The translations under genes and the position numbers were made by a program. Of a stretch of DNA of 64,000 bases, positions 1-64,000 are shown piece by piece. Below the pieces are notes generated by a model. That model worked only from the letters and a program-made list of their open reading frames with translations, was not told where the DNA came from and ran no database searches. This stretch comes from Piromyces finnis finn. Taxonomy: Eukaryota > Fungi > Neocallimastigomycota. Position 1 is the stretch's first letter, and the number at the start of each line of letters is the position of its first letter. Where the stretch lies: assembly GCA_002104945.1 (NCBI GenBank), contig MCFH01000006.1, forward strand, positions 744,001 to 808,000. The letters are read 5' to 3'.

Positions 1-541
1 TATTATGAAATTATAAAAAAGTAAGAAAAAAAAAAAAAAAGTAACAATATCTATATAATTTTTATATATGTTGCCAATAATCAAACTATCATTACATTAA
101 AATTTCATTTGAAATAAAATAATATTTATTTATATTTATAAAAATATTAAAATTATAATAAAAAAATCTATAAAAAGAAAAGAAAAAAAAAACTATATAT
201 TCCATAAATCAAAAATATAAATATTTAATAGATGTTTTTTTATTATTTTTTGTTGTTGATTATTAAATATGTCATCACTACTATTTTTTTTTTTAAAAAA
301 AAAAATAATAAAAAAAAAAGATATCTTTTTTTCATTTATTAAAATTAAAAAAAAAAAAAAAAAAAAGAAAATAATGTTTGTATATGGTTTCTAATATTAA
401 ATTATTGTTATTGCTATTTATGTTACTGTTTTTTAATATATTTTAATTTAATCTATTATGGTTATAAGAAAAGGAAGGAAATAGTAATAATAATTTATTA
501 ATTTGTATTAGTATGTTTTTTATATTTCTAAGATATCGTAC

Positions 542-572
<31 letters not shown>

Positions 573-621
573 TAAAAATAAAAATAAAACAAATTAAGAT
601 TGAATGAATATGGATTATGAA

Positions 622-3398
622 TTATATAGATTGAGTTTTCATCTTATATTCTTTCTCTAATTCTTGGCTTAATCTTATTTGTTCTTCTACAACTGCCTTT
701 ATATTTTCATGAGTTACTAAAGGATTAGCAATAACTACACGTAATACATCAATACCTTTTTCGTAATTTGGATATTTAGTAGTTTTAACCGTTGTTTTCG
801 ATACAAAGCCTTTACCTTCTCTTTTCTGTTTAGCTTGCAATTCAGTAGTGAAATAATCAATAACTTGATTTTCTTCATTTGTATATTGTGATGGTTCTTC
901 TTCTACAAAAGAATTTTCTTCCTTATCTGTTAAATCGGATATATCAAAGGTTTGATCCTGAGTACTATTACTATATAAAGTTGAAACTTCCTCTATTTCT
1001 ATTGTTTTAGAATTAGGCGATACAGGATAACGTACTTCAAATTGTTCATTATCTTTACGTAGCCATGATGGAATATATCTGTAAAGGAAAATATTAGTGA
1101 TAGGCTTACTTATAATTTCGAATTGTGGGTATGATTTAACTAATTCTGCCATGTAATTGGTATTTTCTACTGCAATATCTAATAAACTACTAAGTCCACG
1201 ATGACCTAATAAGTTTAATGAAGCATGTAAATATAATACATTAGCTGGTCTAGATCCTTCAAGTGTTGTTTTACCATGATCCATAGAACCAGCTCTTATA
1301 ACATATGAAGCTACTTTTCTAATTGTGGTTGTAGGTAATAAAGGTGATTTAAACAATACTATACCACAGCCCATCGGTGTATATAATAATTTATGACCTT
1401 TTATATATATTTTTTTAATTTAGATTTAAATATTTTAATACAAATATGTATAATTTAAAAATAAATATCATTAATGATAGATTATTTTTACTAAAATTTT
1501 TCTAAATAATAAAATGTTAATAGTTACCATCAATTGTTACGGTATCTGCTAATTCTATTCCCTTTAATAAATAGCGATATTTTTCTGACATTATGAATGA
1601 ACCACCCCATGCACCATCGACATGGAATAATGCTTCATATTTCTTAGCTAAATCTGCTAAAACTTCTAAATTATCAATTGATCCACTATTAATATATTAA
1701 TATATTATTTCAAATTATATATTAATATATATTATAAATAATAATAAATAATTTAGTTTATTATTTAATAACATTATATACATTAATATTATAAAAATAA
1801 TCTTAATAATATTATTTACACTTCAGTAGTACAAGCTATACCAACAATTGCGATTACTTTTATTTTTTTTCTTTTTAATTCTTCAAGTTTTTCTATTAGT
1901 AAATCAATTCTACATTGTTGTTTATAATAATATATTATATTTCAAGTTAATTATTAATTTCATTAATATATTGATGAGATTTATATTGATAAACTATTGT
2001 TACTTTTATAATCATTTTCAATATACCTTATTCCATATTCTGAATCTACGGGTATAGTATAGATATTTTTCAATCCCATACCTAAAACATCAGCTGCTTT
2101 TTTAAAGGAATAATGCATTAATTCCGAACCAACAATGGCCATGTCATTATAACCATAATACCTAAGTGCTGAAATAACTCCTTCTTTTTCTATACCATCA
2201 AAACTATCTGTTTTTGGAAAAGCTTTATTTCTTGCTACCCACATTGCTGTTAAGTTTGCAATTGTTCCACCAGAAGTGATGCATCCTGATGTTTTCATTA
2301 TTTAATATGTAGAAATTATTTTTTATTAAATATTATGTTATTTCAAAATTATTTTTATATATTATTGAACAACAATTAAATAATAAAAAAGATAGTAAAA
2401 AAAGTTAATTTATATAATTTAATATTTAAAAAAATAAATATATATTTTATATTTTACCAAAAGTTCCCTCAGTAATACTTAAATACTTTTCATAAAATTC
2501 AGGCGACTGATTAAAGAAAGCTCTATGCAATTTTGATAAGGTTTCTCTTTCTAGAAATGTAGTAGTTGCTGATGTTTCAACTTTGACAACATTCTGATTC
2601 ATTGAAGTAACTAATTTTGATAATGGTCTATGAAAGAATGGCAAAGCTGTAGTCTATAAAAATATATTTATTCGATATTTATATTATTTTTGAATTTTAT
2701 TGTCATTGGTATTATTGTTTTTGTTTTTTATATTGGATTTATTTTTTAAAAAAAAAAATAGGTTATTAATATATTCTATTCATAAATCCATTACAAATTA
2801 TTATTATTCTTTTAACTATTTTTAATTATTAATAATATTAATATTATTATTAAATAAAATCTTTAAGTCTTAAAACGCATACCATATGTCCAACCATATT
2901 TGGAGAAGAAACTCTAGTTGCTTTATCTATAACATTTTCTTTTATTTCTGAAAAGTATTTGTTTATATTATTTTTATCACATATTATTCCTTCAGGTATT
3001 GATGAATCACCGAATTTTGATTGAATTTCCTTTACTGAATCATTATTGGATGCATATATTGAAGGTGAAGGTTTATAAAAATCTATTGTAAATCAATGAG
3101 ATTAAAATTGTAAATACATAAAAAATTTTAAAATATATAAATTGAATTTAATTTTGTTTTGAATAGGTACCTTTTATTATTGAATCAATATATTGTTGAA
3201 CATTTTCTTCTCGTATTTCATAATCCTTGAAAAATTTTAATACTGTATTTTAGAACATATAAATGCATTAATGAAATTTAAACTTTTTAAAATAAAAAAA
3301 ATTAATATAAAATGTTTTAATATAAAAATAATTCGATAAAATTTACCATTTTCTTTTGTATTATCTTCAGAAGTAACTGTGTTTTCCTTATCAACCAT
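622..3398 (-). CDS. panP: PLP-dependent group II decarboxylase, bacterial PanP-type (pyridoxal-dependent aspartate 1-decarboxylase-like); about 8 exons
   Basis: Spliced by eye, with ATG at 3398 and exons near 3347-3398, 3171-3238, 2884-3085, 2455-2654, 2029-2302, 1821-1912, 1528-1686 and 622-1403. Motifs: SPNMVGHMTTALP, MNQNVVKVETS, TSGGTIANLTAMWVARN, HYSFKKAADVLG, HVDGAWGG, DGHK (PLP lysine), TLEGSRP. These match my recollection of gammaproteobacterial PanP-type proteins. Confidence 0.85.
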
Positions 3399-5269
3399 TC
3401 TTAGAATGAAAATATATTTTGGTTCTTATTTAAATGCGTAGTACTGATAATTTCTTTTTTTTCTTGTAAAATTAATTATTCTTATTAGTATTAACTTTTA
3501 AAACGATAATTTTATAATTGATTATTATATTTAAAATTGGTATTTTGGTTAATACAAGTTAAAATTTATTTTTTATATTCCTTTTTTATTTTATGTATTT
3601 TTTTTTTTTTTTTTTTTTGAATGAATGAATAAAAATTGGAATTTAATTTATATATGAATAAATAAAGAAAAAAAAAAAAGATTTTGATTATATATACTAT
3701 AAATATATTATCAATATATTATGTTATATAATATTATATAATATTATATATATAAATAATAAAAAAGTAAACAATTATTATTAAATAATATATTTTATTT
3801 ATGATATATCAAGAATACAATAAAAAAAAAGTAAAAAGGAAAACATATAGCTAACCAAAAAAAAATTAATAATAATATTAATAGTAATTATCATTAATAC
3901 TAATTAAAAATAATATAATTAGAATAATAATAATTAATAGTAAATTATATAATTAGTTGGAAAGGAAAAGTATAAATAATATTAAATCATGATCAATATT
4001 AATAATTAATTAAAGAAATAGATTTATCTAAATTTTTAGAATTTAAAATTGGTATAATTTAAAATAATCTAACCTTGCATTGCCAAATTATAGGTAAATT
4101 TTAAAGTTTAAATAAAACATATTTTTGGTTGGAAGATTCGAAGTAACTTAACCAAATATTATTATAAATATTTTATTTTCTTTTTTTTTTTTTTTTTTTT
4201 TTGAAATAATTTATATGAAAAGTATATTGAAAAAATCCAACAATTTAGTTTTTATTATTAAAAATTAAAATAATCTCAATTAAAATTTAATATAATATCT
4301 AAATATACTATAATTACAATCTTTTAACCTATAAATTATATTAAATCTATTTAAAATTAATAATGTGGATTAAATCTAATTTGATATAAAAAATAAATAA
4401 TCAAAAGATTAATTATCTATATAAATTTCTACAATAATGAAAAAAAGGATACAAAGATAAAAATTTTTAAGTACCACTATACTAAAGATTTAGTATAAAA
4501 ATAATGTATTTTATTTAGGAATTATATTATTAGAATCCATATTAACAAAATAATATTAAAAATGCTTTTATTTTGTTAATTAATTATCTTACAACTATTT
4601 TACAAATAATTATTTCTAAGAAAAATCATATAGAATTATCATAATATTTCTAAAATTTATTTGCTTCATTTCTTTTAACTGCAGAAGTAAATATCTCCAA
4701 ATAATTAAAATTTGATACTTTATATTATGCATTATAGAATATAAATATCAAAAAAAAAATTTATTTAATTTAAATAAAAATTGATAGCATATATTCAAGT
4801 AATTTCAATTAAAAGTAAAGGATACTATTGTATAATAACTGTTTTTTACTCAAATAGTTGTCTAAAAGTCAAAATTAAATTTTGTCAGAAAATGAAAATT
4901 ATGATATTCATTAGTTGCATAGGCATTTCTATGTCTTGATGTCACTTTATCTCTATTGAATATTAGAAAATAATAAGACATAGTTTTGGTAAAAAAATTA
5001 ACTAATGACCTTCAAAAATAGAAAGCATCTATAAATACCTATTTTAACCCTTATAATTTTTATTTTCCTTTAAACTATTATTGTAAAAACTTATCCTAAT
5101 AAATTATATAGATATTTTTTAAATGCAAACACTAGAATAATACATTGAATCACTTGATTTATTGATAATTGATACTATTAATATAATAAATAATATATAT
5201 ATATATAAATAAAGATATAAAAATATAATAATTATTTAAGTTTCATAAAAGTTTGATTAGCTCTTCAAC

Positions 5270-6315
5270 TTGTACTGTGTGATCCCTACATAATAAATTT
5301 AATGAAATAAAAAGAAAAATAGCATCAAATACAATAATATGGTATCCACTAAACTCCCCTACGAGTTCATAATGTTTTTATTCGAAGAAATACTAATAAT
5401 GAACTCTGTGTACGAAACATTAGAAATGTTCCTTTGCTATATTGGTATAACGTCGGCGCTCTTGATTACGTTTAGGTGTCTTACCAAATCTATCAAAAAG
5501 TAGCTTCACCTAATGATAGGGAATATTTTAGTAAGAATAACCGTGAGACCCTCTACATATGGAACATGAAACCCCGATGAACTGTAAAGCTGTTCATTCA
5601 AATATCTTTACTCAGCCTTATTGATTTGTAGCTTATTATAAACTAAAGGTCCACCAAGAAGGAACGTAAAAATGTAGTTGTAAATAGTTTTTCTTACTTC
5701 CATTTCAAGGAGTAAGTAAATGATGAATTTATTTTTGTATTTATTGTGAAAAAGGGTAAAAAGATCGTCAAGAAAGCTAAATGAAGAAGTTTTGTATTCA
5801 AAGAATGCAGGACATACTAAAATCCAATGATAAAAAAATTGTTCATCATATCCATATCGAATACGAATAATCCAAGTAATTCCTAAATTTAAGTGAGGTT
5901 TGTCGAGACCGATATGCATTAGGCAATTTGAATTAAGGAATCTGTTGTTAGTATATCTGAGGGCTTTATTAAGGCTACTTCCAATAATGTTCTCTCATAT
6001 TTTTAGTACTTTTAAAATTTATTTTCATAAGTTTCTTATGTAGTAAACAAGATTCTTTGGCCCAAGAGTAGTGAGACATGGGAGGAATAGATCGGTTGAA
6101 ATTTTTAATAATACAGTTTGATTTTCTCCATTTAATAAAGTATTTCACTTGTTGCGCAGCACAAATACCAGGAATCCTCAAATCCCTTATAAGAGCATGC
6201 AGGCTAATAAATGAATTTCGTTCAAAAACAAATTCCTTGCTATTTAGACTTTTATTGTGAAAGCTATTGACATTCCATAAAACAACAGTATTGATAAGAG
6301 ATTGGACTCTGCGAG
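5270..6315 (-). mobile_element. Degenerate non-LTR retrotransposon (LINE) ORF2 C-terminal fragment (copy X)
   Basis: Frameshifted translation GICAAQQVKYFIKWRKSNCII...HYWK / GITWIIRIRYGY...HWILVCPAF...FLLGG...LTKIFP aligns by eye with the LINE at 13.7-15.1 kb (CALAQVRCFNKWKNSNCII...FYWK / GFYWLLKARSGY...HWLLDCPTF...FLLGG...LTKIMP). It has stops, frameshifts and an internal deletion. The 3' limit is approximate. Confidence 0.75.
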
Positions 6316-6609
6316 TTTTTTTTTTTTTTTTTTTTTTTTTTAACTAACATCAAATATTTATTTTTAAACTCTATTATTATTAATTTAATTATAATTTTAT
6401 TACATATAATAAAAAATATAATAAAATTTAAATTAAAAATAAAAAAATAGGTTTAAATAAACACAAATAAATAAAAATTGGGTATAATGTATTCCAGTAA
6501 TTTTAATTAAAGTAAGAAAGCCACTGTTATACTAAAGTATAATAATTGTATTTGACTTCCAATGAGACACCAAGCCAAAGATCAAAATTTTGTCATGGGA
6601 CAAAATTAT

Positions 6610-7028
6610 TGATACGGGTTAATTTTATGTAGAAAGAATTAAACTTTAATTAATATATATTTTATTAATAATTTTATTTATAACGTTCCAATATTTCTAT
6701 TCTGTCTAAATACTAAAACGTTCTGTCGTTGTCAAATATTAAAATTCTAACTAAAACAAGAAGCCCTTTTTAATAATATTTATTCTAGTCTATTTATACT
6801 AATGAGGCTTACTTAATAATTAATTGTCCAATTATAAGGCTGGAACTATATGGATCATTCATTTACAATACTCTTTTACATTACAAAATATTACATTTGT
6901 CGTACATTTACATTATATTCTTATACATTGTAGAAATAATTAATATTATAATAAATCTATATAAATTTAATATTAGGAAAAATTACTAATATAATAATAT
7001 GTTCAAGTCACATATTATTTTTATATCA
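6610..7028 (-). repeat. 3' LTR
   Basis: Direct repeat of 13166-13584 with no mismatch found by eye. A short purine tract (GAGGGGA on the - strand, ~7033-7039) lies just before it in element orientation. Confidence 0.95.
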
Positions 7029-7191
7029 AAAATCCCCTCGCTATAGGAGAGCGAAGTATAATTTAAGATACAAAATTTTTACTGAGCGTATCTGGTTATA
7101 ATATTAATTTTTCTGGTTATAAAACTAAATTTCTAAAATTAAAAAAAATTGAAAAAAAAATTGAAAAAAAAATTGAAAAAAAATACTAATA

Positions 7192-7229
<38 letters not shown>

Positions 7230-7451
7230 ATTATTATGATTATTTATATATACTAATTACTAATTAAACTAATTATTATTGTTATTATTATTATTATTTA
7301 CTATTATTATAATTATTATTTATTATTATTCTTAATAATCTATGGTAGGCTACTCGAGGTTTAGCAAGGTCGAACAGGAGTTAATCGACTTTTCGAAATT
7401 CGAAATCCCTTTTTGACTTTTTCAATTTCAATTTCGAAATTTCAAATTAAT

Positions 7452-7495
<44 letters not shown>

Positions 7496-7564
7496 TATAT
7501 ATATATATATGTTTAACATATCTAATTTGTAAAATATAATAAATTTTAAATAAAGTGTCGTCTC

Positions 7565-10500
7565 TCATAACGAAATATTTTCTTTATAAGGGAGGATATT
7601 CTTCATATGTGTATACCTGGTTAGTTCTTGTCCCGTATTGTAGTCCTTGAGCTTGACTGTATTCCAGGCGATATCTAAGATTTGATAAGGTCCTTTAAAA
7701 TATGGGTCCAATTTTGTTCTGTTGAAATTCCTTAATTTGACTAGATCGCCTATTTTGTATTCTTCCTTATGATCCATGCTTATTTTACTTTGTCTTCTAG
7801 CTTCCCAATACTTTAGAGTACCTAGCATTTTTGAAGCCGCCTTCCTTATCCATTTAGCGTGATCCACGAACCTTTCCATTATAATTTCTTCTGTGGATCT
7901 TCCTAAAGTTTCTTGATATGTTTCCATTAGCACTAAATCTATTGGGCGTGCATCCTTTCTTCCATATACAAGTTCAAAACTAGAGAATCCAGTTGTAGTA
8001 GATATACTGGTCCTTAACGCCCATAGAGCTACTGGTAAGTATTTGTCCCAGTCTTCATTGTTCTCTACTAAGAATCGTAGCTGTTTCCCAATTTCCCGAT
8101 TCTTATTTTCCACTAGACCATTCGACTCTGGGTGATAGGTGGATACGAAGTGTACATAAGTATCATATAAATCTAAAAATATTTTTGTATAGTCGGAAGT
8201 AAATTGTACACCATTATCCATTAAGACCAATTGTGGGACTCCGTGGCGACTAAATACTTCGGTTAGGAATTCCGCTACATCTTCTGAGGTGGTCGTTGAC
8301 AACGCCTTCGCCTCAGGCCATTTTGTAAAATAGTCCACAGCTACAATAATATATTTGTTATCTTGCACAGTAGTCTTTAATGGGCCTATTATGTCCACGG
8401 CTATTCTGACAAACGGTGCTTCGACTGGTGATGCAAATCTCTCGGTTCTTTCAGGTAGAGGTTGGGACTTCCGTAACTGACAGATTTTACACGTAGAAAT
8501 ATAGGTTTTTATATCTAAAACCATGTTCTTCCAATAATACTTATCCTTGATCCTTTGGTAAGTTTTCTGCAGTCCTTCATGTGCGATTTTATGGTTTTTC
8601 GCGATGACCTGGATCTTTTCCAAGGGTTCGTCAACAATCTTTCTTAAGTTATCGTTATCCCTGAAATATAACAGATTATTTATTCTTATTACTCTTTCTT
8701 TTAGAAAGTTTTTCATAACCTCTGAGATATATTTATCATTTTCCTCGTTTTCTTCTTCTGACATTAATTCAGGCATCTTAGTAGGTTCTTCTACAACTTG
8801 TTTTCTCTGTTTCCGAGCTAATAAAGATTCTTCTTCATCACTTTCGCTTTCATTATTTTCTGACTCAAGGTTGGTATCATTTAGTGTACTAACTATTGCA
8901 TTTGCGTTCGCTTCCTGACTGTTATCCTCTTTTAATGACATCCGGGATAATGCGTCAGCTAAAATATTCGCTTTTCCAGGTTGATATCTTACTTCTACCA
9001 TGTTTTGGCTAAAGTCATTAACCCAGCGAGCGTGTTTTGAAGTTTGAGGTTCATTTTTATTAATGATAGCAACTAGCGGAAGGTGGTCCGTATATAAAAT
9101 AGTTTTGTACGGATTTCCTAGGACATAATGACGAAATTCCATCAGGCAATAATGAGCAGCGGTACCTTCCAGTTCAGTAATAGGGTAGTTTAATTCAGCT
9201 TTCTTTAGTGCACGACTAGCATACTTTATAGGATGCTCTACCCCGTCCTCCAAAAGTTGCAATAATACGCCGCCAATACCACTGAAACTGGCGTCCGAGC
9301 GGATAATGAAAGGAATATCATAACGAGGAAAACACAGAATAGGGGAAGAGGCCAAATATTCTTTAGCAGCAACGAACGACGAATTACACTCAGAATCCCA
9401 AATAAACTTGGCGTCTTTTCTAAGGAGTTTATTTAAGGGGGCAGTAATAGAAGCAAAGTGATCAATAAATTCCCTATAATAACCAACCATTCCAAGAAAA
9501 GAACGAAGTTCAGTAACAGATTTAGGAGGATCTAGTTTGAGTATATTATCGACCTTAGATTTAATAGGAAGAAGACCATTAATAGAAACAACATGACCCA
9601 ACACTTCAACTTCCTGTAAACAGAAGTGACACTTCTCAATGTTGATCTTTAAACCATTATCGCGAAGGATCTGGAAAACCTTTTTGATATCACGAAGATG
9701 TTGTGAGTAAGAAGGAGAATAAATAATTATGTCATCAAGGTATACTTGAATACAAACATTGAGGAGGTCAAAGAAGATACGATTCATCTCTCTTTGAAAG
9801 GTCGCCGGCGCGTTTGTTAAACCAAAAGGCATGACTACGTAATCAAAATTTCCAAAACGCGTGGTAATAGCTGTAATACATTGGTCTTCTGGTCGCATAG
9901 GAATTTGGTGGTATCCACTGAATAGATCTAAGGCCGTGAAAAATCTTGCACCAGTCATGGATTCAAAAGCTTCTCTAATGTTGGGAATAGAGTAAGCATC
10001 CTTTACAGTAATATTATTGACTTTTCTATAATCTGCACAAAGACGCCATTTATTGTGCTTCTTAGGAACCATTACAATGGGAGAAGCCCAAGGGGAATGG
10101 GATGGAACAATAAGGCCTTTATCCAGTAGTTTTTGAAGTTCACCCTTAAGAGCAGCTAGTTGAACTTGTGACAACTTCCGAACTTTAGCTTTAATGGGTT
10201 TAGCGCCCTCAACAAGTTCAATGTGGTGTGACCGGAGTTTTGAACGTTGGAGATCATCAGTGGAACAAGCAATAACATCACGAAAAGAAAATAAAAGACT
10301 TTGAAAATCATCTACAACAATCGGTTCTTCAGACTTATATGAAGGAATAAGATTATGTAATTCCTCAACTTTACCTAGAATTAAATCCTCCTTATTAAGA
10401 ATAGGCTCGTTCTTGAGAGCAGCTACAATTGGTTTCCTATCAGAAGAGGGAAATAAGTAACAGTAATAGCACAAAGGGTTAAAAGAATTAATATCAATAA

Positions 10501-11734
10501 TAGGAGTGAGAGGTTCCAGAGTACCTTGACGTGTCTTAACACAAACAGTTTTATCGACTGCATCAACAATAATCCGTTGATCATGTTGAACTTTCAAACC
10601 AATCAGAGCATCATAAAATACGTCGTCATTATCGCAAATGCGGAATAGGACCGGAAAGGTAAGAGAACCAATACACACGTTGAGTTCAACCAAATCAAAG
10701 GTACGAAGGTTATCATCAGCCATAGCCTGTTGAATTTTGCTGTATACTTGGCCTTCAATTTTGAAATCGTTTATATTATCTAACAAGAATTTCCTCGAAA
10801 CCAAGTTAATATTACTGCAGGAATCAACTAAAAGAAAAGCCTTATGTCCATTCAGTAAGGCATGAACTACGGCAATGTCGTGGTCTTTTACGGCACCCGA
10901 CACATAGTCGTGATGAGGATTATTAACGACTTGTAGTTCCAGCGGCTTATTATCCTGTTCGACCATACCCATGACAATAGAGCTAGAGGGAACACGTTCC
11001 TTCTTTAAGTTGTTGGCAAGATCCATACGAGATTGGTTGGATAATTCCAAGAGTTGGGCGAAAGTCACATTAGCCTTAGTATTTTTCAAGTCTTCGCAGA
11101 TATCATATCTATTTGTCCCTTGAGATAACTTCATGACTTGTATAGTTTTCTCTTTTGGGCCTAAGGGCTGTACAAGTGCGCTTCCGATATTAGGAGAGGA
11201 AGTAATAGGACTTTTACTTTTCTTTTCACTTTTCGGCTTGGAAACATTTTTAAAAGATACAGATTTAACATGGCTCTCGGACTTACGGACATCTGGAGGT
11301 GCCTGAGTTTGTTCAAAATCCATTTCAACACTACTTACGTTTGGGAACGAGGGGGATTCGAACGCATGACCTGGGGACTGGGGGTTCGAGACAGTGCCCG
11401 CTGTACCATTGTGGTTATTTTTCTGAAAATTTTTTGAAGAGGGAAGATTCACCTGGGGGTGTGCCTGAGATGGTTGTGAGCTCACCGGAGATGTAGGAGG
11501 AGTAGTAGTATCAGAATTCGAGGAGGTGAGCGAGTTGCGTCTCTTCGTTTGAGCTGATTCCTCCTCATCTGTAGGGTCTAATTTCCTTTTAGCTACAGCA
11601 ATTATATCCTTTTTGACCGTAGATTCCGATGGTGAGTGACCCATTTGGTTACTGGAGGTGGATCGACCTCCATTTAGTGATTTAAACGACCACAGTCTTT
11701 TTGGAGGTGTCCTGGTTGATGGCAGCGATAACAC
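7565..11734 (-). CDS. pol: Retrotransposon Pol (aspartic protease, reverse transcriptase, RNase H, integrase), probably expressed by -1 frameshift from gag
   Basis: Uninterrupted 1389-aa ORF. Motifs: LLVDSCSNINLV (protease), LDLFSGYHQI, MPFGLTNAPATFQR, YLDD (RT), SDAS...ELE...TDH...ADALSR (RNase H), H..HEG...C..C, DIIGP...DNG...E and GPY (integrase). No chromodomain is seen at the C-terminus. Confidence 0.97.
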   Translation of the reverse strand: MLSLPSTRTPPKRLWSFKSLNGGRSTSSNQMGHSPSESTVKKDIIAVAKRKLDPTDEEESAQTKRRNSLTSSNSDTTTPPTSPVSSQPSQAHPQVNLPSSKNFQKNNHNGTAGTVSNPQSPGHAFESPSFPNVSSVEMDFEQTQAPPDVRKSESHVKSVSFKNVSKPKSEKKSKSPITSSPNIGSALVQPLGPKEKTIQVMKLSQGTNRYDICEDLKNTKANVTFAQLLELSNQSRMDLANNLKKERVPSSSIVMGMVEQDNKPLELQVVNNPHHDYVSGAVKDHDIAVVHALLNGHKAFLLVDSCSNINLVSRKFLLDNINDFKIEGQVYSKIQQAMADDNLRTFDLVELNVCIGSLTFPVLFRICDNDDVFYDALIGLKVQHDQRIIVDAVDKTVCVKTRQGTLEPLTPIIDINSFNPLCYYCYLFPSSDRKPIVAALKNEPILNKEDLILGKVEELHNLIPSYKSEEPIVVDDFQSLLFSFRDVIACSTDDLQRSKLRSHHIELVEGAKPIKAKVRKLSQVQLAALKGELQKLLDKGLIVPSHSPWASPIVMVPKKHNKWRLCADYRKVNNITVKDAYSIPNIREAFESMTGARFFTALDLFSGYHQIPMRPEDQCITAITTRFGNFDYVVMPFGLTNAPATFQREMNRIFFDLLNVCIQVYLDDIIIYSPSYSQHLRDIKKVFQILRDNGLKINIEKCHFCLQEVEVLGHVVSINGLLPIKSKVDNILKLDPPKSVTELRSFLGMVGYYREFIDHFASITAPLNKLLRKDAKFIWDSECNSSFVAAKEYLASSPILCFPRYDIPFIIRSDASFSGIGGVLLQLLEDGVEHPIKYASRALKKAELNYPITELEGTAAHYCLMEFRHYVLGNPYKTILYTDHLPLVAIINKNEPQTSKHARWVNDFSQNMVEVRYQPGKANILADALSRMSLKEDNSQEANANAIVSTLNDTNLESENNESESDEEESLLARKQRKQVVEEPTKMPELMSEEENEENDKYISEVMKNFLKERVIRINNLLYFRDNDNLRKIVDEPLEKIQVIAKNHKIAHEGLQKTYQRIKDKYYWKNMVLDIKTYISTCKICQLRKSQPLPERTERFASPVEAPFVRIAVDIIGPLKTTVQDNKYIIVAVDYFTKWPEAKALSTTTSEDVAEFLTEVFSRHGVPQLVLMDNGVQFTSDYTKIFLDLYDTYVHFVSTYHPESNGLVENKNREIGKQLRFLVENNEDWDKYLPVALWALRTSISTTTGFSSFELVYGRKDARPIDLVLMETYQETLGRSTEEIIMERFVDHAKWIRKAASKMLGTLKYWEARRQSKISMDHKEEYKIGDLVKLRNFNRTKLDPYFKGPYQILDIAWNTVKLKDYNTGQELTRYTHMKNILPYKENISL
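11638..11686 (-). promoter_or_regulatory. -1 programmed ribosomal frameshift signal (UUUAAAU plus stem-loop/pseudoknot)
   Basis: T_TTA_AAT in gag phase at 11686-11680, a 7-nt spacer, then the stem UGGAGGU/ACCUCCA (11672-11653). The loop GAUCC can pair with GGGUC at 11642-11638. Pol lies in the -1 frame. Confidence 0.8.
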
Positions 11735-12621
11735 ACTTTTTGGGAAAAGTTACCAGACGCATGAGGGGTATTCCTAGGCTGAGTGTAAGATGAATTATAC
11801 CTGTTTTGATACTGATTTGGAGGATTATAAGCAGGATAAGGAGTGTAATATTCAGATTGATGATAAGTGGCATAACCATCACCCATTGGTGCAGGAGGCC
11901 TGTTGTTGAAATAAGGATCTGAGTAACTAGGTCCAGGAGCTTGGACAGGAGCAACCGGTGTTGAAGGATAATTGTAACTGGAATTATTGGAATATCCATA
12001 AGAATAAGGGTTAGGATTGGAGTAATGACTATCCATCGGACGATACTGTGGTGTATAAGCACCATGAGGATTATAACCAGGAGTAAAGCTACTGGAATAA
12101 GAGGCGTATTCTTTCCAGTATTCGTGGTTCTTTGCAGTTTGGCAAGCCTCATCAATAGTTGCGGGCTCGCGAATGGTGAGGGCATGTTGTAATTCTGGAC
12201 GACTACGGATAGCATGCATATAGTCGTACACAGAAACTCTGGGGCGATATTCCGCATCCAAAGAATGGTAAAGGTCCAAAAACCTATTATTGAATTCATC
12301 CACTGTTTCTCCAGGACGAATAACCATAATCTTTAATCGGCGAAAACCATCCTGTTTGTTGTTCCAATAGGCTAACCTATTCCTAATTGATGGCATACAT
12401 TCATCCAAAGAGGGTGGCCTGTTCCACATGCGTTCAAACCTAATTAGTTCATCAACAATTTCTGGGAAATCGATACAACCGACAATGGTATCGAACTTTT
12501 CATTCTCATCAACAATGCCTTCTCTAGAAAACCATGCTTCCATCTGACGTTTCCACACATCTTCGTTGCAATGGGTTTTGTCCAAGATAGGAAGTCTATA
12601 ATACGAAGATCTATTAGCCAT
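11674..12621 (-). CDS. gag: Retrotransposon Gag with C-terminal CCHC zinc knuckle
   Basis: 315-aa ORF with a capsid-like region (RPGETVDEFNNRF), a Tyr/Pro/Asn-rich linker and CYRCHQPGHLQKDC. Confidence 0.95.
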   Translation of the reverse strand: MANRSSYYRLPILDKTHCNEDVWKRQMEAWFSREGIVDENEKFDTIVGCIDFPEIVDELIRFERMWNRPPSLDECMPSIRNRLAYWNNKQDGFRRLKIMVIRPGETVDEFNNRFLDLYHSLDAEYRPRVSVYDYMHAIRSRPELQHALTIREPATIDEACQTAKNHEYWKEYASYSSSFTPGYNPHGAYTPQYRPMDSHYSNPNPYSYGYSNNSSYNYPSTPVAPVQAPGPSYSDPYFNNRPPAPMGDGYATYHQSEYYTPYPAYNPPNQYQNRYNSSYTQPRNTPHASGNFSQKVCYRCHQPGHLQKDCGRLNH

Positions 12622-12669
12622 AGCAAAAATTTACTGAAATTTAAAGGGTTAGGTATTAATGAGTAAACA

Positions 12670-12727
<58 letters not shown>

Positions 12728-13144
12728 ATTTAACTGAAAATAATATAACAAACTAATTATTTAATATATTTTATTTATCAAGTTTAGTTTTCGACCTCCA
12801 CTTCGGGCCCTCACTAATAAATACTTTATTCTAACAGTGGGTTAGAATGGTGATATTTCTTTAATAGCTGCCGGAAGCGCTCTACTCTCCTAATGAATAT
12901 TTAAGAACTGATATGGTAGTTACCAACTCTTAAATAACCTCAATAAATAACTGGAGTAAATATACTAAACTTTAATAATTTATACGCAAGCGTTGTAGCT
13001 GTCTAGTATAAACTACTTAATTATATTATATTATTAAAAGAATAACAACTTTTTATATCCTTTTCTACTTCTAAGTAGTAAAGGAGGAAAATAACAATAA
13101 AACTTGTTTTAAAAATCGAAAAAAAAAAAACACTATTCTTTCTA

Positions 13145-13163
13145 TCCCCGATATCTCCACCAA
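13145..13163 (-). promoter_or_regulatory. Primer-binding site, tRNA-Ala-like
   Basis: The - strand reads TGGTGGAGATATCGGGGAT, 2 nt after the 5' LTR. This is complementary, with about 2 mismatches, to the typical eukaryotic tRNA-Ala 3' end (...AUCCCCGGCAUCUCCACCA). The tRNA assignment is from memory. Confidence 0.7.
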
Positions 13164-13165
13164 GT

Positions 13166-13584
13166 TGATACGGGTTAATTTTATGTAGAAAGAATTAAAC
13201 TTTAATTAATATATATTTTATTAATAATTTTATTTATAACGTTCCAATATTTCTATTCTGTCTAAATACTAAAACGTTCTGTCGTTGTCAAATATTAAAA
13301 TTCTAACTAAAACAAGAAGCCCTTTTTAATAATATTTATTCTAGTCTATTTATACTAATGAGGCTTACTTAATAATTAATTGTCCAATTATAAGGCTGGA
13401 ACTATATGGATCATTCATTTACAATACTCTTTTACATTACAAAATATTACATTTGTCGTACATTTACATTATATTCTTATACATTGTAGAAATAATTAAT
13501 ATTATAATAAATCTATATAAATTTAATATTAGGAAAAATTACTAATATAATAATATGTTCAAGTCACATATTATTTTTATATCA
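13166..13584 (-). repeat. 5' LTR
   Basis: Direct repeat of 6610-7028, immediately followed (in element orientation) by the PBS. Confidence 0.95.
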
Positions 13585-13728
13585 TTATGATCTCCATTAG
13601 TTGTGCCCACCTGGCCTGTCTTACTGTTTCTTTAACATTGACGCTCTTGGCTGTTGCTTCAAACCTTTTGAACATTGACCATTGCTGACCAATAGCAAAA
13701 GGCATGATTTTGGTTAGAAGTTCCGCTG

Positions 13729-15089
13729 TTTTTTTTTTTTTTTTTTTTTTTTTTAACAGCATCAAATATTTTAAACTTTATTATTAATTTAATTAAAATT
13801 ATAATACATGTAATATAAAAAATTAAAAATAAAAACAAAAATAAAAAAAATATGTTTAAATAAACACAAATGAATAAAAATTGGGTATAATGTATTCTAG
13901 TAATTTTAATTAAAGTAAGAAAGCCACTATCATACTAAAGTATAATAATTGTATTTGACTTCCAATGGGACACCGAGCCAAAGATCAAAATTTTATCATG
14001 GAACAAAATTATGATCTCCATTGGTTGCGCTGGCCCTCCTGGCCTGTCTTACTGTTTCTTCAGCATTGACGCTCTTGGATGTTGCTTCAAACCTTTTGAA
14101 CATTGACCATTGCTGGCCAATAGCAAAAGGCATGATTTTGGTTAGAAGTTCCGCGGTTACCGTCAAGAATGGAGTTCCTTCGTTAGTACCAGATTGAATC
14201 TGACGCTTACAAAGTTCTTTCCATTCCCTTGAATTGTAATTAATATTGTTAAAACTTCTTCCCCCAAGAAGGAATTTAAATATTTTACTGCACACACTAG
14301 AATAATCATACACTTTAATATTCACCGGATTATTAGAACTATTACTATCATTAACTAAATTACTATCTAAATTAGAATTATTATCTTCACTATTGCTATC
14401 ATTACTAATATTATTATTTCTATTACTACTATTGTTATTATTACTATTGTTATTATTACTATTATTACTATTGTTATTATTACTATTGTTATTACTACTA
14501 TTGTTACTATTACTATTACTGTTATTGCTATCTCTACTGATATTAACATTTTCATTATTATTGATAGGACTATTGGAATTACGTTGACTGAAAAAATTTA
14601 GTAGCTGGACTATGGAATCATAATGTTTAATACGGATATCTCTAAATGTTGGACAATCTAATAATCAATGTTTAATACTTTGAACACCACACTTGCAACA
14701 TGGACAGTAGTTAGGACAAACTGGATCAACAAATTTAGCAGCTTTGGCAACTCTAGCATCCAACTTGTATCCGCTTCTTGCTTTCAATAGCCAGTAGAAG
14801 CCATAGGCAAACTCTGGGTATTCATAACATAATTTAATAAAATCTTTAGTTTCAATAAATTTATTATCATCATAATATTGCGCTTTGATTGAATTCCCTT
14901 TGAGATCTTTCCAATAAAAGTTTTTAACTGCTTTAACATCTCCATGTTTCTTTAGTTTTTTATCAAGTGCCCTACTTGATTTGCACCACGTGTATTTTCT
15001 AAATTTAGGTATGTAATTGACAAGGTGTGAGATAATACAATTCGAGTTTTTCCATTTGTTAAAACATCTAACCTGAGCTAACGCACATT
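13729..15089 (-). mobile_element. 5'-truncated LINE copy B (~1.36 kb) with poly(A) tail and TSD
   Basis: Poly-T at 13729-13754. TSD AAGTTCCGCTG(TT) at 13718-13728 and 15090-15100. Encodes the ORF2 C-terminus with a CPCCKC...H*LLDCP zinc knuckle (one TGA in place of Trp), an Asn/Ser linker and FLLGG...LTKIMP...DHNFVP*. Confidence 0.9.
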
Positions 15090-15142
15090 AAGTTCCGCTG
15101 TTACCGTCAAGAATGGTATTCCTTCATAAGTGCCCGATCGAA

Positions 15143-15144
<2 letters not shown>

Positions 15145-15181
<37 letters not shown>

Positions 15182-15412
15182 GGCATCAAATATTTTAAAC
15201 TTTATTATTAATTTAATTAAAATTATAATACATGTAATAAAAAATTAAAAAATAAAAATAAAAATAAAAAAAATATGTTTAAATAAACACAAATGAATAA
15301 AATTTGGGTATAATGTATTCTAGTAATTTTAATTAAACAAAAAAATTATTGACCATCCCCTTTAGATGTTTTCGAATTCTTTTACAAACTCAAAAAGCAA
15401 ACTAAAGGGAAA
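15145..15412 (-). mobile_element. Short LINE insertion C (poly(A) plus ~160 bp of 3' UTR plus ~75 bp of unrelated 5' sequence) with TSD
   Basis: Poly-T at 15145-15178. The 3' UTR matches copy B up to ~15337. TSD CCGATCGAATC(T) at 15134-15144 and 15413-15423. Confidence 0.88.
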
Positions 15413-16229
15413 CCGATCGAATCTGACACTTGCAAAGTTCTTTCCATTCCTTGAATTGGAATTGATATCATTAAAACTTCTTCCCCCAAGAAGGAATTTA
15501 AATATTTTATTGCACACTCTACACATTAATATTCACCGGATTATTAGGACAGGACTATTACTATTATTAACTAAATGACTATCTAAATTAGAATTATTTT
15601 CTTTACTATTACTATTATTATCACTAATATCTGCAAATTCCATTTTTGTTGAAACCAAGTAATGGAGAATAACAATAGACTTTACTTAAAATATTTTTAA
15701 ACCAATAAGAACGAAACTGTCAATTCTTTTACAAAATATATTTTATTGTAAACTTCTACTTTATTTAATAAAATTTTACAATTAAAAAAATAAACAAAAT
15801 TTAAATATAAAAGTACATTTTTAAATATTAAAATAGTTCCATTACCGAATTTTTTACCAAAATATTTTTAATAAAATATAGTTATTTTTTAATATATCCA
15901 ATTTTTTAATATGAACTAAAGTTACGATTTTAATTTTTGCTTTAAATTTTTAAAATTAATAATTTACTCCATTCATTCTCCATAACTTGCGTTTTGAATA
16001 AAATCATTCCCTTTAAACAATAAATATTCCCGAAATAACCACTCTTATAAACAATTATATTTTCCAGTTTCTAATGAGAAATTTTAATAATTATAATTTT
16101 CCAACAAAGAAAGAGTATTCCTCAAATTTAATTTTAACAAACTTCAAATTTTAGATATATATTTTCTCTGATATTTTTATTTATAGATTTACAAATAAAA
16201 ATATATACAATGTTTTAGCTGAAATTAAC

Positions 16230-17078
16230 TTAAGCAACAAGGGCAGAGGCAGTGGAAGATTCGCTATTAAAATAGAAATGTGTATTAATATATTTATGTC
16301 CTAATTTTATAAATTCAATTATTAATTATAAATCAAACTTACTATTTCCAGTTTGGTGGAAGTTGACCAGCGGTCTTGTAGTAACGAGCAAGACGGTGGA
16401 TTCTGGATTCGATGAGAATAAGTCTGAACTTAGCTTCGGAATCTTTTCTGTTACGTTCTAAGTGCTTACGAACAGCAACAGCCTTCTTGATAAGGAAGTA
16501 AAGATCTTCTGGAAGTTCTGGAGCAAGACCTATTATTTTAATTTTATAATTATTAAAAAGTTGTTTTTAAGCATTATGTTATTAAATCATGAATTTCAAT
16601 GACATTCATCTTAAACATCATTTTTAAAATATACCCGCATATTCATCATTTTATATTATTTATAGTTATCAATACAACTTAAAATAATAATATGAATAAA
16701 TAATACGTGTTTATAATAAAAATAAAGTCAAAACATCTCCAATTTAAAAAAAAAAACACAAAATACAAATATTTGCAACTATCAACAACTACCACACCAT
16801 TTACAATAAATACTTAAATATAACATTTATGTTAGAAATTTACCATTGGACTTTAAGATACGGAGAATCTTGTTACCAGTAACAGCCTTAACTTGGGCAA
16901 TACCTTGAGAATCTCTGAGGATGACACCAATTTGGGATGGGGTGGAACCCTTCTTAGCGAGCTTGCAGATTTGTTCAACAACTTCTTCAGAGGAGGTCTT
17001 GAGCCATGATGGTGGAGTACGTTTGTATGGGAGGGCAGAGGAGGCAATACCCTTTCCTGGAGCGTGCATACGACCCAT
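16230..17078 (-). CDS. RPS13: 40S ribosomal protein S13 (uS15), 3 exons
   Basis: [20 protein letters not shown]...KSNG | [29 protein letters not shown]...PPNWK | [11 protein letters not shown], with GT-AG introns and codon usage typical of a highly expressed gene. Confidence 0.98.
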
Positions 17079-17573
17079 GGTGAATGTTTTTCTTTACTTT
17101 AAAAATATAAAAAGTCTAAAAAAAAAATGAATTTTTATTGAATAAATCTTACGAAAAATCGCTAATAAGATTCAATTCAGCAAAATTTAGAGAGAGAGTT
17201 TCTAATTCAAATTCAAAAAAAAATTGATATATTACAATCTCATTAATTAAAAATCAATACAAATATTTTTGATTTTGGTTGGTTCTACATATATTACATA
17301 GTATAAATAATATATGATATATTATAATATTAATATATGTGTATATTTTTAAATATGATTGGTTAATTTTCACTTAGCCTATATTATATTGATGTTAGCG
17401 TTTTTTATCTTTTAAAAAATTGTTTTTAAAATATAAATAATTTAAAGAAATATATGTAATAAAATCTGTTGATGGATGAATAAATGAAAGCAGTAATGAA
17501 TTTCTAAATGTTAAATAAAATAATTAAAATTTCTGTATATTAAGGATATTTATATTATTAATATAGTTCTTTT

Positions 17574-17712
<139 letters not shown>

Positions 17713-18220
17713 CTGTGGTTTATTAAAATATTAATAAATGTTAATAAACATTAAAGAAAATTTAAAAAAAAAAAATAAGATATTATTTTTTTAATAATAA
17801 AAATTATAAACAAAGTTTTTAAAATATTCTGGAATTATTATAATAATAAATTAAAATGATTTTTAATTAGATTTTTAGTTAATATTTGAATAAAATAAGT
17901 ATATTTTGAATTTTACCTTCATTAGTTATATATATTATGTAGAAATATTATGGGTATTACAAAAATTTATACAATATTATAATATTTATATAATAATAAA
18001 ATGTTTTTTAAAGTATTTACATAACATTTAAATATAATATTATATAATTATTAAATATATAATATTTATAATTTGTTTTAAAACTTTAAACTTGTAACGT
18101 CTTTTTTAAAATATATATATTCAAATATAATATTCATTGAAATTAAGATAGTGTTTATGACATATATATATATATATATTTTTTTTATTTTTTTTTTATA
18201 TAATCTTGAAAATAATCCTA

Positions 18221-20003
18221 TTACTTAATCATAGATGTAATAATACTGGCACCTATAGATGAGCCATCTTTATTATAAGTTAAAATAACATTTTCTGAAT
18301 ATTGGCCAAGTAATTCATGAATTGCGTCTCTTATTCTGTTAATAAAATGAGGATATTCATATATAAAATTATCTACAGCTATTGTACAACCATCCATTTT
18401 ATTCATTTGCGTTATTAATGCAACAATTCCACTTGCTGTTAGTCTAGCTGAACGAATACTCGCTAATTCCACAATTCTTCTTACAATACTACGATCTTTA
18501 GGTGTTGTAGATGGAATTAATAATAAATCTTGCAAAATTAGTTTTGTATCTGATAATTCAATTGAATAATCCCTATATAAAAATTTTTTAAATTATTAGA
18601 ATTTTTTATAAAAATTTTAAATTTCAAATATGTATATTTATATATATAATTAATGAAATAATGAAATACCTTTCAATACGTGAAAGATATTGTATTTGAA
18701 AACTATTTGGTTTATCAAATAACATACTAGACTTTCCATTAAATAATAATTTCTTCTCAATTAATGAAATACAAGCTAATCTAACAATTTCACCTAAATA
18801 AAATGCTGAAATCATTTTTTCAAATATGTGTTTACCCGGATTACTTGATTTTAAATCTAATATTTCATCAAACTTATTTACAGGTAAAACTAATTTTTCT
18901 TCATCAAAAGATCCCCATTCAGTATTTATAATTAACTTTTCAGATTCAATATGCAGATCTTTCCATTTTTTAACATTATTTATTCTCTCAATATATGCTG
19001 CATTTGTTCCTTCACCTAATACTAACCCAATACAAGATTGGGGATCATTATAAGCACTTGCCATTAAAGTGCCAACTGTATTATTAACTAAAGCTTTGAT
19101 ATTGACATTTATTTTCTATTAAGAAATATGATTATTATTTAAAATTATATGTTTTGATTATAAGTAAATATGTAAATAAAAATAAAAAGTATAATATTGT
19201 ATATTTTATTAATTTATTCAGGTTTTAAAAGGTATATTTTAAATATTTACATTTCTTTTAAATGCATCATTTAGCATTTCCACAACATCTTTCCCTGTTG
19301 TATTTGAACACTTAAATTCTTTTGACCATAGATATAATTCTCCTGATTTTATTCCAGTTTGTCTTACAGGAAAGGAAAATGTAAATCCTAATTCATGTTC
19401 TTCCTCTTTAGATAAACCACAATCTTTTAAAAAGGATTCAACTGAATCAGCCATAAAATCAAATAAGCGTTCACCATCTGCGACTTTTGCTGTTTCTGGA
19501 ATAGAAAATTTCTTTTGTCTAACACGTACTTGTTGTTGTTTCTCTAAATAAACTTCGCAAATTTTAAAATTTGTTCCTTTTTTTATAAAAATGAAAAATG
19601 ATAAATAAATTAATTATAGTTATTCTACTAAATATAATAAAAGCAATATACTTATATTGTAGTTAAATTAATTAATGTATATACCTCCTAAATCTAATAT
19701 TATGTTTTTTCCATATTCCTTTCCTGTTGGTAATTTTGTAACAAAAGAGGGATGCATGGCCAAATTAGCATTATCTTGTTCTAAACCCTTTTTAAATTCC
19801 TGTAAGAAATGTTGAACAATTTGTCGTAATTTGGCCGAACCAATTATAAATTCTTCCTCAAGCTGTTCCAGAATATTACCTTCACAGTTAATTCCTTTTT
19901 TCTCATATTGAATTGAATGTTTTGATAAACGTTTATTACGCTTTTCTCTATTTTTGTTAGATTTAAATACATTAAATATATTTTTCACTACACCCTCCGA
20001 CAT
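18221..20003 (-). CDS. Hexokinase-like protein with non-canonical active site; about 5 exons
   Basis: Motifs DLGG|TNFK, LGFTFSFPVRQT, LVNNTVGTL, GLVLGEGTNAAY, NTEWGSFD, FEKMISAFYLGE, DGSSIGA. The catalytic Asp position is Asn. Confidence 0.92.
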
Positions 20004-20145
20004 TATAAAAATAGCTATTATTATTTTAAGGTATTATAAAATATTATTATATTTATTAATTGATTGATTTATCAATTTGTAGAAACGATTTAGTCTTTAA
20101 TCTTTATATTTGATTATCTTTTAAATATTATTAATTTTATTTACT

Positions 20146-20179
<34 letters not shown>

Positions 20180-22403
20180 ATATATTAATGAATGAATTTA
20201 TTTGTTTTTGTTTTTTTTTTTTATTAGTATTATTATAATGTTAATTATTTTTGTAGTGGATTATTATTAGTATTTAGTTATGTTTTATGTTGAGATTTAA
20301 TAATATATAAATATATATAAAATAAAATTTATTTTTCACTAATATCAATACTATTATTGAACTTTTTTTATTTGGTTCTTTCTGGAATATGGTATTTTAT
20401 AAAATTATCTAATTAATATTTAATATTATTGTTAGCTTATTAATTTAAATATTTTTTTTTATTTAGTTTTATAACTAAATTAAATATTCTATACAAGCTT
20501 TATGAATTTATAATAATAATTTCATAACAATGTATAAAATTTCAATAGAAATTCAATCTATATTAACTTATCAATATGATAATAATGAAATTAAAATAAA
20601 ATTGAATTTTTGTAAATTACATATAAATTACATATAAATATATATTTTAAAATTAAAGAAAAAAAAAAAAAGAGAGAGAGAAGAAAAAGGAAAGAATATA
20701 TATATGAGTATAACTTTGAATTTCTTTAATATTAGTTGTTTTTTTCTTTTATAACTATCGTTGTAATATAATAAAATTAAATGTTAAATATGATAAGCAA
20801 ATAAATAAAGAAAAAAGAAAAATAACTTTTCTTTTAATCTTTTTCATGCCATAAATCAATTATAAATAAAAAAGGTTAAATTAAGTTTAATAATAATATA
20901 ACTATTCTAATAAATAAAAAATATCAATTATTTAATTAAAATTAAACTCTATTGAATAATAAAATTATTTTATTTTAGCTAGTAAAAAAAAAGAACAAAA
21001 CAAAATTTAACATTTATTTGTTATAATAAATGGTGGTTGGTCCTACTTTTTTTATACAATATTAAAATATTCTACTTTAATAAAATAACATACGAAGTAT
21101 AAATAACATATTCTAAAAATCATTTAAAATAAATAGTAGTGGTATCTATATAGTATAAATTTTTATAAAATGGATATACATATTTTTTATATTAAACAAG
21201 CTATGTACAATAGAATAACTTGTAAAAATAAATATATTTATTATATATAATTTAAATATATTTTAAAATATAAATATTTAATCATTGGATTTTTATATTT
21301 ATCTTCTCTTTTATTACAACAAATAAATATAAGAAAAGAAAAATAATATTTTTATATCTAATTTTAAATGTTTATTTGTTCACTTATAATATAATATATC
21401 TCTATAAAAACAATAAAGAAAGAAAATGTATAATATACTAATGAAAAGTATTATGAATAACAATTAAATATTCATTTGCAATTATTAAATTTACAATATG
21501 GTCGGTAAAGAAAACATTTACTTAATCAAAATATATAAACATTCATATTATTCTTAAAATAAATAGTAATAAAGTTTTATCACATTGATTTTAATAAATT
21601 AAAAAAGGATGATATAATAATTAAGCTTATATTGTGTAACATAATAATTTTTTAATATAAAATTTAAATTTATATTTTTATTTGTTATATTTAAATTATG
21701 TAAGATACATAAATACATATCTAAATATTTATTAAGCCACATTAGACAAAAAATTATCTTTCATAAACACTTTATGTTATAAATTAATAACATATATTAA
21801 ATTATATATAAAAGTTAAAATCAATTTAACAAAGAATATAAAAAAAAACACAAATATCACTATCTATAAATAAAAAAAATAAATAAGAAAAAAAAAAAGA
21901 TTAATTTTGTTTAATAAAAAAGTAACATATAAATGACGTGTTTATATTAAAATGAATTGATATTAATATATATAATTAAATAGAGTTAAAAAATAAAGTA
22001 TATGATACATTTTGCTTTTAAAAAAAAAAGAATTTCTCAAATCAATTAATTATATTAATTATTTTACCATATAATTTGAGTTTATATTTTAAAATGTTCA
22101 TTATTTATTATTTCTCCATCATAATATATTAAAATAATCTTTTAATAAATAATATATTTGATTAATATGGTATAACTTTATTTATACAAATAATTGTATA
22201 TAAATTTATTTAAAAGTATTAAACTTTATCATTATTGAGATTTTAAAAACAAGAAAATAATTATTATTTAATTACAAAAGAATTTTGTTGTAATATAAAT
22301 AAAATACATTATTAAGCATTATGTTTTTTATAATAAATAATAAAACAATGAAAAAAAAAGGATTTTATTATTTAATTTAGGTTATTAATTTATTTTTAAA
22401 TTT

Positions 22404-24019
22404 TTATTTCCATTGTAATATATATTTAAGTACATATCTTTTTCTTTCAGACATATCATCATCAGCAATATTATATATAACTTCTTTATCTACTGGTTGA
22501 AAATCATTATCAATAAATTTATAGACTTGTACAAGAAGCCATTTAAATCCCATTAATTCACTTTTTTTAAAAAAACTATCTACTGTTATAAATCCTGTGT
22601 GAATACCACAAAAGAAGTATACTGTTGGTATAAATGTATTGTTGGTTTTATGAGATAAACAATGTGATAAAGTTTCTAATAAGTATTGATGTTGATCAGG
22701 CATCCATAAAGTATCTGAACATAATATTAAATCAAAAGGCTCGAAAATTTTACCTGTTCTGTTTATTTGAATTTTAATATATTATTATAAAGCAATAATA
22801 ATATTATTAAAAAAATAAAACACTATTTTTAACTGTTTATATATTTTATTTAATTAAAAGCTTTTTTATATCTATCCAATTATTCTAACTTTTTATTTTT
22901 ATATACAATTATTTTTCTATCTAAAATATTATGAAGATATCTTAATAATTTTTAGCTTTAGTTTTAAAAGGAATTTAAGTAAAACTAAAAATTATTAATA
23001 TTTTTTTTTTTTTGATATATTAATTAAATCCTTCATTATTTATTTGTTTATTTATTTATTTATTTATTTATTATTTATTTATTTATATTTATATTTATAT
23101 TTATATTTATATTTATATTTATATTTATATTTATATTTATATTTATATTTATATTTATATTTATATTTATATTTATATTTATATTTATATTTATATTTAT
23201 ATTTATATTTACGGTTTTAAATTTTCAATATCTTTTCCCCAAGCATGGCCAACAACAGTTATATTATTAACATGACTCTCTGGTATATTCTTCTCTTTAT
23301 TAAATTCTATATTTTTAATAATTATATCATCGGGATAATCACTCACAACAATCTTTAGAGTTTAAATAAATATTGTTAGTTTATATTAAATTAATAAACT
23401 ATAATATATCCTCTTTTCTACTATTCTTTTTTTTTTAAGTATAACTAATATTAAAACAATGAACTATAATATAACACATTAATTCTTCTTTATATATATA
23501 ACTATGCAACTAATACAACTAATATATATATAATTTACTTATTAACTATTTTTTGCATTTTATTGATATTATAGTCACCTCTTTTGCATTATTTAAGCAT
23601 GATATTATTGAAGGTAAGCCAGCACCCGCACCAAGTTCTAATACTCTTTTCCCTTTAACATCTATAATATTGTTTTCTATTTGTTTTGCTAATAGCAATG
23701 AACTATTCCATATATAATGAGACATTAAATAAACTATTTATAAAATAAAATGAGAAAATATTTTTTATACAAATATATATAAATAAATGAAATTTATAAA
23801 CTATAATATAATAATAAAATTTAAAATACTACCTTCACCACCATTTACATCAGGAAGTTTTAAATAAACAGTATTATTTTTTACTTTAACTTCAGTGTTC
23901 GAAATTTCATATGGAAATAGCTTGCGAGTATCACCATGAGCAAATTTTGTTTCACCAAACAAGCTTCCTAAGGAGTCTTCGAATATATCCATTTCATCTT
24001 CTTCTAAATCCGATAGCAT
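22404..24019 (-). CDS. EFM7: Class I SAM-dependent protein methyltransferase, EFM7/NNT1-like; multi-exon
   Basis: Acidic N-terminus ([11 protein letters not shown]), [45 protein letters not shown] and FFCGIHTG. Confidence 0.8.
23040..23210. repeat. (TTTA)n/(TTTATA)n microsatellite inside an EFM7 intron
   Basis: Directly visible array. Confidence 0.9.
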
Positions 24020-24784
24020 TTTTATATTTTAATTAATAATATTTTTATTTACAATTTTTTTTTTTTTTAATTAATTAAGCAAGTTTTTTAACCAAAAAAA
24101 AAAAGGTTTAAAAGTATTAAGAATTAAGATTTTTTTTTTTTTTTTTAATTTTTCCTTTTTTTTTAAATTAAATTAAAATATTTATTGATAAGTGTAAAAT
24201 GTATGATGTATATATGTTAAAATATATTGAAACGTATATAAATCATATTAACATAAGCCACTATATAATCATAGAGATACATTTGATCAGTAACTAATAT
24301 TAATCAAATAATATTAGAATATGTAAGATGAATTGAGTTATTTCAATTTATAAGCCACTATGTAAATATTTTTTTACTATATTAATAATACTTTATCTTA
24401 ATAATGTAAAATCTTAATCTCTAAGATCCTATAATTTAAATTTTAAAATTTTGATAAGGATTTTTTTATTTAATTTCTAAATTATTATAAATTAATATTT
24501 TTTTTTAATTGTAACACAATATTTATTATTTTTAATAAATTGAATCTAAAATACTTAAAAGAAAAAAAACTTTTTTTTTTTTATTCACTGAATAGAATGA
24601 ATTTGAAATTTTATTTTATTTTTTTATTTTAAAATTAATAATAAATAATTATATATTTTTAATATTTTTTTTCAACAATTATATTCTAATTGTTTTATTT
24701 TAGTTTGTCTTAATATTTAGAATATAAAATTTATAAAATCAAATGAAATTGAAAAAAAATGATAAATTATTTTTATTTTAAACC

Positions 24785-26049
24785 TTACATAAATTTTAAT
24801 TTACTGGGAAATATTTGTCAATATTTTCGTGATATAACATTTCATCAATTGGTAGAAAGACACAAAATATGATTTTATCAACCTTTATTATTATTGAGAA
24901 AGATATTTCATTAATATTTTAATGATATTATATTTAAATTAATATTTTAAATAAAAATAAAAAATAATATTATTTTTTATTAAATAATATATTTACTTTT
25001 TCTCTATTATTTTCAGTTTCGAGCCATTCTCTTACTGTACTTAAAGCAATATGTGATGCTTTATCATTTGGGAAACCATAAATTCCAGTTGATATACAAT
25101 TGAAAGCCTTTAATAGTATTTAATTATCATTAGAGGTGGTGTTTGAATATAAATAAAAAGAAATATTAAAATATTTTAAATTATTTCATATACTAGTGAA
25201 TTATTATTTTGTAGTTTGTATTTATATACATATATATTTATTTTATTTTATTTCTTACAATTGATCTTAAATTATTTTCAACTAAAACTTCTAAACAACG
25301 AAGATAACAACTCTTTAATTTTTCACTATTACCATCAGTTGGACCAACTGTGTGAATTACATGTTTAGCTGGTAATTTGTAACCTATGGTTATTGAAACA
25401 AAAAAAAGTAGATAATACAGTTATTATTAAAAAAATGATAATAACAATAATAACGAATAAATAATACCATCAGTAATAACAGCATCTCCTGTATCACAAT
25501 AGCCAAGTCTACGACATTCTTCAGCTAATTGTCTTCCAGCTCTAGAATGAATAGCACCACATACTATTATAATTTATTTAAATTAAAATTATCATGTTTG
25601 ATTGTTCATTTCAATAATTATTATAATTATAATCTTATTTATTTTGTTTGTTTATTTATTTATTTATTTATTACCTCCACCTCCTGGAAGTAAAGCTGAA
25701 TTAGCAGCATTTACTATAGCATCAATTTCCAATGAGGTGATATCACCTTTCCTATATTACATAAATATTAATGTTCTATACATATAAATATTTATATATT
25801 CTTTGTCATATAAAATATAAATGATTATTATTTTCAATTAAATATTTTATTAAATAATTACCATATTTCAATAATAGAATTGATTTTATTATCCACTTTG
25901 TATACAATAAGTAAGCAATATAATCAGTAATTATTAAAATAATAATTTTAAGATTTAATAAACATAACATTCAAAAATAATATATATTATTTATAAATAA
26001 AAACTATTAGTGGTTTTTATTTTTTATTTCATTTTTTAATACCTTTCAT
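24785..26049 (-). CDS. MacroD-type ADP-ribose glycohydrolase / O-acetyl-ADP-ribose deacetylase; multi-exon
   Basis: MK|[12 protein letters not shown]|[25 protein letters not shown]|[10 protein letters not shown]...GDAVITD|[15 protein letters not shown]...|[13 protein letters not shown]...|VDKIIFCVF...KFM*. The start codon in a 7-nt exon is inferred. Confidence 0.9.
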
Positions 26050-26726
26050 TATTTATTTATTTTTTTAATATTAGATAAATCTTAAAATTATATTTTAAAA
26101 AAATAAAATATAATTTTTTTTTTTTTAAAAAAATATTTAAAACAGTATAGATTTTTTAAAAAAAAAATTCTCTGTAATATTTTATTAGAGCTTATAAAAA
26201 AAAATAATAAAATAAAAATAAAAAATAATAATTAAATATATAATAATACACATTTATTATTCTTCAATAATTTCTTTAGTTTTTGTGTCAAGTAATTATT
26301 AAAAAATAATAAGAAGAATAAGAATAATAATAATTAAATTTATAAAAAGAATTTGGAAAATAAATAAACAAGACAATTATAAATATATATATTACACATA
26401 TTCTTATACTAAAATAATGAAAAATCAATACATAATACATAAAACAATAGTGTAAACTTTATATTTTATAATATATATTACTGTTTATATATATTAATAA
26501 TCTTTTATTATTAAAATAAATTATTCTTTTGTTATTATTAATGAATAAATTTTAAAGAATATTATTTTACAATATTTATTCTATTTTAAATTATGATATA
26601 TTGATTGATGTTCCTTTTTACAATTGCAAATAATTCAATAATTTTTGTTATTTTAGTTTATTATAGTGTTTTTATCATTTTAATGATTTATTTCATTATT
26701 TCTTGGAATTATTTTATTTATTCAAT

Positions 26727-27479
<753 letters not shown>

Positions 27480-29110
27480 TTTCGTGTATTTTTCTTTTAT
27501 TAAATATAATTATAAAATATTAATTTAAGTGTATATAAAATACAACAATTTTATTTTTTTTTTTAATATATAATTTTTAATTTCTTTTTTTTAACTAAAT
27601 TAGATTAAAAATTAAGAACTTTTTTGTTTAAAAAAAATAATAAAAATTTTAAAAAAAATATATATATATATATTATTTATTTTATTATATTAAATATTTA
27701 AGTATATTAAACACATTCATTTATAATTAAAAAAAAAAAACAATAAACTTTCATATAAAATTAATGAATTACAAATAATATATTAAAATATTAAATTTAT
27801 AATATTTATAATATATTCTTATAACTTCTATTAATAATTTTATTTAATATAATAATTAATTTTTATCTTTACATAAATATGTACATTATGCATTATTAAT
27901 ATATTTATGATTTATTTAAAATTTATTATTAAGAGTTTAAATAATAAATATAATTATAGTTTATAATAAATAAAGTAATATATTTGAGTTTAAACTTATT
28001 TTAAAATATAAAATTACTTTGTTTATTTTAACTCACATATTATGATAATATTAATTTTTTGATTTACTGAAAATTTACTATTATTTTAACATACATATTA
28101 CGACAATATTAATCTTTTGATTTACTGAAAATTTATTAAGTCTAATTACTTATTACTTTTCATATATTTTATGCATGTAACAAAAATTATATTAAAATAT
28201 TTATTTTTTAATTCAAAGATAAAAACATAATTTTAAAATTTCTTCTAGGAAATATAGTTAAGAATACAGATAAAATATTGCTAAAATATTGTTTTTCTTT
28301 ATAATTTAATTACTTAAAATAAAAAATAATTTTTTTTTAAAAAAAAAGAGAAGGATAACTTTAAATTTCAACTTATTCCAATTAAAAAAAATTATTTTAA
28401 AGGATAAAGAATAACTTATGTATTTGAAAGTAAAATTGACCATAACAAATACCTTTTTTAATTAATATCAACTACTTATAATAATGCTAGAATAAAATTT
28501 ATAAATCTTTTTAAATTTAAAAGTATTTTTATAAGATATTTATATAAAATACTAAGTATTTAGTTTTTTAAAATTTATTTCTTTTTATTACTGGATTTAT
28601 GAATTTATAAATACTACGTCATTCATCTAACCCTTTATTAATTTTATTACTTAATTTATTAATGGTTAGATTAAACTTTAGTGTAAAGTAAATAATAAAA
28701 TAATCTTTAGTTTTACAAGAATTTGATAATAATTAAGATAAAAATAAAGTGTATAATGAATTTAAAAGATATTATACATTAAATTTATAATTGTTTTTAG
28801 AAAATTAAATTAATAAATAAAGAAATTTATTTTTAATAATTTCTTTATTATTCTTTTTTCTTTTTTATTTACTTATTTGCTTATTATCGTTATTATAATC
28901 ATTATTATTATTTTTTGGTAATTAAAGATTTTGGTTATTTAAATAAAGTTTATATTATATATAATTTGTTAATGAAATTTAAATATACTTAGTATAATTA
29001 ATTTAATATTATATATATGAGTTACATTTAAAGGAAAGAGTTATTAAATAAATCATTATTATCATTATTATTATCATTATTATTATTTTCTTTTTTATTT
29101 TCAAAGGAAA

Positions 29111-29278
29111 ATGTCAACTATTTCATCTTTTTCCCAAGAACAATCTATTACTGGAACATCATTGACAAATCTTAACAATAATAATTCAGATTCATCTTCT
29201 TTTAGTACAACAATATTAAGAGATTTTGCTCGAAAAGAACTCATTGATATACTTGATTCAGTAATTTTATTTTATTTA

Positions 29279-29327
<49 letters not shown>

Positions 29328-30567
29328 TTTCTTCATAAAGTAGATATTTTATTTTAATTGTTGACTTTTATTTTATTCTTTTCTTCCCGTCTAAAATAAA
29401 TATATTAACTAAATACTAAACTATTTTAACTTAATTTTATATTATTATTTTAAATATTATTATAAAAACATTTAAATTTGATTATACATTATTATTTCAT
29501 TTTCAATATAAAAAAGATTCGTGGAAAAAAAAGTCTTGTTATTGATCCTTCAATTAGTGGTTCTTTAAGCTTAATAGCTGAATTTTCATTATTAAAGGTT
29601 ATAATTATTCATACATTTCTTTCGGTTTTCTTTTTTTAACTTTCAAAATTTTTTATATTTGAATTAGAAAATGTCAATAATTGAACTTTAAATTCAAAAT
29701 CAATTATATAACTTTAAAATTAAAATATACTATAATTCACAAATAAGAGTTAATGATTTATTTTAAATCATTAAAATTATTGGAAAATTTTTAAAAATTA
29801 GATAAAAGCAAGAATTTAAACATATACATTATATTTAAATAAATTTCGTATTAATCATAATAAAATCTACATTTCTAATTTCTATACAAGGAATTAATTT
29901 TGCTTAGTTTTCAATGATAAAAATAATTCATTTATATAAAAAAAATAAATATGAAAAATATGTTTACATACATACATGTAAGAAGATAACTTATAATTAT
30001 TAATATTAATACTTTTATAATATAAAAAGGAACATGGCGTCGAAAATATATATCATTTACAATCTGGAAGGTTTAATATTCAATGTCAACACTTAGTATT
30101 TATATGTAGACCAAAAATGATGAATATGACGTATATTAGAGGTTATTATAATACTTATATCGTAAATAGACTAAAATAATGATATTATTAAGAATGAAGA
30201 AATATTAACAATAAAAATTTTATTTAACAAAATAATTTATAGATATAATATTGGATCATCGTCAAAATGCTAATAATGAAATTCAATATTATATTTATTT
30301 TGTGCCAAGAAGAACGATGATATGCGAAAGAGTATTAGAAGATGCTGGAGTTTATGGAGATATCCTTTATATATTCATAATATTTTATTTTTTTCATAAA
30401 CATTAAAAGTATTAGAGTGTCATATTGTTGTCTTTAACATGCATATACATGTAACTATTGGTGAATATCATTTAGATATTGTTCCATTAGATGACGATTT
30501 ATTATCAATGGAGTTAGAAAACTCATTTAAGGATTTGTTTCTAGTAAATATATATTTTTATATATAG

Positions 30568-30598
<31 letters not shown>

Positions 30599-32885
30599 TA
30601 TTGCTAATATAATTAAAATATTATATTAAAATTTTTAAATATATAATATGTAATAAATATTTACTTTATTTTTAATTAAAGGACGGAGATATGACATCTT
30701 TATATTATGTAGCAAAAGCATTACTAAAATTACAAACTATTGTTGGTATAATACCAAAAATTATTGGAAAAGGAAAATGTGCAAATGTAAATATTATTTT
30801 ATATTAAATATAAAATTGATTATTCTTTTACTATAAACATATTTGATTGTTTTTATTCATATATATATATATATATATATATATTTTAATAATAATAACA
30901 AGTATTTAAAAGATACACTGTTCAATCTTCGCAAGGAACTGGAAGCAAATCATGCTAATAGTATATCCTCAATACCTTTATTTCCATTAACTTCAGAAAT
31001 AGATTCTTTAATTATTTTAGATCGGTCAGTAGATTTAATTACTCCAATGTGTACTCAATTAACTTATGAAGGATTAATTGATGAAGTTTATGGCATTAAA
31101 AGTAGTAAGTTTCTTATTGATAATTCACTATTCAATTATTGTTTTAGTCTTCATATATACATATTTTTAATTATTTATTGCTATCAATATTATTATTAAT
31201 AGCCTTTGTTGAATTAGATTCATCTCTCGTTGGTTTATCTCAAAATAATGCTAATATATCTCATAAATTGAAGAAAATACCATTAAATTCTAATGATAAA
31301 CTATTTAGCCAACTTCGTGATATGAATTTTGCTGTTGTTGGCGGCATACTTAGTCAAGTAGCTAGACGTATTCAAGATGATTATGAAGGAAGACATCAAG
31401 TTAAAACTGTTTCACAAATTCGAGATTTTATTGGTAAACTAAACAATTTAAGAGCTGAACATCAATCTTTAAGACTTCGTAAGTTATAATAGTAATAGTA
31501 GTAATAATAATAATGATAATAATATATATATATGCATTTATAATAAGAATAAATTAATTATAATAAACTATTATTATTATGTGTTTTTAATACTATCATT
31601 ATATTTTAGACACAAATATGACAGAAGAAATAAGAAAATATACATTAGATCAAGATTTTAATAAATTTCTTGAAGTTCAACAAAGTAATAATTTATTATT
31701 ATTATTATTATATATTATATTATTACTATTATTACTATTATTATTACTTATTTTTATTTATTCCTTTATTAAAAGATTTTGTTGCAGGAATTACAAGTCA
31801 TAATCATGTAGAATATATTGAGGAAATGATAAATAATCAACAATCTATTCAACAAACTATACGTCTATTAGGATTATTATCATTAGTTAGTGGTGGTGTG
31901 AGAGCAAAATCATTTGAATTTTTTAGAAAAGAAATTGTACAAGTATGTAATTTATTGGATTATTATTAATTTAATTTTTTACCAATAAATAATTATGTAT
32001 ATAATGTTTAATTATTAATAATATTAATAATATTATATAATATTATTAATTAAATTATAAAAGACTTATGGTTATCAACATATTATAACTTTAGATAATT
32101 TATCTAAAGTCGGCTTATTTAAAAAATACGATGGTTCAAAAAATACTTATCCATCAGTAAGAAAGAACTTAAAAATAATTGTTGATGATGTTGATGAATA
32201 TAATCCAAATGATATTTCTTATGTTTATTCAGGCTATGCTCCAATTAGTGTAAGATTAATTCAATGTGCATGCTTATCACCAAATAATAAAAGTATGCCA
32301 ATGTCTGGTACAACTTCACTCTTTTATTCAACATCTCTCCTTTCTTCATCCAATTCAAATGCCTACACTTCAGACAACAATAATTCATCATCATTAAATA
32401 ATAATAATAATAATAATAGTAATTCAAATAGTACTGTTAGCTGGAAAGGATGGGAAGAAGTTTTAAAATTGTTGCCAGGTCCTTTATTTGAAGAAGAGCA
32501 AGCTGTTCCAAGCAATTCTATTTACTTTAATAAAAGTATATTGATATCAAATATATTAATTTTTTCATAAACATATTTATATAATATATAAATAATAATA
32601 TTATTAATTTATGATTCTTATTAATTGTAGAAAATCAAAATCAACGTAAAATATCGATTGTTCTTTTCCTTGGTGGTTGTACATTTACTGAAATATCATC
32701 TTTAAGATTTCTTTCACAACAAGAAGATAGTAAGTTTTTATTTTTATTTTTATTTTTTCTTATAATTTTAATCTAATCTATTTCCTTTCCTAAATTTATT
32801 TATAGTTCAAAGAGATTTCATTATATTAACTACTGATATAATAAATGGAAATACTTTAGTTGATTCGTTGATTAATCAAATTTAA
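29111..32885 (+). CDS. VPS33: Sec1/Munc18-family vacuolar sorting protein Vps33; many exons
   Basis: [10 protein letters not shown]|[93 protein letters not shown]. Confidence 0.95.
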
Positions 32886-33072
32886 TTATGTCAAAAAATC
32901 AAATGTAAATATTTATGTAGAAAATACATACCAGTTATTCATTATTAATCATCAATTTAAGTATTTTGTAGTTTTATGAAAATAATATATAATGAATATA
33001 ATGAATAAATAATTAATACTAAAATCAATTCAAGTTTTATTATTATTCAATGAATGAAAATTATAATACTAA

Positions 33073-33076
<4 letters not shown>

Positions 33077-33151
<75 letters not shown>

Positions 33152-33158
33152 CAACAAC

Positions 33159-33214
<56 letters not shown>

Positions 33215-33224
33215 CAACAACAAC

Positions 33225-33286
<62 letters not shown>

Positions 33287-33296
33287 CAACAACAAC

Positions 33297-33347
<51 letters not shown>
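33077..33347. repeat. (AAT)n/(AAC)n microsatellite
   Basis: Directly visible; it produces the spurious poly-N and poly-L ORFs. Confidence 0.97.
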
Positions 33348-33349
<2 letters not shown>

Positions 33350-35798
33350 TATATATTTTTATATACTATTTTATACTATTTATTTACTAAACTCTACATT
33401 AATATATTATTATCCATGGTAATTTTTGTATTATTCAATTTTTATATTTCTATAATAGTAAATTTTTAGTTTTTTATTTTTCTATTAATTCATATTAATA
33501 GCCAATAAATTTTTTTAAAAATATTTTATAGAAAATTATTCACTAATTTATTTAGTTAAATTATTAATATTAATATAGAAAGCTATATACTATTAATTTA
33601 TAAAAGGATTTGGAAACATTTCTTAAATTTCATTTTTAAAACTAACCTTTACTAATGGATAGAGAATTTTAAAAAAAGATAAAATTGGAAAACAACTTAC
33701 TTTCATATATAATTTGTTTATTTTTATAAGGAAACATCATTTATTATCATTATTGTTGTATTTATTTGATATTATAATATTAATCAAAGGATTTTTTGAT
33801 TAAATAGAATAAATTTAATTAAAATCTAATATGAAAGTACATTAAATTTATTATATTTTAAAAAATTAACTATTACTGAAATATTTTTATCATTTTAAAA
33901 ACCTTTTTTAATGCAAAAAGAAGTATATTAATTATATATACAATTTATCATAAAAATTTAATATTAAATGTTATTTAATATATTTTTGAAATACTTTGAC
34001 CTATTATTTTGAATATTAATAATTATAAAAGATTTTAAGTAAATGATATTTATCATAACGAAAGAAAAAAATTGAATAAAAATTAAAGAATACTTTAAGG
34101 AATTTAACATGAAAGTATAATATTATATACTTAACTTTTCTTGATAAAGGCATAAAGATTTCCATAGATATTTCACCTTTTAAATAACGACAAGAAACAT
34201 TAAGTACTGGCTTAAATTATCATCAAGGGTTAGAAATTGAAATAAATAAATAAATAAATAAATAAATGAATCTTTGTATTAATTCTATAAATTAATATTA
34301 TATTATATATATATTATAATATATGATATCACTTAATTTCTGTTAAATAATAATTTATTTAATTTTCTAAATGAATTAATCTAATGTAATAAAAAAGCAC
34401 AAATAGAATGAAAAGAATTTTATAAATAATATTTAATCGAAGAATTGTCATATTATAATATATTGTTACATATATAATATATATTAAACTTTATAAAGAA
34501 TAAAATATATTCTTAATACTTTATTCAATTATGAAAAATAATTTCTTTTTAATAATATATTATAAAATATGTCAATATATATTAATTGTATATTCTTTTT
34601 TTTCGGTTGGCTCAATTAAAATCTGTTATATATAAACATCAATTTAAATTATTAAAATGTGTTATAATATATTATATTATAATAATTAATCTAATTTAAA
34701 TAAATTATAAAATAATATAAGAACTTTATATTAAGAATTATATTAATTTATAATTATTATATAAATTGAAATGATATATTATTGGCAAAATTATTTCCAA
34801 GTATATTATTAATATTCATTAATATTAATGTTTTTTATATTTAATAATATTAACTCAATTTTATAACAAAATATATAAACTCATTATTGTAGGTATTGTA
34901 GGTAGTACTAATAAAAAAACAAAACAAAACAAAACAAAATCTTAATAAATATATTAATTATTTATTTTTCTATTTTTTTTTTTTATTTTATTTCTTCTCC
35001 TTTAGGTTGAAATTTTAAATTTAAATTATATATAATTATTTCCAGCTCATTATAAAATTAATAAAATAATAATAATAAATTGTTAAATACCATATTATTT
35101 ATTGTTGTTGAATTACATTTTTCTTTATATTTATTAATTTATATTTACTTATAAATTTATTTTTATTATTTATTAAAAACAAAAACAAAAATAAAATAAA
35201 TTATAGAAAATAATTTTTTATATATAAATTTTATTTTGTTAAAAAAATATAATTCTTTAATATTAAGAATATATCAATATTATATAAAGAGGGAAGCTAG
35301 TATGTAAAAAAAAAGTATTTATTATTTATATATTTATATATAATTATTATATAAACATTAAAATAGAAAATAAAAGAATCAATAAACAAATGTGAAGATT
35401 TTTAGATTTTTTTATATCTAAAAATATAAATAAAAGCTGGAATATTATACAATAGTAATTAAAAAAAAAATAAAATCAAAAAATAAAAAAAGAAACAAAG
35501 CATATAATTACAATATAATATTAATAAATAATTCTCAAGCTAACTTTATATTATATTTCTTTTTTGTTTTATATATTTTTTAAGCAGTAATTATATATTT
35601 TATTTTTTTTTGTAAATAATATTTTTGTATTTTATATTTTAAATTAAAGAATAAAAACAAACAAAAAAATAGAAGAAAAATTGAATAATAACAATAAATA
35701 ATAAAAAATAAACAATATAGTGTACAAAGACAATATTATATTTGATAAGGTCAAAACAATTTTATATTTATAAATAATAATTAAAAAATAATAGAACA

Positions 35799-38700
35799 AT
35801 GAATATTGAATTTCCAGTTGCAAATGTTGCAAAAAATTCACCACCAACCTCTGTTTATCAACAATGTAACCAACTTATTCAGGTTATATGGTCACTTTCG
35901 AATCATCATGAGATAAATAAAAATATGGAAAATGGTTATGATTTTAGAAAGGCACTTTTCCCAAATGGAACAGAAAATGTTGAAGGATCAAAAAAAGATC
36001 CTGTGACAATATTATGGGATTTTTGTGCGTTAGGTAGTTCATTGTGTGCTATTATAAATTTATTTAAGGATAGTGAAAAAATAAAGATAATTGAAATTGA
36101 ACCAGAACGTCCAATAGACGAAACAATGAAAATGAGAAAAAAATCAGTTTTTTTGTTTATTAAAAGTTGTAAAGATACTTTTAATATGACAGATGGTGAA
36201 CTTTTTAACATTTCTGATGTTTTTCGTGATAATACAAATTACTTTGTAAAGGTAATTATTATTTTAAATATATACATTTTTAATTTATTTTATGATTCTA
36301 ACATTTTATAAATAAATTAGGTTGTTAAAACTCTAAATAATGTAATTGAAAAATTAAAAGAGAAAGAAGGTTTACCAAAAGAATTAATTCCATTACCAGA
36401 AAGTTTAGGAATTACAGAATTAAATGTTGCCAAACCAACTGATTACAGAGCTCAACAAATAAAAGAAATTTTAGAAACTGAAAGAAGTTACGTTAGGGAT
36501 TTAGAATTAATTAGAGTAAGTATTTATTAAATTATTTTAAAATTAGTTATAAAAAAATTAATATTATATACTTTAATAATAGACTTATAAAAATGAAGCA
36601 CAATATGAAGGCGTTATATTAAAAGATAAAGCAGAAAAAATATTCCCAGAGTTTGATGATTTAGTTGAAAAACAAAGAAGATTTTTAATTGATCTTGAAT
36701 CTGAGTTAGCCTTACCAGTTAAAAAACAAAGAATTGGAAATTTGTTCTTGATGCATAGAGAAACTTTTGTTGTATATGAAGCTTATTGTTCAAATCAAGA
36801 AAAAGTATCAGAAATGATTGAAAAAGAAGCAGATTACTATGTTGAAAGTTGGTCAAAAACATATGCTAAATTTAATGGTCTTCCAGAAGGTACAATTGTT
36901 AGCCAAAATAATCAAATTTCTTCATATTTAATTAAACCAGTACAAAGAATTTGCAAATATCCATTATTACTTGAACGTTTATATAAACATGATAAAAAGG
37001 AGAATCATCCATATGCTGAAGAGTTATTACAAGGTTTAGAAGTTATTAAGAGTATTGTTCATAATATTAATGAAGCCAAAAGAATATATGAAAATAATAA
37101 AAAAGTATTTGAATTATATAAAAATGAAATAGATTGGAAAAATTTAAAAGTAAGTATTGATCAGATTATTAAAGGAGCTAAATCAGAAAATGGGAGAAAA
37201 GGATATGATCCAAGTTTAGATGATATGGTAATTAATGAAAAAAATTTTAATAGTATAATATTTGAAAGTAGTAGAGTTTTCGGTAATTTAATATTAACAG
37301 AGCAATTTGAAGTAAGCTCACCTGATGATGGTGATAAACTTTTATATATTTATTTGTTTGAAAAAGTGTTATTATCATTTAAAGAAAGTACTAAAGCCAA
37401 AAAATCAAAAATGGCATTAATTTTGAATAATAATCTTTTCACAACATTTATTACTGGTGTAGAAGATATTTCAATTCCAGAACAAATGAAATTTCAATTT
37501 AAGATTGAAATAAAAAAATCTGATGGTTTTATTTCATATATATTCAAAACCAAAAAAGGTTTAGACTTAGTTCAAAGATGGGTTGAAGCAATACGTGATA
37601 TTAAAACAAAGCGTTCTCAACAACAGGATAATGCTTTTAGTAATAATACTAAATTATTCCATAATTATTCAATTCAAAATCAAGATGAGCAAAGAATCAA
37701 TAATGAAATTAATATGGCTCAAGTACAAAGATCCAATTATGAAAGAAATGCAATTCAAATGCAAAGAGTTAATAATACACCATTAAACAATTACTATAAC
37801 TATAATTCAGTTAACCCACAACAATATAGCCCACAACAATATAACCCACAACAATATCAATATGATCCATATGATGAAGAATTTCCAGAAGAACAGTTAA
37901 ATATGAGAAAAATGGATGAAGCTAATTATATGCCATTTTTGCAAGGTAATTCATATTCTAAAGCGTTACCAAAACAAAAACCAGTACCATTCCGTTCTTC
38001 TTCATTTACAAGAAATGAGTCACAAGAAAATAATTCTAGTTTATCTCAATCTTATTCATCGACAGCTTCAAATTCATATTATAGTGTTGGTAATGAACCA
38101 AGAAATTCTCAGTATGATATTTATTCAAATGATAATTACTATGATGATTCATTCTTAGATGACTATTTTGGGTATGAATCTGATCCAGAAGATAAATATA
38201 TTCCTGAATCAATAAGTAGTAATTCATATAATCAATATCATCCAGGATCTTCTACTTCTCAATATCAGCAGCAACAATATTCAAATAATACTGCTGCTCA
38301 AAACTATTATTCACATAGTCGTTCAAATTCTAATCAATATTCGAATCAAAGTTCAAGAAATTCTTCATATCCGGAGTTACCAACTCCAAACTTTGTTCCA
38401 CCCCCAACATTAATAAATGAAAATAATAGAATGGTAAATGTTATTTTTAATTAATATATATATTTAACTTTTATAATAATAGTATAAATATTAAGAAAAA
38501 ATTATGATAAATATTTAATGCTTATTTAATATAATTGAAATTAAAATAGAATAATGGTCAATACATCATTCATCAACGTAATTTAAGCAATCCAGCATCA
38601 ATGATGCAATCTGTATCAACACCACAGCGTAGAGAAAGATCATTATCTCGTGGATCACGTACTCCTGTTCAAATGAAAACGAGTGCATCTGCTAGTAATA

Positions 38701-39218
38701 TTCATGGTTTAAATAATGCTATGAATAATATGAGTATAAATAATGGAATAAGTCAATCTTATAATTCATTTAATCAAATTACTCCTCCAATCACTCCATT
38801 ACAACATTCAAGTCATAGTACTCCAATGTTAGCTAATGTTCCTCCGCTTGCTCAAAGTTCTTATGGATCATATGATAATCAAAATCAACATAGATCCTTC
38901 CTTCCAGGTTTAGCATTAGGTAATACAGCAAAGTTGAAGACACATTTTAAAGAAGACACCTTTACAATAGCAGTACCTTCAACATCAATTTCATATGAAG
39001 ATTTAAGAAAGAAAATAGAAAAGAAATTAAGACTTTGTTGTCGTATACCAGCTGATTTTAATTTTAACCAATTAAGTATTCATTATAAGGATGAAGCTGG
39101 CCGTCATATTTCAATTAAAAATGATGATGACATTTTTGAAGCATTCGAAACAACCTATCGTACTTTTGTAGGGAAACGTAGTAGTGGTACTATGGTTATT
39201 GAATTATTTGTTCAATAA
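35799..39218 (+). CDS. CDC24: Cdc24/Scd1-like Rho GEF (CH-DH-PH-PB1), about 5 exons
   Basis: DPVTILWDFCALGSSLC (Cdc24-type CH), EILETERSYVRDLE and YLIKPVQRICKYPLLL (DH), LYIYLFEKVLLSFKE (PH), and C-terminal ISYEDLRKKIEKK...YKDEAG...DDD (PB1). Confidence 0.92.
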
Positions 39219-39650
39219 ATGATAAATGAAAGAACAAATAGTTCTTTATATTTTACCAGTAAATTTTAATTTTTTAATTTATTTTTCTTAAATAAATAAG
39301 AATTATTAATCAATAAAAATTAATTACAATGTTCAAAATAAATGATTATTAAACATATAAGAAATTATTATTAAATAAAAATATTAAATAGGATAACAAC
39401 AATGATAAATAACAATAATTTAAAAAAAAAGAAAGAAAAAAAGTTTAGTTATTTAGAAAAATTAAGTATTTATTTAAATTTACTAGCATAATAATATTGA
39501 ATATAAAAGTATAGCTTAATAACAACTTAAAATAAAAAGGCTAAAAATATTTGAATTATTTTGTTTTTATTTTTTTTAACATATTTAAAATAAAAAAAAA
39601 ATTAAAAATTTCCTCTTTAAATTTATTTTTTATTTATATTCTTTAGAAAA

Positions 39651-39655
39651 TAAAA

Positions 39656-39722
<67 letters not shown>

Positions 39723-39741
39723 AAAATAAATAAATAAAAAA

Positions 39742-39804
<63 letters not shown>

Positions 39805-39805
39805 A
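39651..39805. repeat. (AAAT)n microsatellite
   Basis: Directly visible. Confidence 0.93.
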
Positions 39806-41816
39806 TGAATAAACTAATGAAGGAATAAATAAAATTACATAAATATATATTTTATGAATAAATATATTTTATGATTAAATAGTAATTAATAGTGTATATT
39901 TATATTTTTATATAAAGATATAAAGATAAAATATAAGCAAATAATAAATTAGTTTAATGAAATGTTTATATTATTATTAATAATAGTTTACTAATGATTG
40001 CTGAATTAATAGTTAATAATAACTAATGATTTTTATTTTTCTTTTCTATAAATTTATTTATATATATTATAAATAATAAAAAAACAATATGAATAAAAAC
40101 ATTATTTCTAATTAAAATCTCAGCCTTTAATTTTATTATTTCCCCCATCATTTTCATTTATATATTAATAAGCTATAAATCAAATATTATAGTGTAAATT
40201 TAAGTTTTTTTTTTATTTATTAAGAAATAATTAAAACTTCTAATTAGCTAGCCATAATTTATCAACTAGAATATTTACCTAATTATAAAGTTTTTTTTTC
40301 TTCTTCTATATTTATAATAATACTACAATGAAAGACAGAAGAAAAAAAAAGAGAATGTTATTAAACAATAATTATCGTTTAATTATAGTTATTTTAAAAG
40401 AAATAATAATAAAACTTTTTACCTTTAGCTATGAAATTTATCAAGTTTTTTTGAATTTAAGATTTTTCTTTATTATTTCAAATAATACTTTAAAAATAGT
40501 AATGAGTTCTAATTTAGATATTAATTTGACATATTGTATTAATTAAATAATTATTTATAGAATAATAAAATAATAAAATAAGAATAAATTTAATATATCT
40601 TTTTCCAGAATGTGTAACTAATTATAAAGTTTTTTTTTCTTTATTTTTTTTTTTTATTCTGTATTTATAATCATTTATAATCATACTGTAATAAAGTAAA
40701 ATGAAAGACTAAAAATAAAGGAAATAATATTAAGCAATAATTGTTTTATTTAGAGTATGCAAAATACAAATAATCTATTTATATTAATAATTGAATCTTG
40801 GAATTACAATTATAATTAAAGTTTTATTATAGAAGTTTTCTTTTTCTTTTTTTTATTTATTTGTATTTAATGTTAGTTTGCTTTATGCATTGTTTGGAAA
40901 CCTTAATAATATTTTCAATTTAATTATAAAATAATAGAAAAGGTCAAGAGAAAAATAATAATGAAACATTTGATAGTTAATAGTACAGCTATTTTTAAAT
41001 AAAAAGTGAAATAGAAAAGAATATAAATATATAAAATATTTTAATTAATAAATTTCTATCCAAAAAGCTAATTAAATCAATAAAAATATTATATTAATTT
41101 AAATAGCAATCATATAATACATACTATATTACTAAATAGTAATATATAATATTAATTTTTATTTAATATATCTTGTGTAATAAAAATATTTAATAAACCT
41201 TATTTTAATATAATTATTAAATGGATATTATTTTAAAACAAAAATAATATAATCATTAAAAAATATATATAAATAAAAAAAAAAACACAAAAAATAGTTT
41301 TTTTTTTATATAAAAATAAATAAATAAATAAATAAATAAAAAAAAAAGTAATTAATTTAAGAAATAAATATAATAAAGGTATTATATACTGTTACTAATA
41401 AAATAATAAGATATGAAATTAGGGAAAATAATATGAATATAATAAAATAAAACAAAAATTGAAGAAAAAAAAATAAAAATGTGTGATAATAAACAAAAGT
41501 TTTTAGTTTCGATAAATAAAAATTTTTATTTGAGAATAATACTGAAATAACATAAAAAAAATCTAAAAATAAATAATGAAAGAAAAAACTTTGATAAAAT
41601 AGATATTGTTAAGAAATAGGTAGAAATAGAAATATTGTGATAAATAATAGAAATGATGTTAATACTAATTAAAAATAATAAAATAATATATATTTATAAG
41701 AGATATATTATTATTATAATTATTATTTAGAATAAAAAATAAAATATATATTTGTTTGGAATAATTTTAAATAATAGATAACATTTTAATCATATATTTA
41801 ATTTTATTTGTAATAG

Positions 41817-42551
41817 ATGGCTAGAGGAAAAAATTCTCAAAACTTTTTAGCTAAGCGTAAGAGACCAACTAATAAAGGTGCAGCTAAAGGAAATAATGAT
41901 TCTTCTGAAGCTATTGATGTTGTTTTAATAAATAAAATTAATTCAATTGAAAAGACTCTTAACAATGTTTCATTAAAAATTTACCAATCTTACAATAAAA
42001 TTCTCATGTACATTGGTGTTGCTGTATTTGCTTCTATATTTATTTTATTAAATTATCTTGAAAAGAAAATTTCCAAATACACATACACTTACGAAAATAT
42101 TGCAGAAATCAAATATAAAACTGTTTATAATGGTCATTACAACTATAAAGGTAATGAATCATATGATACTCTTACTGCTATGAAAGAAGAAGGAAGAAAT
42201 ATTTATTTCTACTACAATCTTATTTTGATTTTCGTTTACTCACCAATCTTATGTTTCAGTATCACCAACATTATTTCTGAAGTTTGTGGATTTACTAAGA
42301 CTAATGTTTTCCCATTTTTCATTTCTGTATTCCAAATTTTAGAAAGTATTGCTTTAATTTTCACTATTAAGGGTTATCCAAATTCTTTAATTCTTCTTAA
42401 TATTTCAGGTAAATTAGCTGTTATCAAGTACTTCTTCATCTTTATTACTATTTTTGTTGTTATTTTTGGTTTTATTGATAGATATCAAAACAAACCAAAG
42501 TCAACCGGAATCTCTTTAGAAGAATCCGAAAAATCAAAAAAAAGTGAATAA
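41817..42551 (+). CDS. Hypothetical intronless membrane protein (about 4 TM segments)
   Basis: 244-aa open ORF in very AT-rich DNA. It has a basic N-terminus, hydrophobic segments (ILMYIGVAVFASIFILL; LILIFVYSPILCFSI; PFFISVFQILESIALIF; FFIFITIFVVIFGFI) and many C-ending codons. Confidence 0.75.
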   Translation: MARGKNSQNFLAKRKRPTNKGAAKGNNDSSEAIDVVLINKINSIEKTLNNVSLKIYQSYNKILMYIGVAVFASIFILLNYLEKKISKYTYTYENIAEIKYKTVYNGHYNYKGNESYDTLTAMKEEGRNIYFYYNLILIFVYSPILCFSITNIISEVCGFTKTNVFPFFISVFQILESIALIFTIKGYPNSLILLNISGKLAVIKYFFIFITIFVVIFGFIDRYQNKPKSTGISLEESEKSKKSE

Positions 42552-43340
42552 AAAAATTTAGAAAAAAATCTAAACAAAAAATAATTAATAAAAATAAAGT
42601 AGAATAAATAAAATAAATAAATAAATAAATAATTTATATTTTATAATATAAATATAAATTTTATAATATAAATATAAATAAAATCAAAAAATATAAGTAT
42701 AAAAAAATAAAATATAGTATAAAAAATAGAAAATAAAATAAAATAAAATAATTCAAACAATACAATATAAAAATTTATCATAATATAAAATGAATAATAA
42801 ATTAGGAAAAAGTGAATTTTTTCTTCTTTTCATTTTTCATATATATTTTTATGCATTTTAAAGGAAGACATATATGTTTTTTCTTTATTTATCTAAATAC
42901 TTAATATACATGCATAAAATCTTATTTTAATATTTATAATATAAAAATAAAATAAAATAATAATAATAATAAAAAAAAATACAATAGCAACAAATATATA
43001 TGTTGTGATTATTTAAGTATAAACAATAATAGATTTTATATTTGTATTTATTTATTTATGTTTTGAATAAATTACATATTTTACAAATGTTATAATAATA
43101 TATCAAAAGTTAAACATAAATATTTTATATATAGAATTTATTTAATTAAATTCAAATTTTTTTTAAAAAAGAAATTTTTTCTATATATATTTATTGTTAA
43201 GTATCTAAGTTTCTGTATAAAAATTAATAGATTTACCAAGTTTTAAAATCGATGATTATTTAAATAATAAATAAAATAAAACAAATAAGAATGAATATAT
43301 ATGCATTTTTTTTTTTAATAATTAAAAATGTCATTACAGA

Positions 43341-46300
43341 TTACATAAAGTACATGACACGCTCTAATTCTGGCCTTACTGTTCCATATTGAACTATTTT
43401 TTCTAACGAACAATTTCCATTATCAACAAGATTATTACTCATTTTATCTTTTGACTTATTCATTAAATCAATTTGATTATTACTATTTAAAAAATTAATT
43501 GTATAATTTTCTTTTAATGTTAATGAATTTATTGTACCATCATTTATTGTTGAAGTTGTTTCGGGCATAGAAATTAAAGATGCATATGAAGCATTATTAC
43601 TACTACTACTACTACTACTACTACTATTATTATTATTATTATTATTATTATTGTTGTTGTTGTTGATGTTATTATTGCTATTATTAATATTATAATTCAT
43701 TGATTTATTATCACAAATAGTATTGATATTATTAATCATTAAATTTCCATTATTTTTATAATTATTGTTAATGAGATTTTGCTTGTCGTTACTATTGAGG
43801 TAACTGTTGTTAAAATTGGAATCAAAATTAAGAGGGTTGAAAACTTTGTTAAGATTATTCAATTTACTTAATAGATTGTTACTTGAAGTACTACTGTTAT
43901 CATTATTTTTATTGTTTATATTATTATTTTTTATTCCAAGCGAGTTTGAATTGAGAATGATATTATTATTAGAACTATTAGGATTTAATACAAGATTTAT
44001 ATTACTGTTATCATTGGTGGCTGAATTACTAATGACACTATTTTGATTTATTGATGAAGAAGAAACGAAATTATTTTGATAAGTATTTAATTTATTAAGT
44101 GAAGAAACACTATAATTTTCCAATGATGCTTCTGTTAAATTAGAATTTATACTCATTTGTGACATTTTATTTTTTAAAGTTGAGGAATATAAGTTATTTA
44201 TTGAAGTATTAAATGGTTCATATATTTTTTCATTTTTATTTATTAAGTTGTTAATATTTTCAGCACTATTATTATTAGTTGTTGATGATGTAGAACTTTC
44301 TTTAATTGTTATACTATTAAGACTACTATTACTACTAGATGGGTTTTGTAGTGTAGTAGTACTACTATTATTGCTACGACCTATTTCCATTGTTTTTATA
44401 TAATTTGAATTATTCTTTTTATTATTGTCATCATTCTTTAATGAAGAACCAGTTCCTATTGGTTGTTGTTGACTTTCTCCTATGTAAAAACTATTATTTT
44501 TGGAAGTATTATTGTTTATTTTTACGGGAATTCCTTTTTCTTCAAATACATCTTTATTCAAATCTCCTTTAAAGGATGAATTTAATTTATTAATATTAAA
44601 TATACTTGAGTCATTTAGTAAAAAGATATTACTATTATTTTTACTATTAGTAGCAGTATTATTATTACTATTTATACTATTTAAACTGACATTACTATTG
44701 ATAAATGATTTATTCAATTCATTCAAATTAAGAAAGTCCAGATTTTGGTATGATGTTTTATTAAAATCATTTTCATTTATATTTATATTACTGTTTATAG
44801 TTGAAGGATTATTGAAATTATTAAATATATTACTTGAACCTTTGAAATTGTATTTATAGAAATTTTGAGTACTTTCATTACTGTTCATACCATTATTTAT
44901 TCCATTAGTAGTTCCATATGACATTGTATTATTCATAGTTGGATTGATATTAGTAGATAGATTTGGATTAAGATTCATATTCATAGCTATTTTTGAGTTT
45001 TTCATTCCATTATTAGTACTGATCATGTTAATATTGGTATTAATATTTGGATTCATATTTCCTTTCATATTGACATTCATTGAATTTATATTTATAGTAT
45101 TATTAGTATTCATTAAATTCATATTTAAATTATTTGCAACATTCATTTGATTCATATTCATATTACTATTATAATTATTATTTATATTATTAATACAATT
45201 TAAGTTACTATTAGAATTATAAAAACCTTTTTGTATAGTATATTGATTTTGATTATTTCTATTGAAAATTTTACTATTTCTATTATTATTGGAATTATTT
45301 GGTGTGTATATATGGAAACGTGCTCTTGCTGCTACTAAATGAGCATAATAAGCTGGAGGACATACAGATACACTTTTAGTAGCTCTACAGTAGAGGTAAC
45401 AAAGTCGATAGGTTAGTTCTTGAAAAGTATCTGGGATAAAATTGTTTTCATCCAACAAAATATGATAATGAGTTGGCTTTGAAGTTCCTTGTAAACCTGG
45501 GTGAGAACATAAATAGAAATCAAACTCATTAGGATGAATAATACCTGTGTCAACTACTGTTCCTGGTAATATATTTCCATAGTGATCTGAATCATTTTTA
45601 TGAAGAGGAAAGAAACGACAATGATGTCTTTTTTGAACCATAACATATGTAATTTTTGGTGTGATATTAATTTCAATAGATTGGCAAGCTTTTCTAATCA
45701 TTTCAATTTCAGCTTGAACAATTTCTTTGAATTGATTATCTGGAGCATTATCACGATAAAAGATGATTCTTTTAGGTTTCTGATTTGTAGTTTGATAATA
45801 TATCTGAATTAAATTCTTTGTCATTTCAGTTAAATTTTGAATAATTTCTTGATGATTTGTTTGAATACTGATAGTAGCAGCATATCTTGAACAATACCCA
45901 TCAATTGTACCAACCATAGCTGCAATAGACAAACCATTTGAATTACCTATGTAGAGAATAAATTATATGAAAAAATATTTAATATATATTATATTATATT
46001 ATTAATATATTAGTTTAATATATCAGTAAATATATTTTTAAAATATTTACTTGCTGACGGATGAGAAACATTAGCACCAAATAAAATAGTTGGTTCTTCG
46101 TTAACAAATGGTAATTGATGTTTTGATAAATATGAATTCATTCCTCCCAATTTTGCATTAATCTTTAGACATACATTTGCACAATATTGTCTTTTGATTG
46201 ACATGATATGCTTACCTTGAATGCATTGAGTAGAAATACCGATTACAGTATCACCAACACGTTTAATATCTGCATATAAAGGTACACCTGTATTTGAAAG

Positions 46301-49298
46301 AATACATAAAATGAGTTGTGGGCGAACATAAGACATATTAGCTGCTTTATAAAATGAATTCCAAAGAGTAGTTTGCACATCGACTTGCATGTTAGCATAG
46401 AAAATTGGGGGTTGAGTCATATTTACTTTAACACCAGTTTCTTCACAAGTATTAATTAATTGGGAAATGAATTTTTTAACTTGATATAAACTGAAGCAAT
46501 TTTCAGATCCGAAAACAACTACTGACCAACATTCTAAAATGGCACCTTCTGCTACTTTTTTATCTTTTAAATTCCATGAACCTTCAACTGGTAAAAATTC
46601 TGGTTCTGATGAGAGTGGATGATATGAGATTAATGGTGGGTCTAATATTCTTGCTTTTATCACTGCCATTTCTGAACCAATTTTTATATTAAAATCTTTT
46701 AAGTGATTAGAATTTTCCTTATTTAAAATAGACATTGTATTTGAAATTTTATGTGATCTTTTATGAGGGGGTTGGCATGTAAAACGAATCATATCTGCTG
46801 TTTGTCTTTCATTTAATTTACGACATAATCTTTGGGCTGGTGCAACTTCGCAAACTTCCATTGGTAAATATATATGACGATTAGGATCTCCTACAATTAA
46901 GCATGGTAAATGTGAAAATTTTAACTTGTAATTATAACGTGTTTTAAAATATTCTGTAACAGATATTTCTTTGTTATTATCACCATATGGAAACATTGTA
47001 TTATTAGCAGAATAATAAGTAACTCTTGAAACTTTGTATTTTCTTTTTTGTTCATTACGATGTGTTATTACTATTTTTATTCCTTTTATTGTTTTCTCTA
47101 CTCTAAGTCTGTCATGTTCTGAAAATGAATGCGTTAAATCCTTTGAAGAACTATATCCAAGAATATGAGCAACAACCTCTAATACCGGTCCTTTTAAGAG
47201 TTTTATTAACAAAGCCAAGTTGGAATTATGATTATGTATTTAGTATATAAATAAAAATAAAATTGTTAAAATATTAAATATTAATTTACCTGATTCATAA
47301 AATGCTGTAGCACTAACATCAAGGTTAATTAGCATTCTTCCACTAGTTGGATGAATACTTTGATAAAAACCTTTCCAAAGTTGTGCACCATTACTTATCG
47401 ATGTTGATTCTTCAGATGTATAGAAACATTTTCCAATATTTGTGTATAGTGATGATTGGTGGTATCTTAATAATATATCTAATGCATTGATAGTGACTGA
47501 AGGTGCCTCTTTTCTTTTTCCATTCAAAAAGTCCATTAAACTATTCATATTAATATTATTTAATTTTGTGATAATAATTTTATATTTTTTTATACTATCA
47601 TTTTGGGATTCACTATATATATATACCAATTAATTTTATTATGTAAATGTAAATTAAATTAAAATTAGAATTAAATTAATTATTAATATATATTAAGGTA
47701 GTATGTACCCTTTCTCAGTAATTTTGTCATAGTAATCTGAATATTCAACATAAAAAGACATCACAGGCGATACAAAAGGTAATGGTCTATATTATTTAAT
47801 AATTTATTTTTAGTATTACGCGTAATTAAATAATATATATAAATATCTTTTTATAAGAATAATATTTATATTAAATAGTAACAAGTATTTTAAATTAATA
47901 ATCATACTTTGATGCGTAAATATTCTTTTTTCCATCAAAAATTAAATTTAAATTTTTTAAATTACTATTTTGATTTTCTTCTTCCCATTTTTGATAAATT
48001 TTTTGTAGTTTTATTGATGTAGTTTCTGGTTCAACGGTAACTTCATAATGATATATATCAAATTTTGGTAATGATAAAATTGGATAGAAATTTGCTTTAA
48101 TAGAGATAAGCTTTCCATTTTTACCATAACCTGGGCGTGTTGGAAATTGAATAGTAGTTGAGGTGTTGATACTTGATGGTTGGAAATTTAATGAATTACT
48201 ATTTAAATTGATATCTTTGTCAAAAACATTATTTGAAAAAAAACCTAAAGAATTTGATGGTGATAGTGAATGATTAAAGGAAGTATCAGATGAATCATTA
48301 TTAAATATATTCATTGAATTATTCAATATTAAGTTTAATGATGTATTAAAGGAAAATTTTGATGATAAATTATTATTAGTATAAAACATATTTGAATTAA
48401 TATTTTCCTTGTTAAAGGAAAGAGAAAATTCATTCTTTTCTGAAAAATCATTGTTTTTATTAAGTGTATCTAAACTTAGTCTATTTGGTGAACTATCCAT
48501 AAACATTAATGATCTTTCATTATTTCTATTCATATTGAAAAAATTTTTATTATTTATTACTACTTGATTTTGCTCATTTTTACTTTTATAATTGGACTTT
48601 AGATTTTTATAATTGTTTATAGATGATGCAAAAAGTTCTGATCCATATAAACTAGTTGTTGAATTATTATTGCTATTATTATTTCCATTGTTGCCATTAT
48701 TACTGCTATGATAATTTAATAAATCGTTATTTTGAAAATTATTTAATAGCATTTCTTTTCCTTCATTATAAACATTAAATTTATAATATTGGTTTGATGT
48801 ATAAACGCTTTGATGATGAGATGATAGATTATCAAGAGAGGATATATCATTTATACTTTTAAAATAATCATAATTATTTCCTTTATTTAATGGATTGCTA
48901 TATTGCTGCGAATTTAATGTGTAATAATCATTGCAATTATAATTATTATTTTCTGTAAGAGGATAGCTAGTATTTTTATTCAAAAATTCAAAATATTCAT
49001 CATTTTTATTATTGGTGCTATCTTTTTTTGTAATTGATATACACTTTTTATTTTTTTGTATATATTTATCTTCTTCAGTGTCTGATGAATCAAAATAATT
49101 ATATTGTGAACTAAAGGATGGAATTTCATATTTATTGCTGTTATTGCTATTTTTATTAGTCTTATTATTATTAATAGAGAGCATTTTTAACGAAAGTTTA
49201 ATATTTTCAATGTCTGATATTATTGGTTTTGCTTGCCTTTTGTTACTATGTGAGTTATCATTTTTACTATAACTATATTCTTGAAAAATAGTGTTCAT
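43341..49298 (-). CDS. AGO: Argonaute (N-L1-PAZ-L2-MID-PIWI) with Asn-rich N-terminus and a very large low-complexity insertion near the C-terminus; predicted non-slicer
   Basis: FPTRPGYGKNGKLISIKANFY, WKGFYQSIHP...LINLDVSATAF, YFKTRYNYKL...LPCLIVG...YLPMEVC, QCIQGKH...LKINAKLGG, FGANVSHP, FYRD, QKRHHCRFF, FYLCSHPGLQGTSKPTHY, PPAYYAHLVAARAR, and a terminal VMYFM*. About 5 exons. Confidence 0.95.
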
Positions 49299-49946
49299 TT
49301 TTAAACTGTATGAAAATAGTTTCTATATATTTTATATATAAATGATATATGTTTAAAAAAAACTAAAAATACTTTGTAATTAAAATATCTTATATATGTT
49401 AAAATTTAACATACATCATTTATATTATTTAAAAGATTGATAAAATGCGTTTTTTTTCTTCCTTTTGTTTTTATTTATATTAAACTTCAATTTTATTTAT
49501 ATTTCTTGATATATATAAACAAACTAATGAAAATTCACTATTACAATAAAAGAAAAAAAGAAAAAAATAAAACATAAATAAATTAAAAAATAATTTTAAA
49601 ATTTATGTTTAATTATTAAAAAAATTTTTTGAAAAAAAATATATCAATTAATACAAAATTTATAAAATATTATAATAAAACAAAAAAAAAGTAATTGCTT
49701 TATTAAGATATTATTTATTCTTATATGACAAAATAGTTTTAATACAAATGAAAAAAAAAAACCATATAATAATTTGACTTTTCTTAAAATGTTATTATTT
49801 ACTATTTATTAATAAATAATTGTAAATTTTATTAATTAAATTTTAAAAAACAAAATTTAATTTAAAATTTATAATTTAATATATTTTTATTTTTTGATTT
49901 AATTTATGATAAAACTAAACAAACAAAAATAATAAGAATTTTTGAG

Positions 49947-50110
<164 letters not shown>

Positions 50111-50975
50111 TTTAGTTGTGAAGAAGTGATTTAAAATTACTAGGATGAATAAAGGGTAATTTCTTTAATTATATTCTTTTGCTTATAACTATTTTTTTTT
50201 TATTTTTATTATTTATTATAATATTTTAAAATTTTAAAAATTCATAGGAAATATGAAAAAACTAATTTTTATATAATTTATAGTTTCTTTTATTTTTTTA
50301 ATTGGTACAAATTAACACATCAACATTACATTTTCTATAATAAGTACTTTCATACATTTTATAATATTGACAAAGGATATTTAAATAAATATACTTTTTC
50401 TTTCAATTTTATTTATTATGAAATTATATAAACTTTAGTCAATTTTATATATATTTCATTTTTGAAAGTAATCGTTAACTTGTGAAATTTATATATTATA
50501 ATTAAACAAGTATATTTTAATAGTCATTTTAATAATGATTTTGCTTTTAATTATAAAAAAATAATAAATAATAGAAAGATATTATTTATAAACCTTAATT
50601 TTTAAGAAAAAAGAAAAACATTTAAACTTTTTTTTTAGAAAGAAGTAAATATATTATTTAAAATTAATAAAAAATAGAAAGTTAATAGTTTTAAAAGTGC
50701 AATAATTAAATATACTAATTATAAAAAACGAACTAATAATTAGATAGACAAGTCTTTTTTTTTATTTTTTTAATTTTACAATTTTACTAACCCTAACATT
50801 ATTATTTTATAAGCAAGTGTTTGTTGTAAAGTTTTTTTTATATTATTTCCTATTTAAACGGATTTATAAATTTATGGATTTATGAATTGATTTTTATTAA
50901 ATATTTTTCGGAAAAGATTACAAATATATAGTATCATTTATCAAAGTTAAAATTTAATAATAAAAAATATTAAAA

Positions 50976-51636
50976 ATGGAAACTTTTTTGTGCTTTGGAA
51001 AGAATATCAGATATTTTAATTATACTGATAAAAGAATCATTGATAATTTACACATAAAATCAAGAGAAGATTCAAATGAAATTGATGATTATTATAATTC
51101 AGCATTTTTTAAAATATATAATATATCTGTAATTATGATATCATTTTTATATTTTAATATAACACTATATTTTTATTTAAAAAATAGAAACCATTACTTA
51201 ATTAAAAATAAACAAGTTCCACTATGTGTTGCAATATCATTTATATGTGAGATATTTTGTATTGGGTTTCCGGTAAGTTTAAGTTAATATTCTGATTATA
51301 AAGAAAAGTTTTAAATATAGTAAATAAATATTATATACTTGTATTATTAATAATCAGTTATCTAGATTGGTTAATATAGATTGTTGGTGTAAGTTTCTTG
51401 ATTATGAAAATATTTATTATCAGAGTTAAAACTTTTTATTTATTAAATACATATCTATTATATTTTTTAATATATAGTACAATTATGGCTAACATGGTTT
51501 ACTGCAACTCCAAAAATGATATTGTAAATTTCAATTATATATAAAACTTAGAATATATATATATCTATATTTATTTATTTGTTAATTGATTGTATTTTTT
51601 TTTTTAATTATTATTAATATAATGTTTTGTTAATGT

Positions 51637-51677
<41 letters not shown>

Positions 51678-53813
51678 AAGTAATGTTGCAAGATTTTTGA
51701 GATTAACATTTCTTCAAAGTAAAGATAGATTTCGTTCAAATATATTAAATTTGAAATATTTTAATTCAGTTGGAAGTTCAAGTTTTCAAATCATGGAGTA
51801 TACTAGTGACGCAAGCTTAGAATGTGGAAAAGAGGTTCCAGCAACTAATATTGAAAAAATCAGTTTTGAACCCAGTCTTTATTACAAAATAATTAATAAA
51901 ATAACTCAAGGAGTAAATTTTTTTATATTTAAATATATTATTTATAAATATATAAATATAAATATATGATAATCATAGATAATATTAATTTATATTATTA
52001 AAATTTCAATTTAAAAGACAATTGGGGCATGTATTGTTACTATTCCAACTGTTTTATTTATAATATATTGTATTTTCCTTACATTTATAAAGTGGGATAT
52101 CCTTAAGAATGGTTTATGTTCAGTAGATGCAACTTATATGAACAAAATTTTTTACTATGGCTTTATGTTATATGTAGTGGCACTCCCTTTTGTTGGTTAT
52201 CAAACATTTAAATATAGTCATACTATTAGAAAATTCGATTATATATCTTATGTTATTTGCCTATTAATTGGTATGGATAAAACAAATATAATATATAAAT
52301 AAATATAAAATAATAACATAAGTACTTTTTAAATTAAACAATATATATATTTTTTTGAAAAAAGGGTTTGGAACATTATTTCTTGAGAGTTTTGTAGTAA
52401 TTACAAATAATTATTTATATGAAGTATTAGGGTTATCATCAATTTTTATGTTTGCTGGTGCTCAATTTGGTGCAATAGTTATTCCTTTAATTGAAGTTCA
52501 TATTGAAAAAAAGAAGAAAAAAGATAATTTATTATCAGTAAATATCAATTAATAATTATTATCAAAATATTATATTAAAAATAATTTTATTAATACTTTA
52601 ATATTTACAAATACTCAATTATTTAGTTAAATAAATATGAATTTCAAAAATTAATAATGGATTATAATTATTTTGATATGCTTAGGGTAATAAGACTATT
52701 TTAAAAATTACTTTTATATTTATTATTATTAATTCATATTATTTAAATTTATTAAATAACAGTATTATTTTTTTTTTTATTGATAAATACATATAATTAT
52801 GCAATTCATAATCGAAATAAAAAATAAATGATTTTTTTTTTCATATTAAATTTATAATAGGAATTTGCCATTCAATTATTTTGCGTCGAAGTTGTACTAT
52901 TTTGGGAAATGAATTTTGAATTATTATATAAATTAAATCGTTATTTATTAAGTAAAAAGAAGATAATTTTGGAGAAAGATATAAAAAAAGGTAAATCGAT
53001 GAAAACCTCAGGAAGACAAGAATCGTCTACAAATGTACTAAAAACATCATTAGATGGTGAATATAGTAGGAAAAATTCACAAACTGATGATGCTCGTAGC
53101 GATTATTCGTTTAAATTTAAGCGAAACGTTTCAAATATTATTAAGTCATGTGATGTAGATATAAATAGGAAAAATTCACAAGATGCAGATGCAATATTAC
53201 TTTCTTTAAATCATAATGAATTTAATAATAAATATCAAAATTTCGAAAATTTAAAAGAAACTCATCATTTAGGAAAGAGAGCACAATTATTGAAAAAGTA
53301 TTTATTAGATTTAAATAATGTTTCAGCTATATATATTTCGTCTGAATGCTTATCATTTCATAACGACGATTTTCCTATAGAATTCAATAAAGAATTTAAA
53401 GCAACATACGATAAATTATATCAACTTTTTATGGATATAAATGCACCAGCATTATTAAATATTAAAGAAAATACAATAAATGATATTAAAGAAAGGCTAT
53501 CAAAAGGGGATTATTCTTTTGACATGTATATGGATGTAAATATATAAAAATAGGGTTATTTATATAATTATATCTAATTTTTAATAACTTTAATTTTATA
53601 TTATTTTTTCGGATATTTATTTTTTAATATAATATATTAGGCATTAGATGAAGTATTACAATTATTATTTGATAATATATATCCAAAGGTATTTAAACTT
53701 TATAATATTAATATTTTAAAAATTCAGATCAAAAATTAATAATATTTTTATATTAAATCAATTTAAATAATATATAGATTTATTTAAAGTTAAATGAAAA
53801 AAATAAAGTCTAA
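50976..53813 (+). CDS. Multi-pass membrane protein with C-terminal RGS domain (GPCR/RGS-type); multi-exon
   Basis: Several hydrophobic exons (VPLCVAISFICEIFCIGFP; GACIVTIPTVLFIIYCIFL; GLSSIFMFAGAQFGAIVIPLIEV), then an RGS-like segment: FAIQLFCVEVVLFW...SECLSF...LYQLFMDINAPALLNIKENTINDIKERL...MD|ALDEVLQLLFDNIYPK. The exon chain is only partly resolved. Confidence 0.75.
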
Positions 53814-54678
53814 TGGAATATATTGAAAATGTTAACATCATATATAAAAAAAAATTCAATTTATTTATAAAATATATATATATATATATATATTACCAAG
53901 TACAGTAAAAATAAGACAAAACATTACTATTAGTTTTTCTATGATTGTCTATTCTTATTCTTATTTATTGTTATATAATTAATATAAACATAATAATATA
54001 CAAATAAATATACCCATGTATAATTAACATAGATTTACATTTAATAATAACATCTTTTACTTATTAATAATTAATAAATAAAATACTAACTTAAATAAAT
54101 AAATAAATAATTAAGAGTTCATCTCATCTCAGGAGCTCTTAATATTAATAATAAAATCATATTTTAATATAATAAAACAAGACAAGGTGAATTAATGTAA
54201 AAAAAAAAAAAAATAATAATAAACTGTAAATCATATAAAATGCCTTATTTAAAGAAAACAAATTTAATGCTTTGATGGTAACAATTTATTGATTTGATAC
54301 AATTGTGTTAGCACCACCATCACTGAAGAGATTAAAAGAATATTTAGAAATAGATAAAGTGAATTATTATTACTATTATTTTATTTTTTTAATTTTTTTA
54401 TTTTTATTTTTTTTATTGTTTATAAAATGTCTAATGCCTTTTTTTTTTTCATTAAGTTTTAAGTTTGTATTTATTATAGTTAGTTTATTAATACTTAGCA
54501 ATTTATGTTTAACCTTATTTTATTTTAAAAAGTAATAAATATTAAAGTTTGAATTTATTTATTACTTTTATGATATTAATTGTATTTAATATTATTTTTA
54601 ATTTTTTTACATATATGGTTTTATTTCATTTCATAGTATCTATTAATCAATGTATTTTTATTAAAAGAAATGCTGTCG

Positions 54679-57066
54679 TTAGTAATATGGTGTAATAGAC
54701 CTTTTGGAATATGGTGATGGTGATGGAATTCTACTTTCACTTGATGATTTAGAATAACAAGAGGGTGTTGGTGTCTTAGATAACCTTCCACTATAGGCTA
54801 TTTTTGAACTTGATAAATTATCAGAGTGACTTGTAGAAGAATACATATATCCCCCAGTAGAATTTGGTAGTTTTAATTTATTTTCTGAATCTTGATAAGT
54901 ACTTGCCATTGTTCCTATTTTGGAAGCTGTAGAAGAAGATGCAGCTGTTTTGTATTTAGAGAATATTTTTGATGAGGAGCTAGTTGATGATGCAACACTT
55001 TCTGGATAATGTGTTCCAAGACGACTATTTGGTGTTTTTCTACCAGATGAATATTTAGATGAGTTAGTCGACGTTGTTGATAACATTGATGGTGACTTAC
55101 TTCTTTGTGAAGAAGCCATTTTATTTAAATAATTTTTTAGTTGTGGATTCTGTTCTAAAGATGATTTTCTTCCATATCCTGAAGATGGTTTATAGGTTGA
55201 AGTAGAAGACATACTAGAGGCTGATTTTAAAGAACTAGAATGATTTAAAATTTGAGGATTCTTATTATTTATTAAATCTTTAATAGAATAAGTAGCAATT
55301 GGATCATAAGTTCGGGATTCATAACTTTTAGAATATGGCGTTGGTGAAGAAGGTGAAGAATATCCAATTCTTGGTGAAGAAATATGCGATGTTTGTTTAC
55401 TATATAATGAAGATGAGGAAGATGAACCATATTTACTGATTGTTGGAGATGATGGTATATAAGAATTATTTGGTTTTAAGCTTGGAGAAGTTGGAATAAA
55501 TGAAGTATTTATCTTTTTTGGCTTTATGCCAGGCGATGTTGGAATAAATGAAGAGTTTGCTTTAATAGAAGGTGATGAAGGAATAAACGATGAAGTTGAT
55601 TTTAATGATGGTGATGTTGGAATAAATGAAGTAGATGCTTTAATATTTGGAGATGTGGGAATAAATGATGATTTCAATTTTGGAGAGGTTGATATATATA
55701 AATTATTTGAGTTAAGATTTGGTGACGAGGAATAAAAGCTCATATTATTCATTGATGATGGATTATAATTTGAAAAAGATTGATTTCCATAATATTCGGG
55801 TAAATGAAGATCTGAATGTAACGAAGAATTTGATTCAGTATCAATATCTGACTGATAAGTTGGTTGACTTTCGAAGTTAGCATGATCCATTAAATTATTT
55901 AATAAACTTGAATTATTTGGTGCTGCTGGTGCTGGTGGTTTTCTTGGATAATCTTCGTAATCATCGCTTAATCTATTTTTAGTATGAAATGAAGGTAATG
56001 AAAGATTTTCATTATTATTATAAATATCATCATTATAAAATGATGATTCAGTTGAAGAAGAATTAAAATGATTAAAAGTTTTCTTAAATGAATTAGAATA
56101 ATTATTATTTATTGAATTTATTTTATGAGAGGAACTATTATCATCTTTTTCATCATCACTTCCAGTATCAGCGTAATAATAATAACTCCTTCTCTCTAGC
56201 TTCTTTTTATTATTGGAATTATTTATTTTATTGTTATCATGATTTTCAGTTTCTCCAAGTTTTGGAGTTTTTATTTCTAATTCTTTTTCCGATAACAATG
56301 AATTTTTTCTTGGCTTTAAATTTTCAATTGTTTTCTTTGCTTCTTCGACTTTTGCAAGGAATCTTTTTTGTGCTAATTCACTTTTTTTCAAAAGACTAGA
56401 TTTTGTCATATTTACTTCAGATGTACTTATCTCATTTGCTTTATTATCATCAATATTTATTATTTCTATCTTTTTATCTTCCATTAAATTTTCAATTTTG
56501 TTTTTGGTATTAGTATTTATTATAGTAATATTACTATCACTATCATTGTCTTCTATATTTATGGTCTCATTATTTATGATTTTTTGTGGTTCTAAATCGA
56601 TTTCAGTATTTGGACTATCACAACGATGAATTTCAGGACTATTGTTAGTTTTCGTCAATGATTCTTCAATTTCAGTATCTTCAAAATCATCTTGACTAAC
56701 TAATTTGAAGTTACTCATAAATTTACTGTCTAAATCAGAAATTTCTAAATCATCAAATAATGAATCAGAATTAAATGTAGAAGAATTATTATCAAACAAA
56801 TTTATACTATCTTTAGTTCTACGTTTGCTGATATCTTCTAAATTTATACTATTATTATCCTTTGAATCAATTTTATCATCGTCCGTTGCAAGCCATTCTA
56901 AAACACTATTTCTAGATTCACCTTCATTTTTTACTTTTCTTCTAAATGTATTAGTTCTATCAAAAGGTTCTGAAGTATATAACCATTCGTCATCGAGAAG
57001 ATCATTATCGTCTAGGTCTAAAGTACTAGAATTTCTTTGATTATTATAAAAATTATCAAAATTCAT
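54679..57066 (-). CDS. Intronless Ser/Pro/Asn-rich disordered protein with internal (F/Y)IP(T/S)SPxxK repeats; function unknown
   Basis: 795-aa open ORF with an acidic N-terminal part, a short coiled-coil-like segment (ELAQKRFLAKVEEAKK) and a Ser-rich basic C-terminal half. Confidence 0.85.
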   Translation of the reverse strand: MNFDNFYNNQRNSSTLDLDDNDLLDDEWLYTSEPFDRTNTFRRKVKNEGESRNSVLEWLATDDDKIDSKDNNSINLEDISKRRTKDSINLFDNNSSTFNSDSLFDDLEISDLDSKFMSNFKLVSQDDFEDTEIEESLTKTNNSPEIHRCDSPNTEIDLEPQKIINNETINIEDNDSDSNITIINTNTKNKIENLMEDKKIEIINIDDNKANEISTSEVNMTKSSLLKKSELAQKRFLAKVEEAKKTIENLKPRKNSLLSEKELEIKTPKLGETENHDNNKINNSNNKKKLERRSYYYYADTGSDDEKDDNSSSHKINSINNNYSNSFKKTFNHFNSSSTESSFYNDDIYNNNENLSLPSFHTKNRLSDDYEDYPRKPPAPAAPNNSSLLNNLMDHANFESQPTYQSDIDTESNSSLHSDLHLPEYYGNQSFSNYNPSSMNNMSFYSSSPNLNSNNLYISTSPKLKSSFIPTSPNIKASTSFIPTSPSLKSTSSFIPSSPSIKANSSFIPTSPGIKPKKINTSFIPTSPSLKPNNSYIPSSPTISKYGSSSSSSLYSKQTSHISSPRIGYSSPSSPTPYSKSYESRTYDPIATYSIKDLINNKNPQILNHSSSLKSASSMSSTSTYKPSSGYGRKSSLEQNPQLKNYLNKMASSQRSKSPSMLSTTSTNSSKYSSGRKTPNSRLGTHYPESVASSTSSSSKIFSKYKTAASSSTASKIGTMASTYQDSENKLKLPNSTGGYMYSSTSHSDNLSSSKIAYSGRLSKTPTPSCYSKSSSESRIPSPSPYSKRSITPYY

Positions 57067-58627
57067 TTTATTATGTTTTATATATTCTATTATTACTTTA
57101 AATTTAACACAGATTATTTGGTAAAAAAAAAATAATATTATAAACTATTTTTTTTTAAAAAGATTGCGTTTTATATTATGAAAATGAAAATATTTATGAA
57201 TTAAAAAATTTTTTTTATGAACTAAAAAGAAATACAATTTTAAAAAGTATATATATATACTTATATATATATTTTATGAATGAATTAATATATTTATTAA
57301 TGTTATCTTTAATTTTATTTTTATATTTATTTTTTTAAATTTATTTATTTTATTTTTTCTTTTTAATTATAAATTATTTATTATTAATTATTTCTGAATT
57401 ATTGAAATACATAAAAGTATTATTATTTTTTAATTATTGTTTTTTATATATCTTTATTAATAGTTGTTTCTTTTTCTTTTCCCTATTTTTATTGTATTAT
57501 TTAATTAATTAATTTTTATTTTGTTTTATTAAATGCAATAAATTGAAATAAAAACAGTAAAATTATTATTAATTATTTTTGGATTATTGAAATGCATAAA
57601 AATACTATTATTTTTTTATATATCTTTATTTATAGTTTTCTTTTCCTTATTTTTATTATATTATTTAATTAATTAATTACTTATTTTGTTTTATTAAATG
57701 CGCAATAAAATGAAATAAAAATAATAAAACTATATAAAAAAAGATTTGTCTATTCCTATGCTATTTTTATTTTTGCATGTTTATTATTATTTTTAAATCT
57801 TTATTGCAAATAGCTATTTACACTATTTCTGTTTTTTTTTTTTTTTTTTTATTTTAACAGTAATCTATTTTGAAAATTATTTCAAACTATTCTTTACTCA
57901 TTTATTATTGTAACGAATATATTATAACGAGGTATAAAAATATCCCAATTATAATTTATTATTTATATTATTTAATAAAATTTTATTAAATAATATAAAG
58001 AAGACATAATATTTATGTTCTAATACTATAATATTGTAATATTAATAATAGATAAAATTTTTATAAGCACAAAAAAATAAATTTATCATAAATTAATTAA
58101 ATAGAATATTATTGAAAGAATATATGTTATATATATTATTATATATAATAAGTATTTATGTGGTATATATATAATAAAGTATCAAAATATTGAGAGTTTA
58201 AGATTACACAAATGAAGTATAAGATTTATACTATTGGATAGTTAGATTAATACAATTTCATTGAATTGTTTAACAAAAATTTATATTATACATTTATATG
58301 CTAAATATACAAGCCTTTCTTTTTTAAAATAATATAATTATTTTTTAAATTATATTATTAATACTATTATTTCATAATTGAATTTCAATTATATCAAAAA
58401 ATAACAATTATTAATTTTATATTATTATCTATAGATTATTATTAAATATTTATAGAAATGTTTTTTTTATATATTAAATTAAAATTTTAATTTATTTCTT
58501 ATTGTACATTATGAAATCTATAAATTTTAATTATTAGTTTTTGGTATAAATTTTTTTATATCGAAATGTCTACATTTTATATAAAAGATTAATTATAATT
58601 TATATTTCATAAATAAGATATAATTCA

Positions 58628-59010
<383 letters not shown>

Positions 59011-59450
59011 TGTTTTGTATAATACTTTTTTTTGAATATTATATTTTTATATAAATTCTAATTATGTCATTTTATTTTTTAATACATTTAAATGTAGAAA
59101 AATATTTCAATTTTTTTTGTTTGTCTATGTTATATGTTTATATATCTTGTTTATATATCTATGTTGACAAAGGGTAAATTGATGTTTGAAAAATAATCTT
59201 ATAAATATCATTCTATTAATTTTTATATATATGATAAAAATCAAAGAATTTATTAAAATTTTGTAAAATTTTTATTGAATATTATTTTAATAATATTTAT
59301 CAATATTTATATATAAAAAATTTATTTATTAAAAAACATCTTTTTTTATATTTATAAAAGTAAGAATAGGTAAAATTATAAACTTTTTAATTTTTATACA
59401 AGAAGCTTTTTTTTTTCCTTTCTATTATTATAAAAGTATAGAAATAGAAA

Positions 59451-61348
59451 ATGAAGAATAATAAGAATATTAAAAATAATAAATTTAGTAACAATAAACG
59501 TGAAAAAAATAAAATTGAAAATCCAAAAAGTAAATTTAGTGTAAAATTATTATTATTAGTATTTTCACTATTTGTAATATCAACATTCTCAACTTCAGTT
59601 ACAAATTTCAAATTAAAAGTAATGTTCATTTTTCTTTAATTATTATATATGTATTTTTTAAATAATTTTTCATATAGTTAAAATAATTATAATTATTTTT
59701 AATACTTATGCTTCATAATTTCATCTTAACTTTATATAATTTGGAAAGTTACTTTATACAAAATGAATAAAACATTTTTATTGATCAAATATAAAGCAAT
59801 AATAAATAATAATAGAGATAAAAATAAAAATAATAAAAACACGAAATAGGCAATTTAAGGAACTTTATATTAACTAATTTCTCATTATATTTTTTATTTT
59901 TAAATTTATGAAATGTATTATTCATTTAATAGAACTATAAAAATATATTTGCAAACAAAATGACAACAAAAATTGACTATGATACTTTAGCTAAAAAGTA
60001 TTATGACGAATATCTTGAAACCTTAAAAAAATTAATTGCTATTCCATCAGTTTATGATGAAGCAACAGTTAGTGATGAACATCCATTTGGTGAAAATGTT
60101 ACCAAAGCATTAAATTTTATGGTTGACCTTGCAAAGAAAGATGATTTTCAAGTTAAGAATTATGATAACAAAGTTGTTGAAATTATAATTGGGGATTACG
60201 AAGAAAACGTCACTCTTTTAGGCCATACTGATGTTGTTCCAGCTGGAGCTACTGGTTGGGAATATGATCCATTTACTCTTACAGAAGTTGACGGTGGCGT
60301 ATTGCGTGCTCGTGGTGTTAGTGATGATAAAGGTCCAATGTTAGCTTCATATTATTCCTTAAAGTTACTTAAAGAAAATAATTTATTAGGTAAATATCAA
60401 GTTCGTTTACTTGTTGGTGGTAATGAAGAAAGTGGCTCAGCTTGCATGCATCATTATTTCCAAACTTTAAAGATGAAGCAACCAACTTATGGTTTTTCTC
60501 CAGATGCAGATTTCCCATTAATTTATGGTGAAAAAGGTATTATTAATTATGAAGTTAAGGGTAATTTCGATTTAAAAAATATTCACTCTATTATTGGTGG
60601 TGTTGCCTTCAACAGTGTAATTGAAAAATGTACTGTAAATTTAGATTCTGATCCAAAATTTGTTGAATACTTAAAGCAAAACAATGTAAAATTTGAAATG
60701 GAAGAAAATGGTGATACTACTGATATTATTTTTATAGGTAAGGCTGCTCATGGTTCTACCCCAGAACAAGGTATAAATGCTGCCATGGTTGCTGTTAATA
60801 ATTTAGCTAAATTCTATAATAATGCGGAATTACACAAGATATGTGAAATGTATAATGATCCATATGGTAAAGGTATCAATGCATACAATGAAAGTAAAGA
60901 TATGGGTAAAAACAGCATGAATCTTGGTATTTTCCATTATGAAAATAAGCATTTATCTTTAATTGTTAATTTCCGTCATGTTGATGGTGTAAACCCAGAA
61001 TCTGTTATCAATAACATCAAGGAAGCAAATAAACCTTACGAAATTGAAGTTTCTAGTATAAACAAATTACTTTTCTATCCATTAGATTCTACCTTAGTTT
61101 CTACCTTATTAAATGTTTATCAAGAAGAAACTGGTGATTATGAAAGTAAGCCTCTTGCTATTGGTGGTGGTACTTATGCTAAGGATGCTGATAATATTGT
61201 TGCTTTTGGCTTAACCTTCCCAGGTGTTGAACCACATATGCATGATCCACAAGAAAACATTAAGAAAGATGATTTATTTAAGGGTATTTCTATCTATGCT
61301 CATGCTATTGTTGCTTTAGGTAATAAAATCGAAGAAGAAAAAAAGTAA
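59451..61348 (+). CDS. pepV: M20 dipeptidase of bacterial PepV/Sapep type; core 59960-61348 is intronless, with a probable upstream exon 59451-59618 encoding a signal anchor
   Basis: Metal ligands are all present: GHTDVVP, RGVSDDKGP, GNEESG, FSPDADFP, and GGGTYA...HMHDPQE. The upstream exon ends at a phase-0 GTAATG donor (59619), and the AG acceptor at 59931-59932 is in frame with ATG 59960. Confidence 0.9.
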
Positions 61349-61884
61349 AATATAATTAAAAATAATAAGAAATACTATATTCTTAAATAGTTAAATAGTA
61401 ATATATATATATCAAAAACAAAATAAAACAAAGCAAAACAAAAAAACAAACAAACAAACGACGAATAAACAAAAAACAAAAAACAAAACAGAACACAAAT
61501 ATTATTAAAGTATTAAAATAAAAACTAATAAAATACAGTAAAATAAATAATAAAACATAAATATTTATAATATATTATAAAATTTATTGTTATTTTGATG
61601 ATATTTATTTACATTTTTTTTTTCATTATTATTATTTTCAAACAAATAAACAAATGTATAAAATAAAATAATAATATGTTATTTTATTATTTTATTTACT
61701 GCTCTTATATTTAAAAAAAATTATAAAATATAGTCATTGTATAAAAATATATAGGTTATTAAAATTTTAAATTATTTTTATTCTGTTTATATATTGTTAT
61801 TGATAGCCGTATTGAAAAGTTAAACGTTAATCCTTGTGAATAATAATAATGATACCAATTAAAAATAAAAACAATTTATTATTA

Positions 61885-63342
61885 TTATTTCTTTTGCTCA
61901 GCGCTAATGACGCTTAAACATTTCCATTCATTAGTGTATGATGCTAAAATGATTTTTATATTTATAAGTAAATAGAATATTCATGATTTATATAAATATA
62001 ATTATTATGTACTTTTTCTTTACTACAAACCTTTCCAAAGTCTTATTTTTCCATCATCACCACTAGATGATAATATTGTTCCAGTGACATTCCATTCGAC
62101 TCTCCAAACCTATAATTGTTTATTTAGCAAATTCAGTAAAAATATTCTTTTACAAAAATATTTTTAATTCATTTATTTAAATATATATATTGAAGTTAAC
62201 CTCTGAGCCATGATCTTTAAACTCTTCAATGAGCTCAACTTTAAATTTACTGTCATTTTTTATTACATTTGTATTTATAATATTTTTATTTTTAACAGAT
62301 TCATTTGAGAGTTTAAAAATTCTAACTCTTCCATCTTTACATGCGGTAGCGATCAATTGATAACTTCTACCAACATTTGGTGCCCATGCAACGTCATGTA
62401 CTATATCTTGATGTCCATTTAATACTTCGCATATTTGCCATTTATTATGTTGATCTAATTTATAAATCTATACATTTTTTATGTTAAGATTAATTTTTAA
62501 AATAAAGTTATTAATGTTCTTAAGATCATAATAGAAGTAACATCTTTTTATATTATTTTTTGAAACTCATACTCTTGCTGTGTTTTCTCTACCACAACCG
62601 ACGACTATCATTGGTTGATTAAAACGTGAAGTACTCCATGATAAACAGTAATGTCCATCAGATTCCTTTCCTGCAGATGTAACTTCAATCTCTTCCTGTT
62701 ATTATCATTTTTGTTTTTACAGTTTAATTTTTATATATATATATTATCAAATTGATAGAAATTTAAGTAACTATTTCATTTTATTTTAAATAAAAATAAA
62801 ATTTTGGAATAATAATTACAAGTAAAGTCCAATGTAATAAATTCATAATATCCATTGCTTCATATATTCTTAATTTTCCATCTGCTGATATTGTTGCCTT
62901 TAGATTAATAAAAATTATTCAATTAATTTATAATTTTTATAATTTATTAAAATGGATTTATTAATAAAGATGTGAAAGGAAACACGTTATTACAAGTTTA
63001 AGTCCTAAATAATTTGGTGCAAATTCAATATCTTGAACTGAACCTTGGCTTTCAACTAATTTTGCTTTTTCTACCCATCTTTTTCCGCCTTTTAAAGTTA
63101 TAAAAATTTTAATTTTACTTGTCATTTATGCTTTGCGGGTTTAATTATACAAATTATTAATGTTCATATATATACCATATTCTTGTTCTTCCCATATTTT
63201 TACTGTTCTATCAATTGAACAAGATGCAAAAACTTGTCCGAATTCTGGATGAGCCCAGCTAACTTTTAATATTGAACAATCATGGGCCTATATATTTGTA
63301 CATTATTAAATTATCAATATATTAAAAATTAAATATTAGACT

Positions 63343-63376
<34 letters not shown>

Positions 63377-63710
63377 TAGTTCACTGATGAAGAATGAAAA
63401 TTTATCAATTTAGAATAATTTTTTTTATTAAATAACTTTAAAAATAATGAATTGTTAGAGTATTGTATTCACCTTCCATGAATCATTCATTATCCATTGA
63501 CCAGTTTCTTCGTTAAGATCCCATACTTTAATTCTTTGATCTGAAGAACAAGTAACCAACCTATTTATAATAATAATAGTAATTAATAATTTTTCATATA
63601 ATATAATTTTTACACTAATATAAATACCTATTTCCATAATAATTATATGAAAGATCGTGAATTAAATCTTCATGGTAGGTATCTAGTTGTTGAATTTGAT
63701 TTGTTATCAT
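61885..63710 (-). CDS. SEH1: WD40 nucleoporin / SEA complex subunit Seh1; multi-exon
   Basis: [16 protein letters not shown]|[14 protein letters not shown]...|[103 protein letters not shown]. Confidence 0.95.
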
Positions 63711-64000
63711 ATCTATTTTATTTAATTAAATTTTATTTTATTTATTTATTTTTTATAAATACTTTTCTTTTTATATTGTACTAAATATTAAATATTAACA
63801 CCTAGGTTATATTATATGAAATAAAATTATTAAGCAAAATTTTGTCCTATTATATTTAAATTATGTATTAATAATGATTAATAAAATAATTCAATTTTTA
63901 AAGTGTAATTTAATTTTAAAATTTTTACTAATAGGTAAAATTAAAAGAAAAATATTAAAATATAAAAATTAAAAAAATGCTATGAATAAATAAACTAAAA

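Follow-up and report, generated by a model that had tools for sequence, protein, structure and literature searches.

A conserved Argonaute of the anaerobic gut fungus Piromyces finnis with asparagine at the first catalytic position, predicted to bind guides without slicing

Slicing by Argonaute (AGO) proteins requires a D-E-D-H/D catalytic tetrad (PMC6284064), although possession of the tetrad is not sufficient (PMC12477606). The first aspartate of the tetrad, within the motif GADVTHP, has been replaced experimentally in human AGO2 (hAGO2), where D597N and D597A are engineered slicer-dead variants, and in vitro the D597N protein gave no cleavage (PMC6048500). Here we describe an Argonaute gene from Piromyces finnis in which the same residue is replaced by a change chemically identical to D597N. 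The human mutants are laboratory changes in a slicing enzyme, whereas the P. finnis change is natural, old and fixed, and is joined by further changes in the loop past the second catalytic aspartate.

Non-slicing AGO paralogues are already well known, and the P. finnis gene adds to that class. In human AGO1 the tetrad position affected is the last histidine, and in AGO4 it is the third and fourth positions; both proteins work with GW182 partners, and we know of no such partners in anaerobic gut fungi. Like the predicted P. finnis protein, AGO1 and AGO4 are full-length, guide-binding non-slicers kept beside a slicing paralogue (PMC8874510), but the tetrad positions hit in them differ from the first position altered in P. 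finnis. Among fungi, QDE-2 of Neurospora crassa belongs to the same family and has the same PIWI fold (PDB 2yhb, matched at 1.5e-38). QDE-2 is described, in work cited by PMC5796279, as slicing and as nicking the passenger strand for QIP, whereas the P. finnis protein lacks the first aspartate. Natural replacement of this aspartate also occurs in AGOs of the Glomeromycotina (Rhizophagus irregularis and relatives), where at least 13 proteins, and related environmental sequences, read GASVTHP or GASVIHP, with tyrosine at the position in one case. They make up a separate fungal group of probable non-slicers, which differ from the P. finnis protein in carrying serine rather than asparagine and form part of an extensive AGO expansion particular to another, unrelated clade.

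Our literature searches on RNAi in the Neocallimastigomycota retrieved a single paper (PMC5796279), to which additional queries added no other. It reports that anaerobic gut fungi lack an RNA-dependent RNA polymerase (RdRP) and that knock-down with exogenous siRNA works in Pecoramyces, and it gives AGO copy numbers without mention of catalytic residues (PMC5796279).

Gene structure and expression

The Argonaute gene lies on the minus strand at 49298..43341 of the analysed window, a stretch of 64,000 nucleotides of P. finnis DNA, and the window around it is very AT-rich (GC 15-39%). It has five exons and encodes 1,845 aa (CDS 5,538 nt). An initial annotation, made from the letters of the window, had placed an Argonaute of an early-diverging fungus at 45200-46080; this span holds the asparagine codon together with intron 4 and the part of PIWI encoded by exon 5, and the organism is indeed a member of the Neocallimastigomycota. 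We built the five-exon model from the public P. finnis protein, splice signals and RNA joints. Protein and domain searches were run exon by exon, with public full-length models standing in for the joined spliced protein.

Exon 1 (47908..49298, minus strand, as are all features below) starts with the ATG at 49298 and encodes an Asn/Ser-rich N-terminal extension of ~395 aa followed by the start of the ArgoN domain (Pfam), with 100% identity to residues 1-464 of the public protein ORX57242.1. Intron 1 (47907-47787) reads CT..AC on the plus strand, which is GT..AG on the minus strand, and is crossed by the joint 47786/47908 in RNA contigs from runs X3 and X4. Exon 2 (47709..47786; 78 nt) falls inside ArgoN, matches ORX57242.1 and ends at a donor that reads gg/gtacat. 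Intron 2 (47708-47613) was placed from its GT..AG ends and the public model, and is bridged by none of the listed contigs. Exon 3 (47290..47612), which begins at the acceptor tatatag/t (47613/47612), encodes the end of ArgoN and the L1 linker (Pfam ArgoN and ArgoL1), and intron 3 (47289-47191, GT..AG) is crossed by the joint 47189/47289 in X3 and X4. Exon 4 (46051..47190) encodes, by Pfam matches, PAZ (2e-27), L2 (ArgoL2), MID (ArgoMid) and the first third of PIWI (Piwi positions 1-88), and stops just past GANVSHPSA. Intron 4 (45947..46050; 104 nt, GT..AG) was read from the sequence and is confirmed by the joint 45942/46047 in X3 and X4, which skips 104 nt.

Exon 5 (43341..45946) is a single open frame that encodes the remainder of PIWI (Piwi positions 95-301, 7.8e-70), an Asn-rich insert, the conserved C-terminus and the stop codon. 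The insert (43410..45299; 32% Asn, 15% Ser) adds ~630 aa to the loop that leads from the last PIWI helix to the C-terminal strand; it is recognised by its composition, is in frame and is represented in RNA contigs. It is followed by the conserved AGO C-terminal tail ...RPELERVMYFM (43344..43409). Near the end of the insert, an (ATT)n array of 119 nt and ~39 copies (43593-43711) encodes poly-Asn/poly-Ser. All six AGO domains (ArgoN, ArgoL1, PAZ, ArgoL2, ArgoMid and Piwi) are complete, score above the Pfam cut-offs and occur in the order of the AGO clade.

RNA contigs came from runs X3 and X4, which are two samples of one study, and DNA contigs from run X1. The X3 and X4 contigs skip exactly three introns (47907-47787, 47289-47191 and 46050-45947), each with GT..AG ends on the minus strand, and therefore represent spliced RNA. 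One contig of 2,100 nt covers 45288-45942, 46047-47189 and 47289-47590 with zero differing letters; because it is spliced and runs across the codon in question, the mRNA reads AAT there. A further RNA contig covers part of exon 1 (48523-49299), and within exon 5 the contigs are unspliced (45288-45942, 44797-45136 and 43781-44601) and cover most of the insert. The (ATT)n array was left out of the read comparison, and the last 380 nt of the gene lie outside the read evidence. Contigs from X1 (DNA, possibly the run from which the assembly was made) and from X2 had holes over the AAT codon and added nothing. The initial annotation had named a cDNA reading GAT and a gene that is not expressed as findings that would speak against it; spliced contigs from both samples read AAT, and their presence in X3 and X4 demonstrates expression. 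We conclude that the P. finnis gene is a genuine, expressed, five-exon AGO-clade Argonaute.

The public counterpart of this gene is ORX57242.1 (1,205 aa), with 100% identity to exons 1 and 4 and 99.5% to the PIWI part of exon 5. Its 3' end is wrong (window 43341-45318, minus strand): the model leaves the frame and ends shortly past YYAHLVAARA, although the genomic frame stays open through the Asn/Ser-rich insert of ~630 aa to the true C-terminus ...VMYFM, both of which the model lacks. Because the RNA contigs continue unspliced beyond the last donor of ORX57242.1, its 3' intron is unsupported. Related models have comparable defects: the end of the Neocallimastix californiae model ORY67918.1 is likewise out of frame, and in Piromyces sp. 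E2 the orthologue is annotated as two partial models. At the N. californiae locus (11810-11894 of the excerpt), the frame of the Asn-rich insert shifts within poly-(AAT), so that PIWI and the MYFM end do not share a frame; an intron missing from the annotation, or an indel introduced when this low-complexity DNA was assembled, could account for the shift. C-terminally truncated public models of anaerobic-fungal AGOs matter to anyone expressing these proteins.

Catalytic site, guide pocket and constraint

On the minus strand, the letters ggt gct aat gtt tct cat ccg encode GANVSHP where canonical Argonautes have GADVTHP. The AAT codon (46070..46072) encodes Asn971, which is assigned to the position of the first catalytic aspartate, hAGO2 D597, by a gapless alignment of exon 4 to AtAGO10 (fgadvthp) and hAGO2 228-603; the RNA contigs and the codons of orthologues agree. 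Exon 5 aligns to hAGO2 610-824, with HQEII at E637, FYRD at D669 and YYAH at H807. These correspond to Glu1011, the glutamate finger (GAA, 45846..45848), to Asp1043, which is followed by an altered loop (D-NAPDNQF in place of the canonical D-GVSEGQF; 45729..45752), and to His1180 (CAT, 45339..45341). A complete D-E-D-H/D tetrad is absent, and the P. finnis protein has N971-E1011-D1043-H1180. The 5'-phosphate pocket of the MID domain is represented by Y903, K907, Q919, K940 and K944 (46151..46276), located through the motifs LYADIK, STQC and CLKINAK in alignment with AGO10 and hAGO2; we take these residues to correspond to hAGO2 Y529, K533, Q545, K566 and K570. The arginine past the catalytic histidine (R1185) and the ...VMYFM tail are also kept, and the pocket set is complete by sequence. 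The initial annotation had reported the same picture in all its parts: GANVSHP with AAT at 46070-46072, which the strand reading and the gapless alignment to D597 confirm; RDGVSEGQF turned into RDNAPDNQF, and retention of E (HQEII), the second D and H, both borne out by the exon 5 alignment to hAGO2; and MID residues kept in YADIK, TQC and LKINAK, all of which were located.

Across ~150 alignment columns with conservation of 93% or more among canonical AGOs, the clade of the P. finnis gene deviates at only 14. Four of these are the first catalytic aspartate and three positions directly past the second (G1044N, V1045A and E1047D), where the residues replaced show conservation of 94% or more across 50 canonical AGOs.

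Asparagine at the first position, together with RDNAPDNQF, was present in every orthologue found, namely those of Piromyces sp. E2, N. californiae, N. lanati and N. 'constans' and in ~18 environmental fragments. The codon itself is AAT in all three genomes examined (P. finnis, Piromyces sp. E2 and N. californiae). At the loci of Piromyces sp. E2 and N. californiae, too, PIWI is followed by a long insert and ...VMYFM, and the convergent neighbour gene is also found at the N. californiae locus (65% identical). The asparagine predates the split between Piromyces and Neocallimastix. Keyword searches of protein records retrieved no named orthologues from Anaeromyces, Pecoramyces, Caecomyces or Orpinomyces.

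We estimated dN/dS by the Nei-Gojobori method, with dS of 0.55-1.1 over all comparisons. For exon 4, dN/dS was 0.014 between P. finnis and Piromyces sp. E2 and 0.018 between P. finnis and N. californiae; for the PIWI part of exon 5, the corresponding values were 0.017 and 0.043. The core of the protein is thus under very strong purifying selection, and from one genus to the other PAZ, MID and PIWI retain 93-99% identity at dS ~1. What we found here, a fixed and maintained tetrad substitution in a constrained, expressed gene, is what distinguishes naturally slicer-deficient AGO paralogues.

Asn occupies the first position in each of the 46 anaerobic-fungal AGO sequences that belong to the two asparagine-bearing types (the second is described below), whereas 258 of the 273 other AGOs with a recognisable motif have Asp. 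The exceptions among the 273 were the Glomeromycotina block with Ser, one sequence with Tyr, and one Asn copy in a fused model from Citrus. This Citrus unshiu model (2,034 aa) joins an AGO copy that reads GADVTHP to another that reads GANVTHP; the latter is a plant example of the Asp-to-Asn replacement and could be a pseudogene or an artefact of the gene model.

An assembly or sequencing error, a mutation private to the strain or a decaying pseudogene could each in principle produce an asparagine codon at this position. With RNA contigs that independently read AAT, the same codon in the genomes of three species, Asn in 46 of 46 related sequences, and an intact frame of 1,845 aa evolving at a dN/dS of ~0.02, we regard these explanations as excluded for practical purposes; low dN/dS (0.014-0.043) combined with Asn in all orthologues fits neither a pseudogene nor an error.

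Argonaute paralogues and phylogeny

A whole-genome scan with the Piwi domain identified three AGO loci in P. finnis, two of which carry asparagine at the first catalytic position. The second asparagine-bearing paralogue (contig C113, about 737754-743684) is an intronless ORF of 1,976 aa with an Asn/Ser/Gln-rich N-terminal extension of ~1,070 aa. Its motifs GGNVTNP, KKECII, FYRDCISESQY and YYAHLAA give N-E-D-H, and GGNVTNP departs from GADVTHP at the His as well as at the Asp. The GGNVTNP motif is unchanged in Piromyces sp. E2, three Neocallimastix species and ~20 environmental sequences. This type (ORY80548.1 in N. californiae) resembles the five-exon gene in its N-E-D-H residues, its long Asn/Ser-rich regions, its presence in both Piromyces and Neocallimastix and its C-terminus (..EIMYFM compared with ...VMYFM), but differs in its intronless structure, the length of its extension, its GGNVTNP motif and its loop, RD(S/C)ISESQY, and is only 39-54% identical to the five-exon gene.

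The third paralogue (C165:452000-461000, minus strand, about 3900-6800 of that piece) is the sole canonical D-E-D-H AGO of the genome, so that the asparagine-bearing gene coexists with a full-tetrad copy. It carries GADVTHP, KLEIIQD, RDGISEGQF and YYAHLAA, and is compact and complete to ...FMYYM, without an Asn-rich insert. It is also the most divergent of the three, with the longest branch in both trees, and the protein sets that we retrieved contained no orthologues of it. The glycine past the second catalytic aspartate, present in 96% of canonical AGOs, is replaced in both asparagine-bearing types; the DEDH paralogue keeps it despite its greater overall divergence. Pairwise, the three paralogues are about equidistant, with identities of 39-41% across the exon-4 region and of 52-54% within PIWI.

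Outside the anaerobic fungi, the best matches to the P. finnis protein were chytrid AGOs (62-67% in PIWI), the structures of hAGO2 and AtAGO10 were matched at ~1e-70, and trees placed the protein among fungal AGOs. A position as sister to the main chytrid AGO clade appeared in tree A (SH-aLRT 89), was absent from tree B, and is treated here as weak. The initial annotation had called for a phylogeny of the AGO paralogues with the tetrad mapped onto it. In trees from two independent regions, each asparagine-bearing type formed a fully supported clade, but the relation between the two types was not settled. The free tree implies two Asp-to-Asn changes, while a single Asn clade was not rejected by an AU test (p 0.583), the constrained tree being 3.66 lnL units better. 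A single origin is possible; because long branches and shared composition bias could group the two types, we make no claim on one origin versus two.

The genome also contains three Dicer-like loci with paired RNase III domains (C146:476458-478578, C46:333899-334977 and C178:648260-649361), two of them in very long open frames of 2,065 and 3,179 aa. A search of the P. finnis genome for RdRP (PF05183), run without a positive control, returned no match, in agreement with PMC5796279.

A predicted slicer-inactive silencing effector

The initial annotation had predicted a slicer-dead, guide-binding protein, on the ground that DEDH/D is needed for slicing. The cited tetrad requirement bears out that premise (PMC6284064), and the analogy with D597N, the six complete domains, the MID residues and the conserved C-terminus support the prediction. 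We consider it probable, as far as residues and domains can indicate, that the P. finnis protein is a guide-binding, slicer-inactive silencing effector. Small RNAs made by one of the three Dicer-like enzymes would be loaded as guides and would then pair with targets. Cleavage of those targets would be impossible because one of the carboxylates that hold the catalytic Mg2+ is missing. Silencing would instead proceed through stable binding and recruitment of partners, possibly by way of the long Asn-rich disordered regions, a role for these regions that is speculation. Without slicing of its own the protein would not nick the passenger strand, and its maturation would need mismatched duplexes or another factor. 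RNAi that works by cleavage would be left to the single DEDH paralogue, and with it the knock-down by siRNA described from a related fungus.

The disordered regions account for ~1,000 of the 1,845 residues, with 23% and 32% Asn and no Trp, and we found no GW or RGG partner motifs in them. Asn-rich tracts are common throughout this AT-rich genome. The regions are candidates for partner or condensate interactions, and the roles that the initial annotation listed further downstream (translational repression, chromatin silencing and sequestration of small RNAs) are guesses.

Two other readings of the protein have to be weighed against a slicer-inactive effector. The carbonyl oxygen of asparagine can ligate Mg2+, so residual or metal-dependent activity is conceivable, and the N-E-D-H site might still slice, slowly, conditionally or with another metal such as Mn2+. 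Both asparagine-bearing types have E1011, D1043, H1180 and the NQF Phe even though their PIWI domains are only ~54% identical, and the entire PIWI domain is strongly constrained; retention of these residues in two old paralogue lineages could mean that the pocket still does something. Yet the homologous D597N change in hAGO2 abolished cleavage in vitro (PMC6048500), and human AGO1 and AGO4 do not slice despite having most of the tetrad residues (PMC8874510). The replacement of the glycine past the second aspartate and of two of its neighbours is, moreover, what would be expected after loss of catalytic constraint, and we judge continued slicing to be quite unlikely. Almost as improbable, in our assessment, is a protein that takes no part in guide-directed repression and serves as a sponge or reservoir for small RNAs, or as a scaffold whose functional part is the Asn-rich regions. 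The extent of the disordered regions and their lack of GW or RGG motifs would suit such a function. The identity of 93-99% in PAZ, MID and PIWI between genera, however, fits full guide and target handling better, and the insert is mostly poorly conserved (64% in N. californiae over a stretch that includes PIWI).

The initial annotation had further described a specialised Argonaute. This description is doubtful, as the gene is the slowest-evolving of the three AGOs (dN/dS ~0.02) and asparagine is found in two of the three paralogues; on the same grounds, absence of slicing seems to be the prevailing condition among these AGOs, with the DEDH copy as the exception. What sets this case apart is that the best-conserved AGO of the lineage carries the asparagine and that the change is common to two of its three paralogues. 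A broader scenario, which we put forward tentatively and consider doubtful, is that the main and most conserved AGO lineages lost slicing before the genera of these fungi radiated, perhaps once, ahead of the duplication that produced the two asparagine-bearing types, that endogenous silencing in a phylum lacking RdRP is mostly slicer-independent, and that the Asn-rich, prion-like regions act as a built-in effector or condensate scaffold in a role like that of GW182-type partners in animals.

The P. finnis gene adds to Argonaute evolution a natural and strongly constrained case of Asp-to-Asn replacement at the first tetrad position. Anaerobic gut fungi are under development as lignocellulose-degrading platforms, and few genetic tools other than RNAi have proved to work in them (PMC5796279). 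Should two of the three Argonautes be unable to slice, siRNA knock-down must rely on the C165 DEDH copy, to which we attribute, by inference, the knock-down seen in Pecoramyces, and endogenous regulation by small RNAs in these fungi may work mainly without cleavage.
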